NCBI GenBank assembly: GCA_963842085.1
Contig: CAWJET010000002.1
Span: forward strand, 1,024,001-1,088,000
From: an uncultured delta proteobacterium
Lineage (GTDB): Bacteria; Desulfobacterota; Binatia; Binatales; Binataceae
DNA length: 64,000 nt
Direction: 5' to 3'
The notes below the pieces were generated by a model. It searched no databases and was not told where the DNA came from. It saw only the letters and a list, made by a program, of their open reading frames with translations. Position 1 is the stretch's first letter, and each line of letters opens with the position of its first letter. Positions 1 to 64,000 of the stretch are shown here, one piece after another. The translations under genes were made by a program, and so were the position numbers.

Positions 1-189
1 ACAAGCCTAGACGTGACCTCGTCGTAAAGGACCCTAGGTCTTTCGCTGCCGCTCTGGCACGGCCCGCTTGCTTGAAGTGCCGCACTTCGCGACGTTGAAC
101 GGCCCGTCGCGGCGGTAGGATCGACGACTTAAAATCCTCTAGATGAGAGCCTTGCAAAGATCCTGGCCTGCCCCCCGATGCCCGTCAGA

Positions 190-1047
190 TCATAAGTAGA
201 GTCGGTCGTGGTTTTGGCCCTCTCGGGGCGGTTGCTGTTGCTGTCTTTTAAGCATGGCGAACTCGATTGGTGTCAATGCGCCGAGGCTGCTGTGTGGTCG
301 GAGGTGATTGTAGTCGTAACGCCACGCTTCGATGGTCTCGCGCGCTTCGGCCAGGGTGAGGAAAACGTGCTCGTTGAGGCATTCGTCGCGCAGCCGGCTG
401 TTGAACGATTCGACGAAAGTGTTCTGCACCGGCTTGCCGGGTTCGATGTAGTGCCACTCCAGTCGCCCGGTGGCCCAACGCAGCACTGCGCAGCTGGTGA
501 GCTCGGTCCCGTTGTCGCTAACCACCATCCGTGGCAGTGCGCGCTCAGCTGTTAGCCGGTCCAGTTCGCGCACCACGCGCACCCCGCCCAGTGAAGTGTC
601 CACCACCGTGGCCAGGCATTCGCGGCTGAAGTCGTCGACCACGCATAGGATGCGGAAGCGCCGCCCGTCGCTCAGTGCGTCGGCCACGAAGTCCAGTGAC
701 CACCGTTGGTTGATCGCGCCCGGTAGCGTCATCGGCGTCCTGGTTCCCAGCGCGCGCTTGCGCCCTCTGCGCCGGCGTACCATGAGCTTTTCCTCGCGGT
801 ACAACCGATAGAGCTTCTTGCGGTTCAGCACGTGACCTTCCCTCTCCAGCAGCCAGCCCAGGCGCCGATAGCCAAAACGTCTGCGCTCAGCGGCCAGCTC
901 GCGCAGCCGCTGCCGCAGCAGCGAATCGTCCGGCCGCCGCGGCCGATAGTGCATGCTCGAGCGATTGAGTCCGACCAGCCTGCATGCGCGCACCTGGCTC
1001 AGCCCGCGCTGCTCGACCAGTCGAGCAACCGCCGCCTTCCGCGCCAC
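190..1047 (-). CDS. IS3 transposase OrfB (DDE/rve catalytic domain)
   Basis: Motifs [37 protein letters not shown]; probably made as an OrfAB fusion by -1 frameshift. Confidence 0.95.
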
Positions 1048-1052
1048 AGGCT

Positions 1053-1319
1053 TCAGACGTTTTTTCCGAGCAGGTCCTTCAGCGCTGAGTTGTCCAGCAT
1101 TGCTTCGGCCAGCAGCTTCTTCAGCCGCCGGTTCTCATCCTCCAGCGACTTCAGGCGGCGCGCCTCGGATACGTCGAGCCCGCCGTACTTCGCTTTCCAC
1201 TTGTAAAAGGTCGCGCTTGAGATCCCGTGGCGGCGGCAAACCTCCTCGGTCTTCGCCCCCGCCTCATGTTCGCGCAGCACCCCGATGATCTGCTCCTCGC
1301 TGAATCGGCTGCCTTTCAT
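1053..1319 (-). CDS. IS3 transposase OrfA (HTH)
   Basis: [12 protein letters not shown]...[20 protein letters not shown]; ends in slippery GGAAAAAAC. Confidence 0.95.
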
Positions 1320-1453
1320 TGTCCGTCTCCTTTCAGTCGACGGACTCTACCTCAAAACTGCTGGGCGTTAGGGGGGCAGGCCAATCCGCGTATGACGCCT
1401 GCAACAGGAAGAATCCTAAGTCGCGCGCGTACAAAATCGCGCGCTGGATAAGG

Positions 1454-1830
1454 ACCCTCACCCTTCGGCAGGCTCAGGGCAGGCTCTTCGATCCTCTCCC
1501 TAGTAGGGCGAGGGGAAGATCACAAGCGGGATTCTTTGCTGCGCTCTAGAATGACACGGGAAAAGAACCTGAGAGCAACATGGGGTCGCGGGACCCTCAC
1601 CGCCGGCCGCGATGCGGCCGGCCGCCTCTCCCGTGAAGTAACGGGCGAGGTAAAGAAGGAACCGGGATTCTTCGCTTCCCTCTGAATGACACAAAGACGG
1701 AATCACACAAAAAGTGAGCATGCGGGCGTCGCGAACGATGCGAGCTAACCTAACCCCTGACCCCTGACCCCTTCCCGCGCGGGAAGGGGAACTGGATAAA
1801 AAATACTGGGTGCAGGGGTCACCCCTGCCG
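1454..1830. repeat. Cluster of REP-like palindromic elements
   Basis: GGGATTCTT.GCT.C.CTC..GAATGACA twice (1528-1556, 1662-1691); CCCCTTCCC-GCGC-GGGAAGGGG hairpin (~1768-1790); GGGTGCAGGGGTCACCCCTGC (1808-1828). Confidence 0.75.
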
Positions 1831-1902
1831 AAGGAAGTGTGAAACCCATCGCGGGTTTCACATTAGATGAAGTGATTTCCCCCTTTTCGCGTTCCTGATG
1901 CG

Positions 1903-3084
1903 CTAGCCCTTGGGCAGGCCCAGAACGCGCTCGCCTATGATGTTGTGCTGAATCTGATTGGTCCCGGCGTAGATCGTCGGCCCGCGCGCCGCCAGCATCC
2001 TGAACGACCACTTGCCCTTGTCCACCGCGAACGGCGCGTTGAATTCGAGCTGGCTGTACGGCCCCAGCAGCTCCATCGCGTACAGCGCGATCTTGAGCGC
2101 GAGCTCCGTGCCGCACAGCTTCATCATCGAGCCTTCCGGCCCCGGGGGCAGGCCCTTCAACTGGCGCGTCAACTGGCGATAGCCGGTGTATCTGAGCGCC
2201 AGCGCATCGGCGGCGAACTCCGCCACGCGCTGCCGCACGCTCGAATCGTCCCATGCGCTGCCGCCGTTGCGCGGGATGCGCCTGGCGAGCCTCGCCAACT
2301 CATGCACTTCGCCGAGGTAACCTTCGCCGCCGCCGCCACCGCGCTCGAACATCAGCGTGGTTATCGCGACCTGCCAGCCGTTGTTGCGCTCGCCGACGAT
2401 ATTTTTCTTCGGCACGCGCACATCCTCGAAGAAAACCTCGTTGAAGCCCTTGCCGCCCGTCATCTGCACCAGCGGACGCACGGTGATACCCGGACTGTGC
2501 ATGTCGATCAGCAGGTAGCTGATTCCCTTGTGCTTGGGCGCGTCGGGATCGGTGCGGACCAGCGCGAAGATCATGTCCGCATGCTGCGCCATCGAGGTCC
2601 ACACCTTCTGCCCGTTGACGACGAAGTCGTCGCCGTCGTCGACCGCGCGGGTCTGCACCGAGGCAAGATCGGAGCCCGAGCCGGGTTCCGAATATCCCTG
2701 GCACCAGACTTCCTCGCCCCTGAGAATTTTCGGAATGTGGTTGCGCTTCTGCTCCTCGGTTCCCCAATGCATCAGCGTGGGGCCGAGCAGGCTGATTCCC
2801 ATCCCGATGAACGGCTCCGTCAGCCCGAGCCGGCTCAACTCTTCCCGGTAGATCAGCCGCTGCATGACGGTGGCGCCGCGCCCGCCGTATTCCATCGGCC
2901 AGTTGACGGCGACCCAACCGCCCTCGTTGAGCTTCTTGTGCCACCGGACGCGCGCCTCCCAGTCGCCCTCGCCCTCTTCGGCCATCATATTGGCGGGCGG
3001 CGGTGCGTACTTCTTGTTGGCTTCGAGCCACGCGCGCAGTTCGCTGCGAAATGCCTCGTCTTCCGGCGTATAGTTGAAATCCAT
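1903..3084 (-). CDS. Acyl-CoA dehydrogenase
   Basis: WCQGYSEPGSGSDLAS, NGQKVWTS, FNEVFF, IYAGTNQIQHNII motifs. Confidence 0.95.
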   Translation of the reverse strand: MDFNYTPEDEAFRSELRAWLEANKKYAPPPANMMAEEGEGDWEARVRWHKKLNEGGWVAVNWPMEYGGRGATVMQRLIYREELSRLGLTEPFIGMGISLLGPTLMHWGTEEQKRNHIPKILRGEEVWCQGYSEPGSGSDLASVQTRAVDDGDDFVVNGQKVWTSMAQHADMIFALVRTDPDAPKHKGISYLLIDMHSPGITVRPLVQMTGGKGFNEVFFEDVRVPKKNIVGERNNGWQVAITTLMFERGGGGGEGYLGEVHELARLARRIPRNGGSAWDDSSVRQRVAEFAADALALRYTGYRQLTRQLKGLPPGPEGSMMKLCGTELALKIALYAMELLGPYSQLEFNAPFAVDKGKWSFRMLAARGPTIYAGTNQIQHNIIGERVLGLPKG

Positions 3085-3089
3085 AAAGA

Positions 3090-3193
3090 ACCTAACCCCT
3101 AACCCCTTCCCGCACGGGAAGGGGAACCGGAGAAATGGGGCTCATCTCCCATCCTATCCCCCTCGCCCCCTTTCCAGGTTGGAAAGGGGGAAC
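3090..3193. repeat. Composite of two REP hairpins (CCCCTTCCC..GGGAAGGGG and CCCCCTTTCC..GGAAAGGGGG)
   Basis: The same two-hairpin unit recurs at 31893-32370. Confidence 0.8.
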
Positions 3194-3219
3194 AGATGAA
3201 ACCCATTTCGGATCTTCAA

Positions 3220-4410
3220 TCATCCTTTGGGTAAGCCCAGGACACGCTCACCGATAATATTATGTTGAATCTGATTGCTGCCGGCAGCAATCGTGCCGCC
3301 GCGCGCCGCGAGCATCCGGAACGACCATTTGCCCTTGTCGAGCGCGAACGGCGCCTTGTACTCCATCTGGCTGTATGGCCCGAGCAGCTCCATCGCGAAC
3401 AACTGGATTCGCATGTTTAGTTCGGTGCCGCATAGCTTCATCATCGAGCCTTCCGGCCCCGGTGGCATCCCCTTGAGCCGCCGCGTGAGCTGCCGATAGC
3501 CGGTGTAGCGCAGGGCAGTCGCCTCGCAGGCAAACTCCGCGATTTTCTGCCGCACGCTCGCGTCGTCCCACGCCGACGCGCCGTTGCGCGCGAGCGATTT
3601 CGCCAGCGCTACCAGCTCGCGGACTTGCGTCATCCCGCCGCGATCGCCGCCCCCGCTCGAGCGCTCGAACATCAGCGTCGTGATCGCCACCTGCCAGCCC
3701 TGGTTCTTCTCGCCAACCAGGTTTTTCTTCGGCACGCGCACGTCTTCGAAGAAAACCTCGTTGAAGCCCTTGTTGCCGGTGATTTGCACCAGCGGACGCA
3801 CTGTCACGCCGGGGCTGTGCATATCGACCATCAGGTAGCTGATCCCCTTATGCTTGGGCGCGTCGGGATCCGTGCGCACGAGTAGAAAGATCCAGTCGGC
3901 GTGCTGCGCGATCGACGTCCACACTTTCTGCCCGTTGACGACGAAGTAGTCGCCGTCCTCGACCGCGCGGGTCTGCAACGACGCCAGGTCGGAGCCTGAG
4001 CCGGGCTCAGAATATCCTTGGCACCAGATTTCTTCCGCTTTCATGATCGGCGGGATAAAGCGCTGCTTCTGCTCCTCGGTCCCCCAATGCAACAACGTCG
4101 GCCCGAACAGGCTGATACCCATCCCGATCATCGGCGCCGAGACGCCCGCCCGCGCGAGTTCCTCGTTATAGACGATGTTCTGCAGGATTCCCGCGCCGCG
4201 TCCGCCGTATTGCGTGGGCCAGCTCGGCGCGAGCCACCGGCCCTCGGCCATCTTCTTGGCCCAGCGCTTCTGCTCGTCGAACGCGCCTCGACCCTCGGCC
4301 ATTCCGATCGTGGTCTCGCCCATGCGCGGCGCGAACTGCTTGTTGGCGTTGAGCCACTCGCGAAACTCCATCCGGAACGTTTCGTCTTCGGGATTGAAAT
4401 TGAAATCCAT
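3220..4410 (-). CDS. Acyl-CoA dehydrogenase (paralog of 1903-3084)
   Basis: Start set at MDFNFNPED (ATG 4410) by comparison with the neighbouring paralog; same ACAD motifs. Confidence 0.95.
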   Translation of the reverse strand: MDFNFNPEDETFRMEFREWLNANKQFAPRMGETTIGMAEGRGAFDEQKRWAKKMAEGRWLAPSWPTQYGGRGAGILQNIVYNEELARAGVSAPMIGMGISLFGPTLLHWGTEEQKQRFIPPIMKAEEIWCQGYSEPGSGSDLASLQTRAVEDGDYFVVNGQKVWTSIAQHADWIFLLVRTDPDAPKHKGISYLMVDMHSPGVTVRPLVQITGNKGFNEVFFEDVRVPKKNLVGEKNQGWQVAITTLMFERSSGGGDRGGMTQVRELVALAKSLARNGASAWDDASVRQKIAEFACEATALRYTGYRQLTRRLKGMPPGPEGSMMKLCGTELNMRIQLFAMELLGPYSQMEYKAPFALDKGKWSFRMLAARGGTIAAGSNQIQHNIIGERVLGLPKG

Positions 4411-4671
4411 CGCGCAATTTCTCCTGGCACGGCTCGACCGCCTGTACCGGCTGTGACGATCAACGGTCAGCCCGCCGACCGCCGGGCGTATGTCACGCAT
4501 GAACTTAAAACATTCGCCTAGCACTCTGCAAAGGCAGGGGCCGGCCCCTGCACCCGGGTAAGAAAGATGTGACGGGCCCCTAACTGTCCGGTCGAGCTGA
4601 GGCACATACATGGCAGTGCATCTTGCAGCAATTGAAAAAACCGGAGGATGAGGGTTTACTGACTCAGCACG

Positions 4672-5961
4672 GTGCCCATTGTGACGATGCAGAGCGACGA
4701 TAAGCAGGGAAAAACACTCGCGATCCTGGTCGGCGGCGGTCCCGCGCCGGGAATCAACAGCGTGATCGCCGCGGCCGCCATTGAGGCGATCAAGTGCGGA
4801 CTCCGCGTCGTGGGCTTGCGTGACGGTTATCGGTGGCTCGTGGAGGGCGACACCGGGCACGTCGTCGAACTCGAACTCGAGGAGGTCAGCCGGATCCACT
4901 TCACCGGCGGTTCGATCCTGCGCACCTCGCGCACCAATCCGGCGCGCGACGAAGCGAGCCTGGGGCGGGTGATCGATGCGCTGACAGCGCTTGGCGTTCG
5001 CTACCTGATCTGTATCGGCGGCGACGACACCACGTACGGCGCGGCACGAATTGCCGAACGCACCAGAGGCAGGATTGGCATCGTGACGGTGCCCAAAACG
5101 ATCGACAACGATCTGCCCCTGCCTGAGAATGCGGCGACCTTCGGCTTCGAAACCGCTCGCGCTGTCGGCGCCGGAATCATCGAATCGCTGATGGAAGACG
5201 CCCGCACTACCAGCAGGTGGTATCTGACGATCTCGATGGGGCGGAAATCGGGATCGCTCGCGCTCAGTATGTGCAAGTCAGCCGGCGCCACGCTGGCGGT
5301 GATTCCCGAGGAATTTCCAGGCGAGAAGTTTGACCTCGCGCTGGTCGTGGACACTATCGTCGGCGCGATAATCAAGCGTCGAGCCGACGGCCACGACCAC
5401 GGCGTCGCGGTCATCGCCGAAGGGATCGCGGAGCGCATGGACGTTGGCACCCTGGCTTCGGCGCCGGGCTCGCAGGCTGACGCTTACGGCCACGTGCACA
5501 TCGCTGACATCCCGCTGGGTATTCTCTTGCGCGATCAGGTGCGTACGGCGCTCAAACAACTCGGCATCGATGCGACCGTGATCGCCAAGGACATCGGCTA
5601 CGAGTTGCGCTGCGCGAAGCCGTTGCCATTCGACATCGATTACACGCGAACGCTGGGCTACGGCGCGGTCCGCCACTTGTTAAGCGGTGGCTCCGGCGTG
5701 CTGATCGCCATCGCGGGCGGCCGCGTAACGCCGGTCAATTTCGAGCAACTGCTCGACCCGAACACAGGCCGGATTCGCGTGCGGACAGTGGATGTCTCCA
5801 CTGAATCATACCAGGTGGCGCGCTCTTACATGATTCGGCTCGAGCTCCAGGACTTCGAGGAGCCGATGCTGTCGAGGCTCGCCGAACACGCCAAGCTCTC
5901 GGCCGCCGCCTTCAAGGCGAGATTCCTGCCTTCGGTCGGCGCCGCGACTCATGGGAGCTGA
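4672..5961 (+). CDS. pfp: Pyrophosphate-dependent 6-phosphofructokinase
   Basis: GGGPAPGIN, GGDDT (Asp typical of PPi-type enzymes), PKTIDND, MGR, GYELR; start may be ATG 4687. Confidence 0.88.
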   Translation: MPIVTMQSDDKQGKTLAILVGGGPAPGINSVIAAAAIEAIKCGLRVVGLRDGYRWLVEGDTGHVVELELEEVSRIHFTGGSILRTSRTNPARDEASLGRVIDALTALGVRYLICIGGDDTTYGAARIAERTRGRIGIVTVPKTIDNDLPLPENAATFGFETARAVGAGIIESLMEDARTTSRWYLTISMGRKSGSLALSMCKSAGATLAVIPEEFPGEKFDLALVVDTIVGAIIKRRADGHDHGVAVIAEGIAERMDVGTLASAPGSQADAYGHVHIADIPLGILLRDQVRTALKQLGIDATVIAKDIGYELRCAKPLPFDIDYTRTLGYGAVRHLLSGGSGVLIAIAGGRVTPVNFEQLLDPNTGRIRVRTVDVSTESYQVARSYMIRLELQDFEEPMLSRLAEHAKLSAAAFKARFLPSVGAATHGS

Positions 5962-6201
5962 GACCGTCCGCCGGGCTGCCCGCATACGCCAAGCGGTCGG
6001 AAGAGTCGATCACCGCCGCGAGAAGCGCTTGCTCGTGGCATCGTGTCAATTTCGAATCAGGAGTTTTGGATTCTGAGCGAAAGCTGCGTGACCCCAGCCC
6101 GCTAAATCATACCCACGCCGCAGCTGAACAATCTCGCCCCGAATCTATGGACGGTTGACCAGCCCGCCTTCAGCACCGGCTTCGCAAAGATCGGAACGCG
6201 A

Positions 6202-6825
6202 ATGACGGTAATAAAGCTGGCGGGCGGCGGCCTGTTTCTCCATTCGCCGACCAAGCTTGATGACGAAACCAAACAGGCGCTCGACGCAATCGGCGAGGTT
6301 CGTGCTGTCGTAGCGCCCTCGCGAGCCCATCACCTGTTCGTCGGCGACTACATCAAGGCGTGGCCCAACGCGAAGCTGTACGGACCGCCCGGCCTCGTCG
6401 GCGACATCGCGGATTTCCGCGCCCGCCTCGGTGCGCGACGCGATCTGAAACTCGACGCGGTTTTAGGCGACGAGCCTCAATCCGAATGGGCGGGCGAGAT
6501 CGACCAGCATCTGTTCAAAGGCGCGCCGCAGTTGAACGAGGTGGTGTTTTTTCACCGGCCGACCCGCTCCGCGATTTTCACCGATCTCGTTTTCAATGTG
6601 CCGGCGGATTTCAAAGACGCCCGAGTCTTCTATACGATCGTCGGCGCCCGCGGGCGCTTCGGACCTCATCTCCTGATTCGCCTGGCAATTCGCGACCACA
6701 AAGCCGCGCGCGAGTCCGTCGCGAAAATCCTCGAGTGGGACTTCGATCGAGTGATCCTAACGCACGGCGACGTGCTCGAATCCGGCGGCAAAGCAAAATT
6801 CGCTCAAGCGTTCTCATACCTGTGA
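6202..6825 (+). CDS. DUF4336-family protein (metallo-beta-lactamase-like fold)
   Basis: RMTVIKL..GGLFLHSP, AP...HHLF, EVVFFH...FTDL, WDFDRVILTHG; the reading frame extends upstream to ~6106 without a canonical start. Confidence 0.75.
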   Translation: MTVIKLAGGGLFLHSPTKLDDETKQALDAIGEVRAVVAPSRAHHLFVGDYIKAWPNAKLYGPPGLVGDIADFRARLGARRDLKLDAVLGDEPQSEWAGEIDQHLFKGAPQLNEVVFFHRPTRSAIFTDLVFNVPADFKDARVFYTIVGARGRFGPHLLIRLAIRDHKAARESVAKILEWDFDRVILTHGDVLESGGKAKFAQAFSYL

Positions 6826-6889
6826 ACGCGGGCCTCGAACGGGCGCGTTTGACAACAGTTTGACGATTGCGGAAAGTCCTACTCCGAGC

Positions 6890-7180
6890 ATGGTTGTGAA
6901 TTTCAAGATCGATCTACCGGACGACCTCTTCGACGCCCAGTTCACCGAGTCCGACTTCGCCGCGCGCGTCCGCGAGCTCGCCATCCTCGAACTGGTGCGC
7001 GTCAAGCGCCTGCACGAGCACGAGGCCAAGCAGATGCTTGCGCTGGAACGCTTCGAGCTGGTCGAGCGGATGAAGGCCGCGGGGATCGCGCCCACCGAGG
7101 ACGTCTTCGCCGAAATCAAAGGCGAGCTCACCAAAGCGATTGACTCCAGGCGCCGCAAACCGGAAAAACCAAAAGGATAA
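6890..7180 (+). CDS. UPF0175-family small protein (putative antitoxin-like)
   Basis: Size and pattern [11 protein letters not shown]...EAKQML.LERFE. Confidence 0.6.
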
Positions 7181-7184
7181 TCGC

Positions 7185-7568
7185 ATGCGCCTTTTGCACA
7201 CGATGCTCCGGGTCAACAACCTTGACGAGTCGCTCAAGTTCTACTGCGACAAACTCGGGATGAAACTCCTGCGCAAGCACGACTTCCCCGGCGGCGAGTT
7301 CACCCTCGCCTTCGTCGGCTACGGCGACGAGAAGGACAACGCGGTCATCGAGCTCACCTGGAATTGGGGCACCTCGAAGTACGAAATCGGCACCGCCTAC
7401 GGACACATCGCGCTCGGCGTCGACGACATCTACCAGACCTGCGCCGAGCTCAAGCAGAAAGGCGTCAACGTCGTGCGCGAGCCCGGCCCGATGAAGCACG
7501 GCACCACGCCCATCGCCTTCATCGAGGATCCCAACGGCTACAAGATCGAATTGATACAACAAAGGTAG
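7185..7568 (+). CDS. gloA: Lactoylglutathione lyase (glyoxalase I)
   Basis: [45 protein letters not shown]. Confidence 0.95.
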
Positions 7569-7615
7569 GCGCCGGCGGGTCCGTTCCCTCGCGCGTTCTG
7601 AAAGGTTCATTTGCG

Positions 7616-8644
7616 ATGAAAGCAGCAGTGTTCAGGAAAAGAGATGAGATGGCCGTCGTCGACCTGCCCGAACCCGTCGCCGGCGCCGGCGAGGTCGTGC
7701 TCAAGGTGCACAATTGCGGAATTTGCGGATCCGATCTGCACGCCGTCCAGTACGGAATCGGGATGCCGCCCGACACCGTGATGGGCCATGAATTCTGCGG
7801 CGAGATTCATTCGCTGGGCCCCGGCGTTAACGGCTACCAGCTCGGCGAGCGAGTCACCTCGCTGCCGTACTTCGCATGCGGCGTATGCTCATGGTGCAAG
7901 CGCGACGACGCGATGCACTGCTCGAAGCTCCGCAGCCTCGGTCTCGGCCAGCTCCCCGGTGCTTACGCCGAGTTCGTCGCATGCAGCGCCGCCAGCCTGC
8001 TCAAGCTGCCCGCCAACGTCAGCTCCCGCGCCGGCGCGCTCGTCGAGCCGCTTTCGGTCGGCCTTCATGGCGTGAACCACGCGTCGCTCGAACCGGGAAT
8101 GGGAGTAGTCGTGATGGGCGCGGGACCGATCGGCCTTTCGACCCTCATATGGGCCAAGGCCAAGGGCGCCAGCGCGGTCGTTGTGTCAGAGCTTGCGCCC
8201 GGCCGCACCGCGCTTGCGATGAAACTAGGCGCCAGCGCGGTCGTCAACCCGACCAGGGACGATCCCGCCGGCGCGGTCAATGCAATCACCGGACGCCCGC
8301 CCGAAGTCGTCTTCGAATGTATCGGCGTCAAGTCCACGCTCGGCACCGCCATCAGCATGGTCGGGCGTCACGGTCAAGTCGTCGTCATCGGCGTCTGCAT
8401 GGAGGCCGACAGCATCTACCCGCTGAGCTGCGTGATGAAAGAAGTGCGAATCGATTTCGCGCTCGCGTACACCCGCCGCGAATTCCAGCAGACCATCGAC
8501 GCGCTCTCCAACGGCGCTATCGACGCAACGCCAATGATCACCGACGTCATCAACGTCGACCAGGTGCCCGACATGTTCACCGCCCTGAAGCACCCCGGCA
8601 CCCGCGCCAAGGTGATGGTCGAATTCCCGCATTGCGGAAATTAG
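7616..8644 (+). CDS. Zn-dependent alcohol dehydrogenase (MDR family)
   Basis: CGICGSDLH, GHE, structural-Zn CxxCxxC...C, GAGPIG. Confidence 0.92.
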   Translation: MKAAVFRKRDEMAVVDLPEPVAGAGEVVLKVHNCGICGSDLHAVQYGIGMPPDTVMGHEFCGEIHSLGPGVNGYQLGERVTSLPYFACGVCSWCKRDDAMHCSKLRSLGLGQLPGAYAEFVACSAASLLKLPANVSSRAGALVEPLSVGLHGVNHASLEPGMGVVVMGAGPIGLSTLIWAKAKGASAVVVSELAPGRTALAMKLGASAVVNPTRDDPAGAVNAITGRPPEVVFECIGVKSTLGTAISMVGRHGQVVVIGVCMEADSIYPLSCVMKEVRIDFALAYTRREFQQTIDALSNGAIDATPMITDVINVDQVPDMFTALKHPGTRAKVMVEFPHCGN

Positions 8645-8673
8645 GCGGAACTCCCCGCGCGCCGACGAAATAG

Positions 8674-8704
8674 AAAAAGGCCGGATGACGATGCGTCCGG
8701 CCTT
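8674..8704 (-). terminator. Intrinsic terminator downstream of hppA (between convergent genes)
   Basis: AAGGCCGGACG-loop-CATCCGGCCTTTTT on the minus strand. Confidence 0.7.
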
Positions 8705-8732
8705 CGTAAAATCGCCAGGCGTGAAAGCCCAC

Positions 8733-11006
8733 TCAGGCGGCCTGCTTGGTCTCGATTGCCAGGCTCTCCTCCGCGATCGAGCCGCGCTTGGAGAAGGTTA
8801 CCGCGATCGCCAGTGCGACCAGCGCCAGCACCACGACCGCGACGCGCAGCACCGTCACGCCGCCGAGCGAAACCGTGGTGAACGGCGCCGCTAAAATCGA
8901 GACCAGGTTCATCACCTTGATCATCGGGTTCAGCGCCGGGCCGGCCGTGTCCTTGAACGGATCGCCGACCGTGTCGCCCACGACCGACGCCTTGTGCACG
9001 TCGGTGCCCTTGCCGCCGAGGAACCCGTCCTCGATCTTTTTCTTCGCGTTGTCCCAGTTGGCGCCCGCATTCGACATGAAGACCGCCATCAACTGGCCTG
9101 TCAGGATCGTGCCGCCGAGGAAACCGCCGAGCGCGCCCGCGCCGAGACCGAAGCCGACCAGCAGCGGCGAGAAAATCGCCAGGATTCCGGGGCCGAGCAA
9201 TTCCTTCTGCGACGCGGCCGTGACGATATCGACGCACGCGCCGTAGTCGGGCAGCTCCTTGCCCTCCATGATTCCCGGATGCGCGCGAAGCTGGCGGCGA
9301 ACCTCGAACACGATCTGATAGGCCGCGCGGCTGACCGCCTTAATCGCGAACGAGCTGAACAGAAACGGCACCGCGCCGCCGATCATCAGGCCGACGAACA
9401 CGGTCGGCATGTTGATCTGCACACCGAGCGCGCCGAGATGAGCCTCATCGATAAACGACCGGAACAGCGAGACGGCCGCGAGCACCGCGGTCGCAATCGC
9501 CAGGCCCTTGGTCAGCGCCTTGGTGGTGTTGCCGATCGCGTCCATCCACGACAGCGTCTTCGACGCCTCCTCCTGATGGATTCCGCCCATCTCGAAGATG
9601 CCGTGGGCGTTGTCGGTGATCGGCCCGTAGGTGTCCATCGCGAGGATGAACCCGGTGGTGGTGAGCAGGCCGAGCCCGGTCAGCGCGATTCCGTAAAACT
9701 GCAGCGCGAGCGAATCGTGGAAAATCGCCATCGCGCCGATGATCGCGGCTGCGATCACCAGCAGCGCCCAGACTGACGACTCGAGTCCCTCGGCCATGCC
9801 CGACAGGATCAATGTCGCCGGGCCGGTGCGCGCCGCCATCGCGGTTTCGGTGACCGGGCCTTTGTCCGGATGCGTAAAATAGTTCGTCAGCCACAGCGTC
9901 ACGACGGCGAGAATTATTCCGAGCGACGCGCAGCAGGCGAAGCGCCAATCGGTCGCGCCGGTGCGCGGATCGTCGAGGTAGAGATAATTCACGACGAAGA
10001 ATCCGATCACGGATGCGATCGCCGAGGTCATGTAGCCGATTGTGATCGGGCGCATCGGATCGAGCATCTTGCCGGCCGGCACGCGCACCGCCAGGATTCC
10101 GATGATCGAGGAAAACACGCCGACGCCGCGCAGGATCAGCGCGAACATGATGAGTTTGACCGCGAACATACCCGCGTACTGGCCATAGATGGCGATAAAG
10201 TCCGATTCCTGCAGCGCGTACGCCGCCAGGATGATCGCGGCGACCAGCGTCACCTCGTACGACTCGAACACGTCGGCCGCCATGCCGGCGCAGTCGCCGA
10301 CGTTGTCGCCGACGTTGTCGGCAATCGTCGCGGGATTGCGCGGGTCGTCTTCGGGCAGGTCCTGCTCGATCTTGCCGACCAGGTCGCCGCCGACGTCAGC
10401 GGCCTTGGTGTAGATGCCGCCGCCGACGCGCATGAAGAGGGCGGCCAGCGAGCCGCCGAAGCCGAAGCCGACCAGGACCTTCATCGCGTTTTCGCGGAAC
10501 ACCAGGAAGATGATCGTCGCGCCGAGCAGTCCCAGCCCGACCGTGAACATCCCCGACACTCCGCCCGCCTTGAATGCCAGTTCCATCGCGCCCTTGAAGC
10601 TGGTCAGCGCCGCGTTGGCGCTGCGGACGTTGGCCTTGACCGCCAGCCACATCCCGACGTAGCCGGCACTGTAGGACGCCGCGACGCCCATCAGGAATGC
10701 GATCGAGATTCCCAGCGGCAGGGTCAGGCCCTGATACACGTTGCGGTACATGAAGAACAACGCGATGAAGATGGCGGCGACGAACCAGATCATGGTTTTG
10801 ACCTGGCGTCCGAGGTACGCCATCGCGCCGAGTTCGATCGCGTCGGACACGTCGGTCATCGATTTGGGTCCGGGGTCGGCCGCCAGCACCACGCGTATCA
10901 GCATGACTCCGTAGCCCAGCGCGACCAGCGCCGAGACCAGCACCAGCCACAGGATCATCACCTGTCCGCTGGATAAAGTGGGCAGAACGATATTCGCTTC
11001 GCTCAT
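8733..11006 (-). CDS. hppA: Membrane H+-translocating pyrophosphatase, K+-independent type
   Basis: DVGGDLVGKIE, EDDPRNPA, DNVGDNVGD, DTVGDPFKDT; GNTTKA (Lys marks K+-independence). Confidence 0.95.
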   Translation of the reverse strand: MSEANIVLPTLSSGQVMILWLVLVSALVALGYGVMLIRVVLAADPGPKSMTDVSDAIELGAMAYLGRQVKTMIWFVAAIFIALFFMYRNVYQGLTLPLGISIAFLMGVAASYSAGYVGMWLAVKANVRSANAALTSFKGAMELAFKAGGVSGMFTVGLGLLGATIIFLVFRENAMKVLVGFGFGGSLAALFMRVGGGIYTKAADVGGDLVGKIEQDLPEDDPRNPATIADNVGDNVGDCAGMAADVFESYEVTLVAAIILAAYALQESDFIAIYGQYAGMFAVKLIMFALILRGVGVFSSIIGILAVRVPAGKMLDPMRPITIGYMTSAIASVIGFFVVNYLYLDDPRTGATDWRFACCASLGIILAVVTLWLTNYFTHPDKGPVTETAMAARTGPATLILSGMAEGLESSVWALLVIAAAIIGAMAIFHDSLALQFYGIALTGLGLLTTTGFILAMDTYGPITDNAHGIFEMGGIHQEEASKTLSWMDAIGNTTKALTKGLAIATAVLAAVSLFRSFIDEAHLGALGVQINMPTVFVGLMIGGAVPFLFSSFAIKAVSRAAYQIVFEVRRQLRAHPGIMEGKELPDYGACVDIVTAASQKELLGPGILAIFSPLLVGFGLGAGALGGFLGGTILTGQLMAVFMSNAGANWDNAKKKIEDGFLGGKGTDVHKASVVGDTVGDPFKDTAGPALNPMIKVMNLVSILAAPFTTVSLGGVTVLRVAVVVLALVALAIAVTFSKRGSIAEESLAIETKQAA

Positions 11007-11168
11007 CGGTTGATTCGAGACTCCTGAAAGAATTCGAGGTTATTTTAAGGGCGGCGCCCGCTGCGCAATTGAATCGCTCCGCGCATAACCGGGCGATCGC
11101 CCTCCGGGTATCTGGCGCAGTCTAGGTTTTCCTGAAAGCGAAGTCCATATCGGCAGGCGTGCCCCCTT

Positions 11169-11198
11169 TGTCATTCAGAGCGCAGCGAAGAATCCCGG
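11169..11198 (+). repeat. REP-like element TGTCATTCAGAGCGCAGCGAAGAATCCCGG
   Basis: Close to the reverse complement of the copies at 1528-1556 and 1662-1691. Confidence 0.75.
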
Positions 11199-11320
11199 AT
11201 CTTTCTCGATGTGGGCTGACGCACCCCTAGCGTCGGCTCGACCGGGATCACCGACGCAATTTCGCCCTCGTCGGTTGATTCACCCAATCGCGGTGTGTTT
11301 ATCTGTAAAGTTCAACTGCC

Positions 11321-12646
11321 ATGAATGTAAATATCGAAGAACCCTCCACTCTCCGGCGCAAGCTCACGATTGAAGTCGAGCCCGACGAAATCAAGCATGA
11401 GCTGGATCGCGCATACAACGAACTCAAACGCGGCGTGGTGCTCAAGGGCTTCCGCCCCGGCCACGCGCCGCGCAATCTGCTCGAGCGATTTTTCGGTGAG
11501 CAGGTCCGCGGCGAGGTAGTGCAGAAGCTCGTCGAGGAATACACCAAAAAGGCGCTCGAGGAGCACGACCTCAAACCCGTGGTCGCGCCCGAAATCGTCA
11601 CCGAACAGACCGACCTGCAAAAAGACCTCGCGCTCAAGTTCAGCGCCACCTTCGACCTGCGCCCGAAGATCGAGGTCAAGGACTACGAGGGCCTCAAGGT
11701 GCCCGCGTCCACGGTCGAGGTCACGGATCAGGAAGTCGAAGAGGCGATCGAAAGATTTCGCGTGCGACAGGCAACGCTCAAGAAGATCGAAGATCGCACC
11801 GTCGTCGAGGATGGCGATTACGTGCTCGCCTCGGTCGAGGCGTTCGAGGACGGCAAGCCGCTGTCGAGCACCAAACCTGACGATCGGCTGGTCGAAGTTT
11901 CCGAACGCGCGCTGGCCCATGGCGTGTTCGAAGTGCTCAAGGGCTCGGAGCTTGGCAAGGAAAAACGGGCCTCTAAGACCTACGCCGCCGACTACAGCCA
12001 GAAGGAGCTGGCCGGCAAGACGATCGAATGGCGCGCCACCCCGAAAGAAATCTACCGGCGCGAGCTGCCGACCGTCGACGACGACTTCGCCAAGGATCTC
12101 GGCGACGAGAACCTCGAGGCGTTCCGCGCCCGCGTTCGCAAAGAACTGCTAGCGCACGCCGAGGATGAGGCCAACGCGCGCGCGCGCCAGGGTTTGCTCG
12201 ATCTCGTGATCGAGCGCAACCCGCTCGAGCTGCCCGAATCGCTGGTCACGCGCGAGCTGAGCGCGATGGAATCCGAGCTGCATCAGACGCTCGAAGCGGG
12301 CGGCCTGTCGCACGAGGAAGCCGGCGAACGGGTCAAGCAGAGCGCCGAGGACCTCAAGACCCGGGCCGAGAAGCGCGCGCGCACCGGGCTAATCGTGGAT
12401 GCGCTCGCCGAGCAGGAAAAAATCGAGGTCGATGACGAGGCTCTGGGCGACCGGGTGGCGTCAATCGTGACGAACAGCGGACGCAATCGCGACCGCGCCG
12501 CCGAGTTTTATCGCAAGGAAGAGAACCGCGAGGCGCTGCGGCAATCGATGCGCCGGGAGAAGGCGCTCGACTTTATTTTGAGCCGCGCCAAGCGTGAAGA
12601 TGCACCGTCTGAGCCGCGTGACGAAGGTTCATCTGAGCAGAAGTAG
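11321..12646 (+). CDS. tig: Trigger factor
   Basis: GFRPGHAP ribosome-binding motif; position upstream of clpP. Confidence 0.95.
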   Translation: MNVNIEEPSTLRRKLTIEVEPDEIKHELDRAYNELKRGVVLKGFRPGHAPRNLLERFFGEQVRGEVVQKLVEEYTKKALEEHDLKPVVAPEIVTEQTDLQKDLALKFSATFDLRPKIEVKDYEGLKVPASTVEVTDQEVEEAIERFRVRQATLKKIEDRTVVEDGDYVLASVEAFEDGKPLSSTKPDDRLVEVSERALAHGVFEVLKGSELGKEKRASKTYAADYSQKELAGKTIEWRATPKEIYRRELPTVDDDFAKDLGDENLEAFRARVRKELLAHAEDEANARARQGLLDLVIERNPLELPESLVTRELSAMESELHQTLEAGGLSHEEAGERVKQSAEDLKTRAEKRARTGLIVDALAEQEKIEVDDEALGDRVASIVTNSGRNRDRAAEFYRKEENREALRQSMRREKALDFILSRAKREDAPSEPRDEGSSEQK

Positions 12647-12772
12647 CATCGTTGCTACGCGGTTCGGAGCCAATCACGGTTGCTCCCCCATTTCCCTCAC
12701 GTTACAATTTGAAGGCGTCAGCGGCCTTCTCTCAATCGTTGTCGGAACCTGGCTGTGGCGCGGGTTGGAGGT

Positions 12773-13369
12773 ATGAGCAACCTGGTACCGATGGTCGTCG
12801 AACAGACCGGGCGCGGAGAGCGGGCCTACGACATCTACTCTCGCCTGCTCAAGGACCGCATCGTCTTTCTCGGCACCGAAATCAACGACGACGTCGCCAA
12901 CCTCGTCACGGCGCAGTTCCTGTTCCTCGAGTCCGAAGATCCCGAAAAAGAGATCAATTTTTATATCAACTCGCCGGGCGGCTCGGTGACGGCCGGGATG
13001 GCGATTTACGACACGATGGAGTTCATCCGGCCGCCCGTCTCGACACTATGCCTTGGGCAGGCGGCCAGCATGGCCGCGGTCATGCTCTTGGCGGGTGCGA
13101 AGGGACGACGCTACGCGCTGCCGCATTCGCGCATCATACTGCATCAGCCGCTGGGCGGGATGCAGGGTCAGGCGAGCGACCTGGAAATTCACGCGAGGGA
13201 AATTCTGCACGCGCGGGAGGAAATCAACAACATCATAATGAAGCATACGGGACAGAATCTCCGTAAGATCGAAAAGGACACCGATCGCGACTACTTCATG
13301 TCGCCGGATCAAGCGGTTGAATACGGGCTGATTGATGAGGTAATCGTTAGCCGAAGGCCGTCCAAGTGA
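12773..13369 (+). CDS. clpP: ATP-dependent Clp protease proteolytic subunit
   Basis: [27 protein letters not shown]; GGAGG RBS before ATG 12773. Confidence 0.98.
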
Positions 13370-13384
13370 GCCGCGGGAGGCAGT

Positions 13385-14635
<1,251 letters not shown>

Positions 14636-14660
14636 CTCGGGGAGATTTTGAAATCGTAAG

Positions 14661-17135
14661 ATGCTTTTTCGCAATGACAAAAAAGACAATCGCGATGCAA
14701 CGTCGAACGTCGTGCCACTGTTCCCGTTGCGCGAACTGATCGTATTTCCGCATGAAGTCTATCCGATCTTCGTCGGCCGCCAGAAGTCGATTAAGGCTCT
14801 GGAAGCCGCCGAGGCCAGGAAGACGCCCATCCTGCTGGTCACGCAGAAGGACCCGAAGGTCGCCGAGCCCGCGCCCGGCGACCTCTACGCGGTCGGCACG
14901 CTCGGGGTGGTCGTGCAACTGCTGCGTCTGCCCGACGGTACCGTCAAGGCGCTGGTCGAGGGCAAGAAGCGCGCGCGCGTGATCCGCTACGTCGCCGACG
15001 AGGAATATTTCCAGGTCGAAGCCGAGGAGATCGAGGAGGTCAGCGACCGCTCCACCGAAGTTGAGGCGTTGATGCGCTCGGTGGTCTCGACCTTCGACAA
15101 CTACGCGCGGCTCAACAAGAAGATTCCGCCCGAGATGGTGACCTCGATCGCCGCGGTCGACGATCCCGCTTTCCTGGCCGACAAGCTCGTCGGACATCTT
15201 GGGATCAAGCTCGAAGACAAGCAGGCGCTGCTCGAATCGACCAACCCGGCCGAGCGGCTGGAAAAGATTCTCGGCTACATGCGCTCGGAGCTGGAAATCC
15301 TCGAGGTCGAAAAACGCATCCGCTCGCGCGTCAAGAAGCAGATGGAGAAGACGTCCAAGGAGTACTACCTCAACGAGCAGATGCGCGCGATTCAGAAGGA
15401 GCTCGGCGAGAAGGACGAATTCAAGAACGAGATTCAAGAGTTGGAAGAAAAACTGCGGCAGAAGAAGATGCCCGCCGAGGCGCGTGAGAAGTGCGAGCGC
15501 GAGATCAAGAAGCTCAAGATGATGTCGCCGATGTCGGCCGAGGCAACCGTCGTGCGCAACTACCTCGACTGGTTCCTGGCGCTGCCGTGGTTCGAGTACA
15601 CCGAGGACAAGCTCGACATCAAGGAAGCCGAGCGCGTGCTCGAGGAAGATCATTACGGGCTGGAGAAGGTCAAGCAGCGCATCCTCGAATACCTGGCGGT
15701 CGAGACGCTGGTCGGCCAGATGAAGGGCCCCATCCTGTGCCTGGTCGGACCTCCGGGGGTCGGCAAGACGTCGCTGGGCAAATCGGTGGCGCGCGCGACC
15801 GGACGTAAATTCGTGCGCGTGTCGCTCGGCGGCGTGCGCGACGAAGCCGAAATCCGCGGCCATCGCCGGACTTACATCGGCGCGCTGCCGGGCAAGGTGA
15901 TCCAGTCGATTCGCAAAGCGGGCTCGTCCAACCCGGTGCTGCTGTTCGACGAGGTGGATAAAATGTCCACCGACTTCCGCGGCGACCCGTCGTCGGCGCT
16001 GCTCGAGGTTCTCGATCCCGAGCAGAACTGCACGTTCAACGATCACTATCTCGACTGCGACTACGATTTGTCGAAAGTGATGTTTATCACAACGGCGAAT
16101 ACGCTCGATCGCATCCCGCGGCCGCTCCAGGACCGCATGGAAGTCATCCGGATTCCCGGCTACACGGAAACGGAGAAGCTCAACATCGCCAAGAAGTACC
16201 TGCTGAAGAAGCAGCAGGAGGCCAACGGGCTGCGGCCGGAGAATATCGAAGTGTCCGACGGCGCAATCCAGGGCATCATCCGCTACTACACGCGCGAGGC
16301 GGGCGTCAGAAATCTCGAGCGCGAGCTCGCGTCGATCTGCCGCAAGGTCGCGGTCGAGGTCGTCAAGACCGATCGCAACGCGCACGTCAAGGTTTCGAGC
16401 TCGAGCCTGGGCAAGTACCTGGGCGTTCCGAAGTTCCGCTACGGTACGGCTGAGACGATACCGCAGGTGGGAGTGGCGACCGGGCTGGCGTGGACGGAGC
16501 TTGGCGGCGAGCTGCTCAGCGTCGAGGTGACGATCGTTCCGGGACGCGGCAAGCTGACTATTACCGGACAGCTCGGCGACGTGATGCAGGAGTCGGCGCA
16601 GGCAGCGCTTTCGTACGTGCGTTCGCGGGCGGAGGTGCTCGGGCTCGATCGCGGCTTCTATCACCGCATCGACATCCACATCCACATTCCCGAGGGCGCC
16701 ATTCCCAAGGACGGGCCGTCGGCCGGAATCACGCTCGCAACCGCGCTGGTGTCGGCGCTCACGCGCTCTCCGATTCGCAACGACCTTGCGATGACGGGCG
16801 AGATCACGCTGCGCGGACGGGTGCTGCCGATCGGCGGACTCAAGGAGAAGGTGCTCGCGGCGCATCGCGGCGGCATCAAGACGATCCTGATACCCAGGGA
16901 CAACGCCAAGGACATCGAGGAGATCCCGCCGCAGATCATGAAGGGCATCACCTTGATCCAGATCGAGCACATGGACGAAGTGCTCAAGCACGCGCTGGTG
17001 TTGACCGACCCGGATACGTTCTTCAAGACGGGCAAGGGCGACAGCGACCTGGCGTTCCTGCGCGAGCCGGAACCGAAGGTGCCGATAACGCCGGTGGACG
17101 AAGACGATACGACTGTATCCACGAACCTGTCGTAG
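14661..17135 (+). CDS. lon: Lon protease
   Basis: [31 protein letters not shown]. Confidence 0.98.
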
Positions 17136-17230
17136 GTTCTGAGCGGGGGACACCGCGCATTCCGGCCGGCCGGAGTGCGCGGCTCAAATATGCGGTCGCG
17201 GATTTTTGGCAAGACCGCCGAAGGTTACAT

Positions 17231-17548
17231 ATGACCAAGGCTGAACTCATAGAGGCGTTGTCAAACAAGCTTCCGCTCAACAAGGCCGACGCCGAACGCG
17301 CAATTAACATCGTGCTCGACGACGTCATTGCCGCGCTGCGCCAGGGCGAGCGCGTGAACATCTCGGGCTTCGGCACGTTTTCAGTATCGGAACGGCAGGC
17401 GCGCACCGGGCGCAATCCAAAGACCGGCGAGTCGATCGAGATAGCGGCGAGCCGGTCGGCAAAGTTCAAACCGGGCAAGCAGTTGAAGGACTCGCTCAAC
17501 GAAGGGGTCGGCGCAGCGCCGGCTTCGTCGCCGTCGACGGGCTCGTAA
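17231..17548 (+). CDS. hup: DNA-binding protein HU
   Basis: MTKAELI, GFGTF, RTGRNPKTGE, FKPGKQLK. Confidence 0.95.
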   Translation: MTKAELIEALSNKLPLNKADAERAINIVLDDVIAALRQGERVNISGFGTFSVSERQARTGRNPKTGESIEIAASRSAKFKPGKQLKDSLNEGVGAAPASSPSTGS

Positions 17549-17648
17549 CGCACGCACAATCGAAGCGATCGATTCGATTCGCGGAAGAAATGGCCCGTGT
17601 GTCGATCGCACCCGTGGCCGTCTTTTTTTTGCTAACATTTCGGGCCGC

Positions 17649-17723
17649 GGGCGGTTAGCTCAGTGGTAGAGCATCGGCCTTACAAGCCGGGGGTCGCAGG
17701 TTCGAAACCTGCACCGCCCACCA
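17649..17723 (+). tRNA. tRNA-Val(TAC)
   Basis: Cloverleaf GGGCGGT..ACCGCCC ACCA, anticodon loop CTTACAA, GGTTCGAAA T-loop. Confidence 0.97.
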
Positions 17724-17728
17724 ATAAA
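17679..17728 (+). repeat. Left att core (3' half of tRNA-Val)
   Basis: Identical to 26180-26229. Confidence 0.95.
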
Positions 17729-17771
17729 ATCAAGCACTTACGCGATTGCGCTAACGGCGTTTCCGGCGTCA

Positions 17772-17789
17772 GTGCCAAATAGGTGCCAA
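17772..17789 (+). promoter_or_regulatory. Putative integrase arm-type sites (GTGCCAA x2)
   Basis: Same motif occurs three times at 26016-26047; both sets lie inside the att cores. Confidence 0.6.
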
Positions 17790-17915
17790 TTTTTTATCAA
17801 AAGCAGGGGCTAAAAGAGCCCTTGGTAGGGGTCGATTTTGTACCCAAGCTCGAGCCCAGATCGGGTGCACGAGGATGCAGTTTCACCGAAAATCAAAAAT
17901 GGAAACGGCTGGGAT

Positions 17916-17940
17916 CTGATCCGTCTGATCCGTCTAATCC
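17916..17940 (+). repeat. 9-bp iteron-like tandem repeat (CTGATCCGT)x2 + CTAATCC
   Basis: Inverted relative to the array at 25849-25877. Confidence 0.8.
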
Positions 17941-18021
17941 CCCGCAACCCCCAGGGGCGATGGTGACGGGACGACCTCAAAGAATCGTGCCGGGGGTAGC
18001 CCGTAGACCCCCACCCCCTCT

Positions 18022-18408
18022 ATGCTTTTTCGTCGCGCGCGCGGCGGCACGGCTCACGAATACAGTGGCGTCGACGTGGGAGTCTGCTTGCTTCGAGAAG
18101 GGGCGCCGAATCGAGCTTTTAGCGCTATGCTTCACAATCGCGAGCCGCGGCGCGGCGGGCGGATGGTCGATCTTATGCTGCAACCCGATTTCGATCCCAA
18201 GCCGAAAACTCTCCACATCTATCCGTGCGGCTACCTCTCGAAATGCAAGGCTCGGCGATGCTGGGAGCGCGCGACGCTGATCGCCGAGAAGGTTGACGGC
18301 GGCGGCCGGCACATTCGGCAGATCGAATTGTGCACGAAGCATGGCAACGTCGTTATCGCGCGCGAGCGGGCGCGCGGTCTAGAGATTTCTGATCGGCGGT
18401 TTGAATAG
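18022..18408 (+). CDS. Hypothetical Cys/His-containing protein (satellite cargo)
   Basis: ORF with CGYLSKCKARRC...LCTKH; true start may be a downstream ATG. Confidence 0.5.
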   Translation: MLFRRARGGTAHEYSGVDVGVCLLREGAPNRAFSAMLHNREPRRGGRMVDLMLQPDFDPKPKTLHIYPCGYLSKCKARRCWERATLIAEKVDGGGRHIRQIELCTKHGNVVIARERARGLEISDRRFE

Positions 18409-18539
18409 GGAACGGGCCAGCGAGGGAGGGGTGCCCATTTCGCCAGCCCGAACGCCGACTGGTCAAAAGGGAGGTAAACACACCAGCCAGCGATCCCATC
18501 CCTACTAAATCGGCGCGCGAGCGTCTATAAATCGGAACG

Positions 18540-18749
18540 ATGCGCTGTCAAAACGATTCGGCCAAAGGCGTTCACGAGCTAGAAATTTTCAACTTACGAC
18601 GGCGCCAGGCCTACCGCGAGCAGACCGGCATTTTCCATTTTGACGGCGAATGTAGGAGATGCTTCGCCTCGTATTGGCAGCACGGACAAGAGATCGTTTC
18701 TGAGCAGTGGAAGTTGCGCCCTGCTACTTGCGATTGCGGCTGCGCTTAA
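18540..18749 (+). CDS. Hypothetical small Cys-rich protein
   Basis: 69 aa with CRRC and CDCGC. Confidence 0.35.
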   Translation: MRCQNDSAKGVHELEIFNLRRRQAYREQTGIFHFDGECRRCFASYWQHGQEIVSEQWKLRPATCDCGCA

Positions 18750-18781
18750 ATTAAGAGATTCGCGACTTGAAATTCAGCCAC

Positions 18782-18937
18782 TCAGCACCGAATTGAGACA
18801 CTGCCGGCGGGTGAACTTCCGGCTTGCGCGGCCTTGTTCTTCTCGCGCTGCAGCTTGCGGGCCTGCTTTCGCTCGCGCTTCAGCCGGCGCGCCATTTCGG
18901 CCAGTTCGTGCTGCGATCCGCGCGTTCGCGTGCTCAC
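18782..18937 (-). CDS. Small basic hypothetical protein (51 aa, not in ORF track)
   Basis: GTG overlaps the upstream stop (GTGA); MSTRTRGSQHELAEMARRLKRERKQARKLQREK... Confidence 0.5.
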   Translation of the reverse strand: MSTRTRGSQHELAEMARRLKRERKQARKLQREKNKAAQAGSSPAGSVSIRC

Positions 18938-19368
18938 GACAACCGCCGCCCGTCGGCTTTCGCCTCGGGCGCGTCGACAACTTCCGCATCGTCTACCGAG
19001 TGGATCAGCTGTTCGAAGACATCCTGGTTGCGCGGTCGTGCCGCTGAAAACGACAACGGCGTGAGCAGCAGTTCTCTTTCGTGTGCGAGCAAAGTCTGTC
19101 CAAGGCGCCGAATTGCGTCTGTAACCCCGCGCGGGTTGCCGAGCTCGTCGATCAGGCCGCGCTCGCGGGCGCTCGCGATCAAACCATCGAACACGACGGA
19201 CAAAGAACAGTACCTCTTGAGCGTCAGTGAAAACTCAGGCTTGTCCAACCAGCCGGCCGATCGTTTGAGAGAGCGCGCGCGCCTGCGGATTCGTTCATCA
19301 CGTCGTTTCGCGACTGCCCTGCGCGACACGGGCGCCGGCGTAGCCGTATCGGTGGGGTCGCCGTTCAT
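18934..19368 (-). CDS. Putative terminase small subunit (P27-family-like)
   Basis: Pattern L..YC......ARERGLI..GNP.....L..ERELLLTPLS resembles the P27 TerS signature ending ELGLTP.SR. Confidence 0.55.
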   Translation of the reverse strand: MNGDPTDTATPAPVSRRAVAKRRDERIRRRARSLKRSAGWLDKPEFSLTLKRYCSLSVVFDGLIASARERGLIDELGNPRGVTDAIRRLGQTLLAHERELLLTPLSFSAARPRNQDVFEQLIHSVDDAEVVDAPEAKADGRRLS

Positions 19369-19595
19369 TCGAGTCTCGCAACTACGTCTTTCAGCTTCGC
19401 GAGCGCCTGGGCGCGGCGCGCGTCTAGTCGCCGCTGTAACTCGAGCTGCTCGACGCGCGGTAGCCGGCCGAACTTTTCGAACAACGCCGCAACAATCCGC
19501 ACATACTCGCTGTCGTCCGCCACGTGCAACGCCGTGGCAAAAGCCCGATCGAGACGATCTACCTCGTTATCGAGACTATCTGCGTTTTGTGCCAT
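19365..19595 (-). CDS. Hypothetical protein (satellite operon)
   Basis: GAGG RBS before MAQNADSL; ATGA overlap with the next gene. Confidence 0.6.
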   Translation of the reverse strand: MAQNADSLDNEVDRLDRAFATALHVADDSEYVRIVAALFEKFGRLPRVEQLELQRRLDARRAQALAKLKDVVARLE

Positions 19596-19694
19596 ATAAC
19601 GTTCCTCTCTTTGAATCCGCCGGCGCGGGCGTGATGCCCTTGGGTCGAGGCGGAGAACCGCAACCAGGCACCACAACCCGCAGCCGGCGAAACC

Positions 19695-20162
19695 TTAGGT
19701 AAGCGAGCCGTAGTGCTTCTCGCGCACGACTTCGCCTTTGTCGTTGATGTAACTGATGCCGCTCGGATGAATAACTGCCTTAACCTGGCCAGCCGGCGCC
19801 CGGCCGTAGCCGCCGTGAATTGTCGGCTTGTAGGGGGGGCGTGGGCCCGACGCGGGAATTTCGGCGCAGATTTTCAACATAGCCTGCGCGATCTGGTTGC
19901 CAGCACCTACGCTGACCAACGCGAGCAGCTTTTCCGCGGCGCCATCAAGTAGTTGACGCGCAGCGGGCGCAAAGTGCGGGTTTTCGCTGACGAGCCCGCC
20001 GATCCGTCTCAGACCTTCGCGCAGCGCGCCGAGCGCATCTCGTGCCGCAGCGCGCTCGAGCAGTGTGTCCGCGTATTCCGTGAATAGGTCGAGCGCCGTC
20101 GCCGGAGCGGGTTGTTCGTCGGTTCCGTTGCTTTTCGTCGGTTCATCTCCTGGGGTGTTCAT
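19695..20162 (-). CDS. Hypothetical protein (satellite operon)
   Basis: ATGA coupling with the upstream small ORF. Confidence 0.65.
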   Translation of the reverse strand: MNTPGDEPTKSNGTDEQPAPATALDLFTEYADTLLERAAARDALGALREGLRRIGGLVSENPHFAPAARQLLDGAAEKLLALVSVGAGNQIAQAMLKICAEIPASGPRPPYKPTIHGGYGRAPAGQVKAVIHPSGISYINDKGEVVREKHYGSLT

Positions 20163-20338
20163 CGATAATCCCTCTCAATTCTTTTGATCACCGCGCGCAT
20201 TCTGGCGTTCGCTTCACTCTCGCTGAGCTTCGGATCGCGCAGAACTCCTGCGTCCGGCGAGATGGGTGTTTCGTAGCGCCTCAACTTCTCTTTCAGCGCG
20301 GCGTTTTCAGTTCTCAGTGCTTCTATGTCGTCGGCCAT
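20159..20338 (-). CDS. Small coiled-coil hypothetical protein (59 aa, not in ORF track)
   Basis: AAGGAG RBS; MADDIEALRTENAALKEKLRRYE...; stop overlaps the next ATG. Confidence 0.65.
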   Translation of the reverse strand: MADDIEALRTENAALKEKLRRYETPISPDAGVLRDPKLSESEANARMRAVIKRIERDYR

Positions 20339-20401
20339 TTTCGTTGTCTCCTTGTCTCCTTGTTTGAATTCAGTTTTTGAGCCTTCCTAGCCATCGCACC
20401 G

Positions 20402-20710
20402 CTAGAACCGCACCTGAGCGCGGCAGGGGCCGGCCTTTTCGATCGTAATGTACTCGCGCGTAACTCCAGTAATTCGATCATCACGGCCGAGTTTTGAAAT
20501 TAGGCCCGACGCGCCCCACAGCCGTGCGCGATCCCAGCCGAAGTTTAACGCGCAACGCTCGACTGCCCCTATTTCAGCGACACTTACGAGGCTTCGCCCA
20601 TACCGGCAAGCCCAGGAAACGATATCCGAGGGTATTTCGAACGATGGGAGGTCTTCAAAAAAGACGCGTGGCATTTTTTTTGCTCCTGTGCGCTGTATCG
20701 CCCTATGCAT
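20402..20710 (-). CDS. Hypothetical protein (satellite operon)
   Basis: Starts directly after the stop of the upstream gene. Confidence 0.55.
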   Translation of the reverse strand: MHRAIQRTGAKKMPRVFFEDLPSFEIPSDIVSWACRYGRSLVSVAEIGAVERCALNFGWDRARLWGASGLISKLGRDDRITGVTREYITIEKAGPCRAQVRF

Positions 20711-21121
20711 TCAGTTGATCGGGTGAAACTGGATGGAGGTTAGAATAAAGCGGAGGGCCGAGTAACAGACTTTCGAGCCGCAGAGCACTTTATTGCCGCT
20801 GATCCAGTATCGGCTGGCGCCGCATTTGGGGCATGGAGGGAATTGGTGATCCTGTACCGCGAGCCTTGCTACGTCGGCCGCGGGTCGGAAAGTCGCCTCG
20901 ACGATTTTTCCATCAGCGCGCCAGCCGGCGCGGTCACTGTCGGACCGTTCGTCGGCCGGGCTGGCGAGCAGACTTAGCAAAGCGGATTTGTGGGTGCGGA
21001 CTTTCTCGACCAGCGCGACCGTCAACCGGTCTTTGGGGGCAACGTAGATATTACCGTTGGGGCGCCGCTCGATCCGGATGCCCAGCGCGTTTAGTTCATC
21101 GAGCACAGTTTGCGCGGTCAT
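20711..21121 (-). CDS. TubC-N-like docking-domain protein with C-terminal Cys cluster
   Basis: LDEL..LGIRI.....L...L.E.VR.HKSALLSLL; CPKC...C...C; coupled to the primase gene. Confidence 0.6.
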   Translation of the reverse strand: MTAQTVLDELNALGIRIERRPNGNIYVAPKDRLTVALVEKVRTHKSALLSLLASPADERSDSDRAGWRADGKIVEATFRPAADVARLAVQDHQFPPCPKCGASRYWISGNKVLCGSKVCYSALRFILTSIQFHPIN

Positions 21122-23622
21122 ACTTCAACTCCTTCGGCAGTTTCCGGTCGCGCTGCCGCGCCGTCGACTTTGACGATGCGCCACGTGCCGGTCTTATGGG
21201 ATTCGAAATCGCCCCGCATCAGGCGCAAGTTGCCGACGATTCGATCGGCGTGGTTTCTGCACCATCCGGCGAGCCGGCGGTTGTCGATTTTCTGCGGGTT
21301 GTTCCGCGCCGCCGCTACATCGAGCAGCGACTGTCGCAAGTTTGATTCGGCAGTTCCTTCCGTTGCCGACTCCGCGCAACCGACCACCTCGCGCAACAAC
21401 AGCATCCGATCAGCAAATAGATCGGCCCAAGCGCGCAAGACGGCTGTCGTCGATTGGCGGTCAGGGTCGAGAAGGGAAATTCTCTCCCGGGTCGCAACAG
21501 GATCAGCGCCGCTCGCCCACACAAGCGCGCTACGAACCCAATCAGACCATTCCTCGAAGCGGCCGTAGGGGCGGAGCCCCTGATCGGGCATCCCGGCGCG
21601 GGAATATGCTTTCAGGATCGTGAGCGCGGCCTGTACGAGGCGGGGCCGTTCTCGCCGAACGTGGGCGCGCAGATCGGCAATGACGAAGTTTCGCTCTTCG
21701 GGCTTTTCGCATCGCGGATCGATCCTGCAAACGATCGCACGGCTGGCCAGGTCGCCGGCAAATACGAGATTGTTGGCCGTGCACAACCACAAAAGATTTG
21801 TCGGAAGTTGTGGGCGTTCGTTTTTTCCCAGTAGGCGATCAGCGAACACAGGTTGCGTCACGATCATTGCGAGCGCGTCACTTCGCATCGCGCGGGTGAT
21901 GTTGTCGATGTTCGCAACCAGGTCGCCCGCCAATAAGATCGAAGTAAGGCGTTTTCGAAGCTCCTCGCTATTGCCCCCAAGCGGCATCGACGCGACAACA
22001 CGGCCCGTTAATATGATCGCGATACAGTCGGCGAGTAGGCTTTTACCGCTTCCCGGCGTGGGTGCGTCCAATCCGATGATCGGTGCGGCCGCCAGCTGCC
22101 GACGCACTAAGCCAGTGAGTATGCCGGACACAATCACGCTGCGATCCGCTGCGCTGACAAATGGAAATTCGGCGATCGGTGCGGTCAGTAGCGCGAGCGC
22201 GCTCTCTGCATCGGCGTGAGTAGCTTGTTCAGGGACGGGAAGCCAGTTCTCGCGCGAATATAGAAACAACCCGCTGGCAAGATCATAGCCCGGCGATTCG
22301 ATCATCCTACCGTCCGGCATGATCGTGGGCGCCTCGATCACTCCGGTAAGAACTGGCAACTTCCAATGTCCCGCCCGGGCAAGATAGCTTGCGGCAACTT
22401 TTGGCGGGCAATCTTCGGAAACAAAATCTCCCCTGCGGTTGCGCCTGTGCCAATTGATCGCGCGCGAGAAGGTGTCTTCAAGCGCGATCGAATCCATTGG
22501 CTTCAGCATTACGGCGCCATTCGGTCGCCGGATTGATTTGCGATCATCCGACGGATCGATTTCGACGACACGCACGACGATCCCGCTCCGTTGGAACAGT
22601 CCCCATCGCCGATGATCGAGAATTATTTTTTCGGCGAGATCGATCATCCAAGGGCGGCGGCCAGCCACAATTTCGATCCTCGGCCGGCCGTCGTTTTTGT
22701 AGGTTTTGTAAGCACGGATGACGATCTTTTTCGCTGCATCGCTTGGAAAGCTCGGAACGCACTTCCCGGCGGCTTCCAGGCACGCTTGAATCGCAACCTT
22801 CCGAGCGGTGTTCGTGGCTCGGAATGAGCAAGCCGCGCGAAAAATCTGATCGTTGCGCGCGCCCTCGGGGACGCCGCTTAAGGCGCGGAGAAGATCGAAC
22901 CCTGTTGGCTTGTCGTTCCCCTCGCCGCCGGTCGTGTGCGGTCGGTCTTCGTTGGTCTTGTCGCGCAGCCGTTCGACCAGCGGCGCCGGGAGCTCTGCAA
23001 TCGGCGTCTCGGTGATCTGGTGGCCGACTTCCCAGACATATTCTCCGCCGGTGAAATGTCGGCTGGGAGGCGCGATCACGTACCCGCCAGCCGATTTCAC
23101 GTCGACGCCGGGGCCGAGCGCGTTGCTGCGCGACGGCACGCGGACACCGGCTGGCAGACGATAATAAACATGAGGGCCGCCGGAGCCGCTGAGTGCCTGC
23201 GCGGTATCATCATTGATGTTCAGTTCTGTCTTGAGCTCCGCCCACGTTGAATCACCGGCGGCGCGCAGGTCAACGTCAATCACCACCACCCCCGACGGCT
23301 CACAGGCGATCGCGATATTCCATTCAGGATGGGACTTCCACCAGCGTGTTATTGAAGCCCGATCGATGGTTGCATCCTTCAGGCCGTGTAGGGTGGCGGG
23401 GTGCTTACCGGGATGCTCGCAGGCCGAATCGCTGCATGTGCAGATGGGCGCACGTTTACCATCTCGCTCGACGTAGAGGATTCCGTGACCGGGGAAAACA
23501 TAGAAGCCGTGCGCCGCGTACCATAGAGCGCAAGTTAGGTGCCTATCGTGCTTTCCCCGCTCCTTCTCCGAGCTACGCCGCTCGCCACGAGGGGGGTGCG
23601 CGGCGGACTCAGTTCCGTTCAT
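21118..23622 (-). CDS. Bifunctional DNA primase/polymerase (Prim-Pol + PriCT) fused to a P-loop helicase-like domain
   Basis: GKHP..HGLKDAT, WNIAI, VIDVD, GPHVYY, GGYVIAPPS.H; G.RN; Walker A APTPGSGKS and IDN. Confidence 0.88.
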   Translation of the reverse strand: MNGTESAAHPPRGERRSSEKERGKHDRHLTCALWYAAHGFYVFPGHGILYVERDGKRAPICTCSDSACEHPGKHPATLHGLKDATIDRASITRWWKSHPEWNIAIACEPSGVVVIDVDLRAAGDSTWAELKTELNINDDTAQALSGSGGPHVYYRLPAGVRVPSRSNALGPGVDVKSAGGYVIAPPSRHFTGGEYVWEVGHQITETPIAELPAPLVERLRDKTNEDRPHTTGGEGNDKPTGFDLLRALSGVPEGARNDQIFRAACSFRATNTARKVAIQACLEAAGKCVPSFPSDAAKKIVIRAYKTYKNDGRPRIEIVAGRRPWMIDLAEKIILDHRRWGLFQRSGIVVRVVEIDPSDDRKSIRRPNGAVMLKPMDSIALEDTFSRAINWHRRNRRGDFVSEDCPPKVAASYLARAGHWKLPVLTGVIEAPTIMPDGRMIESPGYDLASGLFLYSRENWLPVPEQATHADAESALALLTAPIAEFPFVSAADRSVIVSGILTGLVRRQLAAAPIIGLDAPTPGSGKSLLADCIAIILTGRVVASMPLGGNSEELRKRLTSILLAGDLVANIDNITRAMRSDALAMIVTQPVFADRLLGKNERPQLPTNLLWLCTANNLVFAGDLASRAIVCRIDPRCEKPEERNFVIADLRAHVRRERPRLVQAALTILKAYSRAGMPDQGLRPYGRFEEWSDWVRSALVWASGADPVATRERISLLDPDRQSTTAVLRAWADLFADRMLLLREVVGCAESATEGTAESNLRQSLLDVAAARNNPQKIDNRRLAGWCRNHADRIVGNLRLMRGDFESHKTGTWRIVKVDGAAARPETAEGVEV

Positions 23623-23819
23623 CGCTCGCCGCCGCCCGCCAGATATTTTTCAAGCTCCGACGCCGAAATGAGAACGCGCCGGCCAGCGCGGATGATCGGA
23701 AGATGCCCGCGGTTGATCTCGAGTCTGACGAAGCCTTCAGAAACGCCGAGCGAATCCGCGATCTCGGCGACGCCGAACGCGCGCCGCGGCAGTCCCCCAT
23801 TCAAGTTTTTCTTCACCAT
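23619..23819 (-). CDS. Excisionase / AlpA-like winged-HTH protein
   Basis: AFGVAEIADSLGVSE....EINRGHL..IRAGRRVLI...LEKYL. Confidence 0.85.
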   Translation of the reverse strand: MVKKNLNGGLPRRAFGVAEIADSLGVSEGFVRLEINRGHLPIIRAGRRVLISASELEKYLAGGGER

Positions 23820-23872
23820 ATGTGACTAGTTTACTCGCAGTTGTGTCTGGTGCAACGTCGTGATAGGAATAA

Positions 23873-24760
23873 GTGTTGAAACGAAATGCAGCGATGTTTG
23901 AGGAGAAAGCGTTGCGCAAAAAACGACAGTCTAAAGCAAGAGCGTCCGGCCGCGGCCGTCCCGTTGAAGGCTTGATCACGTCCCTAGACCAGGGGACGCG
24001 CGAGGCCGACGCCGCTTATCGCCGTGTCGGGGGCACGCCGGCGGCACGCCTCACATGGCTCCTGGCTTTCGGGCCGTTGCGTAAGCGCAGCCATGCGAAG
24101 GAGAGCGAGCGGCGGCGGCGGGCGACCTCGCTTGAGCTCTATGCGTTCTGCATCGGTCAGCGCGGCAGCATGAGGCGCAGCCGCGCCACGACTCTAGCCG
24201 GCGGAGAATTCGAGGAACTCGCCTCGAAGATTACCCAGGCGCTGAGGGACTTGGCCGCTGGCCGCCCTTGGGAGCTCAAAGCGGCGGACACTCCCGACTT
24301 GACGCGCCGGCTGTTGCTTCGCGGCGACATTTCCCGCATCGGCTTAACGCTCCCGGTGTTGCTTCGCGCCGGGATTTCCCGCGAGGATGCGACCGGGCTA
24401 AGTCGGGGCGCAACTTCGATCTACGACGGCCCCCTGCCGCAAATGTTCCTATGGTCGGTTGCTGATTTCATCGCGGTTGACGGTTCCCTGCTGGCAACTT
24501 GCGCGTACAAGAAATGCGGCAAGCTCATGGTGCACATAGGTGATCGGCGCCCGCGCGAATACTGCTCAAAGCGGTGTTCGCTGCTTGAACGCACACGACG
24601 CTACCGATCGACACATTCAAAAGAACAGCTATCCGCAGTTCGTCATGAACTATATCGCCGTGCAGTTGAGAGAGAGCATGGCCGCACCGTCGCCAAGCGC
24701 GTGAGGCGCCGCTTGCACGAACAAAATAGCAGTCCGGTCATTTTTGAATTGGAGGAATGA
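23873..24760 (+). CDS. CGNR-type zinc-finger protein, putative regulator
   Basis: CAYKKC...REYCSKRC...RTRRYR; divergent from the excisionase and ATGA-coupled to the integrase. Confidence 0.6.
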   Translation: MLKRNAAMFEEKALRKKRQSKARASGRGRPVEGLITSLDQGTREADAAYRRVGGTPAARLTWLLAFGPLRKRSHAKESERRRRATSLELYAFCIGQRGSMRRSRATTLAGGEFEELASKITQALRDLAAGRPWELKAADTPDLTRRLLLRGDISRIGLTLPVLLRAGISREDATGLSRGATSIYDGPLPQMFLWSVADFIAVDGSLLATCAYKKCGKLMVHIGDRRPREYCSKRCSLLERTRRYRSTHSKEQLSAVRHELYRRAVEREHGRTVAKRVRRRLHEQNSSPVIFELEE

Positions 24761-25812
24761 TCATGAGCCGAGTTTTTCAACGTAGCGGGTCTGGGTCGTG
24801 GTGGATTGATTTCTCCGACGCGCAGGGAATCCGCCATCGGCGCAAGATCGGGCCTTCAAAGCGTGTCGCCAAGGAAGTGCTCGACGGTATTTTGGGAAGC
24901 GTCGCCCGCTGTCAGCACCTCGGGATCGTCGCGGAATCAGCCGTCTCGTTTAATGACTTCGCCGAACTCTGGAAACAACGCGTCACCCCGACACTCCGCC
25001 CTCACACACAAACACGATGGTTCGGCATCATTGAAAATCACCTAAAGCCGCTCTTCGTGGGCGCCCTGCGCTCGATTACCAGTAGCGCAGTGGAAGGCTA
25101 CGCGGCTCGCCGTCTGGAAGCCGGGGCCAACCCGCAAACTGTGAATCGCGAGCTCAGCGTGCTGCGACACATGATCAAACGAGCGGTTCGATGGGAGTAC
25201 TTGACCCGTGATCCGGTCGGTACGTGGCCGTTTTCGAAAGAGACTAGCTTCGGCCGCGCGCGCTTCCTCACGGAAGAGGAAATCCCGCGCCTACTCGCCG
25301 CTTGCGAAGATTCGCGCTCGCCCTACCTCAAGGCGTTTGTAATCGTCGCGCTCAATAGCGGGATGCGCAGGGGCGAAATTTTGAGCCTCACCCGAAAATC
25401 GATCGACTGGCAAAATTCGAGCGCAACGCTCGAATTGACCAAAAACGGCGACACCCGGCACGTCCCGTTGAATAGCGCCGCCGTCGACGCGCTACGCTCG
25501 CTGCCAGCCCGCCTCGATGGCGGCCGCCTGTTCCCATTCAAGGATGACCATAGTGTGAGTCGTGCCTTCCGCCGTGCCGTAGAACGCGCAAACATCGAGG
25601 ACTTCCGCCTTCACGATCTCCGGCATACCTTCGCGAGCTACCATGCGATGGCCGGCGTTCAGGGCCGTGGCTTGCAATCGCTGCTCGGACACCGCGACGC
25701 CCGCATGACGATGCGCTACTCGCACCTGTCCGACGGCTACCTGCGCGCGGCCGTCGATAGCGTCGTGCTCGGAGCCGCCGCACCCGCCGAGCGGCCCGCC
25801 AAAGCGAAGTAA
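24757..25812 (+). CDS. int: Tyrosine recombinase (integrase)
   Basis: SGMRRGE (R), TKNG (K), HDLRH (HxxR), LLGH, MRYSH (Y). Confidence 0.95.
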   Translation: MIMSRVFQRSGSGSWWIDFSDAQGIRHRRKIGPSKRVAKEVLDGILGSVARCQHLGIVAESAVSFNDFAELWKQRVTPTLRPHTQTRWFGIIENHLKPLFVGALRSITSSAVEGYAARRLEAGANPQTVNRELSVLRHMIKRAVRWEYLTRDPVGTWPFSKETSFGRARFLTEEEIPRLLAACEDSRSPYLKAFVIVALNSGMRRGEILSLTRKSIDWQNSSATLELTKNGDTRHVPLNSAAVDALRSLPARLDGGRLFPFKDDHSVSRAFRRAVERANIEDFRLHDLRHTFASYHAMAGVQGRGLQSLLGHRDARMTMRYSHLSDGYLRAAVDSVVLGAAAPAERPAKAK

Positions 25813-25848
25813 CACCGCGCCGCCAGCTCGGTCGCCCAAGACCATAAA

Positions 25849-25980
25849 AGACGGATCAGACGGATCAGACGGATCAGTTTCCCGCTCTAAACATTTTCAG
25901 TTTTCTGGGATCACTACACACACCTTCTACTCACCTCGAATTTTTACAAACATGATCCTTCCCGTGATCCGTGTGATCCC
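25849..25980. repeat. Iteron-like array (AGACGGATC)x3, AT-rich spacer, opposed TGATCC repeats; candidate replication origin
   Basis: Repeats read directly at 25849-25877 and 25953-25980. Confidence 0.7.
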
Positions 25981-26015
25981 CCGCCCATGGGTGTTCAGTT
26001 CTTATTACATTTTGT

Positions 26016-26047
26016 TGGTGCCAAACTGGTGCCAACTTTGGTGCCAA
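26016..26047 (+). promoter_or_regulatory. Putative integrase arm-type sites (TGGTGCCAA x3)
   Basis: Direct repeats at 26016, 26027 and 26039. Confidence 0.6.
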
Positions 26048-26179
26048 AATAGCGCCACAATAGGGTCGCACTCAGTGATACTCGATAGCATTAGACGCGT
26101 GAGAAAACCCTTGCGGCCGTGTGGGATTCTGGCGATTAACCGCGGCATTGCTGAGTGATCCAAACCCCTACTTTTCGTT

Positions 26180-26229
26180 CTTACAAGCCGGGGGTCGCAG
26201 GTTCGAAACCTGCACCGCCCACCAATAAA
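26180..26229 (+). repeat. Right att core (duplicated tRNA-Val 3' half)
   Basis: Identical to 17679-17728. Confidence 0.95.
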
Positions 26230-26349
26230 TTCAACCAGTTAGGCAGCAGGTCTGATCGCCGCGATTCAGACAGCCGTCGACGGGTTCATTTCATTGCCGC
26301 CAACCTCGCACGCTGAATTTGCGGAACGTTCCGGCAAGTTGGCTGCCAT

Positions 26350-26558
26350 TCCCCTGCCCGCGCGCGAATCGGCGATCGTCGGATAATCTTGCGGCCGGGC
26401 TCCGCAATTCGGAAGTCGCCAGGCAACTTTCAATCGCCGAGGGAACTGTGAAAGCCAGCTCAATCGAGTCTTTTCGCAAGCTTGGTGTGCGCGATCGAGT
26501 GGAACCGGTGAACTACGCGTTTCGCAACGGATTGGACAAGGTGAATCCGCCACATTGA
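26350..26558 (+). pseudogene. Degenerate LuxR/NarL HTH remnant
   Basis: LAAGLRNSEVARQLSIAEGTVK....FRKLGVRDR; no N-terminal domain. Confidence 0.65.
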
Positions 26559-26629
26559 ACGCGCACTGCATCTTGCTCTGTCGTGCTGATCTGGTCGGAT
26601 AATTCGGCGCGTTTCCCGGAATATAATAG

Positions 26630-27061
26630 TCAGACTGTACGTATCCTGAGGACGGGGCATGGTGCGTGCCGCAGGAGTTTTTCAGCAGTGCCACCGATCA
26701 AAAGATCAACCAAGTGAGTTTGTCCGCGCATAGACATCACTATGAGGTCAACCTTGAGCTTGTTCACCAGCTCCCCGATTACTTCGTGAACGACGCCAAA
26801 GTGGAGTTCGGAGCGTGATTTTGGGTAGAGCTGGGTTGCTTCCTTTTCGAAAACCTCAAGCTCGACCAGTGCCGTCTCACCGTAACGCTCGAGCAATTTT
26901 GTGGGCTCATACCAACGCGCGACTCCGTAAGGTAACGGCTCAACTACGTGAACGAGCACCACTTCGGATTCGTGCTCGCGCGCTAATTCTATCGCGTATT
27001 TTAATGCCGTGAGCGAATGTTCGGAAAAGTCCGTAGGCACCAAAATCCGTTCTATTTTCAT
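26630..27061 (-). CDS. Universal stress protein
   Basis: ILVPTDFSEHS, DLIVM, GGTAEKLLRHAPCPVL. Confidence 0.92.
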   Translation of the reverse strand: MKIERILVPTDFSEHSLTALKYAIELAREHESEVVLVHVVEPLPYGVARWYEPTKLLERYGETALVELEVFEKEATQLYPKSRSELHFGVVHEVIGELVNKLKVDLIVMSMRGQTHLVDLLIGGTAEKLLRHAPCPVLRIRTV

Positions 27062-27092
27062 TATTCTTCCTCCGACGAAGAAAAATGAAGAT

Positions 27093-28121
27093 CTAATGGA
27101 ACAAAGCCATCACGTGCAAAACCGCGAAACAGAGAATCAGCAACAGGGCCCCGGTGACAACGCCAATATTCGCCCACTCGCGGCTCGTGATTCCGAGTCG
27201 GCTCGCGGCGACGATATTGGGAATGTTGCCGGTGACAAGCGCCCCTCCGCTGATTAGCAAAGCGAGAAACGCTGCGCGCTGCTGATTCATACTCAAGGAG
27301 GGTGATATCTCTACAGCCGCCAGAGTCGAATTGTTGACAACCGCGGAAATGGTGTTCATCCAAAACAGCAATCCATCTGGAATGCGATGGATGTACGCAT
27401 TGACCACGGGCCTGAGCCCATCCGAAAGTGCCACAAGTCCGGCAATAAAGACGTACACCTTGCCGGGACGAGTCAACAGGACAACCCTCCACGAATCCTT
27501 CTCTTGAGCTGTATCCAGCGGCTCACCGGAAGCGAACGGCAAAAACAAGATAGGAACCGCGGTGAGAATGACGCCGACAAAAACGAACGGCCCGAGAAGA
27601 TGGGTAAGGTACCAGAAGTCGGCGCCTAGAGACCGGAGAACGACGGCAATCCCAGGCATGCCCAAAGGCGTGAGGCCCGCACCAATGCCGATTGCGAAGC
27701 ACGCGAACACCGTCGCTGCGATTTCGTCCGATCGGCCGCAGCGCAGCAGCGCGATTGCTTCCACGAACACCAGCGCAGATACGACCGGAGTTATGAACGG
27801 TGCAAGCGCGCCGAGTATGATGGCCAAGCCGAAACAGAGAATGCGGGGGGCGACCAGTCCGATTGCGCGACGAATCAGTTGATCGAGATAGTCTCTCAGG
27901 AAGCGAAATGTGGCGCCAAAAACCAGAACGGCAAGCGTGAATGACAGGGGTTCACTCAAGGTTGCCCGGACGAGCGCCGCGTCGAATTGTCCCATGGTAC
28001 AGGCGGTCAGCACTCCGATCAGTAGGAAAAACACCTCGGTGTTCCGTTCAATCGGCTGTACAAGGATTGGGCCTAGAAGGACTGCCAGGATCGTCAGCGA
28101 TGTCAGGATCACCGTCATCAT
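27093..28121 (-). CDS. DUF1646-like membrane transporter
   Basis: Multi-TM; IGAGLTPLG.P, SAVVNNSTLAAVEI, LLISGG..GNIPNIVAA; start set at ATG 28121 with a GGAG RBS. Confidence 0.7.
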   Translation of the reverse strand: MMTVILTSLTILAVLLGPILVQPIERNTEVFFLLIGVLTACTMGQFDAALVRATLSEPLSFTLAVLVFGATFRFLRDYLDQLIRRAIGLVAPRILCFGLAIILGALAPFITPVVSALVFVEAIALLRCGRSDEIAATVFACFAIGIGAGLTPLGMPGIAVVLRSLGADFWYLTHLLGPFVFVGVILTAVPILFLPFASGEPLDTAQEKDSWRVVLLTRPGKVYVFIAGLVALSDGLRPVVNAYIHRIPDGLLFWMNTISAVVNNSTLAAVEISPSLSMNQQRAAFLALLISGGALVTGNIPNIVAASRLGITSREWANIGVVTGALLLILCFAVLHVMALFH

Positions 28122-28184
28122 CTCTCCGCAACTAATGCAGCAACGCGGCGTTCGTGCAACCAGTGTTTGGTTTGCGCGCACGAA

Positions 28185-28616
28185 TCAGGTGGAGGGCCGA
28201 CGGAGAAGCGGGCGGGCGCGATATGCCACGTAGAGCGCAATCATCAGCACGACCGGACTCTCGCCCATCGCGACCTTCACGTGAAGGCGCTGCGCCTCGA
28301 CGCCCAGGTTCGAGGTGATGAAGATCACGTGGCCGGCGACGACTTGCGCCATGTAGAGCAGCGCGAGGATGGTTCCCCAGCGCCGGCGCATCGAGATTCC
28401 GATACCGAAGGCGGCGATCACGGCCGCTTGCAGAGCCATCGTGACGCGCGCTTGGTCGCCGTGGAACTTCACGCCGAAAATTACGTCTTCGATTGGCGCT
28501 CCAGCGGACAGGTTGAAGCTTGCGCGCGTTATCAAGACTGCCGACCAGAGGATGCAAAGGCCGGCGAAGATTCGAAAATCGCGCGGCCAGCGATCAGTCG
28601 ATCCGGACTGTGCCAT
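28185..28616 (-). CDS. Hypothetical membrane protein
   Basis: About 4 hydrophobic segments; TGATG coupling to the upstream gene. Confidence 0.65.
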   Translation of the reverse strand: MAQSGSTDRWPRDFRIFAGLCILWSAVLITRASFNLSAGAPIEDVIFGVKFHGDQARVTMALQAAVIAAFGIGISMRRRWGTILALLYMAQVVAGHVIFITSNLGVEAQRLHVKVAMGESPVVLMIALYVAYRARPLLRRPST

Positions 28617-28972
28617 CAGCGGGTCAGCCATTTCGGGTTGTTGATCGCCAGAGCGTCGCTGAGAGATTGGCGTACGTGCGCACGCAAAGCAGGATCGTCA
28701 ATCGCAATCGCTCCAGCGCGGATTCGCTCCGCCAGCTCAACACTCAGAGCCTCGACGTCGCCGTCATGACCGAGCATGGCGATCAGCCTCGCGCGCTCGG
28801 CCTGTGCCTGGGCGCCGCGCAGCTCCAGCTCGCGGCGCACGGTGTTGAGCACGTTGACGGTGACGCGCGTCTGGAAGCGATGATAGCCGTCGAGCGTCGG
28901 CATCAGCTCGGTTTCCAGGTATTTGACCGCGGCCTCGAGCAGAACGGCGGCCTTCGGGATACTCTGTGGCAT
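28616..28972 (-). CDS. DUF6285-like protein (typical partner of APH-family phosphotransferase)
   Basis: LLEAA..YL...FQTRVTVNVL..VRREL, LAINNPKW; operon context. Confidence 0.7.
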   Translation of the reverse strand: MPQSIPKAAVLLEAAVKYLETELMPTLDGYHRFQTRVTVNVLNTVRRELELRGAQAQAERARLIAMLGHDGDVEALSVELAERIRAGAIAIDDPALRAHVRQSLSDALAINNPKWLTR

Positions 28973-29008
28973 AGTCAGTCCTATAGTCAGTTCACGAATC
29001 TCGATTAG

Positions 29009-30013
29009 TCAGTCGCAGCCTTCGATCAGATTGAGAAAATCCCACAGCGGCTCTTCGACTCGGCGGCCGATTGCGCAGCGTTCTACGCCAACTTCTTCGA
29101 TCCCGCGAGTGCCCATGCTGAGGCATCCAATACCCCAGCGCACGCTCCCGTATGCTTCCCAGAAGCGCACATGGGCTGGATCGACACTCAGTCCGGTGGC
29201 CTTCTCGTAAGCCTCGAACAGGTCCTCGCGCGTGCCGAAGCCGCCGACCGGCAGTTTGCCGCCGAATCGCCACGTCTTGACGCATAACCATCCCAGGTCC
29301 TGCATCGGATCGCCGCTCTGCCCTATTTCCCAATCCAGCACGCAGCGGATACCTTGCTCGCCGACGATAAAGTTGCCCGCGCGGAAGTCGCCGTGCACCA
29401 CGGTATGGCGCGTGCTTCGCGGAGCGTGTTGTTCCGCCCACTTGAGCCCCAGCTCGAGCGCCGGCGAATGAAATCCCAGGTACTCGATGATTCTGCGCTG
29501 GGCCGCGATGTGTTCGGCCGGTGTCAGCTTCATCAGGAACGGAACTTCGGCGACCGGAATGCGATGAATGGCCGCGAGGATCGCGCCGCACTGCTTCGCC
29601 ATCGTGGCGCGCGCGCCGGCGAAGCGTTCTTCGCGCAGGATGCGCGTCGCCAGTGTCTCTCCCGCCACCCTCTCGGTGACGTAGCCGGGGCCGAGCCCGT
29701 CGTCCGGTTTCAAGATCGCGCGCACTCGCGGCGCCGGAACGCCGGCCTTGACCGCTGCGATCATCAGCCGCGCGTCTTCATCAGCGGTCAGATGCGGCGA
29801 GACGCCCGCCAGCGGATTGCCTTCGTCGTTGGCGCGGGGGCTTGCCAGTTGCAGGATGAATTGCGCGCGCGCACCCGCGACGTCCGCATCGAACGACCAG
29901 GTCGTTTTGTTGGCTCCGCCGGTGAGTCGTTGCAGGTCGTGAATTGTGCCGGGCGAGCCGACGTGACGCGCGATGGCGACTTGCAAGCGCGCGGCGAAAT
30001 CTTCGCTGCTCAT
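29009..30013 (-). CDS. APH-family phosphotransferase (ACAD10/11-kinase-like)
   Basis: LTGGA, VHGDFRAGN, LDWE, GDPMQDLGW. Confidence 0.88.
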   Translation of the reverse strand: MSSEDFAARLQVAIARHVGSPGTIHDLQRLTGGANKTTWSFDADVAGARAQFILQLASPRANDEGNPLAGVSPHLTADEDARLMIAAVKAGVPAPRVRAILKPDDGLGPGYVTERVAGETLATRILREERFAGARATMAKQCGAILAAIHRIPVAEVPFLMKLTPAEHIAAQRRIIEYLGFHSPALELGLKWAEQHAPRSTRHTVVHGDFRAGNFIVGEQGIRCVLDWEIGQSGDPMQDLGWLCVKTWRFGGKLPVGGFGTREDLFEAYEKATGLSVDPAHVRFWEAYGSVRWGIGCLSMGTRGIEEVGVERCAIGRRVEEPLWDFLNLIEGCD

Positions 30014-30035
30014 GTAAGTCTCGCGCGCGAACGCT

Positions 30036-31310
30036 TCATTCTTCGGCCGGCTTTCGGTCCTTGAAAAATCCGAACAGGTACTGCGCCACGCGCCGCATCT
30101 GGATTTCCTCCGAGCCCTCGGTGATGCGATAGCGCCGGTGATGCCGGAAAATATGCTCGAACGGCTTATGCCGCGAGTATCCGATCGCGCCATGCACCTG
30201 CATCGCGCGGTCCGCGGCCTCGCACACCAGCCGGTTCGCGCGGTAGTTGCACATCGCGACCTTGTCGGAGAGTTTGAGCGCGACCTCGGGCTTCGACATC
30301 TGATCCATCTGCCAGGCGGTCTTGTAGATGAGATTGCGGATCATCTCGGCTTCGGTGTGCAGCTCGACCAGCGGCCATTGAATAGCCTGGTTGGTCGCGA
30401 GCGGTTTGCCGAACGGCTTGCGCTGCTTGGCGTACTTCACGCTCTCGTTGATGCAATATTGCGCCGCGCCCAACGAACCGGCCGCCTGCCGAATCCGATT
30501 CTCGTGGACGAAGTGCTGCGCGACTGCGAGCCCGTTTTCCGGATCGCCAAGAATTGCGTCGGCCGGCACGGCGACATCGGTCAGCGAGACGCGCGGGTGA
30601 TCGGTCGGCATGTTGAAGGTCCACAAATATTCTTCGACCTTGAAGCCCGCGCTCCTGGTCGGAACGATAAAGCAGGTGATGCCGCGCGGGCTGCCGTCTT
30701 TGCCGCTGGTGCGCGCGAACACAAAATCGTGGGTGGCGACGTGCAGGCCGGTGTTCCACATCTTGGCGCCGGTGATTCGCCAGTGATCGCCGTCGCGAAC
30801 GCCGCGCGTCTCCATCCAGGTTGCGTCGGAGCCGTGATCGGGCTCGGTGAGTCCGAACGCGATACGCATTGAGCCGTCCAGGATCTTCGGAATGAATTCC
30901 TTCTTTTGCTGTTCGTTGCCGAAGTCGCGGAACATCAGCACCGTCGGCAGATTGCCGACGATCGAGCTTTCGTTTTGCAGATCGTTGTGCAGTCCGAGTC
31001 CTTTGGCTGCCAGGTACTCGCGGATAATTGCCATCGCGAGGTTGGTGCCGTCCCTGCCGCCGTATTCTCTTGGCAGCGCGTAGCGGTAGTGGCCGGCCTT
31101 GTCGGCGCGCCGACGCATCTCGCCGAGCAGCGCCTCCCATTCATGGCGCGGCAGGCCGTCGCGCTCGAAGTCGGTGCGCGCCCATTCGCGGCGATGATCA
31201 AAGAAACGGATGTTGTCGTTCTCGCGCTCGAGCGGCTCGATCTCTTTCTCGATGAAGACGTCCAGTTCCTTCAGATAGGCGGTGACATCTGCGGGAATAT
31301 TAAAATCCAC
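30036..31310 (-). CDS. Acyl-CoA dehydrogenase
   Basis: FGLTEPDHGSDA, G.KMWNT, RITEGSEEIQ. Confidence 0.93.
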   Translation of the reverse strand: MDFNIPADVTAYLKELDVFIEKEIEPLERENDNIRFFDHRREWARTDFERDGLPRHEWEALLGEMRRRADKAGHYRYALPREYGGRDGTNLAMAIIREYLAAKGLGLHNDLQNESSIVGNLPTVLMFRDFGNEQQKKEFIPKILDGSMRIAFGLTEPDHGSDATWMETRGVRDGDHWRITGAKMWNTGLHVATHDFVFARTSGKDGSPRGITCFIVPTRSAGFKVEEYLWTFNMPTDHPRVSLTDVAVPADAILGDPENGLAVAQHFVHENRIRQAAGSLGAAQYCINESVKYAKQRKPFGKPLATNQAIQWPLVELHTEAEMIRNLIYKTAWQMDQMSKPEVALKLSDKVAMCNYRANRLVCEAADRAMQVHGAIGYSRHKPFEHIFRHHRRYRITEGSEEIQMRRVAQYLFGFFKDRKPAEE

Positions 31311-31892
31311 GGCGTTTCTCCTCAGGCGATCACGTTATGTGCGAGGCGTACCAGAGTGCGGTTGCGAACGGAAGCAGAATCAATACCGATCGGTATGTGC
31401 GGGGCCGGCCCCGCACCCACTGAAATTGGGCCGTGCTCCGGCCGCGCGCTGCTTCGTCGCGCTACGGCGGTTATCAACTTCGACGAAGGAGCGCGTTCAA
31501 TATGGTGCGCCAGCTGAAGCGATCCGAACGATGTTAGATTTTCCATTGCAAGGAACCGCAGAGGCGGTTGCGATCGGGCTAAATTGGGAGGATTTTCGTG
31601 TGAATTCGTGTCGATTTCGTTGTCGAATTCCGCGCAAGTGAGATCGGCGGAAAGTGCGATTTCCACAATATGCTGTGGTTCATGAACAGGCATACCACTA
31701 TCGGTGGCTTCGTTCCGTCAAATTTATTTTTCTGGGCGCAGAAGTGGAAGTGCGGGTTATGACGGCTGGGACGTGTTTTGTTTCTGATGACGATTAGCTA
31801 TCGTCATGGTGTAATTTATAACAGATTGTGAGCAGGCGCGTAAGAGATGGAAGATCAATCCGCGAGGGAGTCACGAGGCTCGCGGACAGACG

Positions 31893-32412
31893 CCCTAACC
31901 CCTAGCCCCTTCCCCAGGAATGGGGAAGGGGAAACGGAACACTTGTGGGATCGTGCTGTCCTATCCCCCTGGCCCCCTTTCCAGATGGAAAGGGGGAACC
32001 GGAATCATTCTCGAGAGGCTCTTCCGGGATGGGACGGCGGCGAACGGCAGAGCCCTTGCCCTCGCCCCTTCCCCAGGAGTGGGGAAGGGGAAACGGAACA
32101 CTTGTGCGATCGTGCTGTCCTATCCCCCTGGCCCCCTTTCCATGATGGAAAGGGGGAACGCGAGCGTCCACGCATTCGGGCAACGCCAGACCCGAACTTC
32201 TTGAGTGTTCCCCCTTTCCGCACCGGAAAGGAGGTTAGGGGGATAGGACGGCGGCGCGCTCGGGTGACTTTGTTCTGTTCCCCTTCCCCACTCATCCTGG
32301 GGAAGGGGAAAGCGAGTTGTGTGACGTGGTGTCCTATACCCCTAGCCTTTCCATGATGGAAGGGGGAATGGGAATCATTCCCTAGAGCCTTTTCGGGATA
32401 AAAAGGGGGGAA
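31893..32412. repeat. BIME-like mosaic of REP hairpins containing a ~95-bp near-identical direct duplication
   Basis: 31905-31999 ~ 32064-32159; diverged third copy from ~32280; inverted unit at ~32207-32248. Confidence 0.85.
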
Positions 32413-32440
32413 CCCGAACCGCCCGAACTCTCTGCTGGAC

Positions 32441-33322
32441 TTACTTGCTGAGGAACTCGCGGAGGCGGTTCGCCAGCTCCCCCGGTTTTTCCTCGGGAAT
32501 GAAATGACCGCAGTCGGCAATCGAGCCGCCGGTCGCATGAACCGCAACGCGGCGAAGCGATTCGACTACGAGATCGCCGCGGCCGCGCGGGCCGCCGCCG
32601 CCGAGTCCCAGCGTGGGCATAGGAAGTTTGAATCCGGTCGCGAGCGTAGCGCGATTGTCAGCGACGTCTTTCGGGAGCGCGCGGTAGAAGTTGAATCCCG
32701 CGCGCATGGCGCCCGGCTGCGAGTAGGTCCGCACGTATTCCGCGATGTCGTCGGGGCCGATCGCGCCAGCCAGATCGCATCCGTTCATGAAGAAGAATTC
32801 GAGATAGAGACGCTCGCGGCCGTAGACGAGGGCTTCAGGCAAGTCGGGGACCTGATGGAACAGGTGCCACCATCGCTGCCCGCTCCCGATCGCGCTGCCC
32901 GCAGGTTGATCGCCAGGGACGGGAACATCGAGCATGGCGAGGTGCGTCACTTCGCCGGGGTGATCAGCCGCGAGGCGAAACGCAACCGGCGCGCCCCAAT
33001 CATGGCCGACGACGGCGAAGCACGTGTGCCCGAAATGGCTGTGCATGAGCAACCAGATGTCGTTCGCTACAGTTTTCTTGTCGTAGCCGGTGCTGGGCCG
33101 CGAAGAATCGCCGAGGCCGCGCATGTCGGGCGCGACGAGCGAGTACTGGTCGGCCAGCAGCGGCATCACGCGGCGCCATTCATACCAGGTCTGCGGCCAT
33201 CCGTGGAGCAGCACGACGGGGCTGCCCTGGCCCATCGTGACGTAGTGCAGGCGCACGCCTTCGAGGTTGGCGTAGTGATGAGCAGGGGTGACCCCTGCAC
33301 CCACCGACTCTGAGTCTTGCAC
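32441..33322 (-). CDS. Alpha/beta hydrolase (epoxide hydrolase / haloacetate dehalogenase-like)
   Basis: LLHGWP, DMRG.G.S, GHDWG (Asp nucleophile), GHFIPEE. Confidence 0.9.
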   Translation of the reverse strand: MQDSESVGAGVTPAHHYANLEGVRLHYVTMGQGSPVVLLHGWPQTWYEWRRVMPLLADQYSLVAPDMRGLGDSSRPSTGYDKKTVANDIWLLMHSHFGHTCFAVVGHDWGAPVAFRLAADHPGEVTHLAMLDVPVPGDQPAGSAIGSGQRWWHLFHQVPDLPEALVYGRERLYLEFFFMNGCDLAGAIGPDDIAEYVRTYSQPGAMRAGFNFYRALPKDVADNRATLATGFKLPMPTLGLGGGGPRGRGDLVVESLRRVAVHATGGSIADCGHFIPEEKPGELANRLREFLSK

Positions 33323-33405
33323 AGTCGCCGCTCCGTTGTCGCTACGTAGTGCGATTCACCATCGGAAGTTTCCAAACACTCCGCCGGCGGCGTCCGGAGT
33401 TCGAT

Positions 33406-34650
33406 TCAGTTCGCGGCTGCATTCGCGGCGAGGCGCGCGGGGCGCGACTTCGTCAGCGCGTCGACGTCGAACTTGAACAGGCGCGCCGCATTGAGGCCGA
33501 GGATTTTCGCGCGCGCGTCTTCGGGCAGACCGCCCATCTCGCGCTCGATCGCTTCGGCCGAATGAGGCCAGCTCCCCTCGTGATGCGGATAGTCATTCGC
33601 CCACAGGAAGTTATTAGTCAGATTATATTTTACCGCCAGATCGAGCCCGACCGGATCTTCCTGGAACGACGCGTATCCGTGCGCGCGGAAATACTCACTC
33701 GGCAGCATCTTGAGCCGCGGCAGCGCCCACATGTGATGCTTGTGATAGGCCTCGTCCATGGCTCCCAGAGCCCACGCCACCCATCCGATGCCCGACTCGA
33801 TTGCGGCGAAGCGAAGTCCGGGAAAACGCTCGAGCACGCCGGAGCCGCATAGGTTTGCGACCGGCTCGATGGTCGGGACGAGCGAATGTGAAACATAATT
33901 GATCACCGCGCCGCCGTCCTTGCGCGCCGCGCGTGGATCGCGTCCGGTCGAGACATGGAAGGTGATCGGCAGATCGGCTGCCTGGATCACCGACCACAGC
34001 GGATCGAAAAGCGGCAAATTGTAGTTGGGATGGCGCGCGTCGTGGGGCCCGAAGATCGGCTTGCACGGCAGAGTCAATCCGCGAAATCCCAGCTTCGCGA
34101 CGCGCTCGACTTCCTTGATCGAGCCCGGCAAATCGGCCGTCGCGATCGCGGCCAGCGGCGACATGCGATCGTTATACTTCGCGAACGTCTCCCACGCCCA
34201 GTCGTTGTAGATGCGGCATTGCGCCTGTGCAAAGTCGGCGTCGGTGGTCGCCCACATCGTGAGACCCTTGTTGGGGAAAATCACTTCCGCATCGACGCCG
34301 TCGCGAATCTGATCCTTCAGCCGCTGCTCGGGATCGGCGCCCGCCTTCGCGCGCAAGTGATCCTCGCCTTCCAAACGGCTGTCGAGCAGACGCGAGCGTT
34401 GCCATCCCTCGGAAATCGCCCACTTGACGCCGTTTTCATCGACTTCTACTCGCGGCAGCCGATCCCGATACTTGCGATCGATCCGCTCATACCAGAGATT
34501 CGACGGCTCATTGCAGTGACAGTCCGCCGAGATCATCAGGTACTTGTCGGGATCGCCCGGCCGCGCCGTGCGCTTCCATCCCGAATGCCCGGGAGTCTCG
34601 AGTCGCCAACGGTTGGGTTCGTTGATTTCGTTGATGTCCGCGCCTGCCAT
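33406..34650 (-). CDS. Amidohydrolase-2 family protein
   Basis: SADCH, YNDW, TFH, ESGIGW, WANDYPH.E. Confidence 0.88.
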   Translation of the reverse strand: MAGADINEINEPNRWRLETPGHSGWKRTARPGDPDKYLMISADCHCNEPSNLWYERIDRKYRDRLPRVEVDENGVKWAISEGWQRSRLLDSRLEGEDHLRAKAGADPEQRLKDQIRDGVDAEVIFPNKGLTMWATTDADFAQAQCRIYNDWAWETFAKYNDRMSPLAAIATADLPGSIKEVERVAKLGFRGLTLPCKPIFGPHDARHPNYNLPLFDPLWSVIQAADLPITFHVSTGRDPRAARKDGGAVINYVSHSLVPTIEPVANLCGSGVLERFPGLRFAAIESGIGWVAWALGAMDEAYHKHHMWALPRLKMLPSEYFRAHGYASFQEDPVGLDLAVKYNLTNNFLWANDYPHHEGSWPHSAEAIEREMGGLPEDARAKILGLNAARLFKFDVDALTKSRPARLAANAAAN

Positions 34651-34771
34651 TACGATACCTCCGATGCGGCCGCTTCGATTCGCTTAACAATCGTATGTTA
34701 GACCGGCCATGCAAACTGTCAAGGAAGCTTTGCACCCGATTGGGCGCGGTGGTCATATGAGGAGCAATGCC

Positions 34772-35257
34772 ATGGTCGTAATCATCATGGGAGTGACCGG
34801 CGCCGGCAAGACCACGATTGGACGCGCGCTCGCAACGTCGCTCGGATGGGAGTTCCACGACGGCGACGCACTGCATTCCGCGGCGAGCAAGCTGAAGATG
34901 CATCGCGGAGTCGCGCTCGACGACTCCGAGCGCGCACCGTGGCTGGGCGCCATTCGAAAGTTGATTCAGGGCATGCTCTCGGAAGGCCGCAATGGAGTCG
35001 TCGCGTGCTCCGCGCTGAAGCAATCGTACCGCGACGAGCTGGTCATGGATCCGAACTCGGTCAGAGTCGTCTATCTGAAGGGATCGAAACAGGTAATCGC
35101 CGATCGGCTGCGCGAGCGCACCGGTCATTTCATGAATCCCGATCTTCTGCAGAGTCAGTTCGACACGCTGGAGGAACCTCGCGACGCGATCGTTGCCGAT
35201 ATCTCGGCCGCTCCGGGAGCGATCGTGGACGCGATCAAGACCCGCCTCGGCCGTTAG
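34772..35257 (+). CDS. gntK: Gluconokinase
   Basis: MGVTGAGKTT, DGD.LH, R.PWL, CSALK.SYR, SQFDTLEEP; GAGGAG RBS. Confidence 0.9.
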   Translation: MVVIIMGVTGAGKTTIGRALATSLGWEFHDGDALHSAASKLKMHRGVALDDSERAPWLGAIRKLIQGMLSEGRNGVVACSALKQSYRDELVMDPNSVRVVYLKGSKQVIADRLRERTGHFMNPDLLQSQFDTLEEPRDAIVADISAAPGAIVDAIKTRLGR

Positions 35258-35271
35258 CTTTCCAAGCGTTT

Positions 35272-36675
35272 CTATTCGGTGATGACCGTGGGGGCCTCGG
35301 ACACGCTCGGCGAGAGTTCTTCCAGAGTCTTACCGCGAGTCTCGGGGACGAACCAGAACACGATCGCGACGCCGAGGATCGGGCCGGCCGCAAAGAGCGA
35401 GGCCGCGTTGCCCAGGCCGCCAAGCGGCTCCGACAGCAGCCCAATGACGACCGGCGACAGCATCCAGCAGATCTGCCCGATCACCTGCACGCACAGGCTG
35501 TAGCCGGTGGCTCGAATCGCGGTCGGAAACAACTCGGTCGAAAGGGCAGAGGTCGCGGTGCGCGCCGCTTGATACGCAAACATCGTGATAACCTCGCCGG
35601 CGAGGATCGCGCCGTAGGCGTCGCTGGTGAACAGCAGGTACATCGCGGCCCCCGACATCAGGTAGAAGAAGCTGGTGGTGAACTTTCGTCCCAGCCGGTC
35701 CATCAGATATCCGCTCAACATGCTGCCGATCGTGCCCATCGCGTAGGCGAGAATTATCGCCGCGGCGACCTGGTGGGATTTCCAATGGTGGTCGCGGCGG
35801 GCGAAGAGGCTGAAGTAGGTAATCGTCGGGCCGCCGATCAATCCGATCGAGTTCCAGAGCCCGGCCATGATCAGCAGGCGCGAGCGGTATGGACCGGCGA
35901 GCGGCGCAAGGCTGTTGCGAATCGACGTCCAGAATGGAGGGCGTTCCTTGCCGGCCGCGGCCCGCGCCCTCTCGTGCGCAACGAAGCGGGCGGTCTCGCG
36001 CAGTCCGCGCCGCAGAAACGCGACCATCATTAGCGGCGCGATCCCGAGCAGGTACATGCCACGCCAGCCCCATCGCGACTCCGCCATGAGCGCGTAGGTA
36101 AGTGCGGCCGCCGTCACCCCGAGAAACGCAATCATGTGCAGCGACGCGATCGCGCGCCCACGCCCCGCGTCGGGAAACTCCTCGCTGATCATCGTGACCG
36201 CAATCCCGAACTCGGCCGCAAGGAAGATCTGAGCCGAACTTTGAAAGAGCGTGAAAGAACGCACGCTGCGTGAAAGCGCTGTGAACAGGGTAAGGACCGT
36301 GTAACAAAGTACGGTCGTCGAGATGATCGGTTTTCGGCCGTAACGATCGGCCAGGATGACCACGAAGAACGACAGCATCCCGCCAAACCGCACGATCGTC
36401 GCCATCAAGCCGATGGCGGCATCGTCCAGGTGAAAGGTCCGCGCGATTTCAGGGGTCGCCAGGTGGAAGATCGTGATGTCGTAGCCTTCGAAAATCGTGG
36501 CCGACATCAGCATCGCGAACAGCGCCACTAAGTAACGGCGCGGCCGCGGTATCCACGGCGCTACTTTCGGTTGTTCTGACGAGCGGTCTGGTTGAGCGGC
36601 CTGCATCGCGGATAATTGCGCGCGCAAGGCGCACGTCGATTCGCTAAGGGTTTCAGATCGCGAAACCCCCGGCAA
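35272..36675 (-). CDS. MFS transporter
   Basis: EGYD, ADRYGRK, MDRLGRK, ELFPTAIRA, PETRGKTLEE. Confidence 0.92.
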   Translation of the reverse strand: MPGVSRSETLSESTCALRAQLSAMQAAQPDRSSEQPKVAPWIPRPRRYLVALFAMLMSATIFEGYDITIFHLATPEIARTFHLDDAAIGLMATIVRFGGMLSFFVVILADRYGRKPIISTTVLCYTVLTLFTALSRSVRSFTLFQSSAQIFLAAEFGIAVTMISEEFPDAGRGRAIASLHMIAFLGVTAAALTYALMAESRWGWRGMYLLGIAPLMMVAFLRRGLRETARFVAHERARAAAGKERPPFWTSIRNSLAPLAGPYRSRLLIMAGLWNSIGLIGGPTITYFSLFARRDHHWKSHQVAAAIILAYAMGTIGSMLSGYLMDRLGRKFTTSFFYLMSGAAMYLLFTSDAYGAILAGEVITMFAYQAARTATSALSTELFPTAIRATGYSLCVQVIGQICWMLSPVVIGLLSEPLGGLGNAASLFAAGPILGVAIVFWFVPETRGKTLEELSPSVSEAPTVITE

Positions 36676-36696
36676 GCCGGGTTTTCCGGGCTTCGA

Positions 36697-37953
36697 CTAG
36701 CTTTTCGCACTACCGAAAAGTCTGACGTGTTGCGGGCTATCGGCCGCATTGTCCCGGAGTTCGAGTGTGCCCTCATATTTGCCCCGTTTGTGCGGCGCGA
36801 ACTCGACCGAGATCGTGCAAATACCCCCGTTCGCCGCTAACGTGCTGCACGTATTGGCGGTCACATTGAACGGCGAAGTGGCTGCAGGAGCCGCCATGAA
36901 CGAGATCGGCGCCGGACTGTCATTGACGACCGTGATGCTCTGAGGTGAACTGACGGCTTCAGTCGGCACTCCGGTGAAGCTTAGCGACTTCGGCCTCATC
37001 TTAATCTTCGGCGCGAGGCCTTTGCCCTTCAGTTTGACGGTGTGCGATCCGCGTGAGGCGTTGCTGTTCACCTGCAGCGACCCATTTTGTTTGCCTTTCG
37101 CGGTTGGACGGGATGCAACTTCAATCGTGCAGGAGGCGTCGGGTTGCAGCTCTACTGGGCAATCATTCGACGTCACGACAAATCCAGTACTCACTGTCGG
37201 CTGCGACAAGGACACTGTCGAAGTCGAAGCGTGGTTGACGACCTTTATTTTCGCCGGCTTGCTCTGGCTGCCAATGACTTCGCTCGGGAACGAAATCGAC
37301 TCGGGACCGGCATCGAGCGCCGCGAGCACCGGGGTTGGAGACGCGCCAGGTGTCGGTGTCGCAGTCGGTGTCGGTGTCCCAGTCGGTGTCGGCGTCATCG
37401 TAGCGGTTGTCGTTGGCGTGGCCGTCACAGTTGCAGTCGCGGTCGGACCTGGCCGTCCACCAGGGAACAATCCGAACACCGCGAGTTGGGTCTGCGTCCC
37501 CACATAGACCGAGCCATTAGCTACTGTCGGCACGGTGAACTTCACTGCTGGCCCAGGGTTATCAGAGCTGAACTGGTTGCTGTCGTATAGCTCTTTATTC
37601 AGATTGGTCGCGTCGAAGGCATAGAGAATCGCGGGACCACTTACATTCCATTGCGAACTGTTGATCGCCCACAGGATGCCGCCGGTCGTGCCATTGGCCG
37701 AGATGACCGGCGACGCACCCGGATGTGCAAACGTGAAGTTGGCGGCGGCGATCGACGCGGGCGGCGTCTGGATCAGTCCATTGGAGATGACAAACATTTT
37801 CGGCACATCGCCGACGCCGATCGTGTAGATCATGTTCTGCTGGCCGACATTCGGCACCATTCCCTGCCAGTACGCGGGCGTGCTGAACATCCCGCCAACC
37901 TCGCTAGTCAGTTCCTGCACCATCTGGTCCATGCTCGCATTGAACCCACCCAC
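36697..37953 (-). pseudogene. 3' part of a secreted PQQ-like beta-propeller protein with Pro/Thr linker and two choice-of-anchor-D/ASH Ig-like domains; 5' end missing
   Basis: PVISANG..GILWA, LYAFDA, KFTVPTVANG.VYVGT; PTPT linker; begins mid-domain with no signal peptide. Confidence 0.65.
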
Positions 37954-37954
37954 C

Positions 37955-38146
37955 GGTCGATGCGCCTTCCATCAGGGCGTTGACGGTCGAGGTTTGAAAA
38001 ACGGTCTGGTCTTCGTCGCCGAGCAGCCGTTCGAGGGCTTGAATGATGATGGCGGAAAGGGTTTGCCCGGTTTGTTTTCGCCGCGCGCCAAGCTGGCGCG
38101 CGAGCGCGGGCGGCAGATGCACGCGCAGCGTGACACGTTGAGGCAT
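37955..38146 (-). pseudogene. 5' fragment of an acetolactate decarboxylase-like gene with RHH-like N-terminus
   Basis: TVFQTSTVNALMEG matches the start of AlsD/BudA, then the similarity breaks off. Confidence 0.55.
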
Positions 38147-38210
38147 CGCGCGAGTTTATCGGAGGGGCGGGCAACTTGGTACCCCGCGCGTGCCACAGGC
38201 CGTCAACAAA

Positions 38211-38423
38211 TCAAGGCCACGTCCCATGAATCGCGAGCAGAATACAGCCGGCCGCGATCCAGATTACCAGGGCTACTGCAACAAGAGACTCCACGATGAC
38301 GCCCAGTGTACGAAGTGTAAACATCGAGTTAATCCAGTTCGCTTTTAGCGCCAGCCCAGGAGCGAAGTCAATCCGGGAAATCGACGTTTGGTTATCAGGG
38401 GCATAGCGAAAAAGGATGCTCAC
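38211..38423 (-). CDS. Possible small membrane protein
   Basis: One hydrophobic C-terminal segment. Confidence 0.3.
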   Translation of the reverse strand: MSILFRYAPDNQTSISRIDFAPGLALKANWINSMFTLRTLGVIVESLVAVALVIWIAAGCILLAIHGTWP

Positions 38424-38549
38424 GATGACATGGGAAAGAACGCGGGCGGCGGGGTCGATGCCGGCTAACCAAACCTAACCCCGTCCGTTACTCCTGAAGC
38501 AGCGCCCCACAAATGTAGACCGCCTGGAAGCCGTATCAATGACAGTTGG

Positions 38550-39695
38550 TCATTTGGAATTGTCGACGGGTTGGACGTTTTCGCCGTCGCGCGCGGCCTG
38601 GCCCACGTTTACTGCTACCTTATCATTTGGGTTGATGCCGCTTAGGACTTCCACCGTTTGGCCGTTGTCGTAGCCTAATGTTACCTCGGCCAGGTGCAGT
38701 TGATCGTTGCGTACTACCGGGACGTAGACTTTGCCGTCGCGGAATACCAGGGCATCGTCGGGAACCATCGGAGTTCCGGTGCCCATCGCGACCGTGAACT
38801 CGGCGGTGGCGTACATTCCGGGATAGAGCGCGTGATTCTCGTTGACTAGATCGACCTCTACCAGCATCGTGCGCGTGTCGGGGGAGAGCGCGTCGGGATG
38901 GCGCGTGATGGTGCCGGCAAATTTCTGGCCGGGGTAGCCGGCGGCGGTGATCGTCGCGGGATCGCCGTTCTTGATGAAGGGCGCGATGTTCTGGGGCACA
39001 TAAGTGAAGACGCGCAGGGGGGCGAGGCGCGAGACGGTGACGATCGCGCCGGCGCCGGGCGTGCCGGGGGTGGTGTTGGCGGGCACGAGGTGGCCGGGAT
39101 CGATGTAGCGCGCGGTCACGATGCCGTCGAAGGGCGCCGTGATCACTTCGTATTGCTGATTGGCGATGTCCTGTTCGAGGGTGGCCTTCGCCTGGAGCAT
39201 GTTGGCGTGGGATTCATCGGCGATCTGTTGCGCGATGACGTTGGCGCGCAGGAGGGCCTGGTTGCGCTTGTCGGTGATGAGCGCGAGGTTGTAGTTGGCG
39301 CGCGCGTTGGCGACCTGCTGATCGAGCTCAGGCGAAGTAAGGACGGCTAGCAGTTGGCCCTCGTGGATGCGGTCGCCCTTGTCGACCTTGATGGTCTTCA
39401 AGTAGCCGGGAACTTTGGCGTAAATCTCGGTTTCGTCAAAGCCGCGAATGGTCGCCGGCAGCTTGAGATCGCGTGTGGCCGGAGCCTGCAAAACCTGGGT
39501 GACGAGCACGTGCGGGCCGGCCTGGTTTTCATTCTCGAGTTCCGACGTCTGGCGCCCGATCCAGAGCTCGCGGGCGAGCACGAGGCCGGCGGTCGCCACG
39601 AGTACCACCACGATGGCGACGACCCAGCCGGCAAAGAAGGCTTTGCCGGGGGTGGGCACGCTGAAGTTGCGCGGATCGTCTTCCATCTCGGACAT
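38550..39695 (-). CDS. RND efflux periplasmic adaptor (MFP)
   Basis: N-terminal TM, IYAKVPGY..VDKGD, ITAPFDGIV, TRTMLVEV, LYPGMY. Confidence 0.92.
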   Translation of the reverse strand: MSEMEDDPRNFSVPTPGKAFFAGWVVAIVVVLVATAGLVLARELWIGRQTSELENENQAGPHVLVTQVLQAPATRDLKLPATIRGFDETEIYAKVPGYLKTIKVDKGDRIHEGQLLAVLTSPELDQQVANARANYNLALITDKRNQALLRANVIAQQIADESHANMLQAKATLEQDIANQQYEVITAPFDGIVTARYIDPGHLVPANTTPGTPGAGAIVTVSRLAPLRVFTYVPQNIAPFIKNGDPATITAAGYPGQKFAGTITRHPDALSPDTRTMLVEVDLVNENHALYPGMYATAEFTVAMGTGTPMVPDDALVFRDGKVYVPVVRNDQLHLAEVTLGYDNGQTVEVLSGINPNDKVAVNVGQAARDGENVQPVDNSK

Positions 39696-39698
39696 ATA

Positions 39699-42600
39699 TT
39701 ATGCGCCGGGAAGTGTGATTGCTTCGATTTCGAGGTCGCGCTGATGTTTGCCGATCAGGCTGCGGCTGAAGATCGAATAGACGGCAGGCACAACGAACAA
39801 GGTCATCATGGTGGCGGCAAGCAGCCCGCCGATTACGGCGCGCCCGAGCGGAGCATTCTGCTCGGATCCCGCGCCGAGCGACAACGCCATCGGGAGCATC
39901 CCGAGAATCATCGCGAGCGCGGTCATGATGATCGGGCGTAAGCGGATGCGGCCGGCCTCGATGGCGGCGGCGAGCGGGCTGTAGCCTTCCTCGCGCAACT
40001 CGTTGGCGAAAGTGATGAGCAGGTTGCCGTTGGCGACGCCGACGCCGACCGCCATGATCGCGCCCATCAGCGATTCGACGTTGATGGTCGTGCCGGTGAG
40101 CGCGAGCATCCACAGCACGCCGGCGAGCGCGCCCGGCACCGCCATCATGATGATAAAAGGCTCGAGCCACGACTGAAAATTCGCGACCATCAGCAGGTAC
40201 ACCAGGATGATGGCCAGAATCAGACCCTCGCCGAGCGTGAAGAACGAGTCGTGCATCGCCTGGCTCTGGCCGCGGATGACGACGTGGGTGCCGGCGGGCA
40301 GCGGGCCGAGGTTGGCGATCTCGTGCTGCACCGCCGAGGTCACGCTGCCGAGGTCGCGGCCCTGCACGCCGGCATCAACGTCGATAACGCGCTGCACGGT
40401 ATAGTGCGCAACGACCGCGGGATCCCATCCGTGGGTGATGGTGCCGAGGTTGCCGAGGAGCTGAGCCTGGCCCTGCGCGCCGGCGGCGGAGGCGGGCGTG
40501 CTAAGTGGGATGTTCGACAGCGTCGCGACGGAGTCGATCAGATGCTGCGGCGCCTGCGAGACGACGTTGTAATTCACTCCCGATTTCGGATCGAGCCAGA
40601 AGTTGGGCTGCAACAGCGACGCGCCGGACAGCGTGGCCAGCATGCTCGAGGCCACCTGCTGCTGCGTGATGCCGAGTTCGAGCGCCTTGTCGCGATCGAC
40701 ATTGACGCCGAAGGTCGGATAGTCCTGCGGCTCGGCGATCCTGAGATCGCTGAGGCCGGGAATCAGCCGCATCCGCTCCTGGAGGCGCAGCGCGATGTCA
40801 TAGTCGGTCTCTAGGTTGTTGCCGTTAATCTGCGCGTCGATGGCGGCGGGCAGGCCGAAGTTCAGCACCTGGCTGACGATATCGGCGGCCTGAAAGTAGG
40901 CGGTGATATTTGGGAATTGGCGCGCGAGCAACTCGCGAATTTTCTGTTGGTACATCGCGGTCGGCTGATGGTTGGCCTTCAACTGGATCAGCACGTCGGC
41001 ATCCTGCGGCCCGATCGAGTCGGTATGATAAAACGCCAAATCGTACGAGAGCGGGAGGCCGATGTTGTCGCTGATGCCTTCGAGCTCATCGGCGGGCACG
41101 ACGGTGCGAATCGCGCGCTCGACGCTGTCGACCATGTACTCGCTGTGTTCGACGCGGGTCCCGGTCGGCATCCGCACGTGCAGGCTCATCATGCCGGCGT
41201 CGACGCGGGGAAAGAAATCCTCGCCCACGATCAACAGCATTGCTGACGAGGACAGAATCAGGATAGCGACGCAGGCGAGCGAGAAATTGCGGCGTGCGAT
41301 GAACCTGGCAAGTGCGAAGCGATAGCGATGCTTGAGCCGCTCGAAGCGCGCGTCGAAGGCGCCGACGATGCGCGCCCATCTGCCAGTGCCGAGGTGCTCC
41401 GCGTGGGTATCAGGCAGCAGCAGGCGCGCCATGGTAGGGACCAGCGTGCGCGACAGCAGGTAGGAGGTGAGCATCGCGAACACCACTGCCAGCGCCAGCG
41501 GGGTGAACAGGAATCGCGCGACGCCGGTCAGCAACACGACCGGGAAAAAGACGATGCAGATGGCGAGCGTGCCGATAAAGGTGGGCCCGGCGATCTGCGA
41601 CGCGCCGTCGAGAATCGCAACCAGCAGCGGCTTTTGCATCGCGTGGTTGCGGTGAATGTTTTCGACTTCGACGGTGGCATCATCGACCAGCATCCCGACC
41701 GCCAGCGCGATGCCGCCGAGCGTCATCGTGTTGATGGTCTGGCCGGTGAGCTTGAGGCCGATGATGGCGGTGAGAATCGAGAGCGGAATCGAGGTGATGA
41801 CGATGAGCATGCTGCGCGGCGAGCCGAGGAACAAAAGCACCATGATCGCAACCAGGAGTGCGGCGGTGACGGCTTCCTGCACGACGTCGCGCAGGGCGGC
41901 GCGCACGAATTGCGACTGGTCGAACGTGAGCATCACGTTCAGGCCCTTGGGCGCGGTGGCGCGGATCTCGGGCAGTTTTTTCTTGACCGCATCGACGACC
42001 GTCAGGGTGGAAGCGTCGGCGTGCTTGACCACGAGCAGATAGGTGGCCTGCTGCCCGTTGAAGCGCACGACGTTGGTTTCGGGCTGATGCGAGTCGGTGA
42101 CGGGCGCGACGTCGCCGAGGAACACCGGCGCGCCGTTGTAATACTTGATCGGCAGCTTGTTGAAGTCGGAGACCTTCGGCACCGACATGTTCAGGTCGAC
42201 GTTGTATTCATAATTCCCCATCTTGGCGGTACCCGACGGGATGACGACGTTGGTCGAGGCGAGGGCGTTGCCGATGTCGTAGGCGGACAGCCCGTTGGCG
42301 TAGAGCGCGGTCGGATCGAGGTTGGCCATCACCGCGCGTTGCACGCCGCCAAGCGGAGCGGGCGATGAAAAGCCGGGAATCGTGAAGAGCTGGATACGGA
42401 TGAAGTTGAGGCCGTAGTCGAAGAGCTTGGCGGTAGATAGAACGTCGCTGTAGATGTTGAGCTGCGCGACCGGAACGTTGCTGGCGTTGTACGAAATGAT
42501 CTGCGGCGGCTGCACGCCGCGCGGCAGGATGCTCAGGATTGTCTCGGAGACGGCGTTCATCTGCGCGATCGAGGCGCCGATATCAGTGCCGGGATAAAAG

Positions 42601-42884
42601 TAGACCTTGAGGATGCCGATGCCGTTGATGGATTCGGATTCGATATGCTCGATGCCGTTGACGGTGGTCGAGTAGGCGCGCTCGGAGATGAAGACCATGC
42701 GGCGCTCGACGTCGAAGGCGGACAGGCCCGGGTAATTCCAGACGACCAGGACGACGGGCAGATCGATGGAGGGGAAGATGTCCACGTTCATGAGGCCGAA
42801 GCTCAGCACTCCGAGCACCAGCATCAGCAGCGACATCACGGCCACGGAGAGCGGCCGGCGAAGCGCGAGGCGGACGATCCACAT
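39699..42884 (-). CDS. RND efflux permease (AcrB/CzcA family)
   Basis: 1061 aa; GMLVDDA..EVENI, RLRPIIMT. Confidence 0.95.
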   Translation of the reverse strand: MWIVRLALRRPLSVAVMSLLMLVLGVLSFGLMNVDIFPSIDLPVVLVVWNYPGLSAFDVERRMVFISERAYSTTVNGIEHIESESINGIGILKVYFYPGTDIGASIAQMNAVSETILSILPRGVQPPQIISYNASNVPVAQLNIYSDVLSTAKLFDYGLNFIRIQLFTIPGFSSPAPLGGVQRAVMANLDPTALYANGLSAYDIGNALASTNVVIPSGTAKMGNYEYNVDLNMSVPKVSDFNKLPIKYYNGAPVFLGDVAPVTDSHQPETNVVRFNGQQATYLLVVKHADASTLTVVDAVKKKLPEIRATAPKGLNVMLTFDQSQFVRAALRDVVQEAVTAALLVAIMVLLFLGSPRSMLIVITSIPLSILTAIIGLKLTGQTINTMTLGGIALAVGMLVDDATVEVENIHRNHAMQKPLLVAILDGASQIAGPTFIGTLAICIVFFPVVLLTGVARFLFTPLALAVVFAMLTSYLLSRTLVPTMARLLLPDTHAEHLGTGRWARIVGAFDARFERLKHRYRFALARFIARRNFSLACVAILILSSSAMLLIVGEDFFPRVDAGMMSLHVRMPTGTRVEHSEYMVDSVERAIRTVVPADELEGISDNIGLPLSYDLAFYHTDSIGPQDADVLIQLKANHQPTAMYQQKIRELLARQFPNITAYFQAADIVSQVLNFGLPAAIDAQINGNNLETDYDIALRLQERMRLIPGLSDLRIAEPQDYPTFGVNVDRDKALELGITQQQVASSMLATLSGASLLQPNFWLDPKSGVNYNVVSQAPQHLIDSVATLSNIPLSTPASAAGAQGQAQLLGNLGTITHGWDPAVVAHYTVQRVIDVDAGVQGRDLGSVTSAVQHEIANLGPLPAGTHVVIRGQSQAMHDSFFTLGEGLILAIILVYLLMVANFQSWLEPFIIMMAVPGALAGVLWMLALTGTTINVESLMGAIMAVGVGVANGNLLITFANELREEGYSPLAAAIEAGRIRLRPIIMTALAMILGMLPMALSLGAGSEQNAPLGRAVIGGLLAATMMTLFVVPAVYSIFSRSLIGKHQRDLEIEAITLPGA

Positions 42885-43369
42885 AAGCTGTGCCGAAGAC
42901 CGTGCTTAAGTTCGCGGTCGTGGAAACGGCGACCGAGGGTTACACATAACTAACGAGTGCATTTTTCAAAATAAGGGACAGCGTCGGGCAAGGCAAGTTT
43001 GCGCGGATGAACGGAGCGTCGCAGGGAGTCAGTGGTCGCGGGGCAGGGTGAATGAGCGAGCGCTAGAGGGCACCGGGGCCACGCATTCCCCTTCGCAACG
43101 GCCTGTTGAATCGCGCCTCGACAGCTGACGAGATTGTCTATCTCCGCGAGCACTCCGGTTATTGACGGCACGTAACGCTCGAACCCGCGGGCCGTAGGCG
43201 AGCCCCGCCGTCTCGAAGACCAGCCTGCGAAGTCGGTTCGCGAATAAGCGCTGCGAGCGCATTGTGCTCGGCGAGAGTGCGAGAGAGCGGTGCTAAGCGC
43301 TCGCCTCAAAATACAAAACGGGTAGGCTTAAAATTGGAAGGTCTCCAATCATCGACAAGGAGGTAAACC

Positions 43370-44107
43370 ATGAAGATCGTTATCATCGGTGGTACCGGCC
43401 TGATTGGCTCGAAGACTGTCCCCATTCTGCGCCAAGGCGGTCACGAGGTCGTCGCCGCCTCACCCAAAAGCGGCGTAAACACCATCACCGGCGAGGGGCT
43501 CAAAGAGGCCTTGGCCGGCGTGCAGGTGGTGATCGACCTCGCCAATTCGCCCTCATTTGAAGACAAGGCGGTGCTGGAATTCTTCGAGACCTCCGGCCGC
43601 AACCTTCACGCGGCGGAGGCCGCAGCCGGCGTCCGGCACCATGTCGCGCTATCCATCGTCGGAATCGACCGGACCGACAATGGCTATTTCCGCGCCAAGG
43701 TCGCCCAGGAGAAACTGATCGAGACCTCCGGCATCCCCTACACCATCATCCGCTCGACCCAGTTCCTGGAATTCCTCGGCGGCATCGCTGCTTCAAGTGC
43801 GGATAGAAACACGGTCAGGCTTTCGCCCGGCCTGTTCCAGCCCATCGCGGCGGACGACGTTGCTGCCATCGTCGCCGATGTGGCGCTCGCGGCGCCGCGA
43901 AACGGTATCGTCGAGATCGCTGGCCCTGAACGAGCACCGTTCAACGAAATCGTCGCCTGCTATCTGAAGGCGGTCGGCGACGCGCGCGAGGTCGTGAGGG
44001 ACCCCGAGGCCCGATACTTCGGCGGCCGAGTCGAGGAGCGCTCGCTGGTGCCATTGGGCGAGGCGCGCCTCGGCCGCATCACTTTCGACGAATGGCTCCG
44101 CCGCTGA
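43370..44107 (+). CDS. NmrA/SDR-like NAD(P)-binding protein
   Basis: GGTGLIG, YFRAK; AAGGAGG RBS. Confidence 0.88.
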   Translation: MKIVIIGGTGLIGSKTVPILRQGGHEVVAASPKSGVNTITGEGLKEALAGVQVVIDLANSPSFEDKAVLEFFETSGRNLHAAEAAAGVRHHVALSIVGIDRTDNGYFRAKVAQEKLIETSGIPYTIIRSTQFLEFLGGIAASSADRNTVRLSPGLFQPIAADDVAAIVADVALAAPRNGIVEIAGPERAPFNEIVACYLKAVGDAREVVRDPEARYFGGRVEERSLVPLGEARLGRITFDEWLRR

Positions 44108-44380
44108 GAGCCAGGAGCCTGATCCCGCGTCCGCGCCCCCTGGCGACGCGTGTTCCTCGACGGCTAGGGTGGGGGGCAAGGCGGACAGAGAGGGTACCGC
44201 ACAACATCGCGCAGGGTGCCTCGCGGTTGTGAATTAACGGAGGATCGCGCCAATGCCTGATGGAAGCTCGGCTGAGTCCGCTGGCAAATCCCTCCGCGAA
44301 CCGGCGCCATCTGCACCGACGGCGGAGGCCGATGCGCCAATCGCGCACGCTCCAACTGGAAGCAGTTTCAAAGGCGGCAG

Positions 44381-45760
44381 TTGTGGATGTGGATTGCCGG
44401 CGGTGTGCTTCTCCTTTTGGCGCTATACGAGGCCATCCCGTGGGCCATCACTGCCTTCAGAACAGAATCGACAGACGACGCCTACGTTAACGAACACGTG
44501 ACGTTTGTGGCGCCGCGGGTGCCTGGTCAAGTCGTGCGTGTGCTGGTGGACGACAACAATCGGGTGCGGAAGGGGGCGCTACTCGTACAGCTTGACAAGG
44601 AGCCGTACCAGGTCAAGGTCGAAATCGCGCAAGCTGCGCTGTCGGTTGCGCAGGCCGGCATTGTCACAGCACAAGCGAAAGTTCGGGGCCTTGAGAGTCT
44701 TGCGCGCAGCCAACGGTTCGATCTGGCAAATGCTGTGCACAACCTCAACAACCAGGTCGCCGACCTGCACTCCAAAGTAGACGCCCTTCAAGCCGCGAAT
44801 GCCACCTTGATCAAGACCCAAGCCGACTTCGGGCGGGAGAAGCAGCTGTACCAACAGCAGGTTATATCAAGACAGGAGTTCGATTCGTTCCAGGAAGCCT
44901 TTTCGGTTGCTCAGGCACAGCAACAGCAGGCTCAGCATGATGTCGCGCAGGTTCGCGCTGAACTTGGGCTGCCACCGACGCCTAAGAACGGCGATGAGCT
45001 GAGCGGCATACCGGCGAATCTCAACCAAAATTATTCGGCGGTCAAGGCTGCCCAGTCGCGACTCATGCAGACTGCGGCCGAGCTCGGGGTTTTTCACTCA
45101 TTCAAGGAGACTCCCGACGAGATGCTCGCCGAGTTCTACAAGCGCGACTCGTCCGGCAATATCGATGCGATCTTCGATGAGATTTCCAAGAATGCACCCG
45201 ACGTCAAGCAGGCTGAGGCCAAGTTAAATGAGGCCCAAGCCAATCTCCATCAGGCCGAGCTGAACCTTTCCTATTGCGATGTCGTGGCCGAGATTGACGG
45301 TGTCGTGACGCGTCGCAGCGTCAACCCAGGCGATCAGGTTATCGCCGGGCAGGGGCTGATGGCGTTGCGATCTCTCACCGATATTTGGGTCGACGCCAAC
45401 TTCAAGGAGACGCAACTGAGGAATCTGCGCATCGGACAACCGGTCGAGCTCGACGTCGACATGTACGGCAGTCACCGGCATTTTCAGGGTCGGGTTTCCG
45501 GATTCACGATGGGAACCGGATCTACGCTGGCGCTATTGCCGGCCGAGAATGCGACCGGAAACTTCGTCAAGGTTGTGCAGCGGCTACCGGTGCGAATCGA
45601 ATTGACCAACTACAATCCTGACGTTGCTCCGCTGTTCATTGGGTTATCGGTCACTCCGTACGTGTACATCTACGAGAAGCCTACCGGTCCGAACGCTGGC
45701 AAGATGCTTCAAGCCTCAGTATCCGCGACTGGTCCAGTTTCTGCGCCCGCCATTCAATGA
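44381..45760 (+). CDS. EmrA/HlyD family secretion protein (N-terminus may be frameshifted from ATG 44253)
   Basis: STDDAYV, WVDANFKETQL, LLPAENATGNFVKVVQRLPVRI. Confidence 0.88.
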   Translation: MWMWIAGGVLLLLALYEAIPWAITAFRTESTDDAYVNEHVTFVAPRVPGQVVRVLVDDNNRVRKGALLVQLDKEPYQVKVEIAQAALSVAQAGIVTAQAKVRGLESLARSQRFDLANAVHNLNNQVADLHSKVDALQAANATLIKTQADFGREKQLYQQQVISRQEFDSFQEAFSVAQAQQQQAQHDVAQVRAELGLPPTPKNGDELSGIPANLNQNYSAVKAAQSRLMQTAAELGVFHSFKETPDEMLAEFYKRDSSGNIDAIFDEISKNAPDVKQAEAKLNEAQANLHQAELNLSYCDVVAEIDGVVTRRSVNPGDQVIAGQGLMALRSLTDIWVDANFKETQLRNLRIGQPVELDVDMYGSHRHFQGRVSGFTMGTGSTLALLPAENATGNFVKVVQRLPVRIELTNYNPDVAPLFIGLSVTPYVYIYEKPTGPNAGKMLQASVSATGPVSAPAIQ

Positions 45761-47364
45761 GTGCCGCAACGCTCCAGGTTCCGCTCGCGAGGCGATCGGT
45801 CAATCCGTGGCTGATAGCGTTTGCTGTGGTAATCCCGACCTTCATGGAGGTTCTGGATACCACCATCGCGAATGTTTCCTTGCGTTATATTGCCGGCGGC
45901 TTGTCGGCTGCCAATGTAGACAGCGAGTGGGTCATCACCACTTACCTCGCATCGAATGCGATCGTCCTGCCGATTTCGGGATGGCTCGCGCTGCGGCTCG
46001 GCAGGCGAAACTATTTCCTGCTCTCGATAGCGATCTTTACGTTGGCGTCCGCGTTGTGCGGAATGGCCGGAAGCCTTGGTTTCATAATCGCATCGCGAGC
46101 GCTTCAGGGTGTGGCGGGCGGCGGTCTCCAACCCTCGAGCCAGGCCGTGCTGCTGGATGCGTTCCCGCAAGAGAAACAGGGTCAGGCGATGACGATCTTT
46201 GGCATGGCTGCACTTCTTGCGCCGGTTGTGGGGCCGACGCTCGGCGGCTATATCACCGACAACTACGGCTGGCGCTGGATCTTCTATCTGAACGTGCCCG
46301 TCGGCCTGTTGGCCTATTTCATGTGCCACGCGCTGGTCGAAGATCCGGAATATCTACAAGTTGAACGGGCCAAGAATCGGAATCGACGCGAACCCTTCGA
46401 TGTGCTCGGCCTCTGTCTGCTAACTGTGACCATGGTTTGCTGGGAGGTGATGCTGAGCAAGGGGCAGGAGTGGGACTGGCTCGGCGATCCGTTCTATCGC
46501 GTGCAGGGGCTGTCGATCCTGTTCTTGCTCGGCTTGGGCGGCTTGATCTATCGCGAATTGCCGCTGCGCAATCCACTAGTGGCGCTCCGGACGATGGCCG
46601 ACCGAAACTTTGGCACCTGCTGCGTTATTATCTTCTGCGCTTACGGAGTACTCTACGCAAACACCATTTCGCTTCCCGCTTTGCTGCAGTCGCTTTTTGG
46701 CTACGACGCAACCACCTCGGGTTTGGTGCTTTCGCCATCGGGGATCTTTGCGATCGTCATGCTCGTCGTCGTGGGCGCCCTGCTGTCGCGCGGGGTCGAT
46801 GCCCGCTATCTAATGGCCGGCGGTCTAATCACGATGGCCATCGGAAACTACTGGATGGCACTCCTCAACCTGGATATCAGTCCGTGGCAGGTGGTTTGGC
46901 CGAGGGTGGTGGTCATCGCCGGACTCTCGATGCTATTCGCGCCACTTAACGTGGCGGCGTTTATCTATCTCCCGAAGGAAATCCGCGGCGCTGCCGTCGG
47001 ATTGCTGGCTTTGCTGCGCAACGAGGGTGGCAGTGTGGGGACCTCTGTCGCCCAAATCATTCAGCAACGACGCGAGCAGTTTCATACCCTGCGGCTGAAT
47101 GAAAGCCTCGATCCCCTGAACCCTCCGGTCAACTCTCTCTTGGCACGGGGCCAGGCATATTTTCTGCCGCACAACGGCGATGCTGTATTGTCACATCAAA
47201 TGGCGTTGGGCGTTCTCGACCAGTCGCGAGCTCAGCAGGCGTCGGCATTGGCTTACTTTGACGTGTTCTCGTTTTCAGCTGCAGTCGCGGTTCTGTTGGT
47301 GGCGTTCGTTCTGCTCATGCGCCGCTCGGTAGCGGAGAAGGGAGCCCACATCGGCGGGGAGTAG
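45757..47364 (+). CDS. DHA2 (EmrB/QacA) MFS efflux permease
   Basis: FMEVLDTTIANV, GPTLGG.ITD..WRWIFYLNVPVG. Confidence 0.93.
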   Translation: MSAATLQVPLARRSVNPWLIAFAVVIPTFMEVLDTTIANVSLRYIAGGLSAANVDSEWVITTYLASNAIVLPISGWLALRLGRRNYFLLSIAIFTLASALCGMAGSLGFIIASRALQGVAGGGLQPSSQAVLLDAFPQEKQGQAMTIFGMAALLAPVVGPTLGGYITDNYGWRWIFYLNVPVGLLAYFMCHALVEDPEYLQVERAKNRNRREPFDVLGLCLLTVTMVCWEVMLSKGQEWDWLGDPFYRVQGLSILFLLGLGGLIYRELPLRNPLVALRTMADRNFGTCCVIIFCAYGVLYANTISLPALLQSLFGYDATTSGLVLSPSGIFAIVMLVVVGALLSRGVDARYLMAGGLITMAIGNYWMALLNLDISPWQVVWPRVVVIAGLSMLFAPLNVAAFIYLPKEIRGAAVGLLALLRNEGGSVGTSVAQIIQQRREQFHTLRLNESLDPLNPPVNSLLARGQAYFLPHNGDAVLSHQMALGVLDQSRAQQASALAYFDVFSFSAAVAVLLVAFVLLMRRSVAEKGAHIGGE

Positions 47365-47456
47365 CTAGTTTCGTTCAGGCCGGCATGACCCACCACCCGC
47401 CGTCATCGGGGGGTGCACCGGTCGCCTTCGGGCGTGATCAGGAACACACTAAAGCC

Positions 47457-47842
47457 ATGACAATCGAACTTCAGATGCTCGCGCTCAGCGCCGCTCTCGG
47501 CTTGGTGCAAATCCTCCTGAGTTCGCACACTGCTAGCTTCCAGTACGGATACCGATGGGCAGCCAGCGCACGCGATCAAGTCCCGCCGCTGACCGGCATT
47601 GCAGCACGGCTCGAACGCGCCCTGCGCAATTTCCTGGAAACCTTTCCGATGTTCGTCGCGGTGATCCTGGTTGCCAACGTCATCGGCGCCACAGCCGCAT
47701 GACCGTGTGGGGCGCGCAACTGTATTTCTGGGGCCGTGTGGCCTATGTGCCGCTATACGCCTTCGGCATCCCGCTGGTCCGTTCGATGGCCTGGAGCGTC
47801 GCGACTGTCGGCATTATCTTTGTCCTGCTCGGCCTGATGTAG
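47457..47842 (+). pseudogene. MAPEG-family protein, frameshifted near 47688
   Basis: Frame 1 RLERALRNFLETFP.F; frame 2 LYFWGRVAYVPLY..GIP.VRS. Confidence 0.8.
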
Positions 47843-48032
47843 AATGGCCCACATCGGCGGAGAGTAAGCCGGACCGCGTCAGGCGCAGTCCGAACTCACG
47901 CGATTAACCGAAAAGACCGCGCTCTTCCACAGCTCTGGCTAAGTCTACGACCGAAAGACCATAGTCGGTCGGGAATGTTATAACGCCAGACCGCGGCATA
48001 CTCAGCTCGGCGGGAAATTCCGGCTTGGACGT

Positions 48033-48974
48033 TCAGCTTGCCCTGGGAATGAACCCCGGAATGCCCGTGTTCACAACCGGATTGAGCCTGACTCGCGTAG
48101 TGATCCCTTGGGTGATCTCCTCGATGGCGTCATCGGGAAGAGTCGAGATATCAAAATTTTCCTCGATGTAGCGGGCGTTCATAGCTGTGGTGAGAGGAGC
48201 CGTGCCGCGCTGCAGCGCCCAGGCCAGCAGGACTTGAGCGGGGGTTTTGTTGACGCGCTTCGCAATGACGGTGATCACAGGATTGTCGATCAACTTGGGT
48301 TCAATACCATGACCCAAAGCAGCGAAGGCCTGCATCACGATGCCATTCCTCTTGCAGTAGTCGAGCAGATCCCATTCCGGGAGATACGGATGGGATTCGA
48401 CCTGAACAGAAGCTGGCTTTACGCGAGCGATCTCGAACACCTCTTTCAGCTGTCCCAAATTGACGTTCGATAATCCGATCGCCTTGCACCGACCTTCGTC
48501 GACCAGGCTCTCCAAAGCCTTCCAGGTATTCGTCAGAGTCACCCCATCGTCATAAATCACATTGCCATTCTTGTCTCTCGGGTCTTGCTCGTCGCCGGGT
48601 TTGAAAGCGAATGGAGTATGGATGCTGTATAGATCGACATAGTCCAGTTGCAGTCTTTTCAGACTTGCCTCGAAGGCGGGCTTAACGCGTTCGGGGCGAT
48701 GATTGTTGTTCCAGAGCTTCGTACCTACAAAAACGTCCTTCCGTTTGACCTTGCCCTCCTTGAACACCGCCCGCATTGCTTCGCCCACGTGTTCTTCATT
48801 TCGGTAGCGTTCGGCGCAATCGAATTGACGAAAGCCCGTCTCCAGAGAGATCCTAACTGCCTCTTTTGTTGCGATCGGATCAGGAATCAGCGTGCCAAAC
48901 CCGAGCGCCGGAATCTCATCGGAGCCGTTATTGAGCGGTATCTTTGTATAACGAAGGCCGTCGGCGTCACTCAT
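48033..48974 (-). CDS. Aldo/keto reductase
   Basis: LGFGT, DCAERY.NE, TKLW, DYVDLY.IH.P, IGLSN, QVESHPY; GGAGG RBS. Confidence 0.92.
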   Translation of the reverse strand: MSDADGLRYTKIPLNNGSDEIPALGFGTLIPDPIATKEAVRISLETGFRQFDCAERYRNEEHVGEAMRAVFKEGKVKRKDVFVGTKLWNNNHRPERVKPAFEASLKRLQLDYVDLYSIHTPFAFKPGDEQDPRDKNGNVIYDDGVTLTNTWKALESLVDEGRCKAIGLSNVNLGQLKEVFEIARVKPASVQVESHPYLPEWDLLDYCKRNGIVMQAFAALGHGIEPKLIDNPVITVIAKRVNKTPAQVLLAWALQRGTAPLTTAMNARYIEENFDISTLPDDAIEEITQGITTRVRLNPVVNTGIPGFIPRAS

Positions 48975-49171
48975 AAAACCCTTACCTCCGTACAAATCGT
49001 AGACTGAGTCGATTATAACAAATCTCTCCGAGGAATGACCAATCGTTGCCAGCCAACGAGACTCAGCACGCTCCACGATCGTTGGTCCCGGCCGGGAGCC
49101 TGACGATCGACACGGGAAGGTCTTCGCGCTCCGGATCCGCGATCCTTTTGTTCGATTTCTGCGTCCGTAGA

Positions 49172-50227
49172 CTATGGCACCGGGGCGGCGCCTAGCAGGC
49201 CGGCAGCTTCGTCGTAGCCCAGCATCAGGTTCATGTTCTGTACGGCCTGACCCGAGGCGCCCTTGCCGAGATTGTCGATCGCGGTTATCACGAGCAAAGT
49301 TTCGCTGCGGCGATCGAGGATGAACGCCAACTCACAGAAATTCGTGGCGCGCACGTTGCGCAGCTCGGGCAGCTCACCGGGTTTGAGGATTCGCACGAAG
49401 CGCGACTTCGCGAAGCTCGCCTCGAAGGCGGCGTGAACGTCGCTCTCGGTCGTGCCGGCGCGCGGGCGCATGAAGATCGAGCTCAGCAGACCGCGCGTAA
49501 TCGGCAGCAGGTGCGGCACGAACAGCAGCGCGATGTCGCGCCCGAGCGCGGCGGAGATTTCCTGCTCCATCTCGGGGACGTGGCGATGGTTGCCGACCTT
49601 GTAGGCGCGGAAATTCTCGTTGACCTCGGCGAACAGCTGCTCGATCGACGCGGCGCGGCGCGCGCCGGTCGTGCCCGATTTAGCGTCGATGATTATCGAC
49701 GACGGCTCGATCAGGTCGCGCCTGATGAGCGGCAGCAGCGCGAGCAGCGCGCCGGTTGGAAAGCATCCGGGGGTGGCGACCAGCCGCGCCTCGCGCAGTT
49801 CATGGCGATGGAACTCGCTGAGCCCGTAAACCGCCTCCTTGAGCAGTTGCGGCGCGGGATGCTCGATACCGTAAGTCGTGCGGAACTGCGCCGGATCCTT
49901 GAAGCGGAAATCCGCCGACAGATCGACCACCTTGATCCCCGCCTTGATCAGTTCAGCGGTATGCGCGGTGCCGACCGTCTCGGGCAGGCACGAGATCGCG
50001 ACTTCGGCGCGCCCCTGCACGAGGTCGGGGCGCAATTCCTCGAACGGCGGCAAGTCGATGCCGGCCATGTGACGGTAAACGTCGGCGACCTCGCGTCCGG
50101 CGTAGTGCTCGGACGTGAGCACGCTCAGCTCGACGAACGGATGGCTGGCGAGAATGCGGACCGCCTCGATACCCGAGTATCCGGAGGCGCCAACCACGGC
50201 CACCTTGACCTTGTCGTGCGTAGCCAC
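49172..50227 (-). CDS. argC: N-acetyl-gamma-glutamyl-phosphate reductase
   Basis: GASGYSG, DLSADFR, PGCFPT, HRH.PE, IDNLGKGASGQA. Confidence 0.97.
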   Translation of the reverse strand: MATHDKVKVAVVGASGYSGIEAVRILASHPFVELSVLTSEHYAGREVADVYRHMAGIDLPPFEELRPDLVQGRAEVAISCLPETVGTAHTAELIKAGIKVVDLSADFRFKDPAQFRTTYGIEHPAPQLLKEAVYGLSEFHRHELREARLVATPGCFPTGALLALLPLIRRDLIEPSSIIIDAKSGTTGARRAASIEQLFAEVNENFRAYKVGNHRHVPEMEQEISAALGRDIALLFVPHLLPITRGLLSSIFMRPRAGTTESDVHAAFEASFAKSRFVRILKPGELPELRNVRATNFCELAFILDRRSETLLVITAIDNLGKGASGQAVQNMNLMLGYDEAAGLLGAAPVP

Positions 50228-50309
50228 TTGGGGAATCTCAATGCTCCTTTGCGAGTTGCGGTAGAAACCACTCAGTTATCATGATCGCGCACGCCGGGCC
50301 AGTTGGCGG

Positions 50310-52535
50310 TTACTTGCTCTCGAACTCGAAGACCATCTCGGTCGGCGGATGGTCGGGGTCGGCGGCCAGTTTGTCGAGGTAAATCTGCACCGGCGTGTCG
50401 TCGGGGCGCGTCTCGCCCAGCCGTTCGAGCTCCCGGCGCGCGGATGACACGTCGCCCGCGCGAATCATGGACAGCGCGTCGCCAAAGAGGCGATAGAACG
50501 AAGGATCGACGCTGTCGTTCTCGCGCCCGGCGACGTGCACGATCGGCACGAACAGCTGTTTCCCTTTGACCTTGACCAGCCCGAGCTCGCGCCCGATGTA
50601 ACCGGCGCCTGCTTCGTTGTAGGTCTGACGGCTGACCAGCAGATGCACCTTGAAGTGACGGGTCAATCCTTCCAGCCGCGAGGCGAAGTTGACCGTGTCG
50701 CCGATGACCGAGTAATCGAAACGGTTTTCGCCGCCGAGGTTGCCGACCACGACGTCGCCGGTCGAAATGCCGATGCCAATGTCGAGATCGGCGAAGCGCG
50801 GATCGCTGGTCTGGAGCTCGTGGAGATTCTCGAGCATCTTGAGCGCGCAATCGATCGCCGCGCGCGACGGATTTTCCAGTTCGTTGGGCGCGCCCCAGAA
50901 CGCCATGATTCCGTCGCCCATCAACTTGTCCACGACTCCGCCGGTCTTGAAAATCACGTCGATCATCGAGGTCATGTAGGTGTTCAGGAGCGCGAGCAGG
51001 TCCTCGGGTTCGGTCTTCTCGGCGCGCTTGGTGAAGCTGACGATATCGGCAAAGAGGATCGCCAGATGACGCTTCTCGCCGCCGAGTTTCAAACCCTCGG
51101 GCGAATCGAGCAGCGAGGTAATGACGTCGGGGTTCAAATAATGCTCGAAGGCGTTGCGCAAGTAGCGCTTTTCGCGTCCTTCGGTGATGTACCGATAGCC
51201 GGCCAGGAACATGTAGATCAGAATCGCGGCGAACATCGGGAAGACGATCCCGATTACCAGACCGTCATCAAGCAGCCGGTGCTGAGCGTAGGCGTAATAG
51301 CCAAGCAGCAGGATTACGCCCAACGCGGCCGACGACATCGCCGACAGCCACGCGACGCCAAGCGACATCGCGATGCCGATCAGGAGCGTGGCGCCCAGCG
51401 CTATTTCCTCGGCCTCGATCGGGCGGCGAAGGAAGTCGCCCTGAAGCATGTTGTCGATCGCGTTGGCGTGGATCTCGACGCGCGGCATATCGGGGTTGAC
51501 CGGCGTCACACCGCGATCGCCGAGCCCGTGAGCGGTCGCGCCGACAAGGACGAGCTTGCCCGCGAGTTTCTCCAGCGCAATCTTGTGATTGATGATGTCC
51601 GAGACGGAGTAGTAAGGGAACGGATCGCCGCCGCGGCGGAAATTCACCAGCATCCGGCCATCGTCGTCAACCGGCAACCGCACACCGGCGACCGACAGGC
51701 CCGACACACCGTCGGGATCGAGGCCCAATACCATCGGCGCCCCGTTGGCGTACGCGTCGGCGACGGCGATGAACAGCGGCACACAGTAGTGGCCGTCGAA
51801 GTGGATGACCGTCATCTCGGTGCGGATTTCACCGTCGGCGTCCGCATCAATGTCGAAGAATCCGGTCGAGTGCGCCGCATCGCTGAGCAGTGCGGTGGGC
51901 GGCTCATACGCCTGCGCCTCGATCAAGTCGTGCGGCCTGCCTGGAGCCTGTCGTATGATTCCGTAGGCCAGCGGCCCGGGCGGTCGAATCTTGTCAAGGT
52001 AACCGACCGTTTTCACCGTTCCCACCCGACTCTTCATATGGTGGGCCTGGAAGGCGTACCCCAGCACGGTCAGGCCCTGCGATTTCATCGCGTTTGCAAA
52101 TGCCTCGTCGTTGCTGGGACCCAGGACCTCGCGGATCGTCTGCCCCGTAAGGCCGAGTTGCGCAAGCTTCTCACTTATATCCCCGCGCGCTACGTCGCTC
52201 TTGTCGGCTTCGCTGAAGATCGCGTCGAATCCGATGACCTTGACCTTGTAGTCGTTGAGCGCGTCGATCAGCCGGGCGAGCACAATCCGCGGCCACGGCC
52301 ATTGCCCGAGTTGCGCGATGCTGCGGTCGTCAATCGTGGCGATCGCGACCATGCCCGAGGCGGGACGCGGAGCGACCGTGTTGATGCGCAGGTCGTACGC
52401 GATCAGATCCATCCGCTCGAATGCTTGGTGGAAGCGGTCGTGGGCGGCGAACATGAAGCCGAGCAGCACGATTCCGAACAGGAAGGTGCGCCACGAGAAT
52501 CTCAGCGCCGTATGTGACGATTTTGCGCTCGCCAT
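50310..52535 (-). CDS. CHASE2-domain class III adenylate cyclase
   Basis: WPWPR, GFDAIF, D.DG..R, VEIHA; 3 TM; FADIV, DKLMGDG, DYSVIGDTVNFASRLE. Confidence 0.93.
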   Translation of the reverse strand: MASAKSSHTALRFSWRTFLFGIVLLGFMFAAHDRFHQAFERMDLIAYDLRINTVAPRPASGMVAIATIDDRSIAQLGQWPWPRIVLARLIDALNDYKVKVIGFDAIFSEADKSDVARGDISEKLAQLGLTGQTIREVLGPSNDEAFANAMKSQGLTVLGYAFQAHHMKSRVGTVKTVGYLDKIRPPGPLAYGIIRQAPGRPHDLIEAQAYEPPTALLSDAAHSTGFFDIDADADGEIRTEMTVIHFDGHYCVPLFIAVADAYANGAPMVLGLDPDGVSGLSVAGVRLPVDDDGRMLVNFRRGGDPFPYYSVSDIINHKIALEKLAGKLVLVGATAHGLGDRGVTPVNPDMPRVEIHANAIDNMLQGDFLRRPIEAEEIALGATLLIGIAMSLGVAWLSAMSSAALGVILLLGYYAYAQHRLLDDGLVIGIVFPMFAAILIYMFLAGYRYITEGREKRYLRNAFEHYLNPDVITSLLDSPEGLKLGGEKRHLAILFADIVSFTKRAEKTEPEDLLALLNTYMTSMIDVIFKTGGVVDKLMGDGIMAFWGAPNELENPSRAAIDCALKMLENLHELQTSDPRFADLDIGIGISTGDVVVGNLGGENRFDYSVIGDTVNFASRLEGLTRHFKVHLLVSRQTYNEAGAGYIGRELGLVKVKGKQLFVPIVHVAGRENDSVDPSFYRLFGDALSMIRAGDVSSARRELERLGETRPDDTPVQIYLDKLAADPDHPPTEMVFEFESK

Positions 52536-52644
52536 CGTTACCGATTCGAGCTTAGCTCGCAGCCGCGTGCGCCGCTAACCGCCCTGGCCGGCGCCGCGAA
52601 CGCCAACCACGCGACGATTGCGGTACCCGCGTCAAACGTCGCGC

Positions 52645-53415
52645 CTACTCGAACCAGTTAAGCTGCTTGTACATGCTGATCTGGCCGTACTGATGCGCGT
52701 TGCCGTAACCCGCCTGCGCGCTCACGCCGAGCTGCCACGGCCGGTAGTAGAAGCCGAGATCGGGGCCGCCCTGGCCCTGCGCGTCGCTCAGAAAGCCGCC
52801 GAAGTACATCGCACCGCCGACACCGCCAAGGATCATGTATTTTTCGGTCGAGAGCAGTATTGCCTGCAGATCGATTTCGGTGCTTTCGACGCCGTTCTGA
52901 TAATCATAGATCGAGCTGAACGATCCGTTGAACGGATGCTGACTGTGCAGAAATATCCAGCTCGAAAAATCACCCTCGATCACGCTGGCGTCGCTATCCG
53001 CCACGTCGTGGCCGCCCGAGACGTAGAGATGCGTGCCCGGGAATAGTGTGAAATCGGCGCCGCCCTGGAAGCGGCCGAAGTTGAGGCGTGGAAAACTGCC
53101 GCTGCCAGGCGCCAGCGGACTCTCAAAGCCGTTGCCGATCCACAGTTGGTAACCCGTCGCACGGCCGAAAAACCCGATGTATGGCGTCACGCTTTGCTCG
53201 ACCTGCACCCCCTCCTGCAGCACGCCATATTTGTCGCTGACGAAGCCGCCGCCGAAGGCGGTTGCCTGGAGGAGTCCGGGCGTCTGGAGCGAGAAGAATC
53301 CCGGATAGTTGTCTTCGAACCATTGCGCATGTGCGGCCGGCGCGATCGCCAACGCGCTCAGCGCCACTAACAGGGCGACCGCCATGCTAACGCGGAAAAT
53401 TCGATTCGTCGCCAT
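52645..53415 (-). CDS. Exported protein, putative small outer-membrane beta-barrel
   Basis: AHA signal peptide; aromatic/Gly-rich alternating segments; C-terminus YKQLNWFE. Confidence 0.55.
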   Translation of the reverse strand: MATNRIFRVSMAVALLVALSALAIAPAAHAQWFEDNYPGFFSLQTPGLLQATAFGGGFVSDKYGVLQEGVQVEQSVTPYIGFFGRATGYQLWIGNGFESPLAPGSGSFPRLNFGRFQGGADFTLFPGTHLYVSGGHDVADSDASVIEGDFSSWIFLHSQHPFNGSFSSIYDYQNGVESTEIDLQAILLSTEKYMILGGVGGAMYFGGFLSDAQGQGGPDLGFYYRPWQLGVSAQAGYGNAHQYGQISMYKQLNWFE

Positions 53416-53430
53416 GTCCCACCTCCTCCC

Positions 53431-54171
53431 CTACCGACCCGTCGTCGTTGTGGTCGTCATGTTCGTGCATACCGGACATGCCGGCACCGGCGCGCCGCCC
53501 GATGCGGCCGCGGCTCCCGTGAACATAGTGCTGGCGCCCGCGGTCGCGCTGTCGAGCGACACCGCGCCGGTCATCGCGAGCGGTCCGGGAGCGGTCGGAG
53601 GCTTGTCGCATGGCAGCGTCGCTTCGTAACCCGCTCCGACATCCTGACCCAGCGCGGGATTCCCGATGGGCGCCAGGTTGACCGTCCCCTGATACACGGA
53701 GACGTCAGTATATTTTTCGCAGCCCTGGTATCCGGGCCTGATCACATTCTCGGTGTACGCGGTATCGAACCTCGTGCCGCGCACGGCCGCGACCGCGTTG
53801 GGAGTGTGCACCTGGTAATTTGCCGGCGCGCCGCCCGAGGCGGCGTTCACCAGCGATCGCAGCACGCCCGAGAACAAGCTCACGCGCGTCGAGGTGGCAC
53901 CGCCGGTAACCGTGAACTCGTCGAGCGTGATGCTGCTGGAGGGACCCAGCTCGAGCCGGCTCTGATCGTTGAGTATGATGACGGCATGACCGCCGGCGCC
54001 GGTCACGATTCGATCGCCCACGTTTACGCCGACGCCGGCGGCCGCTCCGATCGTCGCGCCGCCGGTGCGCTGAATTTGCACCTGACCGCTCACCGACTGG
54101 AAAGCTCCGGCTGCCGTCTGCGCCAGCGCCGGCGCGGATACCACAAGCATCAGCGCGCTCATCAGCAACAA
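53431..54171 (-). CDS. Exported FecR-domain protein
   Basis: GDRIVTG, L.DQS.L.LG.SS, VHTPNAVAAVRGT.F, VSVYQGTV. Confidence 0.85.
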   Translation of the reverse strand: MLLMSALMLVVSAPALAQTAAGAFQSVSGQVQIQRTGGATIGAAAGVGVNVGDRIVTGAGGHAVIILNDQSRLELGPSSSITLDEFTVTGGATSTRVSLFSGVLRSLVNAASGGAPANYQVHTPNAVAAVRGTRFDTAYTENVIRPGYQGCEKYTDVSVYQGTVNLAPIGNPALGQDVGAGYEATLPCDKPPTAPGPLAMTGAVSLDSATAGASTMFTGAAAASGGAPVPACPVCTNMTTTTTTGR

Positions 54172-54313
54172 CTCCGCAGCAACCCCGGCGCTACGACGTA
54201 ATCGGTCTCGACGCGTCTGATGGCGCTCCTTTACTGCTGGCGCCTACCTTGTATTGGTCCTCATCGGGATTTGTCAATCGCTCCGCTAAGTACCTGTAAT
54301 CGCGGCACAAATG

Positions 54314-54340
54314 AAAAGGGCGCGAGCATCGCTCACGCCC
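54314..54340 (-). terminator. Intrinsic terminator after rpsI
   Basis: GGGCGTGAGC-GAT-GCTCGCGCCC-TTTT on the minus strand. Confidence 0.7.
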
Positions 54341-54394
54341 CCGTCGCCTCAAATTGAGTTACCGCGCGCCGCGCCCGCGGATTCGCTCCCCCCG

Positions 54395-54793
54395 CTAGCG
54401 CTTGGAGTACTGCGGCCGCTTGCGCGCCTTGTGACGCCCGTACTTCTTGCGCTCAACCTCGCGCGGATCGCGCGTCAGCATCCCGCCCTTGCGCAGTGTC
54501 GGGCGCAGCGTCTCGGTCGCGCCGATCAGCGCACGCGAAATCCCGTGACGGACCGCGTCGGCCTGCGCCGCGATTCCGCCGCCCTCGACGCTCACCAGCA
54601 CATCGTACTGCCCAACGGTCTCGGTCGCCTCGAACGGCTCGAGGATTCGCATCCGCGAGGTCGGCCGCGGGAAGTAGTCCTCGAGCGTGCGCTCGTTGAT
54701 CGTGATCGTGCCGCTGCCGGGAAGCATCCTGACGCGCGCCACCGCGGTCTTGCGCCGCCCCGTAGTCCAGATGATGTTTTTCTTTTCTGCCAT
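54395..54793 (-). CDS. rpsI: 30S ribosomal protein S9
   Basis: [11 protein letters not shown]...[23 protein letters not shown]. Confidence 0.98.
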
Positions 54794-54810
54794 GTGACGA
54801 TCGTGCCTTG

Positions 54811-55257
54811 TTAGACGTTCACGGCGCGGGGCTTCTGCGCCGCGTGCGGATGCTCGGGCCCGCGATAGACTTTAAGCTTGTTGAAAATCTGATGGCCGAG
54901 CCGATTCTTCGGCAGCATCCCTTTAACCGCAATTTCGAGCAGCCGCTCGGGCTTGGCTTCGAGCATCTTGCCCGCCGAGGTCTTGCGGATTCCGCCCGGC
55001 CATTCCGTATGGCGATAGTACAGCTTGCCCTGCGCCTTCGATCCCGTCAGGCGAACCTTGGCGGCGTTGATGATAACGACGAAGTCGCCGGTATCCTGGT
55101 TGGGCGTGTAATCGGGCCGCGTCTTGCCGGTCAGCAGGCTCGCCGCACGCGACGCCACGCGTCCGAGTGCGCGCTCGCTTGCATCGATTACGACCCAGTT
55201 GCGGTCGCGCAGTCCGCTCTCGCGCGAGATGCTGCGGGTTTGTTCGGTCAGCTTCAA
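54811..55257 (-). CDS. rplM: 50S ribosomal protein L13
   Basis: [35 protein letters not shown]. Confidence 0.98.
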
Positions 55258-55282
55258 GTTCGTGCCTCTAAAGATTCAATTT

Positions 55283-55360
55283 TGGCGGGGCCGATGGGAT
55301 TTGAACCCACGACTTCCGACGTGACAGGCCGGCGTTCTAACCGGGCTGAACTACGACCCC
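55283..55360 (-). tRNA. tRNA-Asp(GTC)
   Basis: GGGGTCG..CGGCCCC GCCA; anticodon loop CTGTCAC; GGTTCAAAT. Confidence 0.97.
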
Positions 55361-55501
55361 GCCCGAACCATCCTTTGTTACATTTTCCAGCCCGCGTAGC
55401 AACAACGTTCTGAACTACAGCTCGCGCGCCCGAGCTGCGTCGGGTTCGCTTGGCGGCAGAGCGCGCTGCTTGAAACCGTGCGCCAGTTCCTCACCTCCGC
55501 G

Positions 55502-55892
55502 GCAGGGGTGACCCCTGCACCCGGTGACCTCAACGCGCGGCCCTTTCTCTAGTGCGCGACACCGTAGCGGCGGATGGCGATGCGGCTCAGGGGGCTCCGG
55601 GGTCCCTCCACTCCGGTCGGGATGACGGAAGAAGAGACCCGGGATTGTATCGCCGCGGCGGCTTCAGAATGACACGGTTAGGCGGCTCGCTCCGTGATTG
55701 GGCGAGGGGAAATCGCGCAGTGTGGAGACAACAGATCCGGGGTCCCTCCGCTCCGGCAGCCTCCGGTCGGGATGACAGAGGTTGGCGGGCACGGCGCCCA
55801 ACCCACTACGGTGAGGTTGCAGAGAAGCCCCGACAACGGAGCGCGGCGGCAGGAGCACAGCCAGAATCACTGGGTGCAGGGGTCACCCCTGC
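55502..55892. repeat. REP cluster bounded by inverted 21-bp GGGTGCAGGGGTCACCCCTGC copies
   Basis: Copies at 55502-55522 and 55872-55892; internal GGGTCCCTCC...CCGGTCGGGATGAC twice. Confidence 0.8.
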
Positions 55893-56929
55893 TAGGCGAC
55901 GCGGCGCATCAGCTCCAGGATGTCGTAGCCGGTGATTTCGCGGCTCTTGGCGGACCAGTCGCGAAGCTCCGTGTCGGACACCATCCCGGCTTGCGCGCCC
56001 TTGGCCAGATCCATCAGGCCAATCTTGATCGTTGCTTCGTCGATCATCTCGCCCGACTTGGGATCGGCCATCGAGCCGCCGCCCTTCTCGTGGTAGAGCT
56101 TGATCACTCGGCGCGCTTCCTCGACCTGTTCGACGCTCGGCGTGTAGCACGCATTGGCGATCTCCGCCTGCTGCGGATGTATTACCCAGGTGCCGTCCAT
56201 CCCGAGGTTCGCTGCGCCCACGTTCTTCTCGCGCAGTCCGTCTTGCAGTTGCTTGATGCGCTCGGGCGAATCGGTGTTGCGCCACAGGCGCAGATAGACG
56301 TTGTCGATTGCGTGCAGGCCGGCGGCCTTGGCGGCGACCACCACCGCCTGCTTCGAGTAGTGAAAATTCTGGTTCTGATTCTCGACGATCTCACGGATGC
56401 CGAGATTGGCGGCGTAGTCGGCGATGCCGAACACCAGCCCGCACATCCGGTCGGAGGCGGTTGCTATCTCATACGCCTTGATCAGCGCGTGCGGGGTCTC
56501 GATGAGCGATTCGATCTGGAGGCGGTACTTCCATCCGCCGCGCTTTTCGAGATCGTCGAGCAGCTTCGACACTTCGCGAATCTCCTCGGGGCCGCGCGTC
56601 TTCGGCAGCATGATGCCGTGGAAGCGATTCGGCGCGCCGAGCACGATCGCCTCCATGTCGCCCTTGAAGAACTTCGAATGGATGTTGTTGGGGCGGACCG
56701 TCACGACCTTCTTGCCGAAGTCGAGCGTGTTGAGCGCCTCGACCATTACCTTGCGGCTCTTCTCGCCCTTGAACTCGTACGGGCACGCGTCTTCGAAGTC
56801 CGCCATCACGTGATCGACCGGCGCTTTCACCGCGTCGGCGGCGGTGACATGCAGCTTCATGTTGTGACCCGGATAGGTCATCTCGGTGCGCGGAATCACG
56901 AAGCGTGTGCCTTTGTCCAGTACGTACAT
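55892..56929 (-). CDS. mcl: CitE/HpcH-family CoA-ester lyase, probable malyl-CoA/beta-methylmalyl-CoA lyase
   Basis: DFEDA, VRPN, LPK, IET, FG.AD, W.IHP.Q, MIDEA; context with ccr and mcd. Confidence 0.7.
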   Translation of the reverse strand: MYVLDKGTRFVIPRTEMTYPGHNMKLHVTAADAVKAPVDHVMADFEDACPYEFKGEKSRKVMVEALNTLDFGKKVVTVRPNNIHSKFFKGDMEAIVLGAPNRFHGIMLPKTRGPEEIREVSKLLDDLEKRGGWKYRLQIESLIETPHALIKAYEIATASDRMCGLVFGIADYAANLGIREIVENQNQNFHYSKQAVVVAAKAAGLHAIDNVYLRLWRNTDSPERIKQLQDGLREKNVGAANLGMDGTWVIHPQQAEIANACYTPSVEQVEEARRVIKLYHEKGGGSMADPKSGEMIDEATIKIGLMDLAKGAQAGMVSDTELRDWSAKSREITGYDILELMRRVA

Positions 56930-56950
56930 CGATTTCTCCCGCTGAATTTC

Positions 56951-57433
56951 TCAGGCCGGCAGGTAATGCGTCTTGCGCTTGATCAAAACGGTGCGCTCAA
57001 TTTCAACGACGACGGTGCCGTCTGGCTTCTTTCCTATCAGTTTGAATTTCACGAGTCCCGCGTCGGGCCGGTCCGCGTCGCGCTTCTCGAGCACGGTCGA
57101 TTCGGCATATATCGTGTCGCCGTGAAAGACCGGATTTGTGTGCTTGCCGTTGTCCATCTCGACTTCGGCGATCGCGTTCTCGCTCGTGTCCTCCGACGCG
57201 AGCCCGACCGTGAACGCCAGCACCACGCCGCCATACACCAGCAGCTTGCCGCCGACGTACGCGCCGGGGTTCTTGTCGATCAAATCCTGGTTGAAGTGCA
57301 GCTCGGCGGTGTTCATCACCAGCGAAGTGAACACGTGATTGTCGGACTCGGTGATCGTGCGGCCGCGCTGATGCACGAGCGTGTCGCCGACGTTGAAGTC
57401 CTCGAAGTAGCTGCCGTCGCTGGTGATGCTCAC
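56951..57433 (-). CDS. MaoC-family dehydratase (candidate mesaconyl-CoA hydratase subunit)
   Basis: YFEDF.VG, GRTITESDN, N..ELH, PVFHGDT. Confidence 0.85.
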   Translation of the reverse strand: MSITSDGSYFEDFNVGDTLVHQRGRTITESDNHVFTSLVMNTAELHFNQDLIDKNPGAYVGGKLLVYGGVVLAFTVGLASEDTSENAIAEVEMDNGKHTNPVFHGDTIYAESTVLEKRDADRPDAGLVKFKLIGKKPDGTVVVEIERTVLIKRKTHYLPA

Positions 57434-57434
57434 G

Positions 57435-58601
57435 TCAGTTCTGCTCCATGATACGCCGGCCGATCACCTCGTACTGAATCTCGCTGGTGCCCTCGAAGAT
57501 CGACAGCACGCGCGCATCGCGCCAGAAGCGCTGTGCCTCGAACTCCATCGAGTAGCCGTAGCCGCCGTGCACCTGCATCGCCTCGCGTGTGACCCGCTCG
57601 GCCATCTCGGCGGCGAACGCCTTGGCCAGTCCGGCCTCGTAGTCGCATCGCTTGCCGGTGTCCTTTTCGGCGGCGGCGAAGTAGCAAAGCTGGCGCGCCG
57701 CTTCGATCTCGACGGCCATGTGCGCGAGCTTGTGCCGGATCACCTGGAAGTCGCCGATCGGCTGTCCGAACTGCTTGCGATCCTTTGCGTACTTGACCGC
57801 GCATTCGAACGCCGCCTGCGCGACGCCGACGCCGCGCGCGGCAGTCTGGATTCGCGCCGCCTCGTAGCTTGCCATCAACTGGTAAAATCCGCGCCCTTCG
57901 ACGCCGCCAATCAGGTTCGCCTTGGGCGCGAACGCGTCGTCGAACTGCAGCGCGTAACTGCGCATCCCGTGGTAGCCGATGGTGGGAATCGGCGAGCCGG
58001 TCAGAGTCGGCGGCATGAAGTCGTCGCCGGGCTCCTTCTCGAACAGAATCAGCGACAGTCCCTTGTGCCGCTTCGAGATGTCCGGGTCAGTGCGCGTCAT
58101 GACGGTGAGCATATGCGCGCGATTGGCGAACGTGCACCACATTTTCGAGCCCTTGATCAGGTAGCCGTCGCCCTCCTTCACCGCCCGCGTTTTGAACGAC
58201 GCGGTGTCGCTGCCCGAATCGGGCTCGGTGAACGCGGCCGCGGTCAGAATCTCACCGCGCGCAATCGGCGGCAGGAACTTCTTTTTCTGCTCGGGCGTGC
58301 CGTTGGCGCTGATCAGTGTGCCGGTGATGATGTTGCGCGTCATCACGGAGCCGACGCTGAGCCATCCGCGCGACAATTCCTCGGTGACGATCGCCATCGA
58401 GATGTAATCCAGCCCCATGCCGCCGTCCTCGGCGGGAAAAATCACGCCGAAGTAGCCGAGCTCGGCCATCTGCTTGAGGATGCGCTCGGGGATTTCCTTG
58501 TTATTGCGATCGAGGTCGTTGGCGATCGGCTTGACCTCGGCCTCGACGAACTCGCGGACCGAACGCCGGATAAATTCATGCTCAGGCGTGACCAGAGGCA
58601 T
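57435..58601 (-). CDS. mcd: Acyl-CoA dehydrogenase, probable (2S)-methylsuccinyl-CoA dehydrogenase (short form)
   Basis: EELSRG..SVGS, ARIQTAAR, ARQL.YFAA.EKD.G.RCD.EAG.AK resemble the Mcd core; context. Confidence 0.7.
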   Translation of the reverse strand: MPLVTPEHEFIRRSVREFVEAEVKPIANDLDRNNKEIPERILKQMAELGYFGVIFPAEDGGMGLDYISMAIVTEELSRGWLSVGSVMTRNIITGTLISANGTPEQKKKFLPPIARGEILTAAAFTEPDSGSDTASFKTRAVKEGDGYLIKGSKMWCTFANRAHMLTVMTRTDPDISKRHKGLSLILFEKEPGDDFMPPTLTGSPIPTIGYHGMRSYALQFDDAFAPKANLIGGVEGRGFYQLMASYEAARIQTAARGVGVAQAAFECAVKYAKDRKQFGQPIGDFQVIRHKLAHMAVEIEAARQLCYFAAAEKDTGKRCDYEAGLAKAFAAEMAERVTREAMQVHGGYGYSMEFEAQRFWRDARVLSIFEGTSEIQYEVIGRRIMEQN

Positions 58602-58610
58602 CGTGTACTC

Positions 58611-59087
58611 CTAAGCGGGACTGGCGGGATTGCGCTTGCGAATCAGGACCGGCCGCTCGTACTCGAGCACCTTTTCGCCGCGTTGGTTGTAGCCGGTGGT
58701 GCGGAACTTGACGACGCCGCGGTCGGGCCGCGAGGTGTCGCGCTTGGAGAGCACCAGCGACTCGGAGGTTATGGTGTCGCCGGGATAGACCGTCTCGTGC
58801 CACTTCATTTTTTCGTAGCCGAGGTGCGCGATCGCGCGTTCGCTGAGATCCTCGACCGAAAGCCCGAACACCACGTTCATCACCAGCATGTGATTGACGA
58901 CAACGTTCCTGTAGCCGAGCGACTGCGCGTACTCGCGATTGAAGTAGCTGGGGTTGAAGTTCATCGTGACGCTGGAGAAGAAGCTGTTGTCGCCTTCGGT
59001 GATCGTGCGGCCCCAATGATGCTTGAAAAGATGGCCGACCTCGAAGTCCTCGAAGTAGTGGCCACGCTCGATTTTGCGCACCGCCAT
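58611..59087 (-). CDS. MaoC-family dehydratase (candidate mesaconyl-CoA hydratase subunit)
   Basis: YFEDFEVG, GRTITEGDN, GLSVEDLS, VYPGDT. Confidence 0.85.
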   Translation of the reverse strand: MAVRKIERGHYFEDFEVGHLFKHHWGRTITEGDNSFFSSVTMNFNPSYFNREYAQSLGYRNVVVNHMLVMNVVFGLSVEDLSERAIAHLGYEKMKWHETVYPGDTITSESLVLSKRDTSRPDRGVVKFRTTGYNQRGEKVLEYERPVLIRKRNPASPA

Positions 59088-59276
59088 ATGGGTCAGGCTG
59101 CCTTGCTTCCAGTGATCGTAGAATCAACGAAAACGAAAAAGTCCTGAAGCCGAATCCGTTTTTTATGGAATTAGCGGATGCGCGTCAACCGACCGGATGC
59201 GCGGGTACTGTCTTAGTTCGAGCCTGAATGTCTGAGTTTGAAGCTGCGAGTGTCTTAATTTCCGTTGAAACCCGGA

Positions 59277-59603
59277 TCATTCGTCACGAAGGGGTAACGA
59301 GTGGGTAAGCTTGAAAAAGCGAAGACTCGCATTTCCCATAAGGCGCGGGTCATCCTCGCCTAGGCACAGGAATGCATCGCGCGGCAGTTCGCTGTGGGTT
59401 TGTCGCGCCCGCTCCTCGGCCTTCGGTTTGATTGCGTCAATTTCTTTTTGGCAGTCGGCTGCGGTATCGAAGAACTTAATGGGAAGCCATTTTGATACCG
59501 GGGCATTCCAGTCAGCCATTGGTGGCTTGACCCCTGCCTTTAGAGGCGGCCCTATCATATACCAACCCACAAGCGCGAGCGCGGCGGCGTGGCGGGGCTT
59601 CAT
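59277..59603 (-). CDS. Small exported hypothetical protein (HAAALALVGWY...C...C..DDPRL)
   Basis: N-terminal hydrophobic stretch and a Cys pair. Confidence 0.6.
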   Translation of the reverse strand: MKPRHAAALALVGWYMIGPPLKAGVKPPMADWNAPVSKWLPIKFFDTAADCQKEIDAIKPKAEERARQTHSELPRDAFLCLGEDDPRLMGNASLRFFKLTHSLPLRDE

Positions 59604-59785
59604 GCTTCACTTACTGAGCCGATGAGAACCGAAGCGATTCGTTCGTCCCGAACGTCCTCGACCACACGCTCCCAGTCAACGTCCGGCCGCACCGACCCCC
59701 GATGTACCCATAACCCGTCGATCTTGACCAAGGTCCCTCGCCCGGATTTATCGACCTTCGGCCCGTTGCCATCTCCTTTGCGCAT
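59600..59785 (-). pseudogene. Possible C-terminal fragment of an AbrB/VapB-type antitoxin
   Basis: LVKIDGLWVHRG....DW..VVEDVRDERI pattern; no adjacent toxin. Confidence 0.35.
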
Positions 59786-60019
59786 TTCTCATCGAACCTC
59801 CCTTCATGTCGTTCTCGCGGACACACGTCGCTTCCCTGAGTTAACCATATCACTGGTCCGTTGACGTATCAGCCGTTCCCTAACGGCCAGTAGCTTAGTA
59901 TTGTCAAATTCGCGGCAACCAGGTAGCTAATTCCGGCACGCTTCAACTCGAACCAGAACTGGAGCCAACCGCAGCCGCATCTTGTCGCGGAGCATCGGCG
60001 CGGTGGTAACCGATAGAAA

Positions 60020-61273
60020 ATGAACCACAAGGAAATCTACGAGATCGGGCAGGTGCCGCCGATCGGGAACGTCCCGCCGCAGATGTATGCGCAGGTGATC
60101 CGCGCTGACCGGTTCGGCGATCCCAGGCATGCGTTCAAGATCGAGAAAATCGCGGTGCCGGAAATCCGCGCCGACGAGGTGCTCGTTTACGTGATGGCGG
60201 CGGGCGTCAATTTCAACAACGTGTGGGCCGCGCTCGGCTCGCCGGTGGACGTGATCGGCGCGCGCCAGAAGGCCAAGTACGATCATTCGGATTTCCATAT
60301 CGGCGGCAGCGACGCGTCGGGAATCGTCTATGCGATCGGCCGCGACGTGCACAACGTCAAGGTCGGCGACCGCGTGGTGATCCATTGCGGCGTTTGGGAT
60401 CGAAACTCGCCCGCGGTCCGCAACGGCGACGATCCGATGTACGATCCGTCGTTCAAGATCTGGGGCTACGAAACCAACTGGGGCAGCTTCGCACAGTTCA
60501 CCCGCGTGCAGGCGCATCAGTGCATGCCCAAGGCCAAGCATCTGACGTGGGAAGAGGCCGCCGGGCCGACGCTGGTCGGCGCGACCGCGTTCCGGATGCT
60601 GATGGGATGGCCACCGAATGTCGTGCGCCGCGGCGACGTGGTGCTGATTTGGGGCGCGTCGGGCGGGCTCGGATGCATGGCGATTCAGATCGTCAAGGCA
60701 GAAGGCGGAATTCCAGTCGGTATCGTCGGCGACGATCGCAAGATCGATTTCTGCACGAAGCTCGGCGCCAAGGGCTGCATCAACCGCAAGAAATATTTGC
60801 ACTGGGGGATGATGCCGCATTGGAAGGAAACCGCGTCGTACAACAAGTGGGCCGCCGAGTGCCGCGCGTTCGGCAAAGCGATTTGGGACATCGTCGGCGA
60901 ACGGAAGAATCCGCGCATCGTGTTCGAGCATCCCGGCGAAGACACCATCCCCACGTCGGTGTTCGTCTGCGACGCGGGCGGGATGGTCGTCATCTGCGCG
61001 GGCACCACCGGCTACAACGCGGTGGCGGATTTGCGCTACCTGTGGATGCGGCAGAAGCGGCTGCAGGGCTCGCACTTCGCCAACGACGAGCAGGCGTACG
61101 CGTTCAATCAGCTCGTGCTCGACGGCAAGATCGATCCGTGCCTCGCCAAGACGTACACGTTCGCCGAGATTCCGGAATGCCACCAGGCGATGCATGAGAA
61201 TCGCGCGCCCGAGGGCAAGATGGTCGCGCTGGTGGGAGCGCCGAAGCCCGGCCTGAAGGACCTGCCGCTGTAA
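60020..61273 (+). CDS. ccr: Crotonyl-CoA carboxylase/reductase
   Basis: [45 protein letters not shown] (CO2-binding Asn/Glu/His present). Confidence 0.95.
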
Positions 61274-61331
61274 CTCTAATCGCCGCGCGCTGTCGCGCGA
61301 GTCTGCCGCTCGACTACAATCGGCCATCACC

Positions 61332-64000
61332 ATGGCCTCGCTCGAATCACTGAAGTTCGAACTTGCGCGCCAGGTCGAAGGCGAAGTGCGCTTCGACGCC
61401 GGCACTCGCGCGGCCTACGCGACCGACGCGTCGAACTATCGCCAGGTGCCGGTGGGCGTGGTGATTCCGCGGCATGAAGGCGACGTGATTGCGGCGCTTT
61501 CAGTAGCGCGCGAGAACTCGATGCCGATTCTCGCGCGCGGCGGCGGCACCAGCCTCGCGGGGCAGGCGTGCAACGCTGCGCTCGTGCTCGATTTCTCGAA
61601 GTACATGAATCGAGTGATCGCGATCGACGCCGGCGCGCATGTCGCGGAGGTCGAGCCCGGCGTCGTCCAGAGTCATCTCAACGCCGCGCTCGCGCCGCAT
61701 GGCTTGTTCTTCGCGCCGGATCCGTCGACGAAGGATCGGTGCACCATCGGCGGGATGATCGGCAACAACTCATGCGGCGCCCATTCGGCGGCGTACGGCA
61801 AGACGGTCGACAACGTCGAGGCGCTTGAGGTCATCCTTTACGACGGCACGCAACTTTCGCTGGCGGGCTCGATGGCGGACGCGGAACTTGACGCAGCAAT
61901 TGCGCGCGGCGGCCGCGAAGGCGAGCTTTACTCGCGGCTGCGCGAACTTCGCGGCCTTTGCGCCGATTCCGTGCGCGCGCATTTCCCGAAGCTGCCGCGA
62001 CGTGTCTCGGGATACAACCTTGACGAGCTACTGCCTGAGCGGGGCTTTAACGTCGCGCGCGCAATCGTCGGCTCGGAGGGCACGCTGGCCGTGGCGCTGC
62101 GCGCGACAATACGAGCCGTGCCGCGCCCGAATGAAGTCGGCCTGGCGGTGCTCGGATTCGACGACGTTTTCGTCGCGGCAGATCAAATGCCGTGGCTGCT
62201 GGAGCATCGCCCGGAGGCGCTGGAAGGCTTCGACGAGAATCTGCCCGAGTTCGCGCGGATCAAAAAGATGCCGGGCGTGCGATCTCTGCCCGCCGGGCGC
62301 GCTTTTCTGCTCGTCGAGTTGGGGGGAGCGTCGCGCGAGGAAGCGCACGAGCGCGCCGAACGCGTGATCGCCCAAGCGCGCAGACTCCGTGAGTGCACCG
62401 GCGCTGCGTACCTGGCCGACGCGCGGGAGCAGGCCGCGGTCTGGCAGATTCGCGAGTCGGGGCTGGGCTCGAGCGCGTTCATCCCGGGGCGCCCGCGCAC
62501 TTGGCCGGGCGCCGAGGACTCGGCGGTGCCGCCGGCCAATCTCGGCGCGTTTCTGCGCGGCTTCGATCGAATCCTCACCGGCCACGACCTCAAGGTGGCG
62601 ACCTACTATGGGCATTTCGGCGAAGGATGCGTTCACGCGCGCATCAATTTCGACCTGGCCAGCGCGCCCGGAATCGAAAAGTTTCGCGCGACTATGCTTG
62701 AGCTCGGCGGTCTCGTCGCGAGTCTTGGCGGTTCGCTCTCGGGCGAGCACGGCGACGGCCTGGCGCGTTCCGAGTTGCTGCCGACGATGTACCGGCCCGA
62801 GCTGATCGACGCGTTCCGCGACTTCAAGCGAATCTTCGATCCCACCTCTATGATGAACCCGGGTGTGATCGTTGCACCGCATCCGCTCGACTCGCATCTC
62901 AAGTTGGGTGCGAACTATCGGCCGCGCGAAATCGCCACGCATTTCAATTTCAGCGCCGAGGGCGGACTCGCGGGCGCGGCGCTCAAATGCGTGGGGATCG
63001 GGAAATGCCGCAAGACCGAGGCGGGCACGATGTGCCCCTCGTACATGGCCACGCGCGAGGAAATTCATTCGACGCGCGGGCGCGCGCGAATCCTGTTCGA
63101 GGCTTTGACCAGCGACTTGCTGCCTGACGGTTTTGCCGACCCGGCCCTCAAAGACGCGCTGGATTTGTGCCTGTCGTGCAAAGGATGCAAGAGCGAGTGC
63201 CCGTCGTCGGTAGATATGGCGGCGTATCGCGCGGAATTTTTCGCGAACTACTATCGAAGTCATCGGCGTCCGCTGTCATCTTCGTTCTTCGGCAGATTGA
63301 ACGAAATCGCGCGGCTCGCCTCGTACGCGCCGTCGCTCGCCAACGCATTGTCGCATGCGCCAATCGTGAGCGACGCCGCGAGAAGAGCGCTCGCGATTCA
63401 TCCGGAGCGCGAGTTGCCGCGATTTCCGCGGCGGACTTTCCGCTCGTGGTTCGAGCGTAGGACGGCTCCCAGAGCAAGTATGCGCGAAGTCGTCTTGTTT
63501 CCCGACACCTTCAACAACTTCTTCGAGCCGCACGTCGCGATCGCCGCGGTCGAAGTGCTGGAGCGAGCGGGATTTCGCGTGATCGTTCCGCGCGACGAGC
63601 TGTGCTGCGGCCGCCCGCTTTACGACCAGGGGATGCTGGAACGCGCGAGGGCGCGACTGCGCGGAGTGATGGACGCGCTCGATCCATTCGTCGCCGTGGG
63701 CATTCCGGTCGTCGGGTTGGAGCCGAGTTGTATCCTGACTTTTCGCGACGAGTTGCCGGCGCTGTTCCCCGCCGACGCGCGCGCCAAGGCGCTCGCGTCG
63801 AATTCATTTCTGCTCGACGAGTTCCTCGCACGCGAGGCGCCGGATTTCGCGCCACCCGAGTTGCACAGCAAGACCATCGTGCAGGGGCATTGTCATCAGA
63901 AGGCAATCGCGGGAATCGGCGCCGAGGTCGCGCTGCTGTCGCGTGCGGCGGGCACGAAACTCGAGGTGCTCGACGCGGGATGCTGCGGGATGGCGGGTGC
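61332..64000 (+). CDS. FAD-linked oxidase fused to Fe-S/CCG domains (YdiJ/GlcD-GlcF-like), runs off the window
   Basis: YATDASNYR, RGGGTSLAGQ, IGGMIGNNSCG, SGEHGDG, CVGIGKC, CLSCKGCKSECP, CCG; absent from the ORF track because it has no stop in the window. Confidence 0.9.
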   Translation, partial: MASLESLKFELARQVEGEVRFDAGTRAAYATDASNYRQVPVGVVIPRHEGDVIAALSVARENSMPILARGGGTSLAGQACNAALVLDFSKYMNRVIAIDAGAHVAEVEPGVVQSHLNAALAPHGLFFAPDPSTKDRCTIGGMIGNNSCGAHSAAYGKTVDNVEALEVILYDGTQLSLAGSMADAELDAAIARGGREGELYSRLRELRGLCADSVRAHFPKLPRRVSGYNLDELLPERGFNVARAIVGSEGTLAVALRATIRAVPRPNEVGLAVLGFDDVFVAADQMPWLLEHRPEALEGFDENLPEFARIKKMPGVRSLPAGRAFLLVELGGASREEAHERAERVIAQARRLRECTGAAYLADAREQAAVWQIRESGLGSSAFIPGRPRTWPGAEDSAVPPANLGAFLRGFDRILTGHDLKVATYYGHFGEGCVHARINFDLASAPGIEKFRATMLELGGLVASLGGSLSGEHGDGLARSELLPTMYRPELIDAFRDFKRIFDPTSMMNPGVIVAPHPLDSHLKLGANYRPREIATHFNFSAEGGLAGAALKCVGIGKCRKTEAGTMCPSYMATREEIHSTRGRARILFEALTSDLLPDGFADPALKDALDLCLSCKGCKSECPSSVDMAAYRAEFFANYYRSHRRPLSSSFFGRLNEIARLASYAPSLANALSHAPIVSDAARRALAIHPERELPRFPRRTFRSWFERRTAPRASMREVVLFPDTFNNFFEPHVAIAAVEVLERAGFRVIVPRDELCCGRPLYDQGMLERARARLRGVMDALDPFVAVGIPVVGLEPSCILTFRDELPALFPADARAKALASNSFLLDEFLAREAPDFAPPELHSKTIVQGHCHQKAIAGIGAEVALLSRAAGTKLEVLDAGCCGMAG

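Follow-up and report, generated by a model that had tools for sequence, protein, structure and literature searches.

Two layers of repeats around the attachment site of a small tRNA-Val island: a candidate replication origin between the integrase gene and attP

The window, i.e. the whole 64-kb stretch of DNA analysed here, contains a mobile island of 8.5 kb with a G+C content of 59.8%, inserted in a tRNA-Val gene and bounded by 50-nt direct repeats. The integration target, tRNA-Val(tac), was located by ARAGORN at 17649..17723 on the plus strand; its 3' part forms the attL core (17679..17728), identical over 50 nt to the attR core (26180..26229), which is the duplicated 3' part of the same gene. 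The ends of this identical run (about 17679-17728 and 26180-26229) were read off the sequence, and the run is contained in a longer direct repeat, D1, of 70 nt and 91% identity (17674-17743 / 26175-26244). These data bear out the island bounds underlying the earlier note on this DNA.

On the plus strand, the island encodes a tyrosine integrase of 351 aa (24757..25812; Pfam Phage_integrase, E 2.5e-32; PHROG 1) and, upstream of it, ORF-X (23873..24760, 295 aa, from the ORF list), which is divergent from an operon made of an HTH_17 gene and rep. The HTH_17 protein (23619..23819, minus strand, 66 aa; Pfam HTH_17, E 1.4e-9; PHROG 66, labelled 'excisionase and transcriptional regulator') is a candidate excisionase or AlpA-like regulator. 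As for ORF-X, Pfam gave only a sub-threshold zf-CGNR match; a weak homologue (25%) is present at the equivalent position in the relative L082, while the ORFs at this position in the relatives L080 and L081 match one another (35%) and not that of the window. Since ORF-X occupies the place of the master repressor on SaPI/PICI maps, it may be called a putative repressor, by position only. For the small ORFs of the region 18022-21121, Pfam returned nothing above its curated threshold and PHROGs no match; neither resource recognised a terminase or capsid gene in the island, and promoter and terminator scans of both island ends yielded nothing above chance. The gene order is of the PICI type: int, a gene on the repressor side, a divergent xis/alpA-like gene, pri-rep and a specific att site. 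The element would be integrative and self-replicating, with the organisation of a phage satellite or PICI, a part of the overall reading to which we give a probability of about 0.6.

Rep (21118..23622, minus strand, 834 aa; Pfam and model) combines a Prim-Pol primase domain (Pfam E 1e-41), an SF3/D5-type helicase and a C-terminal winged-helix-like domain (residues ~743-818). The AlphaFold2 model of residues 313-834 has a pLDDT of 94, and the Foldseek matches of the Rep model include NrS-1, SaPI PriRep1 with dsDNA, ASFV PrimPol, Cch and SaPI5 PriRep; by sequence, no solved structure matched Rep at E <= 1. The C-terminus is modelled as three helices and a beta-hairpin. Its VIA matches are nearly all winged-helix domains, with Z up to 5.7, values of 5-6 being rated common by VIA, and a Foldseek search with the isolated domain gave nothing at E <= 0.001 (best E 0.08). 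In SaPI Reps, a C-terminal winged helix binds the iterons, according to the part of bioRxiv 10.64898/2026.10.17.759575 that deals with it, and the same is described for P4 gp-alpha and the D5 family in a section of PMC4889955.

Two distinct layers of repeats surround the att cores. The inner layer, absent from the earlier note, sits between the core and the 9-bp arrays described below, and is built on GGTGCCAA: two repeats of this type in 11-bp phase on the left (17771..17789, plus strand), and three plus one degenerate copy in 11-12-bp phase on the right (26017..26060, plus strand), both sets defined from repeats and homologues. GGTGCCA/TGGCACC pairs, 10-12 nt apart and at most 700 nt downstream of int, were found in 26 of 29 loci with a homologue of the integrase, and the layout of 2 + 3-4 copies is seen in every element inspected at both ends (L080-L083, L088, L092, L094-L097 and L099). 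L108, whose integrase belongs to a different family, has other arm repeats, TTGTGCGGGT, at the equivalent position. Between arm sites and core lies a further conserved repeat, of CGAGT type. The GGTGCCAA repeats are likely to be the arm-type sites, which a heterobivalent tyrosine integrase would occupy in 2 + 3-4 copies at an 11-bp phase.

The outer layer consists of three 9-bp arrays. L (17916..17942, plus strand) holds two perfect copies of CTGATCCGT and a degenerate third one, and R1 (25849..25877, plus strand) three perfect copies of AGACGGATC; both came from a repeat search. R2 (25953..25980, plus strand; repeat families D2 and D6) holds three imperfect copies with a TGATCC core, which match 7, 8 and 7 of the 9 positions and include a 3-nt insertion. 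R2 is opposed to R1, and L has the orientation of R2, inverted with respect to R1. R1 starts 37 nt past the int stop codon, and no array was found near the 3' end of rep at 21118. Between R1 and R2 is a spacer of 75 nt (25878..25952; 38.7% G+C) with a (CA)n tract, a candidate melting region. L and R1 form an inverted repeat of 21 nt at 100% identity (17915-17935 / 25849-25869), lying across the longer inverted repeat I1 (58 nt, 76%; 17883-17940 / 25853-25910), which takes in both A/T-rich flanks; that of L (17883..17915, 42% G+C, delimited by I1 and G+C content) resembles the flank of R1, inverted. Counted from the sequence, R1 and L would be ~540 bp apart in the circular form, vs. ~8 kb when integrated. 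The arrays, their A/T-rich flanks, the TGATCC copies at 25953-25980, the reverse complementarity of L and R1 and a distance of ~0.55 kb after circularisation had all been described in the earlier note, and all were recovered.

Exact copies of TGATCCGT number seven in the 64-kb window, six of them inside L, R1 and R2; when one mismatch is allowed, the count equals the shuffle expectation, so the non-random feature is the clustering of exact copies. The 4.93-Mb source genome has 135 period-9 arrays of at least three copies (0.27 per 10 kb), 25 of which have an inverted partner within 15 kb. By inspection, all but two of the inverted pairs are G+C-rich low-complexity matches, and the two real ones belong to the present island and to one other element. 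The 17-mer has a copy on another contig, at a place where there is no island.

Since the 9-bp arrays lie in both attP arms and are inverted, as arm-type sites can be, they might themselves be the arm sites of the integrase. This is scarcely credible: the repeat conserved with the integrase family is GGTGCCAA, whereas elements whose integrases are 59-70% identical have entirely different 9-bp words (AGACGGATC in the window, AGTGACAGA in L080, GGAGACGAT in L081 and an 11-nt word in L082), and 7 of the 12 integrase-family elements mapped at both ends have no 9-bp arrays at att. The arrays are independent of Int.

Their distribution follows the replicase. Among 14 loci of the same order chosen by the helicase module (Rep residues 313-834), 12 have period-9 arrays of at least three copies, located next to int/att in four cases, at the 3' end of rep in seven and elsewhere in one; the two loci devoid of arrays are both truncated by contig ends, one of them also having a broken rep. 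These loci are related, and the counts are therefore not independent. In other phyla, opposed 9-bp arrays directly follow rep in three of eight loci with a helicase homologue. A GTGAG(TT) word is common to five elements, L099, L103, L104, L105 and L109, inserted in tRNA-Glu, Arg, Ser, Pro and Arg, respectively. They have only Rep in common (49-88% identity), their integrases being at most 35% identical and that of L105 having no match at all. Moreover, the word co-varies with the wing of the Rep C-terminal domain (alignment A2): 'IRRA..WRV' pairs with GTGAG, 'TQGVARWRV' with GGTGGGTT, and 'AH[AG]G..WQ[VI]V' with a TGGTG core, a pairing that was predicted beforehand and then found in L107 and L235. 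In the window, a distinct wing accompanies a distinct word, but this word also departs from the GGTG type seen in every other Rep relative, which speaks against the link. Because the words are element-specific, follow the replicase and not the integrase, and track the Rep wing, the 9-bp arrays are most likely Rep iterons, i.e. binding sites of the island's own primase-helicase, as the association suggests; they behave as such in the comparisons, and not as integrase sites, given that a separate repeat is conserved with the integrase family.

A metagenome scan for the 17-nt double iteron gave at least 120 matches, but at none of the 80 loci for which DNA was retrieved is there a gene related to those for Rep, Int, HTH_17 or ORF-X; the matches are unrelated tandem arrays and therefore no test of co-variation. 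In four soil-metagenome runs, the island is split into short contigs ending at the att core, with no attP or empty-site joint listed among them and an island depth no higher than that of the flanks; contigs of this kind can reveal neither circles nor extra copies.

The arrays might instead be bound by the HTH_17 protein or by ORF-X, acting as a small regulator or a recombination-directionality factor that would control excision or transcription at both ends. Tn916 Xis binds both ends of its transposon, and three head-to-tail 9-bp sites, such as those within this attP region, would be suited to small excisionase proteins of the winged-helix type assembling as a filament; besides, the one module that the window has in common with L080, L081 and L082 consists of Int, an ORF in the place of ORF-X, and HTH_17, and each of these four elements has arrays at att. 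Nonetheless, the HTH_17 proteins of these four elements are 42-65% identical while their words are unrelated. Among the five GTGAGTT elements, the L099 ORF at the ORF-X position has no match in the other four, and only L109 has a match to the HTH_17 protein of the window. The arrays of most relatives are at the 3' end of rep, away from att, and the divergent promoter region (23819-23873) holds no iteron-like word. Furthermore, the arrays are outside the arm sites, whereas directionality factors usually act between arm and core, an interval occupied here by the CGAGT-type repeat. Regulator binding is thus improbable. Even less probable is that the arrays serve a phage satellite as a packaging signal, to which a terminase would bind as at a pac or cos site. 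Packaging sites rich in repeats are known near att, the element is satellite-like and L082 carries a large terminase gene, but the island of the window lacks a recognised terminase or capsid gene, the words follow Rep and no packaging gene, and the layout fits that of origins.

As a whole, the best explanation, with a probability of about 0.6, is an attP region with two repeat layers and a SaPI/PICI-type origin beside int. The outer words, of TGATCCGTC type, would be bound by the winged-helix domain of Rep, with R1, the A/T-rich spacer and the opposed R2 forming the origin and one Rep hexamer thought to load on each side of the melting region. The arrangement of R1 (three copies) and R2 (three, imperfect) across 75 nt of 38.7% G+C corresponds to the rule given for PICIs in PMC6092414, namely an A/T-rich region with one set of iterons on either side. 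An origin immediately 3' of rep, as in 7 of the 14 same-order relatives, is not found in the window; it would have been shifted from this usual spot to the gap between int and attP. The origin most likely lies beside, and partly across, the site at which island and chromosome are joined. L and its A/T-rich flank would represent a conserved extra R1 half-site, inverted, on the other side of attP and therefore 8 kb away when integrated but ~0.5 kb away in the circle. It is most likely an accessory Rep-binding site, which could boost or control initiation after circle formation.

The layout of the left array is conserved: L080, L081 and L082, of the same integrase family, likewise carry arrays on either side of attP, and so does L108, which has a different integrase family and a different target tRNA. 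In L080 and L081, the 9-bp layout of the window accompanies another helicase module; this layout is therefore not bound to a single helicase family. The latter module gave no BLASTP match to the Rep of the window at E 1e-5, and only chance-level matches at E 10; as the hhalign match between the helicase alignment and L080 Rep is carried by shared DUF3854 rows, it does not settle the kinship of the two modules.

The earlier note had proposed an origin assembled across attP only after excision. Its part concerning arrays on both sides of attP agrees with the four relatives above, but assembly across attP does not seem to be needed: on the integrase side, R1 and R2 around the 75-nt spacer already resemble an entire origin. 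A truly split origin, in which R1 and L, or R1, R2 and L, function only after excision and do not fire in the chromosome, is nevertheless a possibility, though an unlikely one. R1/L is the best-conserved opposed pair, with perfect iterons and a 58-nt inverted repeat including both flanks, whereas R2 is degenerate, and on that point the split reading is favoured. The left array of L080 likewise has an R1-like flank, with two copies and inverted repeats of 71 and 54 nt (82%), and such a flanked left array is also kept in L081. In L082, the left end carries five to six copies against a single one at the right end, and in L108 a set of three perfect iterons immediately borders the arm sites, on their outer side, at either flank of attP, the two sets being mutually inverted. 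After circularisation, R1 and L would be separated by a distance of the same order as the widest array spacing among relatives (~430 bp, L008). Conversely, opposed arrays around an A/T-rich spacer are present on the int side alone in the window, L080, L081, L108 and L235, and the two-array module is self-contained and far from att in 7 of the 14 same-order loci and in three loci of other phyla. L108 is not a pure case of one array per side, since a weaker opposed array directly follows its int stop codon. L080 and L099 also have spacers with a comparable TTTTC-type motif and a (CA)n/(TG)n tract; in L099 this flank is seen at only one of the two arrays, which we read from the sequence as a sign that a flanked and an unflanked array, like R1 and R2, make a normal complete module. 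Fitting best is the other option in the earlier note, a self-contained origin at 25849-25980 with L as a second Rep-binding site, since relatives have the same layout at the 3' end of rep.

Under a tentative version of the split reading, of equally low probability, origin and attP would be purposely interleaved in this group of small tRNA-targeting replicons: L, as a Rep half-site with a melting flank, would be needed for full firing, and integration would dismantle the origin and excision rebuild it, a cis-acting licence by which replication would strictly follow excision. The interleaved layout would then have been seen with two unrelated integrase families and three replicase types. In a bolder variant, Rep bound to R1 and L may bridge attL and attR and so aid excision.

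The coupling of replication to excision, and the silence of origins in integrated replicons, are usually explained by gene regulation; origin parts on both sides of attP would, if true, provide a purely architectural coupling. With three defined arrays, one Rep and one attP, the element is suited to a clean test of it. Two working rules are suggested. In small tRNA islands, repeats close to the core pertain to the integrase, and those of an outer layer may pertain to the replicase; and from the wing of the C-terminal domain of Rep, the iteron word can be deduced. A recognisable replicase-type gene (Toprim, DUF3631, DUF5906, DUF3987, HTH_36 or DUF3854) is present in most, but not all, of the examined elements with int adjoining a tRNA gene. 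The same helicase module is found with many different primase domains, which points to a broad family of self-replicating soil-bacterial islands that has received little study.

Concerning known systems, the origin of the window would be a variant of an already known type, its placement by attP and the extra half-site being new; an origin divided by attP was described in none of the titles or abstracts that literature searches listed, which is not proof of absence. With satellite phage P4, the resemblance is partial. The P4 ori and crr are two separated iteron clusters for one protein, one of them an accessory cis site, and L is comparable as a second cluster conserved in layout. The P4 clusters, however, are kilobases apart in the circle and not known to be arranged around attP, the P4 primase is of DnaG type, and there is no sequence similarity, Rep having no solved-structure match at E <= 1. 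Both systems have a primase-helicase with a C-terminal winged-helix or winged-helix-like domain, involved in origin binding in P4 gp-alpha according to passages of PMC4889955 and PMC10516667. In SSV1-type integrases, as outlined in a part of PMC8371274, the gene is split by integration; under the split reading, the island would similarly have a functional unit spanning attP that integration takes apart, although at most a cis-acting site would be split, not a gene, and the integrase-side part looks complete. As in lambda-type attP, GGTGCCAA direct repeats in helical phase occupy both arms, 40-130 bp from the core, and are conserved with the integrase family, while the 9-bp arrays lie outside them as a distinct layer and do not go with the integrase. 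The SaPI/PICI pri-rep-ori systems (e.g. SaPI5 PriRep5, SaPI1 PriRep1 and E. coli PICIs) share with the island a primase fused to an SF3 helicase that ends in a winged-helix-like domain, short iterons arranged as two opposed sets on either side of A/T-rich DNA, and a gene arrangement with int and its neighbour on one strand and the excisionase-like HTH gene and pri-rep on the other. Unlike them, the island has its candidate origin between int and attP, with ~4.7 kb separating it from the 3' end of rep, a further iteron half-site beyond attP, iterons of 9 bp in tight tandem vs. words of 5-7 nt, no recognised packaging or interference genes, and a host lineage that is apparently a soil group (relatives in Candidatus Binataceae).

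The 8.5-kb island of the window is inserted at tRNA-Val(tac) (17649-17723) and has at its two ends a direct repeat of 50 identical nt (about 17679-17728 and 26180-26229), itself lying inside a 70-nt repeat at 91%. Pfam and PHROG matches identify a tyrosine integrase (24757-25812, + strand), a 66-aa excisionase/AlpA-like HTH_17 protein (23619-23819, - strand) and the 834-aa Prim-Pol protein Rep (21118-23622, - strand). ORF-X (295 aa, 23873-24760, + strand) has no family in the Pfam search, and the small ORFs on both strands of 18022-21121 have no significant Pfam or PHROG matches.

The three arrays of 9-bp repeats described in the earlier note are all present: R1, with three perfect copies at 25849-25877, and R2, with three imperfect copies sharing a TGATCC core at 25953-25980, lie on the integrase side, and L, with two perfect copies plus a degenerate third, inverted relative to R1, lies beyond attP at 17916-17942. 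The A/T-rich flanks reported there as alike both fall within a 58-nt R1/L inverted repeat at 76%, and the distance between the end arrays is indeed 8 kb when integrated, falling to about 540 bp in the excised circle. R1 and R2 are separated by a 75-nt spacer of 38.7% G+C vs. 59.8% for the island. Chance clustering is rejected, since six of the seven exact TGATCCGT octamers of the 64-kb window are inside the three arrays and since, on our reading of the whole 4.93-Mb genome, period-9 arrays with a real inverted partner occur in this island and one other element only. The 17-nt double iteron recurs without mismatch on the other contig (G000:C1:1012056-1012072; L011 about 1498-1520); by our estimate, chance would give about 6e-4 such exact matches per genome. 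This copy lies in intergenic DNA ahead of a small gene, and no island surrounds it. Neither a metagenome scan for the 17-mer nor the metagenome contigs of the island yielded anything usable.

Repeats of a second kind, overlooked in the earlier note, separate the 9-bp arrays from the core: GGTGCCAA, in an 11-bp phase, with two copies in the left arm (17771-17789) and three plus a degenerate fourth in the right arm (26017-26060). An integrase search covered 165 genomes of the same order, and the DNA downstream of int was inspected in 29 loci, 26 of which carry a pair of GGTGCCAA-type words 10-12 nt apart. Both ends could be mapped in 12 elements, including that of the window, and all 12 share the 2 + 3-4 arm layout; at the same place, L108, a locus with an unrelated integrase family, has a different repeat. 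Because of this conservation, constant layout and change with the L108 integrase, the GGTGCCAA repeats are likely to be the arm-type sites of the tyrosine integrase. At 26069-26089, a CGAGT-type tandem repeat separates the right arm sites from the core, and other members of the integrase family carry similar ACCGAGT repeats at the equivalent position, which is where an excisionase (HTH_17) would be expected to bind.

The 9-bp words change independently of the integrase. Whole islands with the layout of the window (int stop, R1, spacer, R2, arm sites, core, arm sites, L) were found in L080, integrated at tRNA-Glu, and in L081 and L082, both at tRNA-Val. Compared with that of the window, the integrases of these three show 59-70% identity, yet the array words are unrelated: AGTGACAGA in L080, GGAGACGAT in L081 and an 11-nt word in L082. 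Among the 12 elements of the window's integrase family mapped at both ends, arrays are present on both sides of attP in four (window, L080, L081 and L082), on the integrase side only in one (L092) and absent from att in seven. Binding of the arrays by the integrase is thus excluded for practical purposes, with unrelated words among such similar integrases and GGTGCCAA being what is kept with the family instead.

Concerning these relatives, a motif CTATGC + pyrimidine + TTTTCG located ~75 nt inside the left array of both the window (about 18015-18035) and L081 (about 5590-5610, oriented coordinates) may be a promoter of the left-end genes, although it was not flagged by a consensus promoter scan. 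The L080 island contains a 250-nt segment that recurs at 82% identity beyond attR (6819-7066 and 14325-14572, oriented coordinates), and a related element or remnant may lie next to it (tandem islands). L082 (G002:C46, locus coordinates 7396-8781), whose integrase is of the window's family, has a large terminase gene and a DnaB-like helicase; the integrase family therefore spans satellite-like and more phage-like elements.

The array words go with the replicase instead. Replicases are mosaics among these elements: Prim-Pol plus the helicase module H1 (Rep residues 313-834) in the window, DUF3854 plus a 45% identical H1 in L099, DUF3854 plus another helicase module in L080 and L081, and the DnaB-like helicase in L082. 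When 14 loci of the order were picked by H1 similarity, period-9 arrays of at least three copies were found in 12, a count which overstates independence because the H1 loci are kin; the background in this genome is 0.27 such arrays per 10 kb. Seven loci have them at the rep 3' end (L099, L103, L104, L105, L107, L109 and L110, the L107 array having been missed by the strict scan and then spotted by eye), four adjoining int or att (window, L106, L108 and L235) and one elsewhere (L232), while no arrays were found in L233 and L234, both truncated by contig ends. In other phyla, opposed 9-bp arrays directly follow rep in three of eight H1 loci. In L099, which carries an integrase of the window's family, the origin-like module lies at the rep 3' end, far from att, and comprises three 9-bp iterons that face four in the opposite orientation across a ~115-nt spacer containing (CA)n/(TG)n tracts. 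H1, of which 172 homologues were found at E <= 1e-10, is also fused to many different primase domains (Prim-Pol, DUF3854, Toprim, DnaG-type zinc finger and RepB-like), a large-scale domain shuffling in soil-metagenome proteins.

A GTGAG(TT) word is common to five elements (L099, L103, L104, L105 and L109), at tRNA-Glu, Arg, Ser, Pro and Arg, respectively. The sole gene they have in common is Rep (49-88% identity); identity among their integrases does not exceed 35%, L105 giving no match at all, and the ORF that L099 carries in the place of ORF-X is unmatched in the others. In an alignment of the C-terminal wing of Rep, the type 'IRRA..WRV' pairs with GTGAG, 'AH[AG]G..WQ[VI]V' with a TGGTG core, a third wing with GGTGGGTT, and the distinct wing of the window with its own distinct word; the TGGTG core was predicted from the wing for L107 and L026/L235 and then found in them. 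On these pairings, the word tracks the Rep wing. Binding by the HTH_17 protein or ORF-X is unlikely, as one word is shared by elements that showed no match to either (L109, with an HTH_17 match, being the exception), most arrays are at rep and not at att, and it is the conserved CGAGT-type repeat that stands where an excisionase would be expected. A packaging site, as another explanation of the arrays, has no support in this island from the Pfam and PHROG searches.

The AlphaFold2 model of Rep residues 313-834 (pLDDT 94) matched, in Foldseek, the NrS-1 helicase region, SaPI PriRep1 with dsDNA, ASFV PrimPol, SCCmec Cch and SaPI5 PriRep; a sequence search of Rep against solved structures gave nothing usable. 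Three helices and a beta-hairpin make up the C-terminal ~80 residues of Rep (about 743-818), whose pLDDT is 83 when modelled alone. This isolated domain had no significant Foldseek match, and its VIA matches (Z 4.6-5.7) are nearly all winged-helix domains, which is consistent with, though not proof of, a winged helix. According to a preprint, the C-terminal winged helix of SaPI Reps binds iterons (bioRxiv 10.64898/2026.10.17.759575), and PMC4889955 gives the same role to that of P4 gp-alpha and the D5 family.

Judged by sequence, R1, the spacer and the opposed R2 are built like a complete SaPI/PICI-type origin, one that would have moved away from the rep 3' end and now sits between int and attP, and across attP, L with its A/T-rich flank repeats the R1 half-site in inverted orientation. 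L080 (two copies), L081 and L082 retain a left array of this type, as does L108, with another integrase family and another tRNA, and the array is therefore probably functional. The earlier note had proposed an origin assembled across attP only after excision; that R1 and L make the better inverted pair and that R2 is degenerate speak for it, but the integrase side alone already holds an opposed pair in the window, L080, L081, L108 and L235 (in L108 and L235 the opposed member, lying just past the int stop, is the weaker one), and a strictly split origin seems rather doubtful. For the same reason we favour, with a probability of roughly 0.6, the alternative which that note had also offered, namely a self-contained right-end origin with L as an accessory Rep site.

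Two other elements of the same genome, outside the window, carry comparable arrays. L106 (G000:C2:1167633-1171901), about 120 kb from the island, has an H1 module 45% identical to that of the window, an integrase 27% identical and three copies of GTCACCACA that follow its int stop codon immediately; with neither an att repeat nor a tRNA found, this element may be a remnant. A third element (G000:C1:586915-590473; L231 6916-10474) encodes a DUF3987 replicase-type protein, then an integrase with a fused HTH_17 domain, and has opposed 9-bp arrays (TTTAGCAGG), one within the 3' part of the DUF3987 gene and one just after it.

As a whole, the variant with a probable origin adjoining attP is shared by two families of integrase and three types of replicase, and a literature search at the title and abstract level turned up no account of an origin split by attP. 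The gene layout of the island is the same as that of SaPI/PICI in PMC6092414, and an iteron origin of a primase-helicase replicon is a kind already known; what would be new is the setting of the origin against attP, together with a conserved half-site beyond it.
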